This document shows positions 1 to 64,000 of a stretch of DNA of 64,000 nt, in pieces. Every line of letters starts with the position of its first letter. Within the stretch, counting starts at the first letter, position 1. The stretch lies in the NCBI GenBank assembly GCA_015231955.1, contig JADGAN010000027.1, positions 7,582 to 71,581 on the forward strand, in the 5' to 3' direction. The translations under genes were made by a program, and so were the position numbers. A model generated the notes under the pieces. It ran no database searches. It saw nothing but the letters and a program-made list of their open reading frames with translations, and was not told the DNA's origin. The stretch comes from Oligoflexia bacterium (GTDB taxonomy: Bacteria > Bdellovibrionota > Bacteriovoracia > Bacteriovoracales > Bacteriovoracaceae).

Positions 1-843
1 GCAATATTTTTGTAAATTTTCTCGAACCCTCTTCCACATCATATTGCGATAAGCATTGGGATTAAAGCTCTCATCAAAATAGGGATTAACATACTCTTTA
101 AAATCCACCAGTCGCTCTAGCTGCCAACGCTTTTCCGACGGTAAATATTTTAAGCGCGGCCCATCTCCACGACAAAAACTATAAAAGAGCGTGAATCCTT
201 GAAAATTTGCTTCCAGGTCAGCATAAGAAAAGACGCCCGAGATAAGACGGGAGTAACCTAAAATAGTTCTTTCAGAGAAAACTCCAAGTTTGATACTCTT
301 TTCCATGGCCTGCACATGCGCCTGCTCGGCACTCATCTCTGGATCGGCCGCAAACTTTGCATAATTTCTGACATAAGCAAGGTAGTACATGGCCCCACCT
401 CCTAAAAAATGGGAGAGTTTATCTCCACCCATGCGGATCCCATTTACCTCAATTGTAGGGGAGAGGTACGATTTTACACTACCCCCAAGGTTAAAGCGCC
501 ATATTCCGTTGTAGACCGATTCTTGATAGTAGTTGCTGCGATCACTATGATAGGTTGGGACTTGATCTATTTCAGGATTATACTTAAGCCAGTGGTCACC
601 TTGTTTTAGTGGCCACATGGCCACTCGAGACATGATCTTTTTCACCACCTTTTCGCAGGAGCTGCTCTCCTCTTGCAAAAGCACCTCTTGAATATGCTTA
701 TTAAGATGATCACTGATCTGTTGCCCCGAATCCTGCAACTCTTTATCCCAAGCATAGTATTGATCGGTCTCTGATGCTTGAATCGCTTGTGTACTCATCA
801 AAAGCAAAGCAACAGTTACCACTCTCATTGGAAAACCTTTCAT
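1..843 (-). CDS. hypothetical secreted protein (3' end lies outside window)
   Basis: Uninterrupted minus-strand frame from ATG at 843 to the window edge (281 codons). It is absent from the ORF track because there is no stop in the window. The N-terminus MKGFPMRVVTVALLLMSTQAIQA looks like a Sec signal peptide. No family recognised. Confidence 0.6.
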   Translation of the reverse strand, partial: MKGFPMRVVTVALLLMSTQAIQASETDQYYAWDKELQDSGQQISDHLNKHIQEVLLQEESSSCEKVVKKIMSRVAMWPLKQGDHWLKYNPEIDQVPTYHSDRSNYYQESVYNGIWRFNLGGSVKSYLSPTIEVNGIRMGGDKLSHFLGGGAMYYLAYVRNYAKFAADPEMSAEQAHVQAMEKSIKLGVFSERTILGYSRLISGVFSYADLEANFQGFTLFYSFCRGDGPRLKYLPSEKRWQLERLVDFKEYVNPYFDESFNPNAYRNMMWKRVRENLQKYC

Positions 844-909
844 AACAAATCCTCCCTTGTCTTGGTTCAAGCACTTCGAATATCAAAATAGCATAAATAT
901 CTTTAAAGC

Positions 910-936
910 CTATCGGTATTTTTATTCGAGATTTGA
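910..936 (-). promoter_or_regulatory. sigma-28-like promoter candidate (TCAA-N15-ACCGATAG) for the gene starting at 843
   Basis: Read on the minus strand: TCAA (933-936), 15-nt spacer, ACCGATAG (910-917), 66 nt upstream of the ATG. Member of a motif set recurring in this window. Confidence 0.3.
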
Positions 937-962
937 GGATTTGAGGATTTGAGTGATTTGAG
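930..962. repeat. tandem 8-mer GATTTGAG x4 (three perfect in tandem, the fourth after a 1-nt spacer)
   Basis: Direct reading: GATTTGAG at 930-937, 938-945, 946-953 and 955-962, in the divergent intergenic region between the 843(-) gene and fic. Confidence 0.9.
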
Positions 963-1024
963 TGACATGCACTTGTGGTTTCGCAGCCACTAAAGACGCA
1001 CATGCAAAAGTAAAAATTTGCCTG

Positions 1025-1080
1025 AAAAGTTGCCTGGCAACTTTTGGGAATTGCCGCAATACTTGCGCCAATTCCCAAAA
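1025..1080. promoter_or_regulatory. two adjacent palindromes (candidate operators or hairpins) upstream of fic
   Basis: AAAAGTTGCC-T-GGCAACTTTT (1025-1045) is a perfect 10+1+10 palindrome. TTTTGGGAATTG (1042-1053) pairs with CAATTCCCAAAA (1069-1080), a 12-bp inverted repeat with a 15-nt spacer that adds 3 more pairs. Confidence 0.5.
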
Positions 1081-1171
1081 ATCGGCACACTTCGCTCCAC
1101 TCGCCCTCCAGTCAGATATTTCTTTGATGAATGATTATTGAAAGAATAGCGAAAGAATGTTAAACTGAGTA

Positions 1172-2236
1172 ATGATTGAATTTAAACCCCACATTTATAC
1201 CATTAACTCGAATGTTGTTAACCTGATTGCAGAAATTTCTGCCTTACAGGGCGAACTAAGGACGTCCATTAGGGCCGTCAGGGATGACTATAAAATTTAC
1301 ACTCTTGCGAACGTCGATGCCGTCCATTATTCTACCAAAATTGAAGGGAATAAACTGACAAGAGATCAGGTAACAAAGGCCCTTGAAGGAAGTAAAAAAA
1401 AAATTGCAGTCAATCATGACATCCAAGAAGTGATTAATTATTCAAAGGCAAGAAATTTTGTTTTTGAGCAAACTCGTCAAAAAATTGATATTGATTTTAT
1501 TCTTTCAGTCCACGCTCAGTTGTTAGATAAAATTGTAAAAGGAAAGCTCAAGGGACATTTCAGAGAGGCCCAAAATGTCATCAAAGATTCTAGTTCTGGA
1601 AATATCGTCTATTTGCCTCCTGAAGCATCGGATGTTTTACCTTTGATGAAAGGGCTTTTAAGGTACGTTCAAAAAAGTCAGATTGAAAAAATAAGCCCCC
1701 TTGTTCTTGCTCCAATTTTTCATTATGAATTTGTAAGCATTCATCCCTTCATGGACGGAAATGGAAGATTGGCCCGTATTATTACCAATGCAATTATTGC
1801 TATTGGAGGATACGATGTTCATAAATATGCCGCTCTTGAAAAACAACATGAGAAAGAAAGAGCACAATATTACCATTCATTAAGGTCTCTTCAATCTCAA
1901 AATTACTATGACATTCCTTACTCGCAAAATATTACAACTTGGATTATTTATTGGCTGAATTGTTTAAAAGAAACATATAAAGAGGCCATCTCCAGAGTTT
2001 CTCCACTTTCTAAGTCAATTGTATCTAAAGAGATTATTCATAATGATCGATTAACAAGGGCCGTTTCACTTTTTAAACGCCATCTAACAATCAAGGCCGC
2101 TGACTATGCCATTATGATGGGACTTGAAAGGACTCAGGCAGTTGCTGATTTAAATATTTTATTAAAGAAGAAAATAATTGAGAAAATTGGAGGAGGAAGA
2201 TCAACTATCTACAAGATAAAAAATGGTTCTATCTGA
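1172..2236 (+). CDS. Fic/DOC family protein (probable AMPylase), class II autoinhibited type, with a C-terminal wHTH-like tail
   Basis: Canonical Fic motif HPFMDGNGRLAR. The upstream N-terminal STKIEG matches the inhibitory (S/T)xxxE(G/N) motif. Confidence 0.9.
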   Translation: MIEFKPHIYTINSNVVNLIAEISALQGELRTSIRAVRDDYKIYTLANVDAVHYSTKIEGNKLTRDQVTKALEGSKKKIAVNHDIQEVINYSKARNFVFEQTRQKIDIDFILSVHAQLLDKIVKGKLKGHFREAQNVIKDSSSGNIVYLPPEASDVLPLMKGLLRYVQKSQIEKISPLVLAPIFHYEFVSIHPFMDGNGRLARIITNAIIAIGGYDVHKYAALEKQHEKERAQYYHSLRSLQSQNYYDIPYSQNITTWIIYWLNCLKETYKEAISRVSPLSKSIVSKEIIHNDRLTRAVSLFKRHLTIKAADYAIMMGLERTQAVADLNILLKKKIIEKIGGGRSTIYKIKNGSI

Positions 2237-2503
2237 ACTTCCCAATTGGTTTTTAAGTGATTCCCGATAAAAACGCAGATGCAAAAGTAGGGCAACGACT
2301 GATGAATCAATCCCCTCTATCATAACGCAACTGAGTGCTTGCATTTTGTATGCACACACTCATGAAAATATTGATCATCCTCTGCAACCGCGATAGTATG
2401 CGGCAGGTTGTTATTACCAACTACTTAGACTTGTCAACAACTCGCCCTTAAAGGAGCAAGCTTGTGAAAACAAGTTCGAGGTTGATGAGGAGGCCTTTAG
2501 AAA

Positions 2504-2707
2504 ATGCAGAAGTTGATGAAAGATAAAAAACTCCAATATCAGGCACTAAAAAAAATATCTCCCGCCAAAAGGGTCTCGATTGCATTGGATTTGATCTACT
2601 CTGCCAGAGAATTAAAGCGGGCCGCACTACGACTAAAGTACAAGGATGCAACACCAGAAGAGATCGATGCAAAACTCAAGGAACTAATTCGTTATGCAAC
2701 AACATAA
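2504..2707 (+). CDS. small hypothetical protein (67 aa), 14-nt overlap with the downstream nucleotidyltransferase gene
   Basis: Strong RBS GAGGAGG about 9 nt upstream of the ATG. Helical, charged sequence. Overlap with the next ORF suggests translational coupling. Confidence 0.55.
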   Translation: MQKLMKDKKLQYQALKKISPAKRVSIALDLIYSARELKRAALRLKYKDATPEEIDAKLKELIRYATT

Positions 2708-3269
2708 TCTTTTTGCAATCTTTGTCGACCGCTTAAATAGCGCTCAAATTCACTATGTAGTTACCGGTTCTGTGGCCGCAATTGCCTATGGTGAACCTCG
2801 AGTGACCCACGATATCGATTTGGTGGTCGATTGTGATCAGGCCCAGGTACAAAAAATCGTAGAGGCATTCCCCATTGAAGAGTTCTATTGCCCTCCCATG
2901 GAAACACTGATCATCGAGATCAAACGTAAAGAACGAGGCCATTTTAACTTAATCCATCTGGACACAGGATTTAAGGCAGACATCTATCTGGTTGGAGACC
3001 AAGATTTTCTGGTATGGGCGCTCGACAATGCTCAAACAATTGATTTTCTCAATAGCAAAATGAAGGTTGCTCCTGTTGAGTATGTCATTGTCAAAAAATT
3101 GGAGTACTACCGAGAAGGCCGCTCTCAAAAGCACCTAAGCGACATCAAAAATATGCTCAACATCTCCCAAGAGGAGATCGATTTTACAAAGCTTCAATAT
3201 TTTATCTCCCAGTTTGGTCTTGAGAGCATCTTTAAAAAAGCACAAGAGTTTGAGATCGATTCAATATAA
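2694..3269 (+). CDS. minimal nucleotidyltransferase (pol-beta superfamily) fold protein
   Basis: TGSVAAIAYGEPRVTHDIDLVV fits the hG[GS]-x9-13-Dh[DE]h NTase signature. The C-terminal YYREGRSQKHLSDI resembles a conserved motif of uncharacterised small NTases. Confidence 0.7.
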   Translation: MQQHNLFAIFVDRLNSAQIHYVVTGSVAAIAYGEPRVTHDIDLVVDCDQAQVQKIVEAFPIEEFYCPPMETLIIEIKRKERGHFNLIHLDTGFKADIYLVGDQDFLVWALDNAQTIDFLNSKMKVAPVEYVIVKKLEYYREGRSQKHLSDIKNMLNISQEEIDFTKLQYFISQFGLESIFKKAQEFEIDSI

Positions 3270-3276
3270 AAGTAAA

Positions 3277-3339
3277 GTGCTGGCCGATTTTCGGGACTCA
3301 CCACAATACTCGCACCAAGTCCCAAAAGTCGGCTGGCAC
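3277..3339. repeat. REP-like inverted pair forming a 22-bp hairpin
   Basis: GTGCTGGCCGATTTTCGGGACT (3277-3298) pairs with AGTCCCAAAAGTCGGCTGGCAC (3318-3339): 18 Watson-Crick pairs, 3 G-U pairs that work only in the plus-strand RNA, and 1 mismatch. The right arm is a variant of the 30-mer at 36109 and 47580. Confidence 0.7.
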
Positions 3340-3391
3340 AAATTCAAATTCCCCACTTGGCAGATCCATTATTTGTTTTTAACTTATTAAA

Positions 3392-5428
3392 ATGGGTATG
3401 CAAAAAAATAAGGGGGCCTATCTGGAAGCTGTAACCACTTCACCACTGGCAACGACAACGACAACGCTAGAAAAAAGTTGGCAAGATTACTTTAGTAAAA
3501 AACAATGGATTATCTTTTTGCTGCTGATCTTGATCGGCACTATCATGCGTTTTGCCTCTATTGAATCGCGCCCTCTTCATCACGATGAGGCGCTCACCTC
3601 CACCTATGGCAACTATGCACTTGTTGATCCGCATGAGAAATTCTACCACTATAATCCACTTTTACACGGACCTCTCCTCTACGATAGCCTCTCCTTTGTC
3701 TTTAACATCTTTGGGGCCAACAATTGGAGTGGTCGAGTGATGATGGCGTTTTTAGGAACGCTCTTTATTTTTGTTCCCTTCCTCTTTCGTCGCTTTATGC
3801 ATCCGCTGGCAACAATTTGTCTGACCACCCTTTGGTCGCTCTCTCCAAGCTTTATCTACTGGTCGCGCTTTATTCATCAAGATCATCACATCATCTTCGC
3901 GATGATGTTAATGGCCTATGGCGTATTGCTCGCCCCTAAACAATATCGCTCGCTCTTAGTGATTTTGGGTATTACTCTACAGATGTGTTTAAAGTTAAAT
4001 GTCTATGTACACTTAACTATTTTGCTGGGTTATCTACTCTTTGAATTTTGCCACCACTTGATCACACGCACGCAGGAGCAAACGCTACTCAAACGCAGCT
4101 GGCTCAACTTAAAAGAGCACCCCTTAATGTTACTACTCTCAATCGCCATTGGCGCCTTTATCTATTGTTATTCCTACTCTGCAGGCTTTCTCTATATCAA
4201 GGGGATCCTCGATGGGCTCTATCGCGAGAGTTTTCCCTATTGGCTAAATCAACACAATATTGAACGTATCAAGGGCCCTTTTCTTTATCATTTTTTCTCA
4301 CTTAGTTGGTACGACTTCATTGTGGTGCTGCTTTTCCTGGCCCACTTCTTTCACTTTTACATCAAGAAGAGCAACTGGATCTCTCGCGCCTCTATGCTTA
4401 TTGCTATTATTTTGTCCACACTACTCATGTTTGCCTATAAAAATGGCATCGTCGAGATCAGCTTCTTTTGGAGCTTCTTTAAGTTTAAAAATGCGATGGA
4501 TTGCTTTGGTCCCATCATCGTTGCCGTTCATGCGCTAAACATCACCATCTACCATTTAAACCATCAACAAAAAAACCTCGCATTCTGGGGATACATGACC
4601 ATGGCGATGTTCTTTACCTATGGTTATCTTGGTGAAAAAGTGCCTTGGCTTACGCTTTATATCTACCTTCCAGCAACCCTCTACACGCTCTTTTATTTTC
4701 AGCACTACTTTCTTCATGAGAGCGCTGGGAAAAATTTCGGCCACTATCAGGCCTTTTCCTTGCGTGCTGTCCTCTTGGCCGTTGGTATTTTCACACTGCT
4801 GCTTACACAAATTTTCTACCTTGAGCGCGATGTGGAGTATATGCCTAACCTTTACTACTTTATTGGACTTGGGGCCGCCTCACTCTTAGTAGCGCTCTAC
4901 CTCTATCTTCGTCGTCAAGATCCTCGCTTTAATCTAGCTCTTTGCTCGTATACCGTAGCTGTACTCTTTCTCTTAAAGATTGCGATCATCACCAACTTCT
5001 CACGTGCCGGTAGCGATACAGAGTTTCTTTGTCAAGTTCACACCAGTGCCACCTTTCAAGACATTGCTCTTACTATTCGCCAAGAGATGATCTCTCCCTA
5101 TCGAGGAGAGCGACCGATGCTCCTCACCACCGGGGCATCCATCTGGCCGATGACTTGGTTTATGCGCGACCTCCGCCCTTTCTACACCTTCATTGCCAAC
5201 AAAAACACCGACAAGAAAAATTTCCACTATATCATCGAAGATGGTTACAACAACGATGCCTCCCTCAAGCAGACCCACTACGTTCAATACTTACCTCTGC
5301 GCCACTGGTGGGTTCCCGACTACGAAGGGATGAACCTCTTCAAATACCTCTACTATGCCTTTGAACATCGCCCCTGGAACCAGCCTGGCGCCATGTTCAT
5401 CACCTTCGCCAAAAGAAAAAATTTTTAG
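3392..5428 (+). CDS. polytopic GT-C-fold glycosyltransferase-like membrane protein (ArnT/PMT-like, resembles the TIGR03663 family)
   Basis: 678 aa with many predicted TM segments. The early loop motif RPLHHDEALTS is typical of ArnT/PMT-like GT-C enzymes. Confidence 0.65.
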   Translation: MGMQKNKGAYLEAVTTSPLATTTTTLEKSWQDYFSKKQWIIFLLLILIGTIMRFASIESRPLHHDEALTSTYGNYALVDPHEKFYHYNPLLHGPLLYDSLSFVFNIFGANNWSGRVMMAFLGTLFIFVPFLFRRFMHPLATICLTTLWSLSPSFIYWSRFIHQDHHIIFAMMLMAYGVLLAPKQYRSLLVILGITLQMCLKLNVYVHLTILLGYLLFEFCHHLITRTQEQTLLKRSWLNLKEHPLMLLLSIAIGAFIYCYSYSAGFLYIKGILDGLYRESFPYWLNQHNIERIKGPFLYHFFSLSWYDFIVVLLFLAHFFHFYIKKSNWISRASMLIAIILSTLLMFAYKNGIVEISFFWSFFKFKNAMDCFGPIIVAVHALNITIYHLNHQQKNLAFWGYMTMAMFFTYGYLGEKVPWLTLYIYLPATLYTLFYFQHYFLHESAGKNFGHYQAFSLRAVLLAVGIFTLLLTQIFYLERDVEYMPNLYYFIGLGAASLLVALYLYLRRQDPRFNLALCSYTVAVLFLLKIAIITNFSRAGSDTEFLCQVHTSATFQDIALTIRQEMISPYRGERPMLLTTGASIWPMTWFMRDLRPFYTFIANKNTDKKNFHYIIEDGYNNDASLKQTHYVQYLPLRHWWVPDYEGMNLFKYLYYAFEHRPWNQPGAMFITFAKRKNF

Positions 5429-5455
5429 TAATTTTTTGGGACTAGGTTCCGATAC
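5429..5455 (+). promoter_or_regulatory. sigma-28-like motif TAAT-N15-TCCGATAC directly upstream of the 5464 gene
   Basis: Good motif match, but the -10 element ends only 8 nt before the ATG. The RBS would be excluded unless the mRNA is leaderless. Confidence 0.25.
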
Positions 5456-5463
5456 TAGGGAGT

Positions 5464-7242
5464 ATGAAAAAATATTTTTTACTCCCCACTCTAACTCTAC
5501 TATTCTTATTGAGCAGCAATAAGCAGGCCTATACACAGGGTCCTATCTATACTCCGATCGTTAGTGATGTGGAGCAAGCGCAACTTAATCGTGGAGGCAC
5601 GACAAGTGCACAAAACGCTCCCCCACCTCCTGGGGGTTATACTTACGATCAGCAAAAAACCATTCAAGAGTATGAGCATAGTGGGTGGCTCGATCGCCAA
5701 CTCGATAAGGCCTGCAAAGATAACGAGGCCAATTGTCTCACCTATGACGACTTTGCCTTTAGTAAAAACGTTGATGGTTACATTGAGGCCGCCGCCAAAT
5801 CGCTAGGAACCATGCAGATGATGTTGGGAATGATGGGGATGATGTCGGGAGGAGGAATGGGTGGTGGTAGCACTGCTGGAGAGACGAAGCCTGGTGCCAA
5901 CTCCTGCCCGGGAATCTCGCTCATGCTTTGTGGGGCCCCCCCGCAGGCGGCCGAGATGATTGGAATGACCACGCAACAGTTAAACTCCCAAACGGCACAA
6001 GCACAAATGTCCGCTCAAAGCTCCTATGCTGCTAACGGATCCCCACTCAAGAAAAAAGATATGCAACTCGAATCGCTACTCAAAATGAAGAGTGCCTATC
6101 AGACGCGTGAACGCACCGCTTGGATTCAGATGAGTGGGTGGGCGGCAGGCACTGCATGTTCAATTGCCACTAGCGCAATGGCCACCAAAGCGGTGGCCGC
6201 TAGCAGTGGTGCCCTTTGCAAATTTCAGCTGACTCAATCACTCATCACCACTGCACTGGGATCGTTCCTTACCGCCTTTTATCTAAAAAAAGCAATGGCC
6301 GCTAAAAAGCGTGCAGAGCTGCTGCAAGCGGTGATTGATCAGTTTGAAAAGTTGATAGGAAAATCCAATTGCAATCCTATCTCCGATACCATCTGCTATT
6401 GTGCTCAACCGGAGACGATGAACGACGTTCAATATTGTGTCCCGCCGGCCTTTCGTAGTCGCGCCGATGGAGTCGCGCAAGTGGTGAGTTGTGTAAACAA
6501 CCAGATGAAAAACGATCCGATGTGCACTTGCCTCTCTACCTCAACTTGCATAGACACCATCTTTAATAAATTCCCAAAAGAGTTACAGTTAAACTCTGGT
6601 GCTGTAGGCCCCGATGTGCGCTCGATCGCTCCCGTCTTCCAAGGAAAATTTGACCCGGCCAAAGTTGGTATGGCCGCAAGTCGCCTCTCTAATATCGGCA
6701 AGCGACTCCTTCAGCAGCATACACCTCCTGTGCTTTCAGCACAGCTCAGCTCCAAGCAAGAACACATGGCCAAGGCCTTTGAAGCAGATGGCATCCCTTC
6801 CCAGTGGGCACGCTATTTAGCAGCGGCCCCTACTCATGGAGATCAAGCGGCACTTATGGGAAAATTAGGATCTGCCTCCGAAGGCGATTTAAGCGATGAC
6901 GATTTAAAAAAATTGTTAAAAGCAGGGAGTGATATTGCCAGTGGGAAAGCGATCTTTTTTGAAGCGGGAGGAGGTAGAGGGGGGAGCGGTAATAAAGCAG
7001 ACAATAGTGGCGATCCCAACATTGCTGAACTCTTAAAAAAATTACAACAACAAAAGGCCGGAGGCGATGGTGCCGGTGCTAAAGAAAACAGGCACCTCCT
7101 CGATATCCAAGGAAAAGTGGATGCGGCCACCAAGGCAGCAGAGATTAATAACGATGCTAGCAGAAATATTTTTGAAATTCTCTCTCGTCGCTACAAAGTC
7201 TCAACTTGGGGGCGTTTTGGCGTTGTTAATGCTCACCCATAG
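5464..7242 (+). CDS. hypothetical secreted protein with a Met/Gly-rich tract and a Cys-rich domain
   Basis: Signal peptide MKKYFLLPTLTLLFLLSSNKQAYT; MQMMLGMMGMMSGGGMGGGS tract; cluster of about 10 Cys (CNPISDTICYCAQ...CTCLSTSTC). No family recognised. Confidence 0.7.
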   Translation: MKKYFLLPTLTLLFLLSSNKQAYTQGPIYTPIVSDVEQAQLNRGGTTSAQNAPPPPGGYTYDQQKTIQEYEHSGWLDRQLDKACKDNEANCLTYDDFAFSKNVDGYIEAAAKSLGTMQMMLGMMGMMSGGGMGGGSTAGETKPGANSCPGISLMLCGAPPQAAEMIGMTTQQLNSQTAQAQMSAQSSYAANGSPLKKKDMQLESLLKMKSAYQTRERTAWIQMSGWAAGTACSIATSAMATKAVAASSGALCKFQLTQSLITTALGSFLTAFYLKKAMAAKKRAELLQAVIDQFEKLIGKSNCNPISDTICYCAQPETMNDVQYCVPPAFRSRADGVAQVVSCVNNQMKNDPMCTCLSTSTCIDTIFNKFPKELQLNSGAVGPDVRSIAPVFQGKFDPAKVGMAASRLSNIGKRLLQQHTPPVLSAQLSSKQEHMAKAFEADGIPSQWARYLAAAPTHGDQAALMGKLGSASEGDLSDDDLKKLLKAGSDIASGKAIFFEAGGGRGGSGNKADNSGDPNIAELLKKLQQQKAGGDGAGAKENRHLLDIQGKVDAATKAAEINNDASRNIFEILSRRYKVSTWGRFGVVNAHP

Positions 7243-7696
7243 AGGAGAATTTATCAATGCGCACGCGGTGTCTGCCTTCAGCAAAGACCGTCAATCGCCA
7301 AGTCTGTACCATCTGCTTTGCAAGCTCAATCGTAGTGAATCTGGCACCAAGGCATAAGACGTTTGCATCGTTATGCTCACGTGAAAGCCTCGCATCCTCT
7401 TCACTTCGGCAAAGCGCCGCACGAATACCACTAAAACGATTGGCAACCATCGACATACCAATCCCTGAACCGCAAATGAGCACTCCAAGGGTGTAACTGT
7501 TTCCACTCGCTCTAGCTGTTATAAAATCGCGACAAAGCGTCAGTGCCCAATCGGAGTAGTCGGTCGATTGCATCTCTTGATGAGGGCCAATATCCACGAT
7601 CTCATCGTTTGGAAAGTGTTGTTTCCAGTGCGCGATGAGATCGCTTTTATATTGAACACCACTATGATCAGAGGCCAAAAAAACTTTATAATTCAT
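7226..7696 (-). CDS. rpiB: ribose-5-phosphate isomerase B
   Basis: ICGSGIGMSMVANR and EHNDANVLCLGAR motifs of the RpiB/LacAB family; 156 aa. Confidence 0.9.
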   Translation of the reverse strand: MNYKVFLASDHSGVQYKSDLIAHWKQHFPNDEIVDIGPHQEMQSTDYSDWALTLCRDFITARASGNSYTLGVLICGSGIGMSMVANRFSGIRAALCRSEEDARLSREHNDANVLCLGARFTTIELAKQMVQTWRLTVFAEGRHRVRIDKFSSMGEH

Positions 7697-7723
7697 GGTG
7701 AAGTAACCTTAAGTTATTCATTC

Positions 7724-9148
7724 CTAGTAACGATAGTGATCAGGCTTATACGGTCCTTCGATTGGAATCGTAGTATACTCTGACTGCTTTTGCGTCAGCT
7801 GTGTAAGCCCAGCATTTAATTTTTCAAGGTGCAATTTTGCCACCTCTTCATCCAATTTTTTAGGAAGATTATAGAGGCGAACTTTATTATTATCTTTATT
7901 CTTCCACAACTCGATTTGTGCTAAGGTTTGATTGCTAAAAGAACAAGACATCACGAAGGATGGGTGTCCATTAGCACAACCAAGATTCACCAAGCGGCCT
8001 TCGGCCAACAAGATAATCGCATGCTTATTATCAGGGAAGGTATAAGTTGCAACTTGTGGTTTAATCTCTTTGCGAACCATTCCCGATACGGCCTGTAAAC
8101 CAGCAACATCGATTTCACTATCAAAATGGCCAATGTTACATACAATCGCTTGATCCTTCATGCGCTTCATATGATCTACAGTAATTACACTCACATTTCC
8201 TGTCGCTGTTACAAAAATATCCGCCTTATCCACAACATCTTCAAGTTTTGCTACGGTATAACCTTCCATCGCTGCTTGCAACGCACAAATAGGATCAATT
8301 TCGGTTATAACCACGCGGCAACCTTGGAAACGTAGCGATTGTGCACAACCTTTACCAACATCACCATAACCACAGACCACCGCCATCTTTCCTGCTGCCA
8401 TCACCCCTGTCGCACGCTTAATACCGTCAAGGAGCGATTCACGACAGCCATAAAGATTATCAAATTTTGATTTAGTAACCGAGTCGTTCACATTGATCGC
8501 CGGAACCAGCAGCTGGCCACTCTTTTCCATTAAGAAGAGGCGGTGAACACCAGTGGTGGTCTCTTCAGAAACGCCATGCCACTCTTTTACTGTACGATGC
8601 CAGAAATCGCGATCCTCTTTTAAGATCTTCTTTAAAATATTAAGCAACTCTTGCTCATCACCACTCTCAGCACGTACATCTAATACTTTGGAATCGTTCT
8701 CAGCAGCATACCCTTTGTGAATCATAATGGTCGCATCCCCACCATCATCAACAATCAAATTGGGCCCCTTATTGCCAGGGAAGGTGAGTGCCTCTTTACA
8801 ACACCACCAATACTCTTCCAGCGTCTCACCTTTCCATGCAAACACTGGCACTCCCGCTTTAGCAATCGCTGCAGCGGCGTGATCTTGAGTCGAATAGATA
8901 TTACAGGAGGCCCAGCGAACATCAGCTCCAAGCTCCACCAGCGTCTCAATCAACACTGCAGTTTGAATCGTCATATGTAAAGAACCGGAAACACGCGCTC
9001 CTTTGAGTGGTTTTTGGGTGCCATACATTCTTCGAAGGGCCATTAACCCCGGCATCTCTTTCTCGGCCATGGCAATCTCATCGCGCCCCCAAGTTGCGAG
9101 TGAGATGTCTTTTACCTTATACGGCAGAGATTTTGGATTTGTGCTCAT
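7724..9148 (-). CDS. ahcY: adenosylhomocysteinase
   Basis: Full-length AhcY hallmarks ([27 protein letters not shown] site, C-terminal [10 protein letters not shown]). Start moved to the ATG at 9148, preceded by AAGGAAG. Confidence 0.95.
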
Positions 9149-9263
9149 CTTTTGCTTCCTTTGTAAAACCAATTCTGTTAAGAATGTGAATCTTTAATAA
9201 CGTGAGTAACCTTATAACTAAATATAGTTTTATAAATTTACACTAATAGAGAAGAAATACACC

Positions 9264-10496
9264 ATGAATTTTTGTCAGAACAGCTATTTTATTTCTTGTC
9301 CACGGGGTCTAGAGGAAGTCCTGCAAAAAGAGGTTGCCGCCCTCTCTCCCTTCATAGAAAAATCCTCCATTGAGTATGGCGGCATTGAAATCCAGACCGC
9401 AAATCCAGAGCCGGCCCTCAAGGCCATTCTCCATTCACGAGTGGCCAGTCGTGTTTATCAAAAGATTGCGGCCGCTACTATTCGCGATAATCAAGACCTT
9501 TACCGCCGAATCTTAGAGGTCGATTGGCCCGATTTTATCCCCCTTGACGGCACCTTCAAAGTACAAACCATCACCCACTTCGGCGCAAGCTTCCAGCACG
9601 AAGATTTTAAAAACACTCTCTTCGTTTCGAGGAAAGCCAAAGATGCCATTGTTGATCGTTTTAGAAAAGATTATGGCAAGCGCCCCAATGTCGACCCCCA
9701 TATTCCCGACGTAACCATTTTACTCTACCTCTCGCGCGTGCGTGAACGTATCCACCTCTCCATCTTAGTCGATCTTTGCGGTGAACCTCTCGGCAATCGC
9801 CACTACCGCAAAGAGGATTTTAGCGCCCCTCTAAGAGAGAACATCGCGGCCGGCATTCTCTACCTCTCCGAGTGGGATCCTAAAAATGAAATCTTCATCG
9901 ACAGCATGTGCGGCTCCGGCACACTTCTGATCGAGGCCCACTTGATGAAGGCCAACATACCTCCCTCCTATATTAAATTAAAGCACAAACTCAACCACCC
10001 CAGAGAGAAGATGTGGTCACTCGAAAAGTTCACCACCTTTCCTGAATCGGAGATAGCGCCTTTATGGAAAAAATTGGTTTCCAACGCCGCCCGCGAGCGC
10101 AGTGAACGCGCTCCACTCACCACCATATTTGGTTACGATAAAGATGCTGCGGCCATTACTGTTGCCAAAAAAAATGCAGGACAATTTCGCGCTATCCACA
10201 TCGAAAAACGCAACGCCCTTTCACTCACTCCTCCTACCAAAGATGCAACTGGCGGAGTGATCTTCTGTAACCCTCCCTACGGTGTACGCCTCGAGAGTGA
10301 AAACCTTGAGGGAGTGAAAAATCTCTACCACGCATACACCGAACATCTAAAACAAAACTTCAAAGGTTATCGCGCCTTCATCCTCACCAGTAGTGCTCTC
10401 GATTTAAAGAAGGTGGTCAAACTCAAAACCAAGGCCCGCTATCCTCTCTTTAACGGCGACCTCGAATGCCGCTTACTTCGCTACGATCTCTACTAG
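9264..10496 (+). CDS. THUMP-domain class I SAM-dependent RNA methyltransferase (RlmL/COG0116-like)
   Basis: N-terminal THUMP-like region, SAM-binding DSMCGSGTLLIE and catalytic NPPYG motif. Confidence 0.85.
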   Translation: MNFCQNSYFISCPRGLEEVLQKEVAALSPFIEKSSIEYGGIEIQTANPEPALKAILHSRVASRVYQKIAAATIRDNQDLYRRILEVDWPDFIPLDGTFKVQTITHFGASFQHEDFKNTLFVSRKAKDAIVDRFRKDYGKRPNVDPHIPDVTILLYLSRVRERIHLSILVDLCGEPLGNRHYRKEDFSAPLRENIAAGILYLSEWDPKNEIFIDSMCGSGTLLIEAHLMKANIPPSYIKLKHKLNHPREKMWSLEKFTTFPESEIAPLWKKLVSNAARERSERAPLTTIFGYDKDAAAITVAKKNAGQFRAIHIEKRNALSLTPPTKDATGGVIFCNPPYGVRLESENLEGVKNLYHAYTEHLKQNFKGYRAFILTSSALDLKKVVKLKTKARYPLFNGDLECRLLRYDLY

Positions 10497-10662
10497 CTAC
10501 AAGCGTCGACTGCCACCTGCACCATTTAGTCGCCAGTTGGTTTTTTTATAAAAATTATTGAGAGAAGATAACCTTGCGATTTTACCTCTGATAAAAAAAA
10601 AATCACTTTTTCTGCTTCTCCATAACCGACTTGGTTTATTATAGAATTTAAGGAGGACAAAT

Positions 10663-11490
10663 ATGAAAAGAAAAATAAAAGCAGCATTTTGTTATTTTTT
10701 TACCTTCGCAACACTTCTCTTTTCACTTCCATGCTACCAAGGGTGGACAATGGTCTGTAGCGAAGAAATAGGCCAGGATCGTTCTCATCAAGCATTAACG
10801 GATGTTCTTCAAGCGATCACAGAAAAAATTACAAAAAAAGCAGAAAAAGTAGAAGAACAGTGTCGTGCCGAGGATACCCTTTTTGTTTACGATATTGATG
10901 ATACGGTTTTAAAGCTGGCCAGCGACTCAAATATTCAAGGTATTCGCAATAGTGATCAAGTTATTAGGAGCTTGCATCGTCAGCACGTTGCCACTCTTGC
11001 TTTAACCGCAAGGCCTGTAGTATTGCCCAAAGGAATTCAATTCATTCAAGAAGAAGGGCCCTCACTCTTACAGCAACACAAAATCACTCAAGCAGAGTTC
11101 GACGATAAGGTAAACCGCATTTTACTCAATGTTCATGGCTTCACTTACTTCAATCTAAAAACGGTAGGAATTGCCCCGAAAAAGAACAACCCTCTCTTTT
11201 CGGATGATCAAGCTGAACTCTTCTCCTTAAATCCACAAGAATCGCCCGATTATACAAATCGCTCCTATCTGGAAAATGTCATGTTCTACAACAAAGGAGT
11301 GCTACTCTCTGCTTCTCACCCCAAAGGAGCGGTTCTCATGCGCTTCCTCGAACTCAAAAATTTAAAAACCAGATTTAAATGCATCTTCTACGTTGATGAC
11401 AACAAGTCACATATCAATAATATGAATGAGATATTTGCAGCTGTACCTTCACTGCAGCTCTACTCCTATCATTTACCCTCTCCAGAATAA
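10663..11490 (+). CDS. secreted HAD-superfamily-like protein
   Basis: Signal peptide; DxDxT-type motif in LFVYDIDDTVL; distal YVDDN acid motif. Confidence 0.55.
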   Translation: MKRKIKAAFCYFFTFATLLFSLPCYQGWTMVCSEEIGQDRSHQALTDVLQAITEKITKKAEKVEEQCRAEDTLFVYDIDDTVLKLASDSNIQGIRNSDQVIRSLHRQHVATLALTARPVVLPKGIQFIQEEGPSLLQQHKITQAEFDDKVNRILLNVHGFTYFNLKTVGIAPKKNNPLFSDDQAELFSLNPQESPDYTNRSYLENVMFYNKGVLLSASHPKGAVLMRFLELKNLKTRFKCIFYVDDNKSHINNMNEIFAAVPSLQLYSYHLPSPE

Positions 11491-11536
11491 ATAGATAGCT
11501 CACCATTGTTGCAAATTTTTGCGCAATAACTATTTT

Positions 11537-11565
11537 TTACTTAACAAGACTTCCTCCCTTATAAT
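11537..11565 (+). promoter_or_regulatory. sigma-70-type promoter candidate for fadH (TTACTT-N17-TATAAT)
   Basis: TTACTT at 11537-11542, 17-nt spacer, TATAAT at 11560-11565, 37 nt upstream of the ATG. Confidence 0.35.
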
Positions 11566-11599
11566 AAAATCGCACATCACTTTTACCCAAAGGCGGTAA

Positions 11600-13654
<2,055 letters not shown>

Positions 13655-13670
13655 AAAATCAGGAATTAGG

Positions 13671-13776
13671 GTAACTGCTCACACCCCTCAACCTTCACCT
13701 CTCAACCAAATGCTGTTAGCTAAGCAACTTTCAGCATCCGGTAGAGGGTAGATGGCTGAAGGGTGTGAGCAGTTAC
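13671..13776 (+). mobile_element. 106-bp MITE, copy 1 (IS66-type termini)
   Basis: Perfect 16-bp terminal inverted repeat GTAACTGCTCACACCC...GGGTGTGAGCAGTTAC. Identical to the copies at 19899 and 49210. No matching TSD here; it abuts an IS66 remnant. Confidence 0.9.
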
Positions 13777-14304
13777 CTTCTTTCTAGTCTCACTCTTCAG
13801 ACTTTTTTCCTGAGATAAATCTATACCACAGTTTGAACATTCTGCTGGAGTTGTCACTTCTTCATTGGTGATGTTGCGAGTGTTTTGGATTTGATTTCCC
13901 AGATTAGCTCTTTGACCGGAATTCTTATTACGATTGCCATTAGAACCATTATTTTTTGATGGCGGCAGGCCACTATTGCTAGAATTCTTTCTGGTTTTTT
14001 TCTCAAGTAGAACCGCAACAACAATTTCCAAGATTGACATCATTGATTGAATAAAAAATCGTACGTCTGCATTCAGGTTTTTCGTTTTAAGAATTGCCTC
14101 CGATTCCTGCTGCAGTTTTGTAATTTTATCTCGTATCGAATCCTTGCTCATAAAGATCAGTATTACTTATTTTAATCAAGAGGCCCAGTTAAATTTTAAG
14201 GCCTAAATCAATTTTTTTCGAAGAAGCTGAAGTGGAATAGCTGACAGCTATTCAGCTGATAGCATCTGGATGAAAGTTGATGGTTGAAGGGAGTGAGCAG
14301 TTAC
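13777..14304 (-). mobile_element. IS66-family IS remnant: left end plus 5' part of the transposase gene (truncated)
   Basis: The minus-strand ORF from 14151 encodes a leucine-zipper-like N-terminus, then KNSSNSGLPPS...GQR...PAECSNCGIDL, which is typical of IS66 TnpC N-termini. A related IR GTAACTGCTCACTCCC ends at 14304. The ORF runs into MITE copy 1 and lacks the DDE domain. Confidence 0.75.
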
Positions 14305-14313
14305 ATTAACTCT

Positions 14314-15570
14314 TTATTTATTTAAATATTTTCTAATTGCATCCGTAGCTATTTGCCATGCATTCCATCTTAAATAGATTCGAAACCCAAGCAGTTCATA
14401 AATTCTATTCATTTGTTTGTTCGACAGAGCTGTACCGGTTATCATTGTTTTAGCGTCAATTTTTTCTCTTTTAATTTTACTAATCATCTCTGAATGCATC
14501 AATTTTGCTAAACCTTTTCCCTGATGATTTTGAAGAACTGCTGTAGAGCCTACTTCAACCTTGATATTATCGTCAGGATGAAAAAGTGTTTCAAAATATC
14601 CTACCAATATATCGGTTGCTTTATGTTTAATTAGGCAATTCCAGCGTTCATGGCCGCAATCTTGATATTGCTTGTTTTTCTTTTTTACATCTTCTTCACT
14701 GTAAACTATATATTCTTGCTTTAAATCATCTTTAGGTCTTGTATTTAGAAATGTTTCAAAAAGTTTTGCGTAGCCTTTCTGATACTGTTCAGGTATTTCT
14801 CCTATCAAAAAAAATACTTCATATTCTTCTTTACTGGCCTTTTCTGACCACTCTTTAAGTAATAAGTCACTGGATCCAGGTATAAACAATTCTGATTCTG
14901 TCCATCTTGTAACTAATCTTCCTCCAATATGTGCCAACATTTCATCACCGGCAGGAACATTGGATCCAGTAAAAGTGGATAAAAGAGTGAAATTATTTTT
15001 CAAAGCGTGTTCCAGTAATAGCGCTAATAGATTTTTAGATATGCAGTTTTTTCGACTAGATTTTTCAACCTGAATCAAGAAATCTGTTTCACTATATGTA
15101 AGAGTTGCGACAATTCTCCCAGATTTCTTTTTTGTAATCCAGCACTTTTTATTACTGCTAATGCATCTTTTTTTTGTGAACGTAGGAGTTACCATTGGTT
15201 CACCAGGCCATGCTTCTTTTGAAAAATTATTTTCAAAACGATTCAATTCAATCCAATCTTCTTCAGAAAAACTATTCGCTTCTAAACAAAATATATTATA
15301 CCTTGATGAAAATTTGCCTTTTTCGTAAACATTGTTCGAGTTTTTCTGTAACTTGGTTATGTACCCTAGTTTCATTAATTCATTTTTTATCACCTGTGAG
15401 TTTTCGATACTCACAACTTGTTTAATATAATCATCAAGATCTTTATCAGAAAACATTAATGAGCATGGAATTAGATCATCAATCAAATCCAAGATCCGAA
15501 GTTGGTCTTTCCACTCATTTGACCATGGTTGAATTTTGTTTTCCAACTCGCCCTGTCCACTTGCTTTCAT
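14314..15570 (-). CDS. two-domain GNAT-family N-acetyltransferase
   Basis: The C-terminal domain has the acetyl-CoA motif VLQNHQGKGLAKLM and ...YELLGFR. Low-G+C gene. Confidence 0.7.
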   Translation of the reverse strand: MKASGQGELENKIQPWSNEWKDQLRILDLIDDLIPCSLMFSDKDLDDYIKQVVSIENSQVIKNELMKLGYITKLQKNSNNVYEKGKFSSRYNIFCLEANSFSEEDWIELNRFENNFSKEAWPGEPMVTPTFTKKRCISSNKKCWITKKKSGRIVATLTYSETDFLIQVEKSSRKNCISKNLLALLLEHALKNNFTLLSTFTGSNVPAGDEMLAHIGGRLVTRWTESELFIPGSSDLLLKEWSEKASKEEYEVFFLIGEIPEQYQKGYAKLFETFLNTRPKDDLKQEYIVYSEEDVKKKNKQYQDCGHERWNCLIKHKATDILVGYFETLFHPDDNIKVEVGSTAVLQNHQGKGLAKLMHSEMISKIKREKIDAKTMITGTALSNKQMNRIYELLGFRIYLRWNAWQIATDAIRKYLNK

Positions 15571-15784
15571 GTTTTCTCCAAAATAATCAATCTGCCTCTT
15601 TTATTAAAGATACATCAAACAGAAGAGATATGCATGCCTGTTTTAAAATATGCAAATACATCAGTGCCTAGTTCCGAAAGTCGTAGCTTAAGGATCCACA
15701 CCCCAGTACTGACTTGACAATGAAAACACACATTGATAAATAGTTGCCTTTTGGGATTATGCTCACAAAATTTGGAGTTTTCAA

Positions 15785-16585
15785 ATGAATAACTATAATA
15801 AAAGCGGTGAATTTGTAGAAAGCAATCGAAAAGCCTGGAATCAGGCGGCCCTACATCATCACGATGCAACTTGGGAGAAGCTTGTCTCAAATTTTTCCAA
15901 CCCAAATTATACCTACTTCCCTGATTGGGAAAAAGAAATACTTATCTCTCTGGGAATTAATGGAAAAAGAATTGCACAACCTTGCTGCAATAACGGTCGC
16001 GAGCTCCTTTCTCTTCTGCGCCTGGGAGCTAAACAATGTGTTGGCTTTGAGCTTTCTGACGAATTTGTTAAAATGGGAAACGCCTTATCTAATCATTGTA
16101 AAACTCCTGTCGAGTTTGTTCAATGTAATGCGCTTGATATTCCTACTCAGTATCACAGTCAATTTGACGTAGTTTTTATCTCTGTTGGAACGCTATGTTG
16201 GTTCAATAATATGGATTTCTTTTTTAACTCTTGTAATAAACTTTTGTCTCCCAAGGGGGAGTTTTGGATTATTGATACACATCCAATACTAGATATGTTT
16301 GTACCAGGTGGTTCAGCAACGCAAATCGCAACTTCTTATTTCCGAACAGAACCCTTTGTGGATACAGAAGGATTAGATTATTTTACTGGAAAAAAATATG
16401 AGAGTGCACCAACAATTAGTTTTCCGTATCGACTCTCCGATATTTTCCAAGCACTTATTAAAGCAGACCTTGCTATTAAAGATTTTCGTGAATTTGATCG
16501 TGAAATCTCGTTGGGTTTTCCACAATTTAATAATCCAGATTGCCCTAAACCACCCCTCTCATTTTTCATTCACGCAAAGCACTGA
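15785..16585 (+). CDS. class I SAM-dependent methyltransferase
   Basis: Motif I-like PCCNNGRELLSL, acidic loop GFELSD and FDVVFISVGTLCWF. Confidence 0.75.
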   Translation: MNNYNKSGEFVESNRKAWNQAALHHHDATWEKLVSNFSNPNYTYFPDWEKEILISLGINGKRIAQPCCNNGRELLSLLRLGAKQCVGFELSDEFVKMGNALSNHCKTPVEFVQCNALDIPTQYHSQFDVVFISVGTLCWFNNMDFFFNSCNKLLSPKGEFWIIDTHPILDMFVPGGSATQIATSYFRTEPFVDTEGLDYFTGKKYESAPTISFPYRLSDIFQALIKADLAIKDFREFDREISLGFPQFNNPDCPKPPLSFFIHAKH

Positions 16586-16911
16586 ATCACTTCATTAACT
16601 TATATGGTAGGTGACTATTGTTTTCAAATGAAATCAAAAGATGCTCAAGCGAAAAACAAATGCTTCTTAATCTGCATTTAATTTAACATCCAAGTCCTTT
16701 CTGCCTCAGAAAATCATCTATTTCCGGATCTTCTTTGTTGGCACAAGAATTGAAAAGTCTTTCCTGTTGTGCAAGGAGAGTATACTCATTGGCAATATTT
16801 TGAATGAGTAAATGTCTGTTTGGCCCAAATCTCTATAAGATTTGTCATTAGAAATATAAATTTCAAAGAATGATCAAATAGTATTCAAGAGAAAGATGAC
16901 ATGGTGAAAAG

Positions 16912-19314
16912 ATGAAAACAACTCCACAGGAAAAAAAATTTAATATTGGCCACTTTATTTATAATTATAGATATATTATTTTATCTTTGATCTATGTTTT
17001 CATTCCAGCAATAATCTTCAATGTCTTTTATTTTGGCAAGGTGAATTTCGTTGGAATACATGGAATAATCTCAGATCTGGGAGTGTGCTTAACAATAATT
17101 TATTTATTATATAAAAAATCTATTACAAGGAACAAAAGCAATGTATTTTTTCTTTTGAGCTTTTTATCACTTTTTATTGCAGATACTCTCTATGTCATTA
17201 CCTTGCAAATGTTTTCGGCCTATTCAACTCAACATTACTTAACCTATACTAGAGAAATTACTTACACATTGTTTGTAAGTTTCTTTTTCTTCTATCTCAC
17301 GACTTATTTCAAAGAATATATTGTTGATAAATTTTTTCTAGCAATCATGCTTTTAATATTTTTTATATTTTATTACTTGCATGTCGTGTTGATTTTATTG
17401 CCTTCCTTAAGAAATACAGAAATATTTATTTTTTTCTCTGTGAATAACATTATCTATGAATTAATTAAATGTCTTTGCTTTTCGATCGTTTTTTGTTTGC
17501 TTCCAAGAATTAATTCCTGGTTTTTAATTTTGTTTTTTCACGCATTTATTTTATTTGGACTATCCGACTTTGCCTTAACTTACCAAACAACCATATATAA
17601 TAAATCAGTAATCTCTTCATTCGTTTTTGAACAAGGCTGGAATATTGCGACTGCTTGTTTTTTTGTTTTAACATTATTTGGTCATCAGTATTTCTTAAAA
17701 AAAGAAAACTTAGATATTTTATCATTTAAAAGCATCAGAACCTATATGGTGCTGTTTATAAGTGGCGGTTTGTTATCATTTATGTCTTTTCAATATTTCT
17801 TAAATCTCTATTCTGCGAAAGATGCGTTTGAATTAACAAACTTACTTTTAGTAGGTTTTGGCGTATGGATTGTTTCAAACTTGGTTGCAACATTTACTTC
17901 GAAAAGAATAACCAAAAATTGGGTTGCGATGCAGGCACTTTCAAAAGATAAAAAGGATGAAGAGCTTCTCTACTGTATTAACAAAAGAACCAATCTCGAT
18001 GAAATTGATTTTATAATAAAAGAATATAATTCTATCGTACAAAACAATAATATATTGGTTAATCGGTTAATCGAGCAATCATCATTTGCTACTATTGCTT
18101 CCATGGCCAATATCCTCGCTCATGATGTAAAGAAACCCTTCGCTCAAGTCAAGGCAATCCTAGATAACATTGATATGTTTTACAAGAAAAGAGAAGAACT
18201 AGGAGAAGCTATTGTTCATATCAATAAGAACATTGAGCAAGTAGAAGGAATGATCGCCGACATGTTTGATTATTCAAAAAAAATTGAGGTTAAATTAAAA
18301 CCATCCTCAGTCACCAACGCTTTTTATCATGCATTATCTGTCATTATTTCTGCATATGGAAATAAAGATTATGATATCAAATTTCATTATAGCTTTAAGA
18401 ATAAATATCGTCCATTAACAGATGATAGCAGGCTTGCAGGTGCATATGGTAACATTATTGGGAATGCAATAGAGGCAATTACTCTGATTGCCAAAAGAAC
18501 TGGTGGCAATATTTATATTTGCACTGCGGATATGGCAATCAATGATTGTAACTATATTCAAATTTCAATAGAAAACGATGGCCCTTGTTTTCAAGAACAG
18601 GATATCCCTAAATTATTTAAAACCTTTTTTACCAAAGGAAAATCCAGAGGAACTGGTCTCGGACTTGCGAGCGCATATAAAATAATCAAATCCCATCATG
18701 GAAATATATCAGCACAAAATTCACCAGATTCTAGCGGTGTAAAATTTAGTATAGAATTACTTGCTTCGACGGAATTGGAAAATCAAGAATTTAGTTTCAA
18801 GTTCAGACATTTAAAAAACTTAAATCACTCTGACCTACAGACCTTAACTGATGATCAAAACCAAGATTCATATCAACAAGAAATATTGAACTCATTAAGT
18901 GAATTCAATGAACGATACAAAGACAAAATAAAAATTCTTTTACTAGAGGATGACTTTTTATACAGGGCCGCATTCAAAAACATTATATCCAAGAGAGAGG
19001 AACTGCATTCTAAAATCATTATTTATGATTCGGCAACAGTTGACGAAGCAATATTAATAGTTAAAGCGGAGAGGATCGATCATGCCATCGTTGATATCGA
19101 CTTATCAGACACAAAAAATGGTTTTGATTTCTTATTACATGCCAAGGAAAATTTCCCCGATTTAAAATCTCTACTTAATACGGATAGATTTTTAAGTACA
19201 GATATAGATAAGATTAAATCATTAGGTGCCAAAGGAATAAGTTCTAAGCCTATAAAAGAAAATCTTCTTATAAATTTCCTACTTGATAAAAATCTTTGGA
19301 AGAATATTAATTAG
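16912..19314 (+). CDS. membrane-bound hybrid sensor histidine kinase with C-terminal receiver domain
   Basis: About 9 N-terminal TM segments, H-box ILAHDVKKPF, N-box GNIIGNAIEA, G2 GTGLGLASAY, receiver ILLLEDD...VDIDLSD...SSKP. Confidence 0.85.
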   Translation: MKTTPQEKKFNIGHFIYNYRYIILSLIYVFIPAIIFNVFYFGKVNFVGIHGIISDLGVCLTIIYLLYKKSITRNKSNVFFLLSFLSLFIADTLYVITLQMFSAYSTQHYLTYTREITYTLFVSFFFFYLTTYFKEYIVDKFFLAIMLLIFFIFYYLHVVLILLPSLRNTEIFIFFSVNNIIYELIKCLCFSIVFCLLPRINSWFLILFFHAFILFGLSDFALTYQTTIYNKSVISSFVFEQGWNIATACFFVLTLFGHQYFLKKENLDILSFKSIRTYMVLFISGGLLSFMSFQYFLNLYSAKDAFELTNLLLVGFGVWIVSNLVATFTSKRITKNWVAMQALSKDKKDEELLYCINKRTNLDEIDFIIKEYNSIVQNNNILVNRLIEQSSFATIASMANILAHDVKKPFAQVKAILDNIDMFYKKREELGEAIVHINKNIEQVEGMIADMFDYSKKIEVKLKPSSVTNAFYHALSVIISAYGNKDYDIKFHYSFKNKYRPLTDDSRLAGAYGNIIGNAIEAITLIAKRTGGNIYICTADMAINDCNYIQISIENDGPCFQEQDIPKLFKTFFTKGKSRGTGLGLASAYKIIKSHHGNISAQNSPDSSGVKFSIELLASTELENQEFSFKFRHLKNLNHSDLQTLTDDQNQDSYQQEILNSLSEFNERYKDKIKILLLEDDFLYRAAFKNIISKREELHSKIIIYDSATVDEAILIVKAERIDHAIVDIDLSDTKNGFDFLLHAKENFPDLKSLLNTDRFLSTDIDKIKSLGAKGISSKPIKENLLINFLLDKNLWKNIN

Positions 19315-19353
19315 TTTTTCACTGTATCGCAAATAACAACGGATGGGATATGA

Positions 19354-19743
19354 ATGAATCAATCAATCAATGAAATAACTAGTTCGTTACAATGTATTTT
19401 CATCGATGATGAAAAAATCAACCGGCTGATCTGGGAACTTGAAGCTCATAAAGCAGGTGTTTCCCTGATTACATATAATGACCCTAATGATTTTTTATCT
19501 CACTCTCATGATTTCAACAAAGAACTTCTTATTTTTCTTGATCAAGAACTCGGCGATGGTATGCCTAAAGGCGATGAAATCGCCAAACACCTTCATGAAG
19601 ATGGATTCGAAAATATTTACATAGCAACTTACCATAATCCTCATTCTTTTGAGGGAAAGAATTGGATAAAAGGAGTGATCAATAAAAAATTTCCTTTGTC
19701 TCAAATAAACGAGTGGATTTCATTAGCAAAAAAACACAATTAG
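19354..19743 (+). CDS. single-domain response-regulator receiver protein
   Basis: 129 aa; IFIDDE, LIFLDQEL, YIATYH and KKFP correspond to the REC acidic pocket, phospho-Asp, T and K positions. Confidence 0.6.
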   Translation: MNQSINEITSSLQCIFIDDEKINRLIWELEAHKAGVSLITYNDPNDFLSHSHDFNKELLIFLDQELGDGMPKGDEIAKHLHEDGFENIYIATYHNPHSFEGKNWIKGVINKKFPLSQINEWISLAKKHN

Positions 19744-19744
19744 T

Positions 19745-19898
19745 TCTGCTCTTTTTTATAGCTTAACCGAAACTGCCAAATCAAATGATATAGATCCCTT
19801 TCCCTCTGAAAGGATTCTTCAAAAAATAAATTTTCAATTTTACCCTATTGTAGGCATTAACAAAACAGGTTGGCATGTACCGCTTACATTCCCAATAC
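19745..19898 (+). pseudogene. IS66-family transposase C-terminal fragment
   Basis: The plus frame reads ALFYSLTETAKSNDIDPF, matching the conserved YSL(I/V)xTAKxNGxDP motif of IS66 transposase C-termini. No start codon and no DDE region. Confidence 0.6.
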
Positions 19899-20004
19899 GT
19901 AACTGCTCACACCCCTCAACCTTCACCTCTCAACCAAATGCTGTTAGCTAAGCAACTTTCAGCATCCGGTAGAGGGTAGATGGCTGAAGGGTGTGAGCAG
20001 TTAC
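19899..20004 (+). mobile_element. 106-bp MITE, copy 2
   Basis: Identical to copy 1. Flanked by the direct 8-bp duplication CCCAATAC (19891-19898 and 20005-20012). Confidence 0.95.
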
Positions 20005-20239
20005 CCCAATACAACAAATAGCAAGTTGAATACCATGTATTTTATCCAATTTTGCAGTTAAAAATGATTGCTTATCATTAAAACCGTTTTCGTTTGTAAA
20101 AACAATGTTTTCTAAAAGCATGTTATTGAGAGATGAATTGAATACATAGATTAGCATTAACACTACCTTTATTCCTACCATGTTTGCAAAGGAGTGAAAT
20201 TTATTAAAAATATTTTGCTTTTAAATCAACTAATATATT

Positions 20240-20255
20240 TGGCACAAACTTTGCT
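20240..20255 (+). promoter_or_regulatory. sigma-54 promoter (TGGCAC-N5-TTGCT)
   Basis: Exact match to the -24/-12 consensus TGGCAC-N5-TTGCW, 112 nt upstream of the 20367 ORF. Confidence 0.55.
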
Positions 20256-20296
20256 TCTATGTTAATCAAGGACTATTGTGGACAAATCTTCAATAA

Positions 20297-20323
20297 TCAA
20301 AAAAACATGTTCCCCTTCGATAA
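20297..20323 (+). promoter_or_regulatory. weak sigma-28-like motif TCAA-N15-TTCGATAA
   Basis: One mismatch in the CCGATAA core; 43 nt upstream of the ATG at 20367. Confidence 0.2.
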
Positions 20324-20366
20324 ATTATTACAAACGAGAGGGAATTAACAAAAAAGGAGAATTATT

Positions 20367-20939
20367 ATGAAGAGTAATTTTTTAGCATTAATGCTTATTA
20401 CAAGTGTACTTTCTTTAGCTTCATTTTCTTTTATTGCTAACGCCGAAGATGATAATGCCCATCACATCTTTAATTTAAAAACTAATAATTTAGATGTGTT
20501 CTATCAAAACAAAATACATACAGCTGTAAGCGGACAATTTTCTTATACCTATATGTTTTTACCCAGTTTTGGTTTAAAGACGAATGCAAATTATGGATAT
20601 TATCAACAGCACGAAATGCCTAGTAAAGATACATATTATGGAATGGCCCTTGGACCATCGTTTAATTTTGTTTCTAAAAGATCTGATCTAGACAAAGCAG
20701 TGTTTTTTAATCTCCTTCTAGGAATTGAGAGAGAAACTAAGGAATCATCTTATTGGCATGATAATGATAGTTCAAGTTACGTCTATGGAATCGTTGAACT
20801 AGGAAAGCGTTTCCATTTGCTAAAGAATCTTTCATTCTCACCAGCTATTGAATATTATCATCGACAGGAGACCAGAGAATATCCATGGAAAAGAGATCAT
20901 TTCCAATTGAAGCTATTATCTTTTGATTTGTTAATTTAA
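20367..20939 (+). CDS. small putative outer-membrane beta-barrel protein
   Basis: Signal peptide MKSNFLALMLITSVLSLASFSFIANA and alternating hydrophobic/aromatic strand-like segments. No family recognised. Confidence 0.5.
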   Translation: MKSNFLALMLITSVLSLASFSFIANAEDDNAHHIFNLKTNNLDVFYQNKIHTAVSGQFSYTYMFLPSFGLKTNANYGYYQQHEMPSKDTYYGMALGPSFNFVSKRSDLDKAVFFNLLLGIERETKESSYWHDNDSSSYVYGIVELGKRFHLLKNLSFSPAIEYYHRQETREYPWKRDHFQLKLLSFDLLI

Positions 20940-21119
20940 GGATATCAAATCCGAGATAGAGTGCAGAGCTAATCAATCCTATATTGTTCTGCCTCTTCAA
21001 TTCTCTCTGAGAGCGCCAACGCCTCAGGTGGATCTGCAAGTCTTATGGCCATTCGCAAGAAAAACTTGTAGGGATCGCATCTTGATGGCCTCTTTACTGA
21101 ATTTTCAATAACTGCTTGA

Positions 21120-21833
21120 TTATTCCACCCCCACCGTAAAGTCACTGATTGCACTGAGAGCGGCAAATTCGGCATGAATTTTAGTAGTATCGAAAAGTTT
21201 GGTTTTTGTGTCTTTTTGTTGAACAAGAAGTGTTATTTCTGTACAACCAAGAATGATACCCTCTGCACCTTTTTTTTCTAAGCCATGAATAATTTTTAAA
21301 AATTTATTTTTAGAAGAATTTTTTATTTTACCCAGGCATAGCTCTTCGTAGATGATATCATGTACAACTTGTCTTTCAGTCGATGTGGGTATGATCACTT
21401 GCAATTGATGCTTTTTCTCTAATCGTCCTTTATAGAAATCCTCTTCCATCGTAAATTTGGTGCCTAATAGACCAATTGTTTTTACTCTATTTTTTTTTAT
21501 TTTTTCAGCGGTAGCATCTGCAATGTGGATAAATGGAATGTTCACATTTTTTTCAATATCACCAGCTACTTTATGCATAGTATTTGTACATAAGATAATT
21601 AAATCAGCACCAGCTTTTTCAAGGCCTATCCCGGCCTTGACTAGTATCCGGGATGCTTTTTTCCACTGATTTTTATGCTGTAACTTCTCTATCTCATCAA
21701 AATCTACTGAATACATAATGCTTTTTGCTGAATGCAAACCGCCAAGATTTGACTTAACGAATTCATTAATCAGACGATAGTATTCCAGCGATGATTCCCA
21801 ACTCATTCCTCCAATCAACCCAATTGTTTTCAT
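21120..21833 (-). CDS. aspartate/glutamate racemase family protein (aspartate racemase-like)
   Basis: MKTIGLIGGMSWESSLEYY N-terminus and the second catalytic-Cys region ILGCTEI. Start moved to the second ATG. Confidence 0.85.
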   Translation of the reverse strand: MKTIGLIGGMSWESSLEYYRLINEFVKSNLGGLHSAKSIMYSVDFDEIEKLQHKNQWKKASRILVKAGIGLEKAGADLIILCTNTMHKVAGDIEKNVNIPFIHIADATAEKIKKNRVKTIGLLGTKFTMEEDFYKGRLEKKHQLQVIIPTSTERQVVHDIIYEELCLGKIKNSSKNKFLKIIHGLEKKGAEGIILGCTEITLLVQQKDTKTKLFDTTKIHAEFAALSAISDFTVGVE

Positions 21834-22086
21834 GATTCTTTTCTCATTTGTCATAATGATTTATTGATTAACTTCATAGTTTTCCAATGTGTTTACTGGT
21901 CACAAATCGGAATTGAATAATAAAACATTAGTTATTCTACTGTTCTTACCTTAAGTAGTAACTGCCATACTCAATAATAATACCGTTGAAAATGTCTCTC
22001 TTGTGGATTTTCAAGAAGTTTCTTAACAAAGATGGCGATATCCGAAATTCCACCAATGATATTTAGTTTCAATGTTAAAATAATGT

Positions 22087-22113
22087 TAAGAAATTTACGT
22101 CCACTGCCGAAAA
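22087..22113 (+). promoter_or_regulatory. sigma-28/FliA-like promoter TAAG-N15-GCCGAAAA
   Basis: TAAG at 22087-22090, exact 15-nt spacer, GCCGAAAA at 22106-22113, about 95 nt upstream of the CheA-like gene. Confidence 0.5.
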
Positions 22114-22208
22114 TGTAATCAGGGAAGTACAATCTGTTTCATAGCAGTTGCTTTTTAGAAGCAAAGGTACAGCTCTATCTGAGAATGTGCACACAGAAGG
22201 AGGTAAAA

Positions 22209-24197
22209 ATGTTTAAAATTAATTCTGTTTACATAGAAAACAATAAAAATAGTATTGAAAAACTTCCTCCGACAAGATTTTTAAATTTTCTCTCGCAAAA
22301 TTTTGCCCAATTTACTCAGATTAAAGAGGTCAATGATTTAGAAAAACTGGAAAAAGCTAGAAATCGTCTGCTCTTAATCGAAAGCAGTATTTGTAGTAAT
22401 CAAAGCGCTTTAGAAATGATTGAAAATTTAGCTCTAAAAAATGCAGATTCTATTTATATTGTGCTCATCACAAATCGATACCAAAATTCAAGCAATGACA
22501 ACAATGAAAATAATGAAAATTTAAATAGCGAGCGAATTGTTGGCATGATTGACCATAATTGGAGTGACGAATATTTATTAAAATCACTTCAGCATATCAT
22601 TTCCATTATCAAAATTCTCAACAGCTACCAGAAATTAAAAGAGAAAGAGAAGAGTTATTTGGCAGAATCCGAAAAATTAGTCGAAGTTAATGTCAATAAT
22701 GCTATGCTAATCGCAGAAATAGAGCAAAAGAATAAACTCATTGCTTTGGCCAAAAGAGACATTCAAAATCTCCAAGATAATTTAGACGAAGGCTTCATGC
22801 TCATTGATAACAAAGGAACAATTCTTCCACAGTGGTCTAAGGCAATCATCAAACTTTTTAATTGTGATACTCCTGAGGGAAAAAATATCTTTGATCTGTT
22901 GGAATATGATGAAATAAAAAAACAGACGCAACTTACCTGGCTGGAATCTCTCTTTAGTGAAGAGATCTCCTTTTCTGATCTTAAAGAGCTAGGGCCAAAA
23001 AATTACTTCAATACAATAAAAAATATTTATATCGAACTTGATTACAGAGTTATTCGTAATGAACACAATAAAATCGAAAAACTGATTGTCATTGCAGTTG
23101 ACCATACCATGGAAATTGAATTACAAGAGCAAATCAAACGAGATGCTGAGTGGACAAGGGCCATATTAGGTGCGATGAGCGATCGCGATGGATTTAAAGA
23201 TTTTTTAGAGCAAACCACGGAGCAAATTAGTGAGATCGAAAAAATGTTATCACCTGGCCATTTTGATAAAGATCACTGCTTTCGCTTGGCGCATTCTATA
23301 AAAGGCAACGCAGGCCTAATGCATCTTCTAGCTCTCTTCAATAGCGCAAAAGAGTTGGAAAATCAATTACATCTTATCGACAACACCACTCATACTAATG
23401 ACGGCGAAGAAAAAAACTCTGGACTCAAAGCTCTTACCGAACCATTAGAAAAACTTAAAATGACCTACCAAGAGACGCTGGATAACATGAATGCTATCAA
23501 TAGTGAAATCATCCATGGAAAGAAGTCTAAAAACTTTGATGGCGATCAATTGGAAAGTTGGTACACTTTACTTACCAACAACTTAGGAAAAGATCACATA
23601 CTGGCGCAAGACTTCAAAAACTACTTTATCCTTGATGATTTTCATTCGATGTTTCCAAAGTATAGTAATTTAATTGAAGGTCTAAGCGAAAAATTTTTTA
23701 AAAACATTAGCTATCTCTTAGAAAACTTTACTATTCCGATTGTCTCTGATGCCTATAAACCCTTCGTGAACAGTTTGGTGCATATCTTTCGTAATAGTAT
23801 CGATCATGGAATTGAAACACCAGAAGAGAGACTCGCTTTAAACAAGCCCGAAGTAGGACAAATCAAAGTTTCCGCAAAACAAGCAAGTAATCAACTGATT
23901 CTAGCAATAGAAGATGATGGGAAAGGTATTAATCCAGAACTGCTCAGAAAAAAACTCCTTGAGAAAAATATTTTACAACAAGAAAAGCTATCTACTTTAA
24001 GTGATCCCGAGATCATTCAATATATCTTTCACCCCGGTTTTTCTACTAAAGAGGTTGTTAGCGACATCTCCGGCAGGGGAGTAGGATTGGATGCGGTTAG
24101 ATATGAGTGCGAAAAATTAAAAGGCAGCATCACCGTTGAGTCAATAACAGGGAAGGGAACAAAATTTATTTTTGTTCTACCTTTATTACAAAATTAA
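22209..24197 (+). CDS. CheA-family histidine kinase lacking a recognisable CheW-like P5 domain (pseudo-receiver/PAS-HPt-HATPase)
   Basis: HPt motif RLAHSIKGNAG. CheA-type N-box HIFRNSIDHGIE, G1 DDGKGI, F-box IFHPGFSTK, G2 GRGVGLDAV. The protein ends right after the ATPase domain. RBS AAGGAGG lies before the ATG at 22209. Confidence 0.8.
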   Translation: MFKINSVYIENNKNSIEKLPPTRFLNFLSQNFAQFTQIKEVNDLEKLEKARNRLLLIESSICSNQSALEMIENLALKNADSIYIVLITNRYQNSSNDNNENNENLNSERIVGMIDHNWSDEYLLKSLQHIISIIKILNSYQKLKEKEKSYLAESEKLVEVNVNNAMLIAEIEQKNKLIALAKRDIQNLQDNLDEGFMLIDNKGTILPQWSKAIIKLFNCDTPEGKNIFDLLEYDEIKKQTQLTWLESLFSEEISFSDLKELGPKNYFNTIKNIYIELDYRVIRNEHNKIEKLIVIAVDHTMEIELQEQIKRDAEWTRAILGAMSDRDGFKDFLEQTTEQISEIEKMLSPGHFDKDHCFRLAHSIKGNAGLMHLLALFNSAKELENQLHLIDNTTHTNDGEEKNSGLKALTEPLEKLKMTYQETLDNMNAINSEIIHGKKSKNFDGDQLESWYTLLTNNLGKDHILAQDFKNYFILDDFHSMFPKYSNLIEGLSEKFFKNISYLLENFTIPIVSDAYKPFVNSLVHIFRNSIDHGIETPEERLALNKPEVGQIKVSAKQASNQLILAIEDDGKGINPELLRKKLLEKNILQQEKLSTLSDPEIIQYIFHPGFSTKEVVSDISGRGVGLDAVRYECEKLKGSITVESITGKGTKFIFVLPLLQN

Positions 24198-24233
24198 AAA
24201 CTAAATGAAAGTTTTTAATTAAAAGGAGGGAAA

Positions 24234-24632
24234 ATGGATATTATAGCTTGGAGTAATACCTATTCTGTAGAACATGAAACAATCGACAAGCAGCATCAGC
24301 GCCTGATCGAGATGGTAAATGCTCTTTTTGTTGCCAATAACCCTGAATCAGTATCAAAAATCTTGAACGGTCTTGTCGAGTATACTGTCTACCACTTTGA
24401 TACTGAAGATAAATTCATGCAAGAACATAAGTATCCTCAGAAAGATTATGATAGTCACAAGAAAGATCATATAGACTTTATTGCAGAAGCACAAAAAGCA
24501 GTCGCATCCTTTAAGGCCGATGATCAGATCATGAAAGAAAATTTACTCGTTTATTTAACCAAATGGTTAAAAAATCACATTCTAACTCAGGATAAAAAAC
24601 TGGGTGAGTTTTTATCCAATGACGATATTTGA
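24234..24632 (+). CDS. hemerythrin-like metal-binding protein (bacteriohemerythrin)
   Basis: WSNTYSVEHETIDKQHQRLIEMVN and C-terminal WLKNHILTQDKKLGEF with His/Asp ligand spacing typical of bacteriohemerythrins. Confidence 0.85.
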   Translation: MDIIAWSNTYSVEHETIDKQHQRLIEMVNALFVANNPESVSKILNGLVEYTVYHFDTEDKFMQEHKYPQKDYDSHKKDHIDFIAEAQKAVASFKADDQIMKENLLVYLTKWLKNHILTQDKKLGEFLSNDDI

Positions 24633-24646
24633 ACGTTAATCGCCCT

Positions 24647-25972
24647 TTAGTAGTAGACGGCAAGATCAAGACCTAGCGTGAACCAGGAGAGGTAGAGTCT
24701 TCGGTCTTTGCCACTCTCCTGGGAGAACATCTCTGGGCGTGAGACTTCTGCAAAGTGATAGGCAAACCTGGCCCCTATATGCGAGCGTGTGGAAAGGCGC
24801 TTATGAACACCATAATCTGCACGAAAACCAAAGCCGTCATACTCGGCATCGCGAACGCTATCGAGAAGTCGGTTATAGGAGAGATAGACTGCTACATTTT
24901 GAAAGAGGTTTTGGATTTGAAGAATGTTGACCTCCTCTGGAAAACGAAAGCGATACCCGGGCCCGAGTGATGCTGAAAAGAGCAGCTGGGCACTATCAGG
25001 GGAGCGGGAGGAGTTGACTTCGGCGTAATTATTGTCACTTCTGCGTCCCGGGATGGTGGAGAGAGCACTAAAATGCGCGGTAACGATGGAAAAAGCGGTT
25101 TCTAGCCAACAAAAATCGAGGTTTCTTCCGTAAAGAAAATCGCCCGCTAGCAAACTTGGCCCCTTAATCACACTAGCGTTAGTTTGAAAGAAGAGGTTCC
25201 AATGGTTTTTATCTTCTCCAATCGAATAAACTTTTTCTAATAGACCTGTCTCCAAATTCTTTTCGCTAATAAAAAGGTTATCCTCCTGATCAAAACTTTT
25301 CATCTTGCTGAGTTTTTTTTCTTGATCCTCTATTGTCAGCTGTGCTCCTTGATACTCACTTTCAAAAATTTGCCCCTCTTCACTTGTACGCTTAGATTGT
25401 GATTTGCCAACACGCTTACTTTTGCTCTCTTGCTCTTTTCGTTTCTTTTGTCGCTCTAAAAAGATCTTCTCTTTGCCACTTTTAGTGGTTGCCGGATCTT
25501 TATCTTGATCCAACCCCTCTTTAATACCTTCGTTAATCGCCTCTTCTCCCTCTTCAGGCACTCCATGCTCATCATTACTATCTTGGCCATCTTGGCCAAC
25601 AGACTCCATTTCGTCAGCACCATTGACCTCTTCAGTTTTTTCCTCTTTTGCAGAGGTCTTGGCCTCTATTTCTGCCTCGGGAGTAGGAGTTACTTCAGGA
25701 GTTGCTTCTGCGTTTGCATTGGGCGTTGGAGTAACTGTTGCCCCTGGTGTAGCGGCGTCTCCACCAAAACTCTCCTCGCTACTAATCTTCTTGTTAGCAG
25801 CTCCTTCCCCCTCCTCTATCTCTGGCATGGCCGGTGGTGCTTCGGAGGGGGCCGCTTCCTCAACAGCAACACCTTCATCTTGAGTCCATCCTCCACTACT
25901 GATAGTGATAAAAAACAGGGCCAAAGCTACACACAATATGCAAGGAATTTTTTTCAAAACATTTACTCCCAT
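24647..25972 (-). CDS. secreted protein with a long acidic low-complexity region and a C-terminal beta-barrel-like domain
   Basis: Signal peptide; about 200 aa rich in E/D/P/T; C-terminal alternating strands ending in LDLAVYY (aromatic terminus typical of OMPs). Confidence 0.6.
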   Translation of the reverse strand: MGVNVLKKIPCILCVALALFFITISSGGWTQDEGVAVEEAAPSEAPPAMPEIEEGEGAANKKISSEESFGGDAATPGATVTPTPNANAEATPEVTPTPEAEIEAKTSAKEEKTEEVNGADEMESVGQDGQDSNDEHGVPEEGEEAINEGIKEGLDQDKDPATTKSGKEKIFLERQKKRKEQESKSKRVGKSQSKRTSEEGQIFESEYQGAQLTIEDQEKKLSKMKSFDQEDNLFISEKNLETGLLEKVYSIGEDKNHWNLFFQTNASVIKGPSLLAGDFLYGRNLDFCWLETAFSIVTAHFSALSTIPGRRSDNNYAEVNSSRSPDSAQLLFSASLGPGYRFRFPEEVNILQIQNLFQNVAVYLSYNRLLDSVRDAEYDGFGFRADYGVHKRLSTRSHIGARFAYHFAEVSRPEMFSQESGKDRRLYLSWFTLGLDLAVYY

Positions 25973-27570
25973 TTTGTGACCAAGGTTTCAAAATTCTCTC
26001 CTGGAAAATCTTCGAGACCGATGATTTTAGCCAACTCCAATTTTGCAAGCAAATGATTATAGCGTACGCGCTCTAAGAGGATCTCTTGATCTCTAATATT
26101 AGTAAGTGCATCTTTTATCTCTAAGAAGGAGGCACGACTACCTAGGTAGTTGTCCAAGGTTTGTTCATACTGTTTACGTGCAGAGGTTGCCAAAGGCCCC
26201 ATGATTTTCACCTGCTCCTCCAACTCTATAATCTCTTGAAACTCGCGACGAATACCATTTTCTGCCCAATTCTTTGCACTATCATATTCAATGTTAGCAA
26301 TGATTTTTTTATAGTAAGCGGCCATACGCTCTCGATTATTAAAAGCGCCCTTCTCTCCAAAAATATTCCAAACCAGATCGATGGACGCACGGATCTCTAC
26401 ATTTTTCCCTCCAGGCGCTCCTGTAAATGAGTGATCCTCTTCAATATTGACAGTAGTAAGCCCTGTTTGTGAGGAGTTTTTATCGAAGGTATGCAGGTAA
26501 CTGCCAAGATTTAGTGAAAAGCGTGGCAGTGGAAGATTTTCTTTGAGTGCCAGCTCATAACTACGCTGGGCCTGCACGACCGCTGCACTCTTATCTTTTA
26601 CTAAAAAGTTGTGACTACTATAAAGGCGTAATGACTCCTCTAGGGAGATCTTTAGTTCTTTGAATTGCAAAAGATCGATAGGGCGATACATAGTTTCGGG
26701 AGCATCCCCCGTCACCAAAGAGAGTTCTTTCTCTTTGGCCTTGCGTTCGATGCGTGCTTGATTGTACTCTTGTTGTGACTTTAGATATTGATTTCTTGCT
26801 TGATAAAATTGCTGCCCGCTTGCCCGTCCTAGCGCTGCTTTTTCTCGGTTACTACGATAAAGAAAGGTGGAACGACGGACATACTCCTTGGTGATCTCCT
26901 CTTCGCGTTTGACCTTAACATAATCAAAGTAGAGGCGAATTAAGCGATAACGAAGATTAATTCTCTCTTCAAAGAGTGATCGATCCTCGCGTGTAATTTG
27001 ATCCCGACGATTCTCATAATTTAAGTGATCTTTGCCCCAATTAAAGAGATTGAACTCCTTAATCTCCATTCCTAAATATCCACTGGGAAATTCATTACCG
27101 TAGTGGGAGCGATCATGGTCACGAGTAATAAAACGACCAATACGCTGATTTTCAGTATGCATGACTGCGTTTACTTGAGGATACCAAAACTTTGCAAAAT
27201 TTTTATCACCTTCTATTTCCAAAAGATATTTATCATACTGGCGCACTTTTTCTTCAGGGTTTTCTCGCAATCCCTGCTCTAAAAAGGTTCTTAACGATAA
27301 AACGCGCGCCCGCGTTTCTTGTAACTGCTCTTCATCTTTTATTTTAAAGGAGTCCTTATTAAAAAGAATATCCTCTTCGCTGATTTTGCTATCTAACTCT
27401 GCTTCTACCTCTGCTTTTACATGAACCGTAATTAGTACAGTTGCCACAGCAATAGCAGACAAAAAAAGTTTTATTTTTCCGATTGGCAAGATACCCTCTC
27501 CTCTCATTAAACTACGATACTTAATAGAGTAACAGGGCAAGGGCATGCTGGTCAAATTAAAGAGAATCAA
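25963..27570 (-). CDS. TolC-like outer-membrane factor family protein (start uncertain; alternative ATG at 27507)
   Basis: Size and two-fold helical-repeat pattern with LP-x-L/V segments (ENLPLPRFSLNLGSY; FWYPQVNAV). 10-nt overlap with the downstream gene. Confidence 0.5.
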   Translation of the reverse strand: MILFNLTSMPLPCYSIKYRSLMRGEGILPIGKIKLFLSAIAVATVLITVHVKAEVEAELDSKISEEDILFNKDSFKIKDEEQLQETRARVLSLRTFLEQGLRENPEEKVRQYDKYLLEIEGDKNFAKFWYPQVNAVMHTENQRIGRFITRDHDRSHYGNEFPSGYLGMEIKEFNLFNWGKDHLNYENRRDQITREDRSLFEERINLRYRLIRLYFDYVKVKREEEITKEYVRRSTFLYRSNREKAALGRASGQQFYQARNQYLKSQQEYNQARIERKAKEKELSLVTGDAPETMYRPIDLLQFKELKISLEESLRLYSSHNFLVKDKSAAVVQAQRSYELALKENLPLPRFSLNLGSYLHTFDKNSSQTGLTTVNIEEDHSFTGAPGGKNVEIRASIDLVWNIFGEKGAFNNRERMAAYYKKIIANIEYDSAKNWAENGIRREFQEIIELEEQVKIMGPLATSARKQYEQTLDNYLGSRASFLEIKDALTNIRDQEILLERVRYNHLLAKLELAKIIGLEDFPGENFETLVTKWE

Positions 27571-27589
27571 GCATTACAAAGGGATGAGG

Positions 27590-28114
27590 TTAGATTTTAA
27601 CCCCAGGACAGCCTTTACGAACAATATTTTCTTCCATGGAGACAATTTGCAAATTAATCAAATGTAATTCCTGATTAATTTCGGTCATAATGTAATCCAG
27701 TTTTTTCACTAGATAAATCTTCTTAGGGGGCACATTTTTTTGTAACCTTTGCACTCGTTTCTTTAGTGCATTTGCCTTTTGTTTGAGTTGCAAACGATAG
27801 TCGCGATCTTTTACCAGTGCTTGGCAACGATTATTGATGGTCTTACTGGTGATCACCTCTTGGTTTTCAAGCTGCTCCAGTTTTTCTAAAAAAGATTGAT
27901 CTTCCTCACTCTCCTTGGCCACCCCTTGCTTCATCAAAAGCATCAGTGAAAAAATGACCAATACCATTATCTGAGCATAAAAGTTAAGATTTTTCGCTGC
28001 CACTACACTCTCCTTCGGCATCTGCGACGCGTACTCTCGATTTTTGCATCGCTCTACCCCGCTTTTCATCATATCATGATTTTCCAACACGTTTAGGTTG
28101 TGATAATTTTCCAT
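27590..28114 (-). CDS. hypothetical single-pass membrane coiled-coil protein (start uncertain, possibly 28021)
   Basis: TM segment IMVLVIFSLMLLM followed by heptad-rich sequence. First gene of a minus-strand three-gene unit. Confidence 0.4.
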   Translation of the reverse strand: MENYHNLNVLENHDMMKSGVERCKNREYASQMPKESVVAAKNLNFYAQIMVLVIFSLMLLMKQGVAKESEEDQSFLEKLEQLENQEVITSKTINNRCQALVKDRDYRLQLKQKANALKKRVQRLQKNVPPKKIYLVKKLDYIMTEINQELHLINLQIVSMEENIVRKGCPGVKI

Positions 28115-28149
28115 CTTTAATTAATCGCTTCTCTTACGGGTGCTTTGCC

Positions 28150-28935
28150 ATGGCCATGGATGTGTTGATTCTTATTCCTGCACGCTTCTCCTCCTCTCGC
28201 TTTCCTGGAAAGCCACTGGCGACTATCGCAGGCAAGAGCATGATTGAACGAGTCTACAGCAACGCCAGCAGCGCCTTTGAAACCGCAGTAGTTACCGATC
28301 ATGACGAGATTGCCAAACACGTTTTAGCTTTTGGAGGAAAGGTGGTTCGCATTGATGACGAGGTCGAGAGTGGCAGCGACCGCATCTACCTTGCCTATAA
28401 GCGCTTCTATAGTAAGAGTAAGCAAAAAGTCTCTCTGATTATCAACGTTCAAGGTGATGAGCCTTTGCTTACTGGCAGTGAGCTCAAACGTTTAGCAGAG
28501 TTTCACCTCTCCTCCTCCTCAGTGTCCTTTGATATCACCACCATCGTCAAAGCACGCAGTGGCCACGATTCTTACGAAGATTTTCAAAATCCCAACATTG
28601 TAAAAGCAGTGCTCTCTCCGGAGAGCTCTCGTTGCCACTATTTTTCGCGTTCTCCGCTTCCGTATCAAGCGCAAGCGGAAAATGAGGAATTCTCCTGGTA
28701 TCAGCACATCGGAGTCTATTCCTACAGACCGCAGGCACTTCAACAATTTTTACAGGCAAAACCCTCTCGCAATCAACAAAAAGAAAAGTTAGAGCAGTTA
28801 AAAGCTCTCGATATTGGTCTCACTTTTGGGGCAATTACAACAACACTTGATCTACAAAGCGTAGATAGGCCTTCCGACATCGCAAAAGTTGAGGCCATCT
28901 TGGCGTGCAAATCAAAGGAACAGGAACGATTATGA
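28150..28935 (+). CDS. kdsB: 3-deoxy-manno-octulosonate cytidylyltransferase (CMP-Kdo synthetase)
   Basis: ILIPARFSSSRFPGKPL N-terminal motif and NVQGDEPL motif. Confidence 0.9.
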   Translation: MAMDVLILIPARFSSSRFPGKPLATIAGKSMIERVYSNASSAFETAVVTDHDEIAKHVLAFGGKVVRIDDEVESGSDRIYLAYKRFYSKSKQKVSLIINVQGDEPLLTGSELKRLAEFHLSSSSVSFDITTIVKARSGHDSYEDFQNPNIVKAVLSPESSRCHYFSRSPLPYQAQAENEEFSWYQHIGVYSYRPQALQQFLQAKPSRNQQKEKLEQLKALDIGLTFGAITTTLDLQSVDRPSDIAKVEAILACKSKEQERL

Positions 28936-30710
28936 GTAACAAAGCAAAGAAGTTTATCTTTATCACTGGTGGCGTTGCCAGTTCGCTTGGCAAAGGACTT
29001 GCTGCCGCCTCAATAGCCTGCCTGCTCGAACGCCGAGGCATCAATGTCCGCCTCCTAAAGATGGATCCTTACATCAATGTCGATCCCGGAACCATGAGCC
29101 CCACACAACACGGTGAGGTCTTTGTTACCGATGATGGCGCCGAAACCGATCTCGACCTTGGCCACTACGAGCGTTTCACCTCGCTCACACTCCTAAAGAA
29201 ACACAACTTCACCACTGGACAAGTCTACTTGCGCGTAATCGAAAATGAGCGCGAAGGAAAATATTTAGGCAAGACGGTGCAGGTGGTTCCACATATCACC
29301 GATGAGATTAAGCGAAGAATTCATATCGCCGCCGAAGATGCCGACCTACTTATTGGTGAGATTGGTGGTACCGTTGGTGATATTGAATCGCTGCCTTTCT
29401 TGGAGGCCATTCGCCAACTCTCCTCGGAAGTGGGCAAGGGAAATGTACTTTTTATTCACCTGGTACTGGTTCCTTATTTACAAGCAGCAGGCGAACTAAA
29501 ATCTAAACCCGCCCAACACTCGGTTAAAGAGCTTCGAAGCATCGGACTCTTTCCCGACCTCTTTATCTGTCGCTGTGAACGCACACTTGATGACCATTTA
29601 ATTGACAAGATCTCTCTCTTTGGAAATGTTCCTAAAGAGCACGTTTTTCAATCGGTGGATTTAAACTCCATCTATAAACTTCCTTTAGAGTTTCATCGCC
29701 AAAAATTGGATGCAAAAATCATTTCTCTCCTCGGTATTTGGGCACGCGAACCGTGGATCTCTGACCTCGAGAAGATGGTTTATAATATTGAGCATCCCCT
29801 CTGTCGTGTAAAAATCGGTATTGTTGGCAAATACACCGAGCTTACTGAGTCGTATAAATCGCTCGAAGAAGCGCTTCACCATGGAGGCATTTTTAATCAA
29901 GTACAGGCAAAGCTAGAATACATTGATGCTGAAGAGTTAGAAGGTACCGCTACTGCGGCCGATGAAAAGTTTATCAATGAACGCTTAAGCTCCTTTGATG
30001 CTCTCTTAGTTCCCGGTGGCTTTGGTGCACGCGGAACCGAGGGGAAAATTGCAGCGATCAAATGGGCACGCACTCATCGCATTCCCTTCTTTGGTATTTG
30101 TCTAGGTCTGCAACTGGCGGTGATTGAGTATGCACGAAATGTGGCAAAGCTTGCAGAGGCCACCTCTGCAGAGTTTTCAGCTTATGGCGATCTCGTCATC
30201 AACTACCTAGAAGGACAAGATCAACATGGGCCCAAAGGAGGCAGCATGCGCCTGGGGGCCTATCGTTGTAGCATTAAAGAGAATACACTCGCACACACTC
30301 TTTATCAGTGTAAGCAAATTTCTGAACGCCATCGCCATCGCCTTGAGGTGAATAACCACTACCTTGACGACTTAACCAAGGCCGGTCTTCTCATCTCCGG
30401 CATCAATGAGGATAAAAATCTTGTTGAACTAATCGAGATCTCACGCAAAGAGCATCCTTACTTTATCGCTTGCCAGTTTCATCCCGAATTTAAATCCAAA
30501 CCCTTTAAACCACACCCGCTCTTTGAGGGCCTGGTGCTTGCAGGGCTTGCACACAAGCGCTTTAAAGATCCCTCTTCGGCACAGCTTTCTCTTGATAACA
30601 GCGTTCCAACGGAGGAAGAGGAGGATCGCAATGCTATCTCAAAAATTGCCCCGTGGAAGAACTCCGACTTTTTTAACTTTGAACGTTTTGAAGGAAACTA
30701 TTTAGCATGA
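28932..30710 (+). CDS. pyrG: CTP synthase
   Basis: KFIFITGGVASSLGKG N-terminus and GATase FFGICLGLQ. ATGA overlap with the kdsB stop. Confidence 0.95.
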   Translation: MSNKAKKFIFITGGVASSLGKGLAAASIACLLERRGINVRLLKMDPYINVDPGTMSPTQHGEVFVTDDGAETDLDLGHYERFTSLTLLKKHNFTTGQVYLRVIENEREGKYLGKTVQVVPHITDEIKRRIHIAAEDADLLIGEIGGTVGDIESLPFLEAIRQLSSEVGKGNVLFIHLVLVPYLQAAGELKSKPAQHSVKELRSIGLFPDLFICRCERTLDDHLIDKISLFGNVPKEHVFQSVDLNSIYKLPLEFHRQKLDAKIISLLGIWAREPWISDLEKMVYNIEHPLCRVKIGIVGKYTELTESYKSLEEALHHGGIFNQVQAKLEYIDAEELEGTATAADEKFINERLSSFDALLVPGGFGARGTEGKIAAIKWARTHRIPFFGICLGLQLAVIEYARNVAKLAEATSAEFSAYGDLVINYLEGQDQHGPKGGSMRLGAYRCSIKENTLAHTLYQCKQISERHRHRLEVNNHYLDDLTKAGLLISGINEDKNLVELIEISRKEHPYFIACQFHPEFKSKPFKPHPLFEGLVLAGLAHKRFKDPSSAQLSLDNSVPTEEEEDRNAISKIAPWKNSDFFNFERFEGNYLA

Positions 30711-31516
30711 AACTTTACCTTGGCCCTTGTGTTTTAGAGAGTAGTGAACTGGCCCATACCATTGCTAGCACCATCGTGGAGAAAATTCTTCCGCTCCAAA
30801 AGTTACAACAAACTCCGCAAGTGATCTTCAAAGGAAGTTTCGATAAGGCCAATCGCACCTCGATCAACTCCTATCGTGGTCCTGGTATAAAAGCGGGACT
30901 AAAACTCCTTGCTGATATTCGTGATCGCTACTCGCTTCCACTGCTCACCGATTTTCACACTCCAGAGCAAGCAATGGAGGTCGCCGAGGTTGTGGATATT
31001 GTACAAATTCCCGCATTCCTTTGCCGGCAAACCGATATGCTCATCGAAGGCGCCAAAGCCTGCAAACACTTTGGCCGCAAGTTAAAAATCAAAAAAGGGC
31101 AGTTCCTCGCTCCTTTGGATACTAAAAATATTGTAGAGAAGGCGCACCACTTTCTTCCACTTGAAGATATCATCTTAACCGAACGTGGCAGTAGTTTTGG
31201 ATATAACAATCTCATCGTAGATATGGCCAGCTTTCAAATTATGCAGTCGTTTGGAGTACAAGTGGTGTACGATGCCACTCACGCAGTTCAATGTCCCGGT
31301 AGTGCCGGTGCACATACTGGAGGCAAGCGCGAACAGATCATGGTACTGGCAATGGCCGCAGTAGCAGCAGGTGCTGATGGTATTTTCCTGGAAACCCACC
31401 CTCACCCTGAAAAGGCGCTCTCCGATGCCACAACCTCTTGGCCTTTAGATAAACTCCCTTCGCTACTTGCAAAACTTATTACTCTCCATCAAACAGTCGA
31501 ACAGTTGCAGGACTAA
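30707..31516 (+). CDS. kdsA: 3-deoxy-8-phosphooctulonate synthase (Kdo8P synthase)
   Basis: GSFDKANRTS, IPAFLCRQTD and YDATHAVQ motifs. 4-nt overlap with pyrG. Confidence 0.95.
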   Translation: MKLYLGPCVLESSELAHTIASTIVEKILPLQKLQQTPQVIFKGSFDKANRTSINSYRGPGIKAGLKLLADIRDRYSLPLLTDFHTPEQAMEVAEVVDIVQIPAFLCRQTDMLIEGAKACKHFGRKLKIKKGQFLAPLDTKNIVEKAHHFLPLEDIILTERGSSFGYNNLIVDMASFQIMQSFGVQVVYDATHAVQCPGSAGAHTGGKREQIMVLAMAAVAAGADGIFLETHPHPEKALSDATTSWPLDKLPSLLAKLITLHQTVEQLQD

Positions 31517-31535
31517 AGAGGCAAAAAGAGGAAAA

Positions 31536-32156
31536 ATGAAAACAAACAATCTCCACCTGCTGGCGCAAAAATTTTCTAAACAGTTGCAACCCATCTCCGT
31601 TTTTCTCATGGACGTTGATGGCATCCTCACCAATGGCATTATCTACTATAGTGGCAATGAGATTGGGTTTAACCGCTTCTTTCACGCCCACGATGGGTAC
31701 ATTCTCAAGGTGCTACAATCCGCAGGGATCAATGTTGGCGTGATCTCGGGGGGAGACAGTATAGGCCTTCGCAAACGCGTGGAGATCTTAAACCTCGACC
31801 CCAATTTTGTTTTCCTTGGAAACGAAGATAAACGTGAGGCCTTCATCGAGGTCACGAAACGTGCCAAATGTACAAGTGAAAATATCCTCTATATGGGAGA
31901 TGAACTCTTCGATATCCCGCTTTTAAAGCGTGCCGGCTTCTCTGCCACTGTTCCAAATGCTAGTCAAGAGGTGAAAGATGCTGTAGATTATGTCACCTTT
32001 AGGAGCGGCGGCGATGGTGCTGTCCGTGAGGTTGCTGACATTCTCCGCTATGCTAAAGGCATTTATCCACTCGTTCCCGATTTCGCAGATCTGAAAGATC
32101 TGCAAGATTTGAAAGATTTGAAAGATTTTAATAGTGATGAACACAAAACAATATAA
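31536..32156 (+). CDS. kdsC: Kdo8P phosphatase (HAD family) with a repetitive C-terminal tail
   Basis: VFLMDVDGILTNG (DxDG) and YMGDELFDIP motifs. Start moved to the ATG at 31536 after the kdsA stop. Confidence 0.85.
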   Translation: MKTNNLHLLAQKFSKQLQPISVFLMDVDGILTNGIIYYSGNEIGFNRFFHAHDGYILKVLQSAGINVGVISGGDSIGLRKRVEILNLDPNFVFLGNEDKREAFIEVTKRAKCTSENILYMGDELFDIPLLKRAGFSATVPNASQEVKDAVDYVTFRSGGDGAVREVADILRYAKGIYPLVPDFADLKDLQDLKDLKDFNSDEHKTI

Positions 32157-33186
32157 TACCGCTGTAGTCTTGGCCGCAGGAACCTTTGGTAGCTCCATGG
32201 CCTCTGTCCTCTCCAACAATTTCAAGCAAGTGATTGTCAAAGTTCGTTCTCCGGAACTCTATCAAACGTTACAAAAAGGGGCCAACCCGCTCTATCTTCC
32301 AGGAATAAAACTTCCACAAAATATCACTCCGGCAATTAGCTGGGAGGAGGTTTCCGACCTCACCCAAAGTAACGCCCATGTGGAATTAATCGTAAATGGA
32401 CTACCCTCGCACGCACTCTCTCTCTTTGCAGAAAAGTACCACTATCACCATATACTCTCCTATTTGGAACGAGGAATTCCCATCGTCTCCCTCACCAAAG
32501 GAATTAATCAGCATAACTTAAAGTTGCCCGATGATATTCTCTTTGACCTCTTTCGCAACTATGAAGACCTCTTTACCTTTCTCTCCGGCCCCTCCTATGC
32601 AGAGGAGATCATTGAGGAACAGATTACACTTGTGTCACTTGCAGGGAAATCACGCAACACCATCATCAATGTTGCCAACATGTTAAACACCAACTACTTT
32701 CGCGCCTTTCCCACCTATGACATTAAAGGGGTGCTGCTGGGAGGTGCACTCAAAAACGTTCTCGCTATCGCCGCAGGGATTCTTGAGGGCCTTGGTTACA
32801 ACCATAACACTCGTGCAGCGCTGATCACTGCTGGAATTTCCGATATGCTTCGTTTTGGTCAAGTGTTAAATGCACGTCCCGAAACCTTCTATGGCCTTAG
32901 CGGGATGGGAGATCTTATCCTGACCACAACTGGAACATTAAGTAGAAATAAGTGGTTTGGAAAAGAGCTCGCAAAAGGACGCTCACCCGAGGAGATCTTA
33001 AGCTCACAACGAACTGTCGTTGAAGGCCATCAAACCAGCAAGGCCGCCGAGAAATTGGCCCAAAAATACAACATCAAATGTAGGATTTTTAACGGCGTCT
33101 ATCGTATCCTCTACGAAAACAAAAATCCACACTCTGTGATCGAAGAGCTCTTGAGTTACTCTGCTAAAGTACATACACTATTTTAA
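32137..33186 (+). CDS. gpsA: NAD(P)H-dependent glycerol-3-phosphate dehydrogenase
   Basis: GGALKNVLAIAAGI signature and N-terminal dinucleotide fold. Confidence 0.9.
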   Translation: MNTKQYNTAVVLAAGTFGSSMASVLSNNFKQVIVKVRSPELYQTLQKGANPLYLPGIKLPQNITPAISWEEVSDLTQSNAHVELIVNGLPSHALSLFAEKYHYHHILSYLERGIPIVSLTKGINQHNLKLPDDILFDLFRNYEDLFTFLSGPSYAEEIIEEQITLVSLAGKSRNTIINVANMLNTNYFRAFPTYDIKGVLLGGALKNVLAIAAGILEGLGYNHNTRAALITAGISDMLRFGQVLNARPETFYGLSGMGDLILTTTGTLSRNKWFGKELAKGRSPEEILSSQRTVVEGHQTSKAAEKLAQKYNIKCRIFNGVYRILYENKNPHSVIEELLSYSAKVHTLF

Positions 33187-33188
33187 TT

Positions 33189-33294
33189 GTAACTGCTCAC
33201 ACCCCTCAACCTTCACCTCTCAACCAGATGCTGTTAGCTAAGCAACTTTCAGCATCCGGTAGAGGGTAGATGGCCGAAGGGTGTGAGCAGTTAC
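33189..33294 (+). mobile_element. 106-bp MITE, copy 3 (two substitutions)
   Basis: Flanked by the 8-bp duplication TTTTAATT (33181-33188 and 33295-33302). Sits 2 nt after the gpsA stop and 47 nt before the next start. Confidence 0.95.
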
Positions 33295-33341
33295 TTTTAA
33301 TTTTGATCCTAATCTAATCCTGATTGGACAAGGAGGCCACC

Positions 33342-34325
33342 ATGACAACGATAACATGCGGTCTTTGCCCTCGCGAATGCCACTTAAAAGAGGGACAACG
33401 TGGATTTTGTTTTGTACGTGTAAATGAAGGAGGCAAAGTGGTCTTAAGCGGTTATGGCCGCACCTCTGGCATTGCACTTGATCCCATCGAAAAAAAACCA
33501 CTCTACCACTACTCCCCAGGAGAGATGATTCTCTCTCTCGGAACTATCGGTTGCAATCTAGGATGTAAATTTTGTCAAAACTGGTCTATCAGTCGTGCTC
33601 GTGATCTCTCGCTGCTCCATCAAAAGGCCTCTCCCAAGGAGGTTGTGGCCCTAGCGAAGCTCAACAACGTTAAGATGATCGCTTACACCTACAATGAACC
33701 TATCGTCGCTTCTGAATATGTTTTAGATATTGCTACACTTGCACGTGAACAGAACATTCGTTCGGTCGCCGTCTCTGCTGGTTACATTAGTCCTGGCCCT
33801 CGCGAAAAATTTTTCTCTGCTATGGATGCAACCAACATCGACCTTAAGGCCTTTAGCGAAGCGTTCTACCGCGATTTTGTGGGTGGTGCCCATTTGCAAC
33901 CAGTGCTTGATACCCTCCTCTATATCAAAAAGGAGACTGCTTGCTGGCCCGAGATTACCAACCTACTCATCCCTGGCGCTAACGATAGCAGTAGCGAAAT
34001 TGCAAAAATGTGTGATTGGATTGTGGAAAAGCTTGGCCCGACGGTACCACTGCACTTTTCCGCTTTTCATCCCGATTGGAAACTACAAGATCGCGCGCGA
34101 ACACCTCTGGCAACACTTACGCGTGCACAAGAGATTGCAAAAAAAAGTGGCCTTCACTACGTCTATCTTGGTAATGTAGCAAGCGATCACGGAGGCACCA
34201 CCTTTTGTCCTAATTGCCAGGCCGCAGTCATTGAAAGACAAGGGTATACTATCACTAGCTGGGGAATCGTGGGAAACAAATGTAAAGGGTGCGGACACGA
34301 AATCAGTGGGCACTTTGAGCTTTGA
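33342..34325 (+). CDS. AmmeMemoRadiSam-system radical SAM enzyme
   Basis: N-terminal CGLCPRECHLKEGQRGFCFVR, DPIEKKPLYHY and radical-SAM cluster GCNLGCKFCQNW. RBS AAGGAGG lies before the ATG at 33342. Confidence 0.85.
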   Translation: MTTITCGLCPRECHLKEGQRGFCFVRVNEGGKVVLSGYGRTSGIALDPIEKKPLYHYSPGEMILSLGTIGCNLGCKFCQNWSISRARDLSLLHQKASPKEVVALAKLNNVKMIAYTYNEPIVASEYVLDIATLAREQNIRSVAVSAGYISPGPREKFFSAMDATNIDLKAFSEAFYRDFVGGAHLQPVLDTLLYIKKETACWPEITNLLIPGANDSSSEIAKMCDWIVEKLGPTVPLHFSAFHPDWKLQDRARTPLATLTRAQEIAKKSGLHYVYLGNVASDHGGTTFCPNCQAAVIERQGYTITSWGIVGNKCKGCGHEISGHFEL

Positions 34326-34335
34326 GATTTGAATT

Positions 34336-35358
34336 ATGAAAACCAATTTCTTTATTCTTCAACCTCTGGTCATTTTTATCTTCTCCATCGTTGCACTTGT
34401 GCTTTCGCTGACGCTCTTTCTCCATTGGTACTTTCGCATGACCAGTGAATTTAATCAGTTCATTGGAAAGTTCAAGATCAGTCCCGATGTTTTCTGGGCC
34501 CCACACTCTTGGGTCATTATTGTTATCACCTCTGTGCTCCTGGGCTGCATCTTGGTCGGGCTCGCCATCATCTTTACCTACTACCAAAAAACCATTCAAC
34601 TCTACACACTCCAAGAGAGTTTTATCAATAATTTCAGTCACGAGTTAAAAACTCCAATTGCCTCCATCAAACTCTATTTAGAGACCATCAACAAGTACAA
34701 CCTTCCTCGGGAAAAACAACTGGAGTTTGTCTCCTTCATGCTCAAAGATACCAGTCGCCTTTCAGAACACGTACAACAAATTTTGCTCGCCGGTGGACTA
34801 GAACAACGGCAATCCTATAAAGCAACAAACACCATCAGTACCGATATTACGAACTTCATTCGTGAATTTTTAAAGAGTAATGCCCATCTTTTTAACAATG
34901 CCAAGATTGAGATGATCGACAAAAGCCTGGTTACCACTCCCATCATAATGCAAATCAACCCTACCCTCTTTGAAACTTTGCTCATGAATTTAATTACCAA
35001 TGCAATTAAGCATAACCACCAAGCAGTACCCAGGTTACAAATCACCCTTTCTCAAAATAAAAAAATTACCGAGATAACATTTTCAGATAACGGTCTTGGC
35101 CTAAAAAAAGAAGAGCAAAAACACATCTTTCAAAAATTTTATCAAATAGATCGCAAAACAACGACCAACACCTATGGTACCCATAGTCCCAATAAAAACC
35201 CCAAGGGATCGGGTCTTGGACTCTACATCACCAAACAGATCACCAAAATTCACTTTGGTAAAATCACCGCCTCCAGTCCAGGACTTGAACAAGGCACCAC
35301 TTTTGTTTTACACTTTCCAAGAAATATCAACCTCTTTACCAGGATTGGATTAACATGA
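34336..35358 (+). CDS. two-TM sensor histidine kinase
   Basis: H-box FSHELKTPIASI, N-box NLITNAIKHN, G1 DNGLGL, G2 GSGLGLYI. Confidence 0.85.
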   Translation: MKTNFFILQPLVIFIFSIVALVLSLTLFLHWYFRMTSEFNQFIGKFKISPDVFWAPHSWVIIVITSVLLGCILVGLAIIFTYYQKTIQLYTLQESFINNFSHELKTPIASIKLYLETINKYNLPREKQLEFVSFMLKDTSRLSEHVQQILLAGGLEQRQSYKATNTISTDITNFIREFLKSNAHLFNNAKIEMIDKSLVTTPIIMQINPTLFETLLMNLITNAIKHNHQAVPRLQITLSQNKKITEITFSDNGLGLKKEEQKHIFQKFYQIDRKTTTNTYGTHSPNKNPKGSGLGLYITKQITKIHFGKITASSPGLEQGTTFVLHFPRNINLFTRIGLT

Positions 35359-36095
35359 CAGCACATCTCTCGCTCGCCTCTGCTCGCATTTTAGTTGTCG
35401 AGGATGAGCCACACCTTGCTCAAGGATTATCTTTCAACTTAGAACAAGAGGGCGCGATTGTTCTTTGTGCTAGTGACGGCGACGATGCTTTAAAAATCTG
35501 GAAAGAGTTCTCCCCCAACCTCATCGTCCTCGACTTAATGTTACCCTCTATATCCGGCCTTGAAGTCTTGGAAAAAATCCGCTTTGAAAGCGAACGTATC
35601 CCTGTACTCATCCTCTCTGCTAAAAATCAATTAAACGACAAGCTCTCTGGCTTTTCCCTTGGTGCCGACGACTATCTTACCAAACCCTTTCACCTCGAAG
35701 AGTTCCTTTGTCGCATCCAACGCCTACTCAAACAATCACGCTGGTACGAGCATAAAGATCAAACTATTCCCGAACTCACCGAGGAGCTTTCCTACCAATT
35801 TGGAGACAACACCATCCACTTTGAAAACTGCTGGGCCAAAACCTCTCATGGTGAATTCCGCTTAACCGAACAAGAGCTAAAATTGCTCAAAATCTTTTGC
35901 AGCAATCCCGAGAAGATTATCTCAAGAAAACAGCTTTTAATCGAAGGCTGGGGCTATCACGAAGATATCGAAACCCGCACGCTTGACATTTTTCTTGCAC
36001 GCCTTCGAAAATATTTCGAACAAAATTCCAAAGGCCCAAAACACTTTATCAGCGTTCGCAATCAAGGTATCGTCTTCTATCCTCACCCTAAATAA
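35355..36095 (+). CDS. OmpR/PhoB-family response regulator
   Basis: ILVVEDEPHLA, LDLMLP and a winged-helix C-terminus. ATGA overlap with the kinase gene. Confidence 0.9.
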   Translation: MTAHLSLASARILVVEDEPHLAQGLSFNLEQEGAIVLCASDGDDALKIWKEFSPNLIVLDLMLPSISGLEVLEKIRFESERIPVLILSAKNQLNDKLSGFSLGADDYLTKPFHLEEFLCRIQRLLKQSRWYEHKDQTIPELTEELSYQFGDNTIHFENCWAKTSHGEFRLTEQELKLLKIFCSNPEKIISRKQLLIEGWGYHEDIETRTLDIFLARLRKYFEQNSKGPKHFISVRNQGIVFYPHPK

Positions 36096-36108
36096 AAAAT
36101 CAACTCAC

Positions 36109-36138
36109 AGAGTCCCATTAGTCGGCTGGCACTTTTTT
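36109..36138 (+). repeat. REP-like 30-mer AGAGTCCCATTAGTCGGCTGGCACTTTTTT
   Basis: Exact 30-bp identity with 47580-47609. Both copies lie between convergent gene ends. Confidence 0.85.
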
Positions 36139-36142
36139 GATA

Positions 36143-43329: not shown

Positions 43330-45636
43330 ATGAATGCAACAAAATTGTTTTATGGTATAGCGCTGCCGCTCGTGCTTATCGCAATAGGAGTAAGCTGTGG
43401 ACTAACTCCCAATCATCAAACAGGAGTTAATAGTTTTACCGCCGGAAATTACGAGGATGCCAAAAACTATTTGCAAGCGGCAAAACAAGAGGGCCAAGAC
43501 GATGAAGAGCTTTTGCTCATGCTTTCTGATAGCAAATTTAAAGTAGCAGAGAGCGAGTATCAAAAAGCACAAGCAGCAATCAGTTCTAGTGGCAATGATC
43601 TTACTACCATATTAGCGCATCTTACGCGGGCCAAAGAAGAAGCGGAGGGATCGCTTGCAGAGTTAGAGCAGTTAAGCAAAGATAGCAAAGCTGCTGAAGC
43701 ACAACAGCTCGATCCCAAACGAGAGTTGTTAGAAAAGATCAAGCTGGCATGGGAAGAGAAGAGTAAAAAGAGACAAGAGATCGTTTCCACCGCCCATCAA
43801 TTGCAAGCAATGGCCAATACAAAAAAAAATGTCGAAAAAACTTACGTGGAGTTTACTGCGACCACTGCTCCCTACAAAGAGTATGTTCCAGAAGTGCAAG
43901 AAAGCTATCTTTTCATTGAACAAGCATTAATAAACGAGCTAGAAAAAAATGGTTTCACGGCACTAGACTCCTCTCAATTAAATGACGCTAGAAAAATTTT
44001 TGAAAAATTACAAAACTATTTCCCTAGTGGAAACGGTAACCTCAAAGCACAAGAAGGATTACTTTGTCTAAAATCACAAGAGCTTTACCAGAAGAAAGAT
44101 TATAGGGGATCCTATGAGGCACTGTTAGCAGCAAAGAGAGTGAATACAAACTCTCCTTATGTTGCCCAATATGCGCCCAAACGCTTACAAGAGGTGATCA
44201 AGCATGAAACACAACAAGCGTTGCGAAGAAGTAAAAATAAAGAAAAGAGTGTGCTTTCGCTTTTTAGCTCTCTAGATAGTTACCATTTTCTACTCTCTCT
44301 TGAAGGAGTTAGTGAAGAACAAAAAAACACTTTTACCAAAGAGATCACAACTTTGCGTAGAGAGGTTGCAACCACTTTAGTGGATCGAGCAAAAAAGATG
44401 CAACAGACCGCTCCACCCTTGGTGTGGGCACTCTTACAGCTGGCCTGGCGTTTTGATCCTTCCGTAGCAGAAAAACAGCAACCCCTCATGAGTGAGGCCA
44501 TCGATTGGATTAAGGCAAAAAGAGAGCTTAAGCTATTGGTGTTTGTAAAAAGTCGTCCAGAATTAGCACAACTACCTGGATATAACTCGGAGAGCAAAGT
44601 AAAACAACAATTAATTCCTCCCCTCCCCTTCCCCAGTGATTGGCCAATCCCGCTTACAATCAAACTAGCGGGAGAAGTTTTGCCAGCAGAGTATTTGGCC
44701 ACAGTTAATACCACCCAAGATTTAGCAACAAGAGCACCCGCCGCCATTAAACAAAAACTCTCAGAGAGCGATGCACTGATGTGGATAACTATTCTTGAAA
44801 GCAAAGTTGAAGAGTATGGGCAAAATCAACCCAATTACAAAAACTCTACCTATATTTCAGGAACACGCACAGTGGATAATCCAGAGTGGTTTACCGCTCA
44901 ACAAGAATACAATTCAGCTCAACAAGAGTACAACAACAATTATCAATACACGCAACAACTAGCGAGTAGGTGTAATAGCATGAGCAATGCTTTTGCCGCC
45001 ACTCTTTGTAATAGTTCTATCAATGCCATCAGCTCTTCACGCCTTGATAATGCCCGCGCACGCTTTAACTCTACTCCACGTTACATTCAAGAAAATATCA
45101 GCAGTGAATACAGCTATCGCTACTATAAAGTTGGCGTAAATGTCTCTATGAAAGCAGAAGTTAAATACCTTGATTCCAAAAACCAGAGAAGCTTAGAACC
45201 TAAAATTATTGAGTACAACATTGCCAACAAAGAGGGAGAAATCTTGGAAGGGGTACAACCTAGTGACTTACAAGGTTTGAAAAATGGGCGCAATAATGTC
45301 CCCGATCCTCAAGTAGAAAAAACGGCGGCACAAAATCAGCTCATTAGCGACTTACAAGCTGAAATCAAGGCCATCGTGGCAAAAGAAAATGGACTACGTT
45401 TTTGTCTTCACGCTACTAAAAATTCGCATACCAGTAAAAAAATTGCGAATGCACCTTACTTAAGTAACTTACAACTCTGCCTTCTCTTTAGCAAAAATGC
45501 GCAAGCAGCACAAGAGATAGAAAAGCTCAAAGAGGCACAAAAAGAGTTAGAACACTTTTTACAAGTAACCCCCGATGATCTTCAAAAATATGCACTCCAT
45601 GACAATAATAGCAGCATCTGGACACTAGACCCCTAA
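43330..45636 (+). CDS. large secreted or possible lipoprotein, helical/coiled-coil rich
   Basis: MNATKLFYGIALPLVLIAIGVSCG signal with Cys (non-canonical lipobox). TPR/coiled-coil-like composition. No family recognised. Confidence 0.7.
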   Translation: MNATKLFYGIALPLVLIAIGVSCGLTPNHQTGVNSFTAGNYEDAKNYLQAAKQEGQDDEELLLMLSDSKFKVAESEYQKAQAAISSSGNDLTTILAHLTRAKEEAEGSLAELEQLSKDSKAAEAQQLDPKRELLEKIKLAWEEKSKKRQEIVSTAHQLQAMANTKKNVEKTYVEFTATTAPYKEYVPEVQESYLFIEQALINELEKNGFTALDSSQLNDARKIFEKLQNYFPSGNGNLKAQEGLLCLKSQELYQKKDYRGSYEALLAAKRVNTNSPYVAQYAPKRLQEVIKHETQQALRRSKNKEKSVLSLFSSLDSYHFLLSLEGVSEEQKNTFTKEITTLRREVATTLVDRAKKMQQTAPPLVWALLQLAWRFDPSVAEKQQPLMSEAIDWIKAKRELKLLVFVKSRPELAQLPGYNSESKVKQQLIPPLPFPSDWPIPLTIKLAGEVLPAEYLATVNTTQDLATRAPAAIKQKLSESDALMWITILESKVEEYGQNQPNYKNSTYISGTRTVDNPEWFTAQQEYNSAQQEYNNNYQYTQQLASRCNSMSNAFAATLCNSSINAISSSRLDNARARFNSTPRYIQENISSEYSYRYYKVGVNVSMKAEVKYLDSKNQRSLEPKIIEYNIANKEGEILEGVQPSDLQGLKNGRNNVPDPQVEKTAAQNQLISDLQAEIKAIVAKENGLRFCLHATKNSHTSKKIANAPYLSNLQLCLLFSKNAQAAQEIEKLKEAQKELEHFLQVTPDDLQKYALHDNNSSIWTLDP

Positions 45637-45652
45637 ACACCAGAGCGAAAAA

Positions 45653-45705
45653 GGGGCCAGCACACTTTTATTAACAAACCTAGTTAACGAAAGTGTGCTG
45701 GCCCC
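45653..45705. repeat. long perfect hairpin (16-bp stem plus inner 5-bp stem)
   Basis: GGGGCCAGCACACTTT (45653-45668) pairs with AAAGTGTGCTGGCCCC (45690-45705). The loop contains TTAAC/GTTAA. No T-tail follows. Lies between the 43330 gene stop and the start of ankyrin paralog B. Confidence 0.8.
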
Positions 45706-45731
45706 AATGCCCACATGAGGAGGATGTCTAT

Positions 45732-47456
45732 ATGTACAAAAAGAAGAGAGTTCTTTGTTTCATCTGGCGATTTAATTCCATGAGATTACTATTGTGGATA
45801 TTTGGACTATCTATTTGTCCTATCACATGTATTTGGTCCATAGACTATTATCAAGGAGCAGATTCATGTAGGGATTCTAAAGAAAAGGAGAGAACAACGG
45901 CACCAAAATCTCCATACCGATTTTTATCCGACAAAAAACAAAGCCAAGGAAGTACAGGGACTTGCTCTTTTCATGCAGGAGCTGTGGTTCTTGAGGCGCT
46001 TATCAATTTGCAACAACCTTCCCCAGAACCAGTTGGCATAAGTGTCGTCGACGCCATGGAACAGCTTGGTCATTGTTCTAAAAAACAGATTGAGTCCGCT
46101 AAAACAAGTCCCGTTAAATTTCTTTTAGACATGAGAAAAAAATCAAGTGTCAGGCCCTATGAAAAGAGTGTCGAGCAGCACTACGGCGAACTTTGCACTA
46201 ATGAGATCCATAAAATTTCTCAACCCATTCCACAAAATACGGTTGATAATTTTTTACAACTTGAAGGAAAAGTGAGCGAATTAGGCCAATCGAATATTCC
46301 TATTCCCAAATATAACATTGAGACTTGGGATCTTAAGGAAGATGATAAACCAGAGAAAATATCGGAAGACCTTATCTCCTATTTCAACCAAGAAGGTGCA
46401 CTGCCACTGGCTTTTACGACTTGCATGGAGGATGATAAAAGAAGTGGAGTTTGCTTAAAGCCCCATGCAATAACACTGGTTGGAGTAAGAAAAGTCATTT
46501 GTAGTGACGGAAAATTTTTTTATACAGGAATATTCAAAAACTCGTGGGACAGAGCAGTGAAAATGCTTAATTTAACTACAGTGCTTAATGGAATGATAAA
46601 ATATAAGATGGGGTATTCTACAGTTCGTCCATGCAAAGACGCTGAGTGTTTAGACCCACCTATTTTGGATACGATGAAATCAACCAGACTTTATCACTTG
46701 GCCGATGCGGGGGACCTCGATGGCATCAAAAAAATCTTTAAATCAGGCGAGGATGTGAATGTTCCTGGTTCGTATGGACGCACTCCTCTGTACTGCGCAA
46801 CTTCGGCGAGAAATATAGAGGTGGCGAGATACTTGCTTACTCAAGGAGCAGATCTGAATATCGCTGCAAGTAATGGATTTACTCCTCTGAGGGATGCTGC
46901 TCTCTCAGGGGATCTAGAAGGAGTTAGATTTTTAGTAGAGAACAAAGCAGACATCAACAAGGCAGATAGCAATGGCAGGACTCCTCTGCTTAATGCTGTG
47001 TACTCAGGTAACGTAGAAGTAGTTAAATACTTGCTAGAGAAAGGAGCAGATCCGAATATGCTGGATAATGCTGGATGGACTCCACTGCATTATGCTACGG
47101 CCGCGGGTCATCTAGATATCGTCACACTTTTGCTAGAGAACAAAGCAGAAATTAACCAGGCAGATGGCCAAGGTATAACCCCTCTGTTTAAAGCTATGTC
47201 AGCTTCACCAGAGGTGCTGAAATACTTGCTTGAGCATAAAGCAGATCCGAATATGCAGAGTAATGGATGGACTCCGCTGAATTCTGCTGTGGCCGTAGGT
47301 CGTCTAGATATCGTCACACTTTTACTAGATAACAAAGCAGACATCAACAAGGCCGATGCTAGCGGCATGACTCCTTTGCATTATGCTCGAAATGGAGGTC
47401 GTCAAGATATAGAAAAATATTTGCTTGATCATGGAGCTAAGGACGGCCCCCCATAA
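45732..47456 (+). CDS. secreted papain-like cysteine-peptidase-like domain fused to about 7 ankyrin repeats (paralog B)
   Basis: QGSTGTCSFHAG (Gln 6 residues before Cys), PHAITLVGV and FKNSWD correspond to the papain Q/C/H/N(SW) positions. C-terminal ANK repeats. Start set at the ATG at 45732. Confidence 0.8.
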   Translation: MYKKKRVLCFIWRFNSMRLLLWIFGLSICPITCIWSIDYYQGADSCRDSKEKERTTAPKSPYRFLSDKKQSQGSTGTCSFHAGAVVLEALINLQQPSPEPVGISVVDAMEQLGHCSKKQIESAKTSPVKFLLDMRKKSSVRPYEKSVEQHYGELCTNEIHKISQPIPQNTVDNFLQLEGKVSELGQSNIPIPKYNIETWDLKEDDKPEKISEDLISYFNQEGALPLAFTTCMEDDKRSGVCLKPHAITLVGVRKVICSDGKFFYTGIFKNSWDRAVKMLNLTTVLNGMIKYKMGYSTVRPCKDAECLDPPILDTMKSTRLYHLADAGDLDGIKKIFKSGEDVNVPGSYGRTPLYCATSARNIEVARYLLTQGADLNIAASNGFTPLRDAALSGDLEGVRFLVENKADINKADSNGRTPLLNAVYSGNVEVVKYLLEKGADPNMLDNAGWTPLHYATAAGHLDIVTLLLENKAEINQADGQGITPLFKAMSASPEVLKYLLEHKADPNMQSNGWTPLNSAVAVGRLDIVTLLLDNKADINKADASGMTPLHYARNGGRQDIEKYLLDHGAKDGPP

Positions 47457-47579
47457 AAGAAGGATCTTTATGGCCCTTGTTGCAACAAAAGAGGGAGATG
47501 AGGAAAAATCAGCGTGTCGGTTCCTTTGTTGTAAAGCGACCCCTCGCCTCTAGAGATAATCGCCACTGTTTACCTGGGG

Positions 47580-47609
47580 AGAGTCCCATTAGTCGGCTGG
47601 CACTTTTTT
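47580..47609 (+). repeat. REP-like 30-mer, second exact copy
   Basis: Identical to 36109-36138. Lies between the stop of ankyrin paralog B (47456) and the stop of the minus-strand FecR-domain gene (47614). Confidence 0.85.
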
Positions 47610-47613
47610 ATTT

Positions 47614-49116
47614 TTACTTTGTAACTCGCGGAGACTGAGTAGTAGTAATTGTTGTTGCTGTTGTGCCTGGGGTATTAGTTATCGTACCTCCAGTATTGAC
47701 AGTGGCCCCTTCCCTGTTACTAACAGGATTACTAACAGGGGAAGTGGTGGGGATGTTGGTAGTGGTAATAGTAGTAGTAGTAGTAGTAGGGACTGTGCTA
47801 AGAGTTGGATTTGTTCTTGTCGTATTGACAACAGGTTTTGGAGGAGGAGGAGGTGGTGGTGGTGGTGACTGTTGCTCCTGAACACCTAATACTGGCGATG
47901 GAGGCGTTGGCAATTGCACCCTTTGAGTTACGACCGGAGCAGCGGCCGGTGGCCTGGTATCTCTTTTCTCTTCTTCTCGCTGCAGACCTTCGCGTTTTTG
48001 TTCTGTCACTTTCATCTGCTCTTGGATCTGTTGAATATTAGCACGTATCTCCTCTTTGCGCTTGATCTCATCGACACTTCCTTGCACCTCGATACTACTA
48101 TTAATCCTCTGGTTGCTCTCAAGTACCTGCTGATTTTTCTTCTCGCGCTCTAACATTTGTCGATTTCTCTCCATCTCTTGCATCAATCTTTGCTCTTGCA
48201 AGGATCGCTCTACTTTTTTCTTTTCCAGCTCCCTGGTAATATCTGTGCGCATTTTCTCTTGCAACATGGTCATTCCATCAACATATTCACGTTTTTGCAG
48301 TTGGGGTTGAGCTTGTGTTTGAGCTGGATTCGCTGTTGTTGATCCCGATTTTTTTATTAAAAGTTTAGAAAGATCCACTTCAAGTCTCTCTTTCAGCGCC
48401 TCTGGTTTCAACCGAATCGGAACTGGTACACTGCTGGAAGCACCTCGAAGCTCTGTCTGTTGTTGCTTTTTGACTAATGCCAAACTATCGCCTTGCCGAT
48501 TAAGCTCCTTATTAAGTTCTCGCTCCATGGCCATTTTGGAGATACCACTTGCGCCCATCTTCACCGCCGCGATCGCTACCACTCCACTAAAGGTTGTAAG
48601 CGAAGTTAGTTGTTTACGTTCATCAAACTCCACTTGAAAATCGGTGCCTCTTACTCCCATCGCCGCATTGGCAGTCACCATAAAAAAACGGTGGCGAACT
48701 TCCTGCTCACCCTCTTTTTCAGCACCTTCTTTACTATTATTTAGCTTTCTTACCTGGGAGCGAATCTTTCCACTAATTAATCTCACAATGCTGGTCGAGC
48801 TGGCACTCGTTCCCAATACCGGAATCTTCATCTTGGAATTTTTTCCAATCACCATGATGGTTTCATCGTCAAGTTTGATCTTGGCCACACCATTATCTCC
48901 CGTAGCAATGACATCATTTTCAGAGACCACCTCTCCGATTGCCAGCGGTGTAGTCTCTTGATTAGAGTTGCTCTTGACAAAGACCTCTCCTCGTACCATC
49001 AGCACTTTGGCATAACCACCACCTGAAGTAGCAGTAGCAGCAGCAGCAGCAGCAGCAGTATAAGCAATGGTTGCGCTCAAGCACATAGCAATTAGCAAAA
49101 CCAATAGTCGTCCCAT
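47614..49116 (-). CDS. secreted FecR-domain protein with coiled-coil, poly-Pro and Thr-rich C-terminal regions
   Basis: Signal peptide. GEVFVKS...LAIGEVVSENDVIATGDNGVAKIKLDDETIMVIGKNSKMKI resembles a FecR domain. Also PPPPPPPPPP and TTTTTITTT tracts. Confidence 0.7.
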   Translation of the reverse strand: MGRLLVLLIAMCLSATIAYTAAAAAAATATSGGGYAKVLMVRGEVFVKSNSNQETTPLAIGEVVSENDVIATGDNGVAKIKLDDETIMVIGKNSKMKIPVLGTSASSTSIVRLISGKIRSQVRKLNNSKEGAEKEGEQEVRHRFFMVTANAAMGVRGTDFQVEFDERKQLTSLTTFSGVVAIAAVKMGASGISKMAMERELNKELNRQGDSLALVKKQQQTELRGASSSVPVPIRLKPEALKERLEVDLSKLLIKKSGSTTANPAQTQAQPQLQKREYVDGMTMLQEKMRTDITRELEKKKVERSLQEQRLMQEMERNRQMLEREKKNQQVLESNQRINSSIEVQGSVDEIKRKEEIRANIQQIQEQMKVTEQKREGLQREEEKRDTRPPAAAPVVTQRVQLPTPPSPVLGVQEQQSPPPPPPPPPKPVVNTTRTNPTLSTVPTTTTTTITTTNIPTTSPVSNPVSNREGATVNTGGTITNTPGTTATTITTTQSPRVTK

Positions 49117-49144
49117 GAAAAGCTCCTTTGCTTACTTTTTTGCT

Positions 49145-49171
49145 CTATCGGAAAGAATTCACTTAAAATTA
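49145..49171 (-). promoter_or_regulatory. sigma-28-like promoter candidate TAAT-N15-TCCGATAG
   Basis: Minus-strand reading; the -10 element ends 28 nt upstream of the ATG at 49116. Confidence 0.4.
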
Positions 49172-49209
49172 AGTCCACTTTTTTCTCCCACCTCTATCGT
49201 TCTATAAAT

Positions 49210-49315
49210 GTAACTGCTCACACCCTTCAGCCATCTACCCTCTACCGGATGCTGAAAGTTGCTTAGCTAACAGCATTTGGTTGAGAGGTGAAGGTTGAGG
49301 GGTGTGAGCAGTTAC
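49210..49315 (-). mobile_element. 106-bp MITE, copy 4 (inverted orientation)
   Basis: Exact reverse complement of copy 1. Flanked by the 8-bp duplication CTATAAAT (49202-49209 and 49316-49323). Confidence 0.95.
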
Positions 49316-49394
49316 CTATAAATGATATTTATTGTTTTCTCGGAAAAAGTGCACTCCATTGAGATCTCTCTATTTGCTAGATAAAATAGAGATT

Positions 49395-50687
49395 ATGAAA
49401 AGATACTACACTCCTATGTTCCTTCTCCTCTTTTTTGCCTTGGCCGCTAGGATCAACAACGCCTTAGCTCTCGATTATTACGAAAAAATCAACTCCATTG
49501 TGGTTACTGCTTCTCCCGATAAAAAGCAGTTTATTATCGAGCGTGGAGCGGAGGATGGCATCGAGGTGGGTGATGTTGCCACCTTCTACTTTAACGACAT
49601 CGTTATTGCTACCGCCGTGGCGATCGCTCTTCGCAACGACCTCTCCGAGTGGGTACTCTATCGCTCTATGCGGCCACAATACCTTGTGGAAAATACTCCC
49701 CTCCATTTTGTAAGTATTTACGGTTCTCAAAAACCACACATTGAAAACTTACAGTATTGGCAAAAAAAATCGATCCTGCTGCAGATGTATAAGGAGATTA
49801 AGTCCAGGTATATTGATGAAGAAAAGCGCAAAGAGTTTGAATCGAGAAAGCTTCTCTATGAAAAGTATCAACTGCAAACCTACCAAGGCCTAGAATTTCC
49901 TGCGATGGGAGTTACTTTCAATGCCGCTCCCATCTCCTTTCGCTCTCCTAACAATGAGAGAACCATGAGCTATGGTGTTGAGCTTAAAAATTTAAATCAA
50001 GAAAAATATGTGTATGCTGGCCAATACAAATACAGCACCCTATCCTATACCTACAATGCTAACCGAGATAAATACTCCATTAGCAACTATGCCAGTAATC
50101 AAACTCTCGACCGCAAAGATTTGTGGAGAGAACAATACGACTACACCTCCCTCCTCCAGTATAAACAAGAGCGTACCGGAGTTTATTATCCTACCTATTA
50201 TCAAATCGACATCGGTCCTATCGGTATAAAGCGCAACTTTCTTCCTACAGAAAAAATACCGACACTCACTCTGGCCTATCTCCCGCTTCTGCAAATCTAC
50301 TCTGCGGATAAGCGTGAAGTGGAAAACACCTACTATTACCGCTACACTCGTCAAAAAGGCATCTACTGGCGCCACTGCCTACTTTTAAATATTAAAGCGC
50401 AACTTTCAGAACGCTTTTCTCTCGAAGATGCCTTCTCTTGGAAACCTTTACACGATTTTATTCATAGTAAAGTTGATATCAAAGACTCTGACTTAAAAAA
50501 TACGCTGCTCTTAAAATATGAAATCTACCCAAATATCTCCCTCTCCTATGCCAACACACTCACCTGGGATATTCGCAAGAAAAAAAATCTTCAAGCGGCC
50601 TCGACCGAATGGGAAAATAGTTTTTATATTTTTTATACGATGAATTTTGGTGGTGATGATAGCAAGAGGGAAGTCAACAAAGATTAA
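49395..50687 (+). CDS. hypothetical secreted protein, possibly an outer-membrane beta-barrel
   Basis: Signal peptide MKRYYTPMFLLLFFALAARINNALA. Tyr-rich alternating segments. Start moved from the TTG at 49332. Confidence 0.6.
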   Translation: MKRYYTPMFLLLFFALAARINNALALDYYEKINSIVVTASPDKKQFIIERGAEDGIEVGDVATFYFNDIVIATAVAIALRNDLSEWVLYRSMRPQYLVENTPLHFVSIYGSQKPHIENLQYWQKKSILLQMYKEIKSRYIDEEKRKEFESRKLLYEKYQLQTYQGLEFPAMGVTFNAAPISFRSPNNERTMSYGVELKNLNQEKYVYAGQYKYSTLSYTYNANRDKYSISNYASNQTLDRKDLWREQYDYTSLLQYKQERTGVYYPTYYQIDIGPIGIKRNFLPTEKIPTLTLAYLPLLQIYSADKREVENTYYYRYTRQKGIYWRHCLLLNIKAQLSERFSLEDAFSWKPLHDFIHSKVDIKDSDLKNTLLLKYEIYPNISLSYANTLTWDIRKKKNLQAASTEWENSFYIFYTMNFGGDDSKREVNKD

Positions 50688-50694
50688 TCTAGTA

Positions 50695-51858
50695 TTAGTA
50701 TTGCATTTTAAAAAGCACTGGTAGGTGATCGGAGTAACCAGCTTCATTTGCCTCATCAGCATTAAAGTTGTATCCGCGAGGGATTTTAATACCACGATAA
50801 TTAGTCGTGATAAAATCGGGTTTATAGATCGCAAAGGAGCAAGGAGTGGCCATCAGTCCTTTAATCGTCTTGGTACTTGCAGTCGCCAAGGCCACTACTG
50901 CATTAGTCGAAACCAAAATCTTGTCTAAACGATTCCAGGCACGATCTTTCTTATAATAGTAGGAGCCTGGATTTAAAATGCGTTGGTTACAACGACTGTT
51001 CCTGATATAACTCTCTTGCATATCGACCAAGTAAGCACTCTTCATGCTCTTGCTAGCTAACAGTGAATCAATGGGGTTGGGTTTCTCGGTTGGAGTGGTA
51101 TTAAAATCACCAATGCTTACAATCCGATGCTGGGAATTCTCACTTAGTCTCTCGGTAATCACGCTCTGCAAGAGCTTGGATGCTGTCATTCTTGCATCGG
51201 TAGGATTGCTTTGTGATGGCCAATGATTAACAAAGATGCTCAAAGGGTATTCACCTGCAACCTTAAATTGTACCTCTAGGATGTTACGAGTTGGTTTGCT
51301 ATCAAACCAGTCGCCTTCCACTCTATGCTCAAGATAATCCACATATTGAAGACCACGCTTCTCATTAAAGAGGAGGGCCACATTAATACCCCGCTCATCA
51401 GGACTATCACTAACAACATAATGGTCGTAACCAAGGGTGCGCGCTAGCTCGCGTACACTCTCTTCACTCTCTACTTCGGCCAACCCTAAAACATCGGGAA
51501 GATAGTGCCTCTCTCTTAAGATCACCTCTTTAATCTGGTTCAACTTTAAGTAAAAGCGACTCTCTGTCCAGTTGGTCTCCTTACACTCTTTGCGGTAATA
51601 AGGAACATTGATTGCAGCGCAATGCTCTTCTTTGCCTGTATAATCGAAGGGAAGAAAAGTCCAATCGTCCTTCCCATCACGATGGACAGTGTCAAACAAA
51701 TTTAAAACGTTATAAAACATAATCTCTAGACCACTCGTTATAGGCGTGGTGGCGGTGGGCACTGCTGCTGCCCCTCTTGCAGAGGCCTGAACAAAATCGA
51801 TGCTGCTGACAAGCATGAGTAGTGACAAGAATCCTAAGAGTTTTAACTTTGTTTTCAT
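50695..51858 (-). CDS. secreted endonuclease/exonuclease/phosphatase (EEP) family protein
   Basis: YNVLNLFD, GLAEVE, NHWPSQ, GDFN and SDHLPV motifs in EEP order. Signal peptide after the ATG at 51858. Confidence 0.85.
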   Translation of the reverse strand: MKTKLKLLGFLSLLMLVSSIDFVQASARGAAAVPTATTPITSGLEIMFYNVLNLFDTVHRDGKDDWTFLPFDYTGKEEHCAAINVPYYRKECKETNWTESRFYLKLNQIKEVILRERHYLPDVLGLAEVESEESVRELARTLGYDHYVVSDSPDERGINVALLFNEKRGLQYVDYLEHRVEGDWFDSKPTRNILEVQFKVAGEYPLSIFVNHWPSQSNPTDARMTASKLLQSVITERLSENSQHRIVSIGDFNTTPTEKPNPIDSLLASKSMKSAYLVDMQESYIRNSRCNQRILNPGSYYYKKDRAWNRLDKILVSTNAVVALATASTKTIKGLMATPCSFAIYKPDFITTNYRGIKIPRGYNFNADEANEAGYSDHLPVLFKMQY

Positions 51859-52012
51859 CTGTGAGTTTCCTTGGTTTGGGGTTTGGAGGAACACATGACT
51901 AAATAAATACACTTTTGCTTTACAGCTGAAAAGCACTTTTTAGCGATTTTTCGCAATTTTTTCCCATAGGTTATGCTTGCGAAAGATTTGGGGGCATGGC
52001 ACTTTGGAAAGT

Positions 52013-53272
52013 ATGATGACACTATTCTTATCTTTGTTGATTATTGTTTTTCTCTTTAAGCTTTGGCTTTCACTGCGCAACACTAACTGCGTAGAGAGCA
52101 ACCGAGCAGAAGTTCCTAAAGCATTTGCTGAGCGCTTTGCAGTTGCCGACCATCATAAGGCCCAAGATTATAGCTTGGCCAAGTTGCGCTCAAGGCGCCT
52201 TTTTATGGGATTTGAGACGCTGGTACTGATGTTTTGGACCGTCGGAGGAGGGCTGGCACTGCTTGATGAGAACATTCGCACCCACCTGTTTGCGACGGTA
52301 TCTAGCAATGAAATTCTCTTTGGCATCTACCTGGCACTCTGTTTTTCTGCGGTGAACTTCCTTCTCGATCTGCCAGAAGAGATCTACACCACCTTCTCTA
52401 TTGAGAAACGCTTTGGCTTCAATCGTACCACCATCAAAACATTTATCAGCGATCACCTCAAAGGCATCATTTTAGGGATGGTGATTGGACTCCCCCTCTT
52501 CTCTTTTTTAATTTGGGCCATGCTAAAAGTGCCCTACTGGTGGCCATGGGCCTTTGCCACTCTCACCCTATTTCAACTCTTTCTGATGTGGATCTATCCG
52601 ATGTTGATCGCTCCCCTCTTTAATAAATTTACGCCTATGCCAGAGGGGCCAACCAAAGAGGCGGTGAAAAAGCTTTTAAGCGAAAACCATTTTCCTTACC
52701 AGGGGCTTTATGTGATGGATGCTTCTCGCAGGAGCACGCATGGGAATGCTTACTTTACGGGATTTGGAAAATCGAGGCGGATCGTTTTTTACGATACACT
52801 TTTAGAGTCGCTTACTCCCAGTGAAGTGGTGGCGGTGCTCGCCCACGAAATTGCTCACTTTAAGTATAAACACATTTTAAAATCACTCTTGATCTCCATC
52901 ATTAGTAGTGCTTTGGGGATGTGGCTACTCTGGAAAGTTTCCACTTGGAGTGCCTTCTATCACAGTTTTCATATTACAGTAGAGAGTCCAGCAGTTGTTA
53001 TCTTACTCTTCTCAATGATCATTCCACCTTTTACTTTTTTTCTTACTCCGCTCTTCTCTTGGTATTCACGGAAAAATGAGTATGAGGCCGACCGTTTTGC
53101 CGCCACTGCCGCTCGTGCAGAGGATCTGATTTCAGCTCTGGTTAAAATGTATCGTGATAACGCCTCTACACTTACGCCAGATTCTCTCTATGCTCTCTTC
53201 TATTACTCACACCCAACGGCCATGGATCGTATTGCTTTTTTACAAAGTTTAAGTAGTAGGCCTAAATATTAA
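52013..53272 (+). CDS. M48-family (Ste24/HtpX-like) integral-membrane zinc metalloprotease
   Basis: HEIAHFKYKH (HExxH) and the downstream EYEADRFA. Multiple TM segments. Confidence 0.85.
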   Translation: MMTLFLSLLIIVFLFKLWLSLRNTNCVESNRAEVPKAFAERFAVADHHKAQDYSLAKLRSRRLFMGFETLVLMFWTVGGGLALLDENIRTHLFATVSSNEILFGIYLALCFSAVNFLLDLPEEIYTTFSIEKRFGFNRTTIKTFISDHLKGIILGMVIGLPLFSFLIWAMLKVPYWWPWAFATLTLFQLFLMWIYPMLIAPLFNKFTPMPEGPTKEAVKKLLSENHFPYQGLYVMDASRRSTHGNAYFTGFGKSRRIVFYDTLLESLTPSEVVAVLAHEIAHFKYKHILKSLLISIISSALGMWLLWKVSTWSAFYHSFHITVESPAVVILLFSMIIPPFTFFLTPLFSWYSRKNEYEADRFAATAARAEDLISALVKMYRDNASTLTPDSLYALFYYSHPTAMDRIAFLQSLSSRPKY

Positions 53273-53310
53273 GTATTGGGCCTGCTTTTATAATTATGTT
53301 AGAGAAGTGT

Positions 53311-53337
53311 TAAGCTTTTTGACTTTGATGCCGTTAA
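53311..53337 (+). promoter_or_regulatory. sigma-28/FliA-like promoter TAAG-N15-GCCGTTAA
   Basis: TAAG at 53311-53314, exact 15-nt spacer, GCCGTTAA at 53330-53337, 40 nt upstream of the MCP gene. Confidence 0.5.
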
Positions 53338-53376
53338 GATTGTATTAAGATATCAAAGAGAAAAGAGGGAGAATTC

Positions 53377-54807
53377 ATGTCCATAACAAAAATACGCACA
53401 ATTAAATTTTCTCATTTAGCTGTAAGTATTTTAAGTTTGCTCTTCTTCTTTATTTTGACAACTAGTATAGTTAGTTCCATTTTGCTGTTTAAAATTCAAT
53501 CTAAATCAGATTTCATACAGGAAAATACCCTGAGAATTATGCAGTCAACACAGTCAATGAAGTTGGCAACGATACAAGTTCAACAATTTTTAACAGATAT
53601 AGCTGCAACAAAAGCACAAGATGGTTTGGATAGTGGATTTAATGAGGCAGAATCATTTGCCAAAATATTCAGAGAGGAGTCCAATACTTTAAAGAAGATC
53701 GGTAAAGGAGAGAGAATACTTAAGTTCCAAGAGGAGATTGATCAATCATTTGAAGAGTTCTATTCTATGGGAAAGGAAATGGCCAATGCTTATATCACCT
53801 CCACGACGAAGGAAGGTAATCTCTTTATGAAAAAATTTGATCCTTCTACCGTCAAAATAACCAATCTTTTAGAACAACAAATGCAAGCGGTATCAAATCA
53901 AAGCAAGGACGATTTTGCTGACATAACTAATCAAATAAAGAATGCCATTGTTATAATTTTACCAATCGCTGTTTTGGGATCAATATTTGCGCTTTTTGGA
54001 ATTTTTGCCATCAATACAATGATAAAAAAATTAACATCCACTCTCTATGACTCTTCTGCTCAAATAGGAAAAGGAGTAAATAAGATTGCAGAAGGAAATA
54101 AAAATCTTTTACTTCGAACAGAGTCACAAGCTTCTTCTCTAGAGGAAACCTCTGCGACACTTGAACAAATAACTTCTACTCTTAAACAAACAACCGATAA
54201 TACTCGTAATGCAAAAGCAATCGCCTCGAAAGCTACGCTTTCGGTGCAAGATGGATTAAGTGCTTTTAAGGACAGCCTATTGGCAATTGCTGCAATATCG
54301 GAAAGCAGTAAAAAAATTGCTGAGATTGTTGAACTAGTCGAATCTATCTCCTTTCAGACCAATATTCTTGCCATTAATGCGGCCATTGAAGCTGCAAAAG
54401 CAGGAGAACAAGGAAAAGGATTTGCGGTGGTTGCAATTGAGGTTCGAGATCTGGCCCAGCGTTCTGCAGAGGCCACAAAGGAGATTAGAACACTGATTAA
54501 AATAAGCTCCGATCGTGTAGAGAATGGCAGCAAACTTGTTAGACAAAATAGTGAGAACCTCCATGCTATTTCTACTGACATTAATAGTGTTGCTGGAATT
54601 ATTAGCGAAATATCTTCGGCAATGAATGAACAGCATACTGCTATTGAACAAATCAACCTTGCGATGACAGATCTTGACTCTACAACACAGCAAAATGGCT
54701 CGTTTGTTAAAGAGATTGCAACAGAGAGCGAACATTTGGAAAACACCTCACTTGCTACAAAAGAGAGCATAAGGCAAAATTTAGGGGATGAGTTAAAAGC
54801 AGCATGA
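53377..54807 (+). CDS. methyl-accepting chemotaxis protein
   Basis: Highly conserved signalling hairpin [40 protein letters not shown]. Two TM segments. Confidence 0.9.
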
Positions 54808-54840
54808 TTATCTGCTCAAACAGTTTTTAAAATCGATACG

Positions 54841-57252
54841 CTACTGCTTTGTTGCCACTGTCTTTGCAGCTGCCTTTGCAGTTATTTTGGCCATGATTAA
54901 AGATACCATTTCAGCATCATTACGAGCTTCCGCAAGTTCCAATGGAGTTTGTCCACTCTTTAGGCCAAAATTGGGATCGATGCTCTCCATCGCTAAAAGG
55001 TTTTTGACCAGTTCTCGGTTGTTCGTCTCCAAGGCCCAGTAAAGTAGAGTTGCCTCACCAACTTCTCCCTCTTTTTTAACATAGACATTGGGATCTTTTA
55101 GAAACTCTTTGGCCATGGTGGTAATCGCCTTGCTTTTATTGCTCTCTAAGATGATCTGTAGTGGTGACTTCCCTGCTTTATTCATTGAAGTAGTCAAGAT
55201 CTCTGGGGTCACGCCAGGAATTTGTAATAATTTTCGACTACTCCCAAAGAGACCTTGAGTAAGTGCGAGGTGCAGTGGGGTATTTCCTTGAGCATCGACA
55301 TTACTGCTGTTGTTCATGGAGGCCCCATATTGTAGGAGTAAATCTAGGATGGACATATCGTATTTATTACTTGCAAGCGATAAAGGAGTGGCCCCCGCTA
55401 GGTTTGCACTATTGAGTTGATTTTGTACCACTTCTGGAATGCTTAGTAAGTATTGCACCAATTCTTTGTTATTGCCTTGGATTGCCGCCATTAAAAGGGT
55501 GTTGCCACTTAAGTCTCTTTTGTTTAAATCCAATTTGGGATTGGCAAAGGAAATTATTTTTTTAACACTATCGCTATATCCTAAATAAGCGGCAAAAAGC
55601 GCCGGAGGAACTAGGCCTTGATGAAAATTACTGACAAAGCTTGGATCGCAGTATTTAAGCACGATCTCAAGCGTTTGGGGATTTTCGCTAGCAATTGCCA
55701 GCAAAAGTGGCGTACTACCATCGAGAAGCTCCAGGTTACAAATTTGTTTTCCAAATTGCACGAAATTTTTCTCAAGCTCAAGGTTATTTTCAACTGCAAT
55801 ATTATAAAGGATACTCTTCTCTAAATATTGAAAACTGCCGGCAACATTAGGAGTTGCTAGCAGATCAATGACAATATCAAAATAGTTGTTTCTAACTGCA
55901 CTTAATACTGGGGTTAATCCATGAGGGCCAGAGAGGATCTCCCATGGGGGACGATTGCTGGCAAGTGTTTGTGCGCTATATTTTGCCATCGCTGTTTGAT
56001 GTTTTCCAATAGCACTACTTAACATTTGTGCAACAGTGGTATCGGTAATGAATTTTGCATCTCCATCGGGAGTAGCAAGAAAGGCATTCATACCATTAAA
56101 GTTATTAGTGGCGGCCACACTATACATGGTCTCCCAATGCATATTGCTTTTTACGTAGGGGACACAGCTGATTCCGGGGATACAATCCTCTATCGTCGTC
56201 ACACAATTATACTGTTTGAAAATATCGTAAAAAGGTTTTGCCAAAAAAGTTCCTGTACACGCACTTCCCCAGCTATTGCGAATATTAACCAGCTCTACAA
56301 TTTTATTACTTTTATCGGCGCTATTTGTACAAAGCATTTTTTTATGTCCAGTAATGGCCACTTCGTGTCCACCGATAGAGATCGAAGCGGGGCGACCTAG
56401 CGTCAGTGGGTAAAGCAAACCTTTTTTGATAGCATCGTCACCACTTTGGGCCGTATAACAATTATGAACAATGTTGAAAGGAGGTAGCTTGACCATTTTG
56501 TCACTGGGGACTGGCCTTGGAAAAGCACAGCGAGCAAGCTGTTCCGTTATAGGATTTTTATGCTCAGTCACTCCATAGATATTGTTCTCAGAAAACGGAT
56601 TATGGATCTTAGTTGTTCTAAGGGCATTCACCATCGCTGGAAGATCAATGTACTCTGCTGGTAATTTGGTCTTGTTGGCAATTCTTGCGCTCTCCACTTG
56701 GCAAACTCCCGGATCGAGAGTTGCGCTGGAGGCCTGTAAAGAGTCACTAATTTTTTTTGCTTCCACCAAGTAGGTGGCCAGAGGTGAGATCCCACTTCCC
56801 GATCTATCCATGCAAGTTTGTTCATAGGAGAGAGTCTGGGGATTTTTCAAAACCACCTCTCCCGCCATTCGCAGTTGTTCTAGTGTATTTTGAGTTCTTC
56901 CACCCTCTAAAAGGTATCCACCATTGCCACCAATAATGACACTATTTAAATCAATCTCTTGATCAGCAGTAATAACAGCTTTTTCTTTGAGAAAGTGCTC
57001 TAATTGCACTTTAGCACTACATGCATAACAAGTGCCGATGCGATCTTGGTTGATTTGTGCTATCTTTTTATCTTTATGTTCGAGATCAACAATATAATTT
57101 TCATCAGCAAGCTCTTTACAATCGGTGCGATGAAACTCTTGATAAAGAAAATCGTTACACTCTTCTGCTTTTATCGCAACTGGAAGCGAGATCACCGCCG
57201 CTAGGGCCATAAAAATTAAATGGTGAGCTTTTGTTTTTTTTGAAGCAATCAT
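54841..57252 (-). CDS. secreted papain-like cysteine-peptidase-like domain fused to degenerate ankyrin repeats (paralog C)
   Basis: Signal peptide. QDRIGTCYACSA (Gln 6 residues before Cys), GGHEVAITGH and IRNSWGS. C-terminal half has G-TPL--A ANK-type repeats. Confidence 0.8.
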   Translation of the reverse strand: MIASKKTKAHHLIFMALAAVISLPVAIKAEECNDFLYQEFHRTDCKELADENYIVDLEHKDKKIAQINQDRIGTCYACSAKVQLEHFLKEKAVITADQEIDLNSVIIGGNGGYLLEGGRTQNTLEQLRMAGEVVLKNPQTLSYEQTCMDRSGSGISPLATYLVEAKKISDSLQASSATLDPGVCQVESARIANKTKLPAEYIDLPAMVNALRTTKIHNPFSENNIYGVTEHKNPITEQLARCAFPRPVPSDKMVKLPPFNIVHNCYTAQSGDDAIKKGLLYPLTLGRPASISIGGHEVAITGHKKMLCTNSADKSNKIVELVNIRNSWGSACTGTFLAKPFYDIFKQYNCVTTIEDCIPGISCVPYVKSNMHWETMYSVAATNNFNGMNAFLATPDGDAKFITDTTVAQMLSSAIGKHQTAMAKYSAQTLASNRPPWEILSGPHGLTPVLSAVRNNYFDIVIDLLATPNVAGSFQYLEKSILYNIAVENNLELEKNFVQFGKQICNLELLDGSTPLLLAIASENPQTLEIVLKYCDPSFVSNFHQGLVPPALFAAYLGYSDSVKKIISFANPKLDLNKRDLSGNTLLMAAIQGNNKELVQYLLSIPEVVQNQLNSANLAGATPLSLASNKYDMSILDLLLQYGASMNNSSNVDAQGNTPLHLALTQGLFGSSRKLLQIPGVTPEILTTSMNKAGKSPLQIILESNKSKAITTMAKEFLKDPNVYVKKEGEVGEATLLYWALETNNRELVKNLLAMESIDPNFGLKSGQTPLELAEARNDAEMVSLIMAKITAKAAAKTVATKQ

Positions 57253-57284
57253 AACTTAGTACACTCCCTATAAATTATTTGCGA

Positions 57285-57312
57285 TAAGCAGTAGCACGAT
57301 TTATGCCGATAA
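57285..57312 (+). promoter_or_regulatory. orphan sigma-28-like promoter TAAG-N16-GCCGATAA facing the 3' end of pgi
   Basis: Perfect -10 GCCGATAA (57305-57312) on the plus strand. No plus-strand ORF lies downstream. Confidence 0.3.
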
Positions 57313-57435
57313 AAATTGTAACCTATCTCAATAAATTTTTTTTATAAAAAATGCATTTAAAGTTATCTATGTAAAATCTTGAATACCCTTAAGAAGTTTT
57401 TAAGAAGCGTTTGCAAACAGTGTACAAATAGTGCC

Positions 57436-59094
57436 TTATAACGTTGGCACCTTTCGATAGTAGCTTAAGAGGGAGTTGGTAGAGGAGTCGTGGTGGAGAG
57501 GGCGGGTAGGATCTTTTAAGTCAGGCAGGACTTTATCTGCAAGCAGCTTACCAAGCTGGACGCCCCATTGATCGAAGGAGTATACATTCCATAAAATACC
57601 TTGAGTGAAAATTTTGTGTTCGTAGAGGGCAATGAGCTTACCCAAGACTTCGGGAGTAAGTAGAGGTGCCATGATAGTGGTGGTAGGACGATTGCCCTCG
57701 AAGATGCGGTAAGCAACAAGCAGGGGATTTTTTTCGTTACACTCTGTCTCTTTGCGAGTTTGTCCAAAGGCGAGCGCTTGCGTTTGCGCAAAAAAGTTGG
57801 CCATAAGTTTTTGGTGGTGATCCGAGAGCGGGTTGTGCGAACGTGCAAACCCAATAAAGTCGGCAGGAATGAGCTTAGTGCCTTGATGGATCAGTTGATA
57901 AAAAGCGTGTTGCCCATTGGTACCAGGTTCACCCCAGATGATAGGCCCGGTCTGATAAGTAATGACATTACCGTTACGATCAACCGATTTGCCGTTACTC
58001 TCCATATCGCCTTGTTGGAAATAGGCGGGAAAGCGATGAAGGTATTGATCATAGGGTAAGATCGCATGTGTCTCTGCTTTAAAAAAGTTGTTGTACCAGA
58101 CGCCAAGGAGAGCGAGAATCACCGGTAAGTTTTGCTCTAGGGGGGCGCTTTGAAAGTGCCTATCCATGGAGTGAAAACCATCAAGAAGCTTGTAGAAGTT
58201 TTTGGGACCAATCGATAACATAATGGAGAGTCCGATAGCGGAGGTGAGAGAGTAGCGACCGCCCACCCAATCCCAAAACGCAAACATATTTTTTACATCG
58301 ATGCCAAAGGCACTGACCGCCTCTTGGTTGGTGGAGAGGGCCACGAAGTGTTTGGCAACGGCAGTGTCACTGGCGTTTAATGATTTCAAGAGCCACTCTT
58401 TGGCGGAATAGGCGTTGGTCATAGTCTCTTGGGTCGTAAAGGTTTTAGAGGCGACAATGAAAAGTGTCTCTGCGGGATTTTTGTTTTTCAAGGCCTCTGC
58501 CAGATGGGTGGCATCGATATTAGAAACAAAGGAGAGCGTGAGGTCAGCTTTGCTATAAGGTTTTAGCGCCTCACACACCATCAGCGGCCCAAGATCGGAA
58601 CCACCTATACCAATGTTGATGATGTTTTTAATAGGCAGCCCGCTGTGGCCTCTCCACTCCCCTTCGCGCACTTTTTGTGAAAAACTCTCCATCTGTGATA
58701 AGACGGCCTGCACTTTCGGCATCACATCTTCGCCATCAACAATGATGGGTCTGGAGGAGCGATTGCGAAGTGCCACATGTAAGACGGCGCGCCCTTCGGT
58801 TTTATTAATTTTAGCTCCTCCAAACATGGCATCTCTCTCTGCTTCGAGATTTAAAGAGCGTGCTAGAGCAAAGAGCAGTTTCATCGTTGTCTCATCGATA
58901 CGATGTTTAGAGTAATCAACGAAAAGCTCTCCACTCGAGTCACGGTGAAGGATGGAAAAATTATTTGCACGCTTGGGATCGCGAGCAAATAACTCTCGAA
59001 TAGAGCTCTCTTTGATTGTTAAAAAGTGATCGTTGAGGGCCTGCCACTCTGGTTGTTGCAGAGGATTTTTATAATCGTTATGATCATTATGCAT
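57436..59094 (-). CDS. pgi: glucose-6-phosphate isomerase
   Basis: 552 aa full-length PGI ([39 protein letters not shown]). Confidence 0.95.
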
Positions 59095-60163
59095 TCGTGC
59101 TGCTCCTATTTTCTTGTTTTATTGTTTCCAAGGTGACTGTAAAAGAACTACCTACACCAGTTTGAGAATCAAAGGTGATGTTGCCTTTATGGTAGTTACA
59201 AAATATCTCATACGCGACAGAAAGTCCAACCCCGATCCCGACTCCGGATCCGACTGTAACGTAGGGATCAAAAATTTTACTACGATAGCGCTCTGGGATG
59301 CCACAACCATTATCTCTAACTTCAATGATGATGGTGTTGTCATTGGAATTTCTGGTAGAGACAATAATTTCTCGCGCCGTTTGAGGATCGTACTTTTTTT
59401 TCTCCATCACTGCCTCTTTAGCATGGGATAAGAGATTGCAAAAGGCCTGCTTTAGTTGTCCTTTGCTTCCATACACCCAATCATTTTGTGCTAAAAATTC
59501 TTTTTGCAAAAAGATCCCTTCTTTGGCATAAATTTTCGTCAAAAGCTCGAGGGTGGAGAGCAACAACTGGTGTAGAGTAAATGGCCTAAACTCTCCATGC
59601 TCTGATGGTGCAAAGGCCTTAAGCGTCTGAAGCGTTTCGGAAATTTTTTCGTAGCATTTATTGACCTCGGTAATCGATTCCAGCAAGTAAGGATCTTGAA
59701 TAGCTCCTTCTGCTGCCCCTTGCTCTAGCTGCTTGATAGGCCCTGCAAGCATTGTCAGCGGATTATTAATTTCAGACGCCACCCCTGATGCAAACGATCC
59801 TAGCGTTGCCATTTTGTCTCGCTGAAAAAGATTGCGCTCCATCTTCACATTCTCTCGTCCAGAATCTAAAGTGCGAACAAGGAGTTTAGCAAGCTCGCCC
59901 CACTCATTTTGCTTCATCGCCATACGATGAAGCAAAAGCATATTTTCACTCTTTAATCCCCCCACCAGCAGTTGTAAAGGACGCAAGATAAAATACTCTC
60001 CTGCAAGAAATAGCGCCAGCAACACCACGCCTGAAAAGAGCATCCATGGCCAAGTTTCCTGACTGCCTGTTAATAATAGCGCAATTAAAATAAGAGTGAA
60101 GCTCCCAAGAATGACCAAGAAAAGGATTTTAATTTTCATCTTTAAAATCCTCTTATAAAGCAT
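59087..60163 (-). CDS. membrane histidine-kinase-like protein with degenerate catalytic motifs
   Basis: Two TM segments. The H-box position reads [10 protein letters not shown] (Ser where AHEINNPL-type kinases have His). The N-box reads NLLSHAKEA (His for Asn). G1 DNGCGI and the G2-like [10 protein letters not shown] are retained. Confidence 0.75.
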
Positions 60164-61778
60164 TTGCTCTCCTCCCTAAATACTCTGTATAGTTACCAGG
60201 ATATAAGTAAGCGCTGCCTTTATCAATCTCTAAAACTTTAGTGGCCATCTCTCTTAAGAAAAAGCGGTCATGGCTAACAAAGATAACTGTCCCTTGATAG
60301 CGCTTTAAAGTCTCAAGCAATACCTCCCGTGATTTGATATCTAAATGGTTAGTCGGCTCATCTAAAATCAGTAAATTATTCGAATGAGAAAGAATGGTTG
60401 CCAAGACCACTCGTGCTTTCTCACCGCCAGAAAGGTGGCGAATCTTTTTAAAGACATCATCACCACGAAAGAGAAAGGCGGCCAAAATATTGCGAATGGT
60501 GGCGTCGCTCTTATCGGGCAGTTTATAGCGTAATTCATCAAAGAGTGTATTCTCTAAATTTAAAACTTCAATCGTGTGTTGACCAAAATATCCAGAAGAG
60601 ATGCTAGGTCCTAAATTTGCTGTGCCTGAAGTTGGGGTGATCTCTTGGGCCATGATCTTTAAAAGCGTGGATTTACCAGCACCATTCACACCAACCACCG
60701 CCACTCGCTCTTGACGATTAATAGTAATAGAAAGCCCACTAAAAACCACGTTTTTTCTACCAGTGGTATCGACCCACTCTTTGGATAAATCTTTGGTGAC
60801 CACCACGTCGTTGCCTTCACGAGAGATCTCTGGAAGCAAAATCCGCATCTCCTCATCCTCATTCATCAGCTCCACCCGTTCAATCTTCTCCAGTTTTTTG
60901 ATTCGTGATTGCACTTGAGCGGCATGAGAGACCCGCGCCTGAAAGCGAGCGATAAACTCTTCCTCTTTCTTTAGCATATCCTTTTGGCGATTAAACTCCG
61001 ACTCATTTTGTTTGCGGCGAACCTCTCGCTCCTTTAAATAAAAATCGTAATTTCCGCTATAGACGGTAGCAGTACCAGCGCTAATCTCAATGATTTTACT
61101 CACAATCTTATTCATAAAATCGCGATCGTGAGTGGTCATTAAAATCGCGCCTTTAAAATTTAAAAGCCACCCTTCTAACCACAAGATAGTCTCCATATCC
61201 AAATAGTTAGTCGGCTCATCCATTAAAATCACATCGGGAGCGGCGATCAGCACCTTGGCCAAGGCCACACGCATTTTCCAGCCGCCACTGAAATCCTCAA
61301 CTTTTTTTTGGTGGTCACAAGGTGCAATTCCTAGTCCGGTTAAAATCTCCTCGGCACGGTTTTCGATCTCATAACCGCCAAGTTTTTCAAACTCACTTTG
61401 CACCTCTCCCATCTTATCGAGCACCTTGTTCATCTCTTCTTCGCTAAGATCGGCCGTAGAAAGTTTATCTTCAAACTCCCTTATTTTTGCGTTTAATTCA
61501 TGCACCCTCTGATTACCACTGATCACTTCGGAAAGTGCCGAGTTTCCCCTCATCTCACCTACACTTTGAGAAAAGTAGGCCACTCGCACTAGCGACTGTA
61601 CACTCACCTGGCCACCATCCACACGCTCCTCTCCAGTAATCAAGCGAAAGATCGTGGTCTTGCCTGCTCCATTTGCGCCCACAAGGCCGACCTTCTCGCC
61701 AGGATTTAATTTAAAACTCACCTCATTTAAGATGGACTTACCACCTAAATTTTTTACGACTGCTGCTAACTGTAACAT
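60153..61778 (-). CDS. ABC-F family ATPase (two ABC domains, no TM domain)
   Basis: Two Walker A motifs (GANGAGKTT, GVNGAGKST) and two LSGG signatures with a charged linker. Confidence 0.9.
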   Translation of the reverse strand: MLQLAAVVKNLGGKSILNEVSFKLNPGEKVGLVGANGAGKTTIFRLITGEERVDGGQVSVQSLVRVAYFSQSVGEMRGNSALSEVISGNQRVHELNAKIREFEDKLSTADLSEEEMNKVLDKMGEVQSEFEKLGGYEIENRAEEILTGLGIAPCDHQKKVEDFSGGWKMRVALAKVLIAAPDVILMDEPTNYLDMETILWLEGWLLNFKGAILMTTHDRDFMNKIVSKIIEISAGTATVYSGNYDFYLKEREVRRKQNESEFNRQKDMLKKEEEFIARFQARVSHAAQVQSRIKKLEKIERVELMNEDEEMRILLPEISREGNDVVVTKDLSKEWVDTTGRKNVVFSGLSITINRQERVAVVGVNGAGKSTLLKIMAQEITPTSGTANLGPSISSGYFGQHTIEVLNLENTLFDELRYKLPDKSDATIRNILAAFLFRGDDVFKKIRHLSGGEKARVVLATILSHSNNLLILDEPTNHLDIKSREVLLETLKRYQGTVIFVSHDRFFLREMATKVLEIDKGSAYLYPGNYTEYLGRRANAL

Positions 61779-61865
61779 CGACGGTACCTACTGCTTTTGT
61801 TTTTAGTATTATTAGATTTCCGACTACTCTTCTTCTTTCATCCTAGCAAATAATTTTTTTTTCTT

Positions 61866-61891
61866 CGACACTTTACAAACGACACTTTACA
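61866..61891. repeat. direct repeat CGACACTTTACA x2 (2-nt spacer) in a divergent promoter region
   Basis: Copies at 61866-61877 and 61880-61891, followed by TATAAT-like ATTATAAT. Confidence 0.8.
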
Positions 61892-61958
61892 TAAAAATTA
61901 TAATTAGTAAGAATATATTACGATTCAGATTTTTTTACTCATCGGAGGTATCTTAGGT

Positions 61959-62696
61959 ATGATTAAGGTAAGTGACTTAGTCAAGATTTTTCCACCCATC
62001 AAGGCCGTAAATGGGATCTCTTTTCAGATCAACAAGGGGGAAATTGTAGGACTACTAGGTCCTAATGGTGCGGGGAAAAGTACCACTGTGCGAATGATCA
62101 CCGGCTTTATTACCCCGACCTCAGGAACGATAGAGGTTCAAAATCTTCGTTACCCAGAAAAAATTCTAGAAGCACAAAAAAAGATCGGCTACGTCTCTGA
62201 AAACGCCGCTCTCTATGGCGATTTAAGCGTTTATGATTTTCTCCACTTTGTGGCCGAACTGCGAATGCTCCCTTGCGAACGCATTGAAGAGGAGATTGCT
62301 CGTGTTAGTAAAATCTGTGTATTAAATAAAGTACAGGAGCAAAAAATTGAAACGCTCTCCAAAGGTTTTAAACGCAGAGTCTCGCTGGCCCAAGCACTGA
62401 TTCACGATCCCGATATCTTAATTTTAGATGAGCCTACCGACGGACTCGATCCTAACCAAAAGCACGATGTACGCTTGATGATTAAATCGCTTGCAGAAAA
62501 TAAGTGCGTGATCATCTCCACGCATATTTTAGAGGAGGTCGAGGCCCTCTGCTCACGTGTAATGATCATTGCAGAAGGTTCGATCGTCTTTGATGGTGCG
62601 ACAGCAAATTTCAAAGCAAAATCCAATATTGGAAAACTTGATGATGTCTTTAGAGCGATGACCACACATGCAGAAGTCGAGGGGGTATGCTTATGA
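61959..62696 (+). CDS. ABC transporter ATP-binding protein (ABC-2 / GldA-like)
   Basis: Walker A GPNGAGKST, signature LSKGFKRR, Walker B ILILDEP. Confidence 0.9.
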   Translation: MIKVSDLVKIFPPIKAVNGISFQINKGEIVGLLGPNGAGKSTTVRMITGFITPTSGTIEVQNLRYPEKILEAQKKIGYVSENAALYGDLSVYDFLHFVAELRMLPCERIEEEIARVSKICVLNKVQEQKIETLSKGFKRRVSLAQALIHDPDILILDEPTDGLDPNQKHDVRLMIKSLAENKCVIISTHILEEVEALCSRVMIIAEGSIVFDGATANFKAKSNIGKLDDVFRAMTTHAEVEGVCL

Positions 62697-63445
62697 TGAT
62701 GATTTCACCGATTAGTAAAACAATCTTTAAGCGCGAATTAAAAAACTACTTTGCCTCTCCCATGGGTTATGTCTTCTTGGTCATCTTTTTAGTAGCGATT
62801 GGCCACTTAACCTTTACTCCAGGCATTGGTAGTTTCTTCCTTTTAAGACAAGCAACCCTTGCTGTGCTTTTTCAACAACTGCCTTGGCCGCTACTCTTTT
62901 TAATTCCGGCGGTTTCTATGAGACTTTGGTCAGAAGAACGCAAGAGCGGTACGGTGGAATTGCTCTTTACTCTCCCCATTACCGTAAAAGAAGCGGTGAT
63001 GGGAAAATTTCTGGCAGCGTGGGCATTCATTGCACTGGCCATTGTCGGAACGGCCCCCATGATTTTTACCGTGATCTATCTGGGATCTCCAGACATCAAA
63101 ACCATCTTCACCGGTTATTTGGCGGCGATCTTACTCGCCGGAGCTTTTCTCTCCATCGGGCAATTTTTCTCTGCACTCACTAAAAGTCAAGTGATCAGTT
63201 TTATTCTCTCTTCCGTCGTTTGTTACCTCTTTGTGCTTGCAGGCTCACCACCCTTTATCGAGTTTATGAGAAGCTTTTCTCCCCAGTATGTTTTAGATCT
63301 TTTTCAAGCTTTAAATATCTTAGCTCCCTATGAAGTTTTGTCCAAAGGAGTAGTTCGTCTATCCGATCTTTTTTATTTTATCATTTTGATTGGTAGTTTT
63401 TTAATGGCAACTATTTTTCTTTTGAATGAAAACAAAAGTCGCTAA
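62687..63445 (+). CDS. ABC-2 type permease (GldF-like)
   Basis: Six predicted TM segments. 10-nt overlap with the ATPase gene. Confidence 0.75.
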   Translation: MLMMMISPISKTIFKRELKNYFASPMGYVFLVIFLVAIGHLTFTPGIGSFFLLRQATLAVLFQQLPWPLLFLIPAVSMRLWSEERKSGTVELLFTLPITVKEAVMGKFLAAWAFIALAIVGTAPMIFTVIYLGSPDIKTIFTGYLAAILLAGAFLSIGQFFSALTKSQVISFILSSVVCYLFVLAGSPPFIEFMRSFSPQYVLDLFQALNILAPYEVLSKGVVRLSDLFYFIILIGSFLMATIFLLNENKSR

Positions 63446-63462
63446 TCTGGAGGTTCAAGATA

Positions 63463-64000
63463 ATGAAAATAAAAAAGTATGAGACACTGATCTTAATATC
63501 TCTATCCATCTGTGCGATGATCTTTGCGATCTATACCGCTACCACTGTGCTCAAGCGAGCAAAGGTGGATCTCTCTGATGATCGCCTTTACTCTCTCTCC
63601 CATGGAACGCAAGAGATCTTAAAAAAAATAAATACACCGATTACTCTTAAGCTTTATTATTCGCGAACTGCTGCTAGTAAAGGAACCGAAGGTCTTCGCC
63701 AATTTAACTCCTACTACCAATATATCCGCGACCTGCTGAGCGAGTACGTCTCCAAATCGCGCAATAACTTAAAGCTAGAAATCATCGACCCTCGTCCTGA
63801 CACCGAAGAGGAAGAGAGCGCCATGGCCTCCGGGCTTAAGAAGTTTTACTTAACCGACACTGAGTCTTACTTTTTTGGTTTAGTAGCATCCAATGAGAGT
63901 GGCAGCGAAAAGGCCATTGAATTTTTTGACCCTGCCAAGCAAGAAAGCGTTGAATATGAGATCAGTAAACTCATCTACAATGCTACTAATCCGCAAAAGA
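63463..64000 (+). CDS. GldG-like ABC-transporter auxiliary protein (5' part; continues beyond window)
   Basis: N-terminal TM anchor, then DLSDDRLYSLSHGTQEILKKINTPITLKLYYS, which is typical of GldG-family N-termini. Open to the window end. Confidence 0.7.
   Translation, partial: MKIKKYETLILISLSICAMIFAIYTATTVLKRAKVDLSDDRLYSLSHGTQEILKKINTPITLKLYYSRTAASKGTEGLRQFNSYYQYIRDLLSEYVSKSRNNLKLEIIDPRPDTEEEESAMASGLKKFYLTDTESYFFGLVASNESGSEKAIEFFDPAKQESVEYEISKLIYNATNPQK

Follow-up and report, generated by a model that had tools for sequence, protein, structure and literature searches.

GTAA ends are part of the definition of the IS66 family in ISfinder. Canonical IS66 elements contain three genes (tnpA-tnpB-tnpC) in 2.5-2.7 kb and are bounded by the inverted repeat (IR) GTAAGCG. 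An IR starting with GTAA together with an 8-bp direct repeat (DR) was given as the signature of the family, and GTAA termini, the 8-bp DR and the DDE_Tnp_IS66 domain are shared by the canonical elements, the element described here and its proposed parent lineage, with the domain belonging to the transposase-encoding members (PMC11946415). The ISBst12 group, which includes ISBst12 of Geobacillus stearothermophilus and ISDge4 of Deinococcus geothermalis, is closer to our case. For ISDge4 a 449-aa transposase, the terminal inverted repeat (TIR) GTAACTGCTCAGCA and an 8-bp DR were reported, and transposition was observed (PMC12898284).

MITEs are well known as a class, so one more of them is no conceptual surprise, and their bacterial examples have been connected with several IS families. 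MITEAba12, for instance, is reportedly a bacterial MITE derived from an IS family other than IS66. MITEPsy1 (IS5-like), MITEPye1 (IS1182) and the Cardinium MITE (IS982) are bacterial MITEs of other IS families (PMC3189936, PMC11578231, PMC9769881). These elements of other families are noncoding, about 100-250 bp in length and preferentially intergenic, with TIRs copied from a resident IS, a target-site duplication (TSD) of the length typical of the parent and a long stem-loop, and the 106-bp element described here resembles them in all these respects. It differs from them in its probable parent, an IS66/ISBst12 element, and in the way its movement was recognized, which was the comparison of two MAGs instead of a trapping experiment. 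No description of an IS66-derived MITE was found in the literature searched, and absence there is no proof of novelty; the element offers a clean and coordinate-exact example for a parent family not encountered in the MITE literature searched.

Copies of the 106-bp element and their insertion sites

The window, which is the whole stretch of 64,000 nt that was analysed, is part of the MAG of an uncultured Oligoflexia bacterium (locus tags HQK52_) and contains four copies of the element. Three of them are identical 106-mers, located at 13671-13776 (copy 1, plus strand, used as reference), 19899-20004 (copy 2, plus strand) and 49210-49315 (copy 4, inverted, minus strand). The remaining one at 33189-33294 (copy 3, plus strand) has two differences from copy 1, at position 39 (A to G) and position 87 (T to C). 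All four locations, with three identical copies and one carrying two substitutions, had been proposed in the first-pass annotation of the sequence and were exact on re-examination.

The TIR of the element is perfect over 16 bp and continues imperfectly out to 45 bp. The terminal 16-mer GTAACTGCTCACACCC occurs eight times in the window, which accounts for both termini of all four copies, and one more copy of it, with a single mismatch, lies on the minus strand at 14289-14304; in shuffled sequence none would be expected. Either end of the element begins with GTAACTGC, so the GTAA start of the IS66 family is present at both. When the arms are paired with each other, 36 of 45 nt match (80%), and the 106-mer was folded as RNA into one long hairpin of -59.3 kcal/mol (z = -9.9) and as DNA into a structure of -31 kcal/mol (z = -8.4). 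The perfect 16-bp repeat, its imperfect extension to about 45 bp and the hairpin formed by the whole element, all postulated before, could therefore be recovered. The G+C content of the element is 50%, against 41% for the window. Coding capacity is absent, as had been supposed, since the sole ORFs overlapping the 106-mer enter from the flanks, and 106 bp is far below the size needed to encode a transposase.

Perfect 8-bp TSDs flank three of the copies. They are CCCAATAC for copy 2 (19891-19898 and 20005-20012), TTTTAATT for copy 3 (33181-33188 and 33295-33302) and CTATAAAT for copy 4 (49202-49209 and 49316-49323), each at the place where a duplication had been read earlier. No TSD was found at copy 1, the flanks of which differ (GAATTAGG vs CTTCTTTC).

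A sister MAG (locus tags HQK50_, GCA_015232255.1) was used for comparison. From about 3.3 kb onwards, the whole of the window is collinear with contig JADFZY010000001.1 of this MAG (147.7 kb). The segments are 99.1-99.9% identical, and the collinear 74 kb of the sister contain two copies of the element, compared with four within the 64 kb of the window. The first-pass annotation had proposed a comparison with empty sites in related strains, and precise empty sites were found for copies 2 and 4. At the site of copy 2 the alignment passes from 19898 to 20005 with an 8-bp overlap, and the element is missing from the sister sequence, cattCCCAATACaaca, in which CCCAATAC is present once. At the site of copy 4 the sister has cgtcCTATAAATgata, where the element is again missing and CTATAAAT is present once. 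Around both sites the sister genome shows no other local change. Copies 1 and 3 are common to both MAGs and identical in sequence between them, and copy 3 has its two substitutions and its TSD in both.

Since a single 8-mer is present at each empty site, the flanking 8-mers are genuine duplications, and the two near-identical genomes provide natural before and after alleles that establish this directly; the three duplications read earlier are in this way backed by two empty sites. The difference between filled and empty sites also means that the element changed location after the split of two very close lineages, and copy 3, for which the substitutions and the TSD agree between the two MAGs, represents an older insertion. 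As two of the four sites are empty in a near-identical genome, the 106-bp element has probably moved very recently. The recent mobilisation claimed previously is thus substantiated by two insertion polymorphisms between genomes 0.1-0.9% apart; from the sequence comparison we infer their direction, namely two new insertions in the HQK52 lineage.

The probable parent lineage and its remnants in the host

The right end of copy 1 abuts exactly a 528-bp fragment (13777-14304, minus strand), here called IS-A, which consists of the left end of an IS66-family (ISBst12-group) element and the N-terminus of its transposase. The left terminal IR of IS-A, GTAACTGCTCACTCCC, runs from 14304 to 14289 and matches the MITE 16-mer at 15 of 16 positions. 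It is followed by a 137-nt leader and an ORF that starts at 14151 and runs for 125 codons, precisely up to the MITE terminus. Over its first 65 nt the fragment is 75-78% identical to each arm of the MITE. A 5' fragment of an IS66 transposase with a related IR had been noticed beside copy 1 before, and it could now be specified as the 125 N-terminal codons behind an IR with one mismatch. The ORF that runs from IS-A into copy 1 (13720-14151, minus strand) is recorded as a 143-aa 'hypothetical protein' (MBF0314783.1, HQK52_15285) on a 74,360-bp contig, with its last 18 residues encoded by MITE copy 1. Elements of this kind interrupt the assembly of MAGs and give rise to small spurious ORFs, of which HQK52_15285 is an example. 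The IR-bounded segment 13671-14304 (634 bp) was considered as one composite element and rejected, with flanks that have no TSD and with other IS-A fragments that join differently.

The 125-aa IS-A peptide alone matched no Pfam or NCBIfam model. It has 43 homologues, each of 219 aa or less. One of these, P0002, is 68% identical to the peptide and matches NF033517 with its last 124 residues at 55.7 bits, which is below the whole-protein cutoff. In the protein collection, at least five 5' fragments of IS-A belong to HQK52 (04690, 06570, 11645, 15285 and 21945) and two to HQK50, all of 105-153 aa. An intact cognate IS-A transposase was not seen in the HQK52 and HQK50 protein records, where every copy is a 5' fragment and where the MAG assemblies have gaps, and no full-length match more than 64% identical to the IS-A fragment occurred among the best 120 of more than 4,000 family members. 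On a 9.4-kb HQK50 contig (L114) a terminal IS-A fragment, 99.8% identical over the same 528 bp, enters a different repeated element with the tip GTAAGTTTAAACTGG, a tip found again at the opposite end of the contig. Breaks in the assemblies thus fall within IS copies, so an intact IS-A could be missing from the MAGs.

The two ends of the L114 contig (1-54 and 9319-9371) are inverted copies of the tip of this repeat, GTAAGTTTAAACTGGATTCCAG, with GTAA at its start as well, and at one of them the repeat interrupts IS-A 4-5 nt from the position of the MITE/IS-A junction in the window. In the IS-A fragments P0001, P0006 and P0044-P0048 the authentic frame is lost within about 8 nt of codon 125-127, or at codon 148, and the continuations differ between fragments, including the junction at 13777 of the window. 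An insertion hot spot may exist inside the IS-A transposase gene at about codon 125-127.

A family scan of JGI metagenomes yielded 19 full-length transposase genes of 472-483 aa, the N-termini of which align with IS-A residues 1-125 at identities of up to 62%. Neither tnpA nor tnpB accompanies any of the 19. About ten relatives with both ends mapped are 1512-1645 bp in length and have a single ORF. Complete relatives as a whole measure 1.5-2.3 kb and end in GTAACTGCTC(A/G/C)C, with GTAACTGCTCAC as the end sequence of the lineage and about 1.5 kb as the typical length. L116 and L128 scored 223 and 238 bits on the model NF033517 'IS66 family transposase', and together with the more distant L109 they span 223-243 bits (cutoff 180) and also match PF03050. 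The terminal 12-16 nt are common to the MITE and the complete elements L109, L116, L128, L134, L135 and L140. A perfect 8-bp TSD was found for L140 (ACTAAATT) and for L109 (GCCCATCT), the latter being a complete element of 2260 bp in an alphaproteobacterial MAG. L109 also contains, 5' of its transposase, a 219-aa passenger ORF (1083-1742) with a DPPY motif, methyltransferase-like and without Pfam match.

A profile search with the full-length family at E <= 1e-10 yielded more than 4,000 proteins, the majority of them encoded on contigs of 1.5-2 kb. The nearest plasmid-borne relatives are IS66-family transposases of Bacillus, Geobacillus and Deinococcus, at about 35% identity. On account of the single ORF, the length of about 1.5 kb, the ends and the 8-bp TSDs, the relatives were placed in the ISBst12 group. 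The IS66-type ends proposed earlier are accordingly upheld by matching ends and 8-bp TSDs in complete relatives, with the assignment refined to this group. The 8-bp duplication is common to the ISBst12 group and the MITE, and the TIR of ISDge4, GTAACTGCTCAGCA, matches GTAACTGCTCACAC of the MITE. Members of the parent lineage are about 1.5 kb in length with one transposase ORF of about 450-480 aa carrying PF03050/NF033517, whereas the MITE has 106 bp and no transposase. A canonical three-gene IS66 was rejected as parent, the relatives being single-ORF elements without tnpA and tnpB; moreover, after GTAA the IR of the MITE reads CTGCTC, but that of canonical IS66 reads GCG.

A third IS66-family element, IS-C, was identified in the sister MAG about 4-5.6 kb past the position of the window end (L151, 16120-17636). 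It has 1517 bp and is of ISBst12 type, with perfect 13-bp IRs, GTAACTGCTTACC, in which 11 of the first 13 terminal nt are as in the MITE. Its transposase is split by one frameshift into ORFs of 189 aa and 315 aa. The second of these reaches 227 bits on NF033517, and the N-terminus of the transposase has only about 20% identity with IS-A. No TSD was found for IS-C, and the contig ends 55 bp further on. IS-C indicates that an IS66-family transposase gene with similar ends exists in the host lineage. A search for a full-length IS66 element with the same termini, suggested in the first-pass annotation, led outside the host to complete relatives sharing the terminal 12-16 nt, and in the host lineage to IS-A fragments and the frameshifted IS-C.

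Origin and movement of the element

Taken together, we regard the 106-mer as a recently mobile MITE derived from a single-ORF ISBst12-group IS66 element that has decayed in the same genome, with a probability of about 0.88. In the proposed mechanism, the 16-bp TIRs GTAACTGCTCACACCC would be the sites recognized and cleaved by a DDE transposase supplied in trans, presumably one of the ISBst12-type lineage. Staggered cuts 8 bp apart at the target, followed by gap repair, would produce the 8-bp TSDs. Copies 2 and 4 would be new insertions in HQK52 copied from a master of the copy 1 type; the source is read in this way because both match copy 1 and not the diverged copy 3.

The arms of the MITE bear on how it was formed. 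Aligned with the outermost 45 nt of the IS-A left end, each arm has 36-37 of 45 positions in common with it. The two ends of 11 complete relatives agree with each other over only 13-17 nt, and when positions 17-45 are compared end against end, 6-14 of 29 match in these relatives, compared with 20 of 29 in the MITE. Both arms of the MITE thus resemble a left IS end over 45 nt, in contrast with the 13-17-nt IRs of full elements, and judged by these alignments a left end of the parent may have given rise to both, by fold-back around a subterminal hairpin. Alternatively, the parent could have had unusually long IRs.

Both junctions of copy 1 fall exactly on MITE termini, yet its flanks are unlike each other, and the IS has lost its 3' part. 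The missing TSD is attributed to the truncated IS which copy 1 abuts, and it probably resulted from intramolecular transposition with an adjacent deletion. Such a deletion would have joined the right tip of copy 1 to codon 125 of IS-A and removed the remainder of the IS.

The sites that are empty in HQK50 might instead have been emptied there, by precise excision through slippage between the 8-bp repeats, which would make the element an old and possibly immobile relic. A near-perfect palindrome with a 45-bp stem flanked by direct repeats would suit such a process, as this geometry favours RecA-independent loss in the precise excision of Tn5 and Tn10, and the failure to find an intact transposase, either among HQK52 and HQK50 proteins or in the best 120 of more than 4,000 family members, fits an immobile element as well. 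However, two independent and perfect events would be required within about 64 kb of genomes that are 0.1-0.9% diverged, and the polymorphic copies equal copy 1 but the shared copy 3 has two substitutions, so that copies 2 and 4 appear younger; excision is thus considered unlikely, and the element would even then remain a MITE with true TSDs. Which transposase moved the element is a separate matter, and here a minor but serious possibility is mobilisation not by IS-A but by a distant IS66-family transposase of the IS-C type that recognizes the terminal dozen bases. The terminal GTAACTGCT-AC is conserved among elements whose transposases are only 35-60% identical, IS-C combines perfect 13-bp IRs (GTAACTGCTTACC) with a DDE region scoring 227 bits on NF033517, and every visible copy of IS-A is truncated. 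Yet the copy of IS-C that was seen is frameshifted and without TSD, putative cross-recognition of ends differing at 2 of 13 positions would be needed, and intact IS-A copies may be missing from MAGs whose contigs end inside repeats. It is scarcely conceivable that the element is a non-transposon repeat (a REP/BIME palindrome or a CRISPR-like repeat) or an assembly artefact. It is indeed palindromic, short, intergenic and repeated, but exact 8-bp TSDs with empty sites, ends in common with transposase-encoding elements and irregular spacing and orientation all speak against such a repeat, and an artefact would hardly give the identical structure in two independently assembled MAGs. REP/BIME palindromes, which are RAYT-associated, have 20-40 nt and neither TSD nor IS-type TIR; with 106 bp, 8-bp TSDs and IS66-type TIRs, the element was rejected as a member of that class.

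The gene neighbourhood of the copies bears on whether the element has instead been co-opted as a terminator, an insulator or a structured RNA, with such a host function driving its spread or retention. The very stable hairpin would suit this role, and so would the positions of two copies, with copy 1 lying 16 nt downstream of a stop codon and copy 3 lying between a gpsA-like gene, the stop codon of which is 2 nt away, and a radical-SAM gene that begins 47 nt further on. Copy 4, however, is located between divergent genes (a FecR-domain gene and one for a 430-aa hypothetical protein), at 93 and 79 nt from their start codons, and copy 2 has the nearest stop codon 155 nt upstream and the next start 362 nt downstream. 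By these measured distances, the earlier statement that all copies lie within a few to tens of nt of genes is true for two of the four, copies 1 and 3, and not for copies 2 and 4. A scan for terminator consensus at copies 1, 3 and 4 found no intrinsic terminator, a promoter scan gave nothing meaningful, and the element has no T-tract, with its 3' flank being whatever the TSD supplies. In the window, Rfam 15 gave nothing at the gathering threshold and, below it, look-alikes of eukaryotic miRNA precursors, which are expected of any long hairpin. Copies 2 and 4 are missing from a sister genome that is otherwise locally unchanged, so the two newest copies are dispensable. The terminator or insulator role suggested in the first-pass annotation was not borne out, and in view of the missing terminator signal, the gene distances and the absence of copies 2 and 4 from the sister genome, host function was treated as unsupported speculation and is judged very unlikely. 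Recent mobility as an ISBst12-derived MITE is the preferred reading.

Related short elements and other differences between the two MAGs

The 28-nt core of the MITE had no match in JGI metagenomes or IMG/VR, and the whole 106-mer had none in PLSDB plasmids. The terminal 16-mer, with one N allowed, was found in at least 110 stretches in genomes of many phyla, and the 106-bp MITE itself is present in none of the 110 listed loci. Of the 110 stretches listed, 18 have a short element (47-257 bp) enclosed by these ends, and among these 18 a TSD match of at least 7 of 8 positions was found for 11, which was perfect for 7.

Short elements with GTAACTGCTCAC-type ends occur in at least six other bacterial lineages. 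They were found in the Caldilineaceae MAG CHL15 (Caldilineaceae/Litorilinea; 103 bp), the gammaproteobacterial MAG Bco_10 (about 140-144 bp), the Bacteriovoracales MAG APA_bin_12 (74-127 bp), Thiohalomonas (135 and 257 bp), Saccharibacteria (167 bp) and Alphaproteobacteria (253 bp). The loci of 74-253 bp considered here are L010, L091, L110, L027, L088, L031, L099, L102, L066 and L103. Some of the elements are multi-copy, with the 103-bp family present at nine or more loci of one Caldilineaceae MAG. In Bacteriovoracales (L028, L099 and L104) short elements are nested in one another.

These short elements share with the MITE the terminal 10-12 nt, the 8-bp TSDs and strong hairpins, but the similarity ends at the termini, which marks them as independent derivatives. 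Short elements with the same ends in other lineages indicate that MITE formation from the ISBst12-type lineage is recurrent. Tentatively, and with considerable doubt, the tip GTAACTGCTCAC could define a largely undescribed class of MITEs that has originated repeatedly in different bacterial phyla. The 106-bp MITE itself might then be cross-mobilised, through a tip of about 12 nt, by a transposase other than that of its closest relative, and it might have been formed by fold-back duplication of one IS end instead of internal deletion. If this is true, a poorly understood transposase family would need no more in cis than 53 nt of a left end. The 106-bp element also offers a minimal substrate, with no more than 53 nt at each end, for the study of a transposase family that is little characterised mechanistically.

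Several other features of the window were noticed, some of them in the comparison with the sister MAG. A 2.4-kb segment (923-3330) has no counterpart in the sister MAG, where 162 bp take its place; the segment encodes a Fic-family protein (1172-2236, MBF0314773.1) and a 191-aa hypothetical protein (2694-3269). The adjoining positions 1-922 are 91.6% identical to the sister, compared with about 99.7% elsewhere, and the two parts together look like a variable island or a recombined segment.

A 30-nt motif, AGAGTCCCATTAGTCGGCTGGCACTTTTTT, is present at 36109-36138 and 47580-47609, in both cases between convergent gene ends and with a T-run at its end, and it may be a shared terminator-like signal. 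The FecR-domain protein (47614-49116, minus strand) has 500 aa in the window and 497 aa in the sister MAG. The segment from 39.2 to 49.2 kb contains 77 gap positions relative to the sister MAG, so indel variation is concentrated in or near the ankyrin and FecR genes. Three large ankyrin-repeat genes are located at 36143-38068 (minus strand), 45693-47456 (plus strand) and 54841-57252 (minus strand), with internal tandem repeats of 99 nt and of about 200-400 nt. So high a density of ankyrin genes is unusual in free-living bacteria, and the organism may live in association with a host or as a predator.

Follow-up and report, generated by a model that had tools for sequence, protein, structure and literature searches.

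A sigma-28-type promoter motif and a probable broad FliA regulon in a member of the Bacteriovoracaceae

A two-box motif of the sigma-28 type, which recurs upstream of chemotaxis and exported-protein genes in a 64,000-nucleotide stretch of DNA (hereafter referred to as the window) from an Oligoflexia bacterium of the family Bacteriovoracaceae, is considered very likely to represent the FliA (sigma-28) promoters of a broad regulon comprising approximately 100 promoters. The reading of an earlier note on this DNA, in which seven such sites were proposed to define a real regulon, is supported by a bias in spacing, orientation and position that is evident genome-wide, with flagellin, FliD and MCP genes serving as positive controls. 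We infer, in addition, that the sites are active as promoters, that they are read by FliA rather than by a second paralog, and that the genes which they precede are expressed specifically in the attack phase.

RESULTS

Candidate sigma-28-type sites in the window

All seven sequences were recovered at the coordinates and on the strands originally reported, and exactly 15 nt separate the −35 tetramer from the −10 octamer in 7/7 sites. The associated gene identities were, for the most part, confirmed by Pfam (MCPsignal; Hpt, HATPase_c and PAS without CheW; FecR; ankyrin repeats), and the remaining three products, i.e., the 769-aa protein, the first secreted protein and the Cys-rich protein, are without a Pfam family and possess N termini of the signal peptide or lipobox type. 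The base preceding CCG is a G at the chemotaxis sites and a T or an A at the exported-protein sites. The accompanying assertion that the motif is restricted to 5′ intergenic positions was not borne out, as six further matches to the loose pattern and five position weight matrix (PWM) matches of at least 11 bits are located in coding DNA; the coding match at position 39416 of the window, with 13.6 bits, is comparable to the window sites themselves.

The loosest pattern common to the seven sites, TNA-N17-CCGWWA, occurs 13 times in the window versus 7.5 +/- 3.1 times in shuffled sequence, and since 6 of 100 shuffles reach 13, no window-wide enrichment of this pattern was found. Six of its matches are situated in the co-oriented upstream DNA of the window, which totals 6.6 kb; the expected number is 0.31 when the match density of the other intergenic DNA is applied (Poisson p ~1e-6) and 0.86 when that of upstream DNA genome-wide is used (p = 2.6e-4). 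A seventh upstream match, at 43266, was counted as coding because the ORF call at this locus is over-long. With seven upstream PWM matches of at least 11 bits, against approximately 1.7 predicted by the upstream density of the whole genome, the window constitutes a hot spot. A search for sigma-70-like promoters yielded no suitably positioned candidate ahead of the MCP, FecR and ankyrin-A genes. Of the seven sites, five are at least plausible, and the original observation is essentially right; one or two (the Cys-rich site and perhaps that of the 769-aa or the ankyrin-peptidase A gene) are indistinguishable from chance.

The MCP promoter candidate (positions 53310 to 53337, plus strand) reads TTAAG-N16-CCGTTA, equivalent to TAAG-N15-GCCGTTAA, with a PWM score of 12.7, and its octamer ends 39 nt ahead of ATG 53377, the start of a gene specifying 476 aa (53377 to 54807, plus strand; Pfam MCPsignal, E = 4.7e-41). 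The candidate of the CheA-like kinase gene (22086 to 22113, plus strand) reads TTAAG-N16-CCGAAA (PWM score, 11.9) and is located 71 nt before ATG 22185 and 95 nt before ATG 22209, the latter of which is preceded by the stronger RBS. The gene (22185 to 24197, plus strand) encodes a PAS-Hpt-HATPase_c kinase according to Pfam, and a Pfam scan of its product detected no CheW/P5 domain. Both sites adopt the Bdellovibrio register TTAAG-N16-CCG, and each is likely to be a sigma-28 promoter. An antisense match of 14.5 bits, ACTTAAG...ACCGATCT, is present within the MCP coding region at 53682-53714 (minus strand; 53698) and may represent either a chance occurrence or an antisense promoter.

The best of the seven is the FecR-gene candidate (49145 to 49171, minus strand), TAAT-N15-TCCGATAG, which has a PWM score of 14.8 and a local false discovery rate (FDR) of ~0.13, lies 28 nt before ATG 49116, and is highly likely to be a sigma-28 promoter. 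The gene concerned (47614 to 49116, minus strand) encodes an exported FecR-domain protein of 500 aa (Pfam FecR, 8.1e-11) with a signal peptide-like N terminus, and 3 of 11 FecR-domain homologues from other genera of the family have, 10 to 36 nt before the ORF, a site scoring 13 bits or more. The candidate of the first secreted-protein gene (910 to 936, minus strand; TCAA-N15-ACCGATAG; PWM score, 12.6) is located ~66 nt before an ATG at approximately position 843, from which an N terminus beginning MKGFPMRVVTVALLL would be translated, and this site too is probably a sigma-28 promoter.

The evidence is evenly poised for two further sites. That of ankyrin-peptidase A (38122 to 38148, minus strand; TGAT-N15-TCCGATAA; PWM score, 11.9) lies 53 nt before ATG 38068 and combines a poor −35 block (−2.3) with a strong −10 block (13.8); its gene (36143 to 38068, minus strand) encodes an exported ankyrin-repeat protein of 641 aa (Pfam Ank families). 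Sites of at least 11 bits precede 3 of the 14 ankyrin-family genes, including a close paralog on contig C90 and a gene on contig C32, compared with 3.7% of all genes. The available data leave the chances of a sigma-28 promoter at this position about equal either way. Many ankyrin-repeat paralogs are present in the genome, and a sister genome yields 57 matches to the ankyrin domain.

The site upstream of the gene for the 768/769-aa lipoprotein (43266 to 43292, plus strand; TCAAGTTTT...TCCGATAG), 37 nt before ATG 43330, possesses two excellent boxes (two-box score, 17.8); its full PWM score is only 7.9 because its G-rich spacer costs −9.7 bits, and a spacer as G-rich is found in 1 of 31 strong upstream sites. 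Among 24 further genera of the Bacteriovoracaceae, none yielded a homologue of the 769-aa protein. It would be an even bet whether this site is a sigma-28 promoter. In its longest form the ORF begins at TTG 43219, and the true start is taken to be ATG 43330 because of the lipobox N terminus (MNATKLFYGIALPLVLIAIGVSC) and the Shine-Dalgarno sequence GAGGGAGAAG associated with it.

The weak match ahead of the Cys-rich secreted-protein gene (5429 to 5455, plus strand; TAAT-N15-TCCGATAC) has a PWM score of 5.65 and a local FDR of 0.93, lies 8 nt before ATG 5464, and overlaps the stop codon of the upstream gene. The earlier note had called it doubtful on the grounds that it would leave no room for an RBS; the doubt is upheld by the score, whereas the geometry alone is an insufficient argument, given that a small leaderless class exists. 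A sigma-28 promoter at this position is unlikely, the match being probably noise, and co-transcription of the Cys-rich gene with the abutting upstream gene is favored because of this arrangement and of a GGGAG Shine-Dalgarno sequence.

Two candidates absent from the original list were identified in the window. One (21890 to 21922, minus strand; 21906) reads CTAATG...TCCGATTT, has a PWM score of 16.6, and precedes the minus-strand gene 21120-21854, which specifies an Asp/Glu racemase (NCBIfam amino-acid racemase); it is divergent from the CheA-like promoter candidate. The other, weaker candidate (61925 to 61957, minus strand; 61941; PWM score, 11.1) precedes an ABC-F ATPase gene (60153-61778, minus strand; NCBIfam ABC-F). 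An orphan TAAG-N16-GCCGATAA element is present at 57285-57312 (plus strand), between two minus-strand genes and with no plus-strand ORF downstream; its blocks at the +1 register score 12.2 (−10) and 2.3 (−35), and a small or antisense RNA could be transcribed from it.

Genome-wide distribution of the motif

The assembly comprises 5.61 Mb with 40.9% G+C, and the window is located on contig C34. Genes were called by a crude longest-ORF/codon-bias procedure that yielded 4,433 ORFs and a coding fraction of 88%, with starts often placed too far upstream. The main PWM was refined once and trained solely on sites outside the window (leave-window-out); unconstrained iterative refinement was discarded, as it drifted towards AT-rich sequence. 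The consensus derived from the genome by the main PWM is nntTaAagtntttttnnnnnttnCCGATAagnn.

A model-free scan for intergenic CCGATA with an exact TAAA gave maxima at spacers N15 and N16 (10 and 14, respectively) versus 0 to 8 at other spacers, and no such spacing peak was found in coding DNA in the same scan. Intergenic TAA(A)-N15-nCCGATA sites are predominantly oriented towards the adjacent gene (40/52, with 12/52 not so oriented). At a threshold of at least 11 bits, the PWM has 126 matches in co-oriented upstream DNA versus 35 in the larger remainder of the intergenic DNA (FDR, ~0.17), and at 12 bits or above the corresponding counts are 98 and 22, the FDR ranging from 0.14 to 0.17 across both cut-offs. 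The density of PWM matches in coding DNA is 7 to 8 times below that in upstream DNA. The genome-wide scan that had been suggested as a check thus revealed a strong enrichment in co-oriented 5′ regions over both coding and other intergenic DNA.

The same result was obtained with a spacer-blind two-box model, which removes the bias towards T-rich spacers: in upstream DNA, 104 matches were observed at the native spacing and 83 at +1, versus ~40 at each of eleven other spacings, and matches of at least 17 bits number 15 (native) and 8 (+1) versus ~1 elsewhere. Neither other intergenic nor coding DNA displays a two-box spacing peak. The −10 box is mostly located 25 to 65 nt ahead of the ORF start. 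In the absence of gene calls, TWAAG-N15/16-CCGATA occurs 15 and 13 times in the whole genome versus ~7, which is too little signal. Overall, the excess over background corresponds to roughly 100 to 110 candidate promoters.

The confidence attached to any one match depends on its score, the local FDR being ~0.13 at 14 to 16 bits, ~0.27 at 11 to 13 bits, ~0.7 at 7 to 9 bits and 0.93 below 7 bits. Most window sites fall in the range of 11 to 13 bits, where approximately one quarter of upstream matches are expected by chance. The −10 variants seen at the MCP and CheA-like sites are also overrepresented when correctly spaced behind a good −35 box in upstream DNA (CCGTTA, 5 and 7 versus a background of 1.0; CCGAAA, 12 and 8 versus 1.8). 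The base before CCG is distributed genome-wide as T 45, G 39, A 29 and C 13, and is not bimodal.

An ATG-initiated ORF begins 4 to 9 nt past the octamer in 8 of 156 matches of at least 14 bits, versus 27 of 1,481 matches at 8 to 11 bits, a geometry which implies putative leaderless mRNAs for a minority of very strong sites. Very strong sites ending 4 to 9 nt before the ATG of a long ORF were noted at C54:12378, C81:20654, C17:52766 and C26:265010, and some genes of the leaderless type receive incorrect starts from longest-ORF calls.

Genes preceded by the motif outside the window

Among genes for which a sigma-28 promoter would be anticipated, the motif is present upstream of the FliD gene, of 8 of 26 MCP genes (compared with 3.7% of all genes) and of 3 of 5 flagellin genes, the two other flagellin genes being without a detectable site. 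The flagellin sites (C26:72622, C26:135023 and C26:110229) combine a strong −35 box (CTTAAG or CTAAAG) with degenerate −10 boxes, GTCGAGAAG, AACGATGAG and GCCGACTTG, whose cores are TCGAGA, ACGATG and CCGACT. Recognizable flagellar and chemotaxis genes account for only about a dozen of the ~100 excess sites.

A Pfam scan of 53 carrier genes outside the window left 22 without a Pfam family. Carriers with signaling functions include RpoN, two sigma-54 activators (one with PilZ), three PilZ proteins, a second Hpt-kinase and a CheY-like receiver. The second Hpt-HATPase kinase (contig C33; CHASE4-HAMP-Hpt) is preceded by a site of 21.4 bits. Other carriers encode an FHA protein, a Ser/Thr kinase, a papain-like protease, a PilT-like ATPase, an LPP20 lipoprotein, a Gln_deamidase_2 protein, ankyrin proteins and a Big_9/cadherin protein of 1,518 aa. 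The top-scoring sites (20 to 25 bits) are located before the PilZ-bearing sigma-54 activator, the Big_9/cadherin protein, orphan proteins and similar genes. The proposed coupling of motility and chemotaxis to a secretome is supported, as the motif also precedes many genes for exported or uncharacterized proteins: signal peptide-like N termini, as called by a crude heuristic whose baseline is 31%, were assigned to 46% of carriers and to 31% of other genes (odds ratio, ~1.9; p = 7e-5).

The rpoN gene (C48:195948-197477) is preceded by a site at C48:197514 (minus strand; 19.4 bits), and sites at C48:61342 (20.6 bits) and C114:12176 (25.1 bits) precede two sigma-54 activator genes, one of which specifies PilZ and GAF domains. 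The presence of sites on rpoN and on sigma-54 activators suggests a putative sigma-28 to sigma-54 cascade. For the Flp/TAD system, a single weak Flp-like ORF (21.9 bits, below the cut-off) was found behind another ORF, and the motif is absent nearby.

Sigma factors and relatives of the host genome

The sigma factor presupposed by the original proposal is encoded by the genome. Canonical FliA (C22:63352-64026) is recognized by TIGR02479 at 274 bits, its gene is immediately preceded by that of a MinD/FlhG-like ATPase, and comparison with solved structures in the PDB returned sigma-28/WhiG proteins as top matches (E = 5e-64). FlgM is likewise encoded, and no sigma-28-type site was found in the upstream DNA of the genome's own flgM gene. 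The best 80 genomic relatives of FliA are almost all records of Bacteriovoracaceae, Halobacteriovorax, Bacteriovorax or Bdellovibrionota, identity reaching 81% where only part of the protein is aligned and 79% along the entire length, and because of these relatives the host is assigned to a predatory, Bdellovibrio-like lineage (Bacteriovoracaceae); predation by the host itself is presumed from its taxonomy. Canonical FliA is present in 33/33 high-quality relatives. The genome size of 5.6 Mb compares with 2.2 to 4.4 Mb in the 24 other family genomes sampled.

A second FliA/WhiG paralog of 307 aa is encoded at C51:35286-35987 (L002:1450-2370, minus strand) and scores 212 bits against TIGR02479, above the cut-off. 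It shares 43% identity with FliA, and because the two proteins hardly differ in the segment of region 2.4/3.0 (FKTYAEFRIRGAILDELR.DWIPRSV) and resemble each other in region 4.2, the paralog should read a similar promoter. Just 2 of 24 other family genomes harbor it (1e-40 cut-off). A mannose-1-phosphate guanylyltransferase gene adjoins that of the paralog.

The sole genome of the same genus is 65% complete, and because its coding DNA is only ~67% identical, intergenic regions could not be aligned. After the orthologue of the gene at 51977-53272, this genome contains neither a promoter-containing spacer nor the motif. The one clear orthologue tested, that of the 769-aa gene, is without the motif in its upstream DNA in the same-genus genome.

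DISCUSSION

Alternative explanations

The seven sites might be fortuitous occurrences, in AT-rich intergenic DNA, of a pattern that is short and degenerate, with other promoters driving the genes. This explanation accounts for the lack of window-wide enrichment of the common degenerate pattern (13 versus 7.5 +/- 3.1), for a local FDR of ~0.27 at 11 to 13 bits that rises to 0.7 or more below 9 bits, and for the existence of coding matches of similar score, but it does not accommodate the six to seven sites in co-oriented upstream DNA where 0.31 are expected (p ~1e-6), the peaks of spacing, orientation and position that are not seen in intergenic DNA elsewhere, although its composition is the same, or the occurrence of the motif at flagellin, FliD and MCP genes. 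Chance is plausible for single sites (5429, and perhaps 38122 or 43266) and not for the set, for which it is considered highly improbable. It could also be argued that genuine sigma-28-type boxes serve the classical flagellar and chemotaxis genes only and that those before exported-protein genes are non-functional look-alikes, since flagellar and MCP genes are the sole carriers for which there is an independent functional expectation. Against this, only about a dozen of the ~100 excess sites precede recognizable flagellar or chemotaxis genes, sites of 20 to 25 bits precede the PilZ-bearing sigma-54 activator, the Big_9/cadherin protein and orphans, and motility genes alone cannot fill the excess over the spacing controls, which makes such a restriction to the classical genes very hard to credit.

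A further possibility is that some occurrences of the motif, for example T/A-CCGATAG before exported-protein genes, are targets of the second FliA/WhiG paralog rather than of FliA, thereby separating a motility arm from a surface or secretome arm. The score of the paralog above the TIGR02479 cut-off (212 bits), its near-identical region 2.4/3.0, and the presence of G before CCG at the chemotaxis sites of the window, with T or A at the exported-protein sites, are compatible with such a division. The base before CCG is, however, not bimodal genome-wide, and MCP and flagellar genes fall into several classes (TCCGAT for MCPs and GCCGAT for FliD), so that a split into G-CCGATA (motility) and T/A-CCGATA (secretome) classes is unsupported by the genome-wide list. 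Moreover, the paralog is found in 2/24 other family genomes, versus canonical FliA in 33/33 high-quality relatives, and a single FliA suffices for the broad regulon of Bdellovibrio (PMC3627812, PMC12622784). A division of labor between the two sigma factors is consequently regarded as unlikely, and a single broad FliA regulon remains the preferred explanation.

Proposed mode of action

According to the model of a broad FliA regulon, region 4 of the sigma factor would read the −35 box c(T/t)TAAAG/TTAAG, which is followed by a T-rich tract, and regions 2.4/3.0 would read the −10 box nCCGA(T/A)A(A)G located 15 to 16 nt downstream of the −35 box. Transcription is predicted to start ~6 to 9 nt past the −10 box, giving leaders of mostly 20 to 90 nt. 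The regulon would extend beyond late flagellar and chemotaxis genes to the order of 100 promoters and may also drive genes for PilZ proteins, Hpt-kinases, sigma-54 and its activators, proteases, adhesin-like and ankyrin proteins, and exported proteins of no known family. Because of this breadth, it is proposed that motility, chemotaxis and a surface/secreted set are switched on together, as has been described for B. bacteriovorus in its attack phase, when the cells swim in search of prey.

Relationship to known FliA regulons

The classical class-3 sigma-28 promoter of E. coli and Salmonella, and of SigD in B. subtilis, is TAAA-N15-GCCGATAA, the longer form of the −35 box being TAAA(GTTT). The sites described here share with such promoters their boxes and 15-nt spacing, flagellin, FliD and MCP genes as targets, and an encoded FlgM anti-sigma factor, but differ in that the −10 boxes of the flagellin genes are degenerate and accompanied by strong −35 boxes. 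The regulon is also several-fold larger and mostly non-flagellar, unlike the sigma-28 regulon of enterobacteria, which represents ~1% of genes and is essentially limited to motility and chemotaxis (PMC12622784).

The analogy with FliA-linked virulence in pathogens drawn in the earlier note holds insofar as a flagellar sigma factor co-regulates non-flagellar genes of host or prey interaction with motility (PMC3627812, PMC5430801). In pathogens such as Legionella pneumophila, however, the link concerns few genes or is indirect and is not tied to a cell cycle phase (PMC5430801), whereas the motif is found here directly on ~100 promoters, as in Bdellovibrio. A nearer parallel is provided by the global FliA attack-phase program of the predator Bdellovibrio (PMC3627812, PMC5430801), which is the best analogy because the present genome belongs to a related predatory family, the Bacteriovoracaceae.

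Karunker et al. (2013) mapped 140 attack-phase transcription start sites in B. bacteriovorus HD100, found TTAAG-N16-CCGATA in 92 of the 140 promoters, those of surface-protein, protease and chemotaxis genes among them, and concluded that FliA has acquired the role of a global regulator in the attack phase; FliA-driven attack-phase small RNAs also occur (PMC3627812). Avidan et al. (2017) reported that FliA is essential in B. bacteriovorus and that, in an E. coli reporter, it switches on the flagellin and TAD promoters, and FliA sites were predicted on the TAD operons of Bacteriovorax and Halobacteriovorax (PMC5430801). FliA-type promoters have since been used as strong attack-phase expression tools (PMC12622784). 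A literature search found no genome-wide FliA-regulon analysis for the Bacteriovoracaceae.

The present regulon resembles that of B. bacteriovorus in its two-box consensus and register, with TTAAG-N16 at the MCP and CheA-like sites and variant −10 boxes, as well as in its size of ~100 promoters, its range of flagellar, chemotaxis, surface-protein, protease and uncharacterized genes, and its host among the predatory Bdellovibrionota. It differs in belonging to a different class and family (Bacteriovoracaceae rather than Bdellovibrionaceae), in the presence of a second FliA/WhiG paralog and of candidate sites before rpoN and two sigma-54 activators, and in the lack of a G bias at the −1 position; furthermore, it is defined by sequence computation, whereas that of B. 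bacteriovorus is known from a transcription start site map, phase-specific expression and a reporter test.

A global FliA program may tentatively be envisaged as ancestral to both predatory classes of Bdellovibrionota and as having been elaborated in the present lineage by a sigma-28 to sigma-54 cascade and a second paralog, a scenario that we consider rather unlikely. The cascade would then consist of FliA-type promoters on rpoN and sigma-54 activators, an order opposite to that of Vibrio and Pseudomonas, and the motility and surface-protein arms may be timed, or kept apart, by the second FliA paralog.

The mechanism itself is not new, its principle having been published in 2013 (PMC3627812). 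The motif is of use in annotation, where it guides the choice of true start codons (43330 rather than 43219) and the recognition of co-regulated orphan genes. For a predatory lineage that has received little study, the genome-wide analysis furnishes a testable list of ~100 candidate attack-phase genes, many of which encode exported proteins without a known family, and it suggests that control of the prey-hunting state by the flagellar sigma factor, acting as its master switch, reaches beyond Bdellovibrio to the Bacteriovoracaceae.
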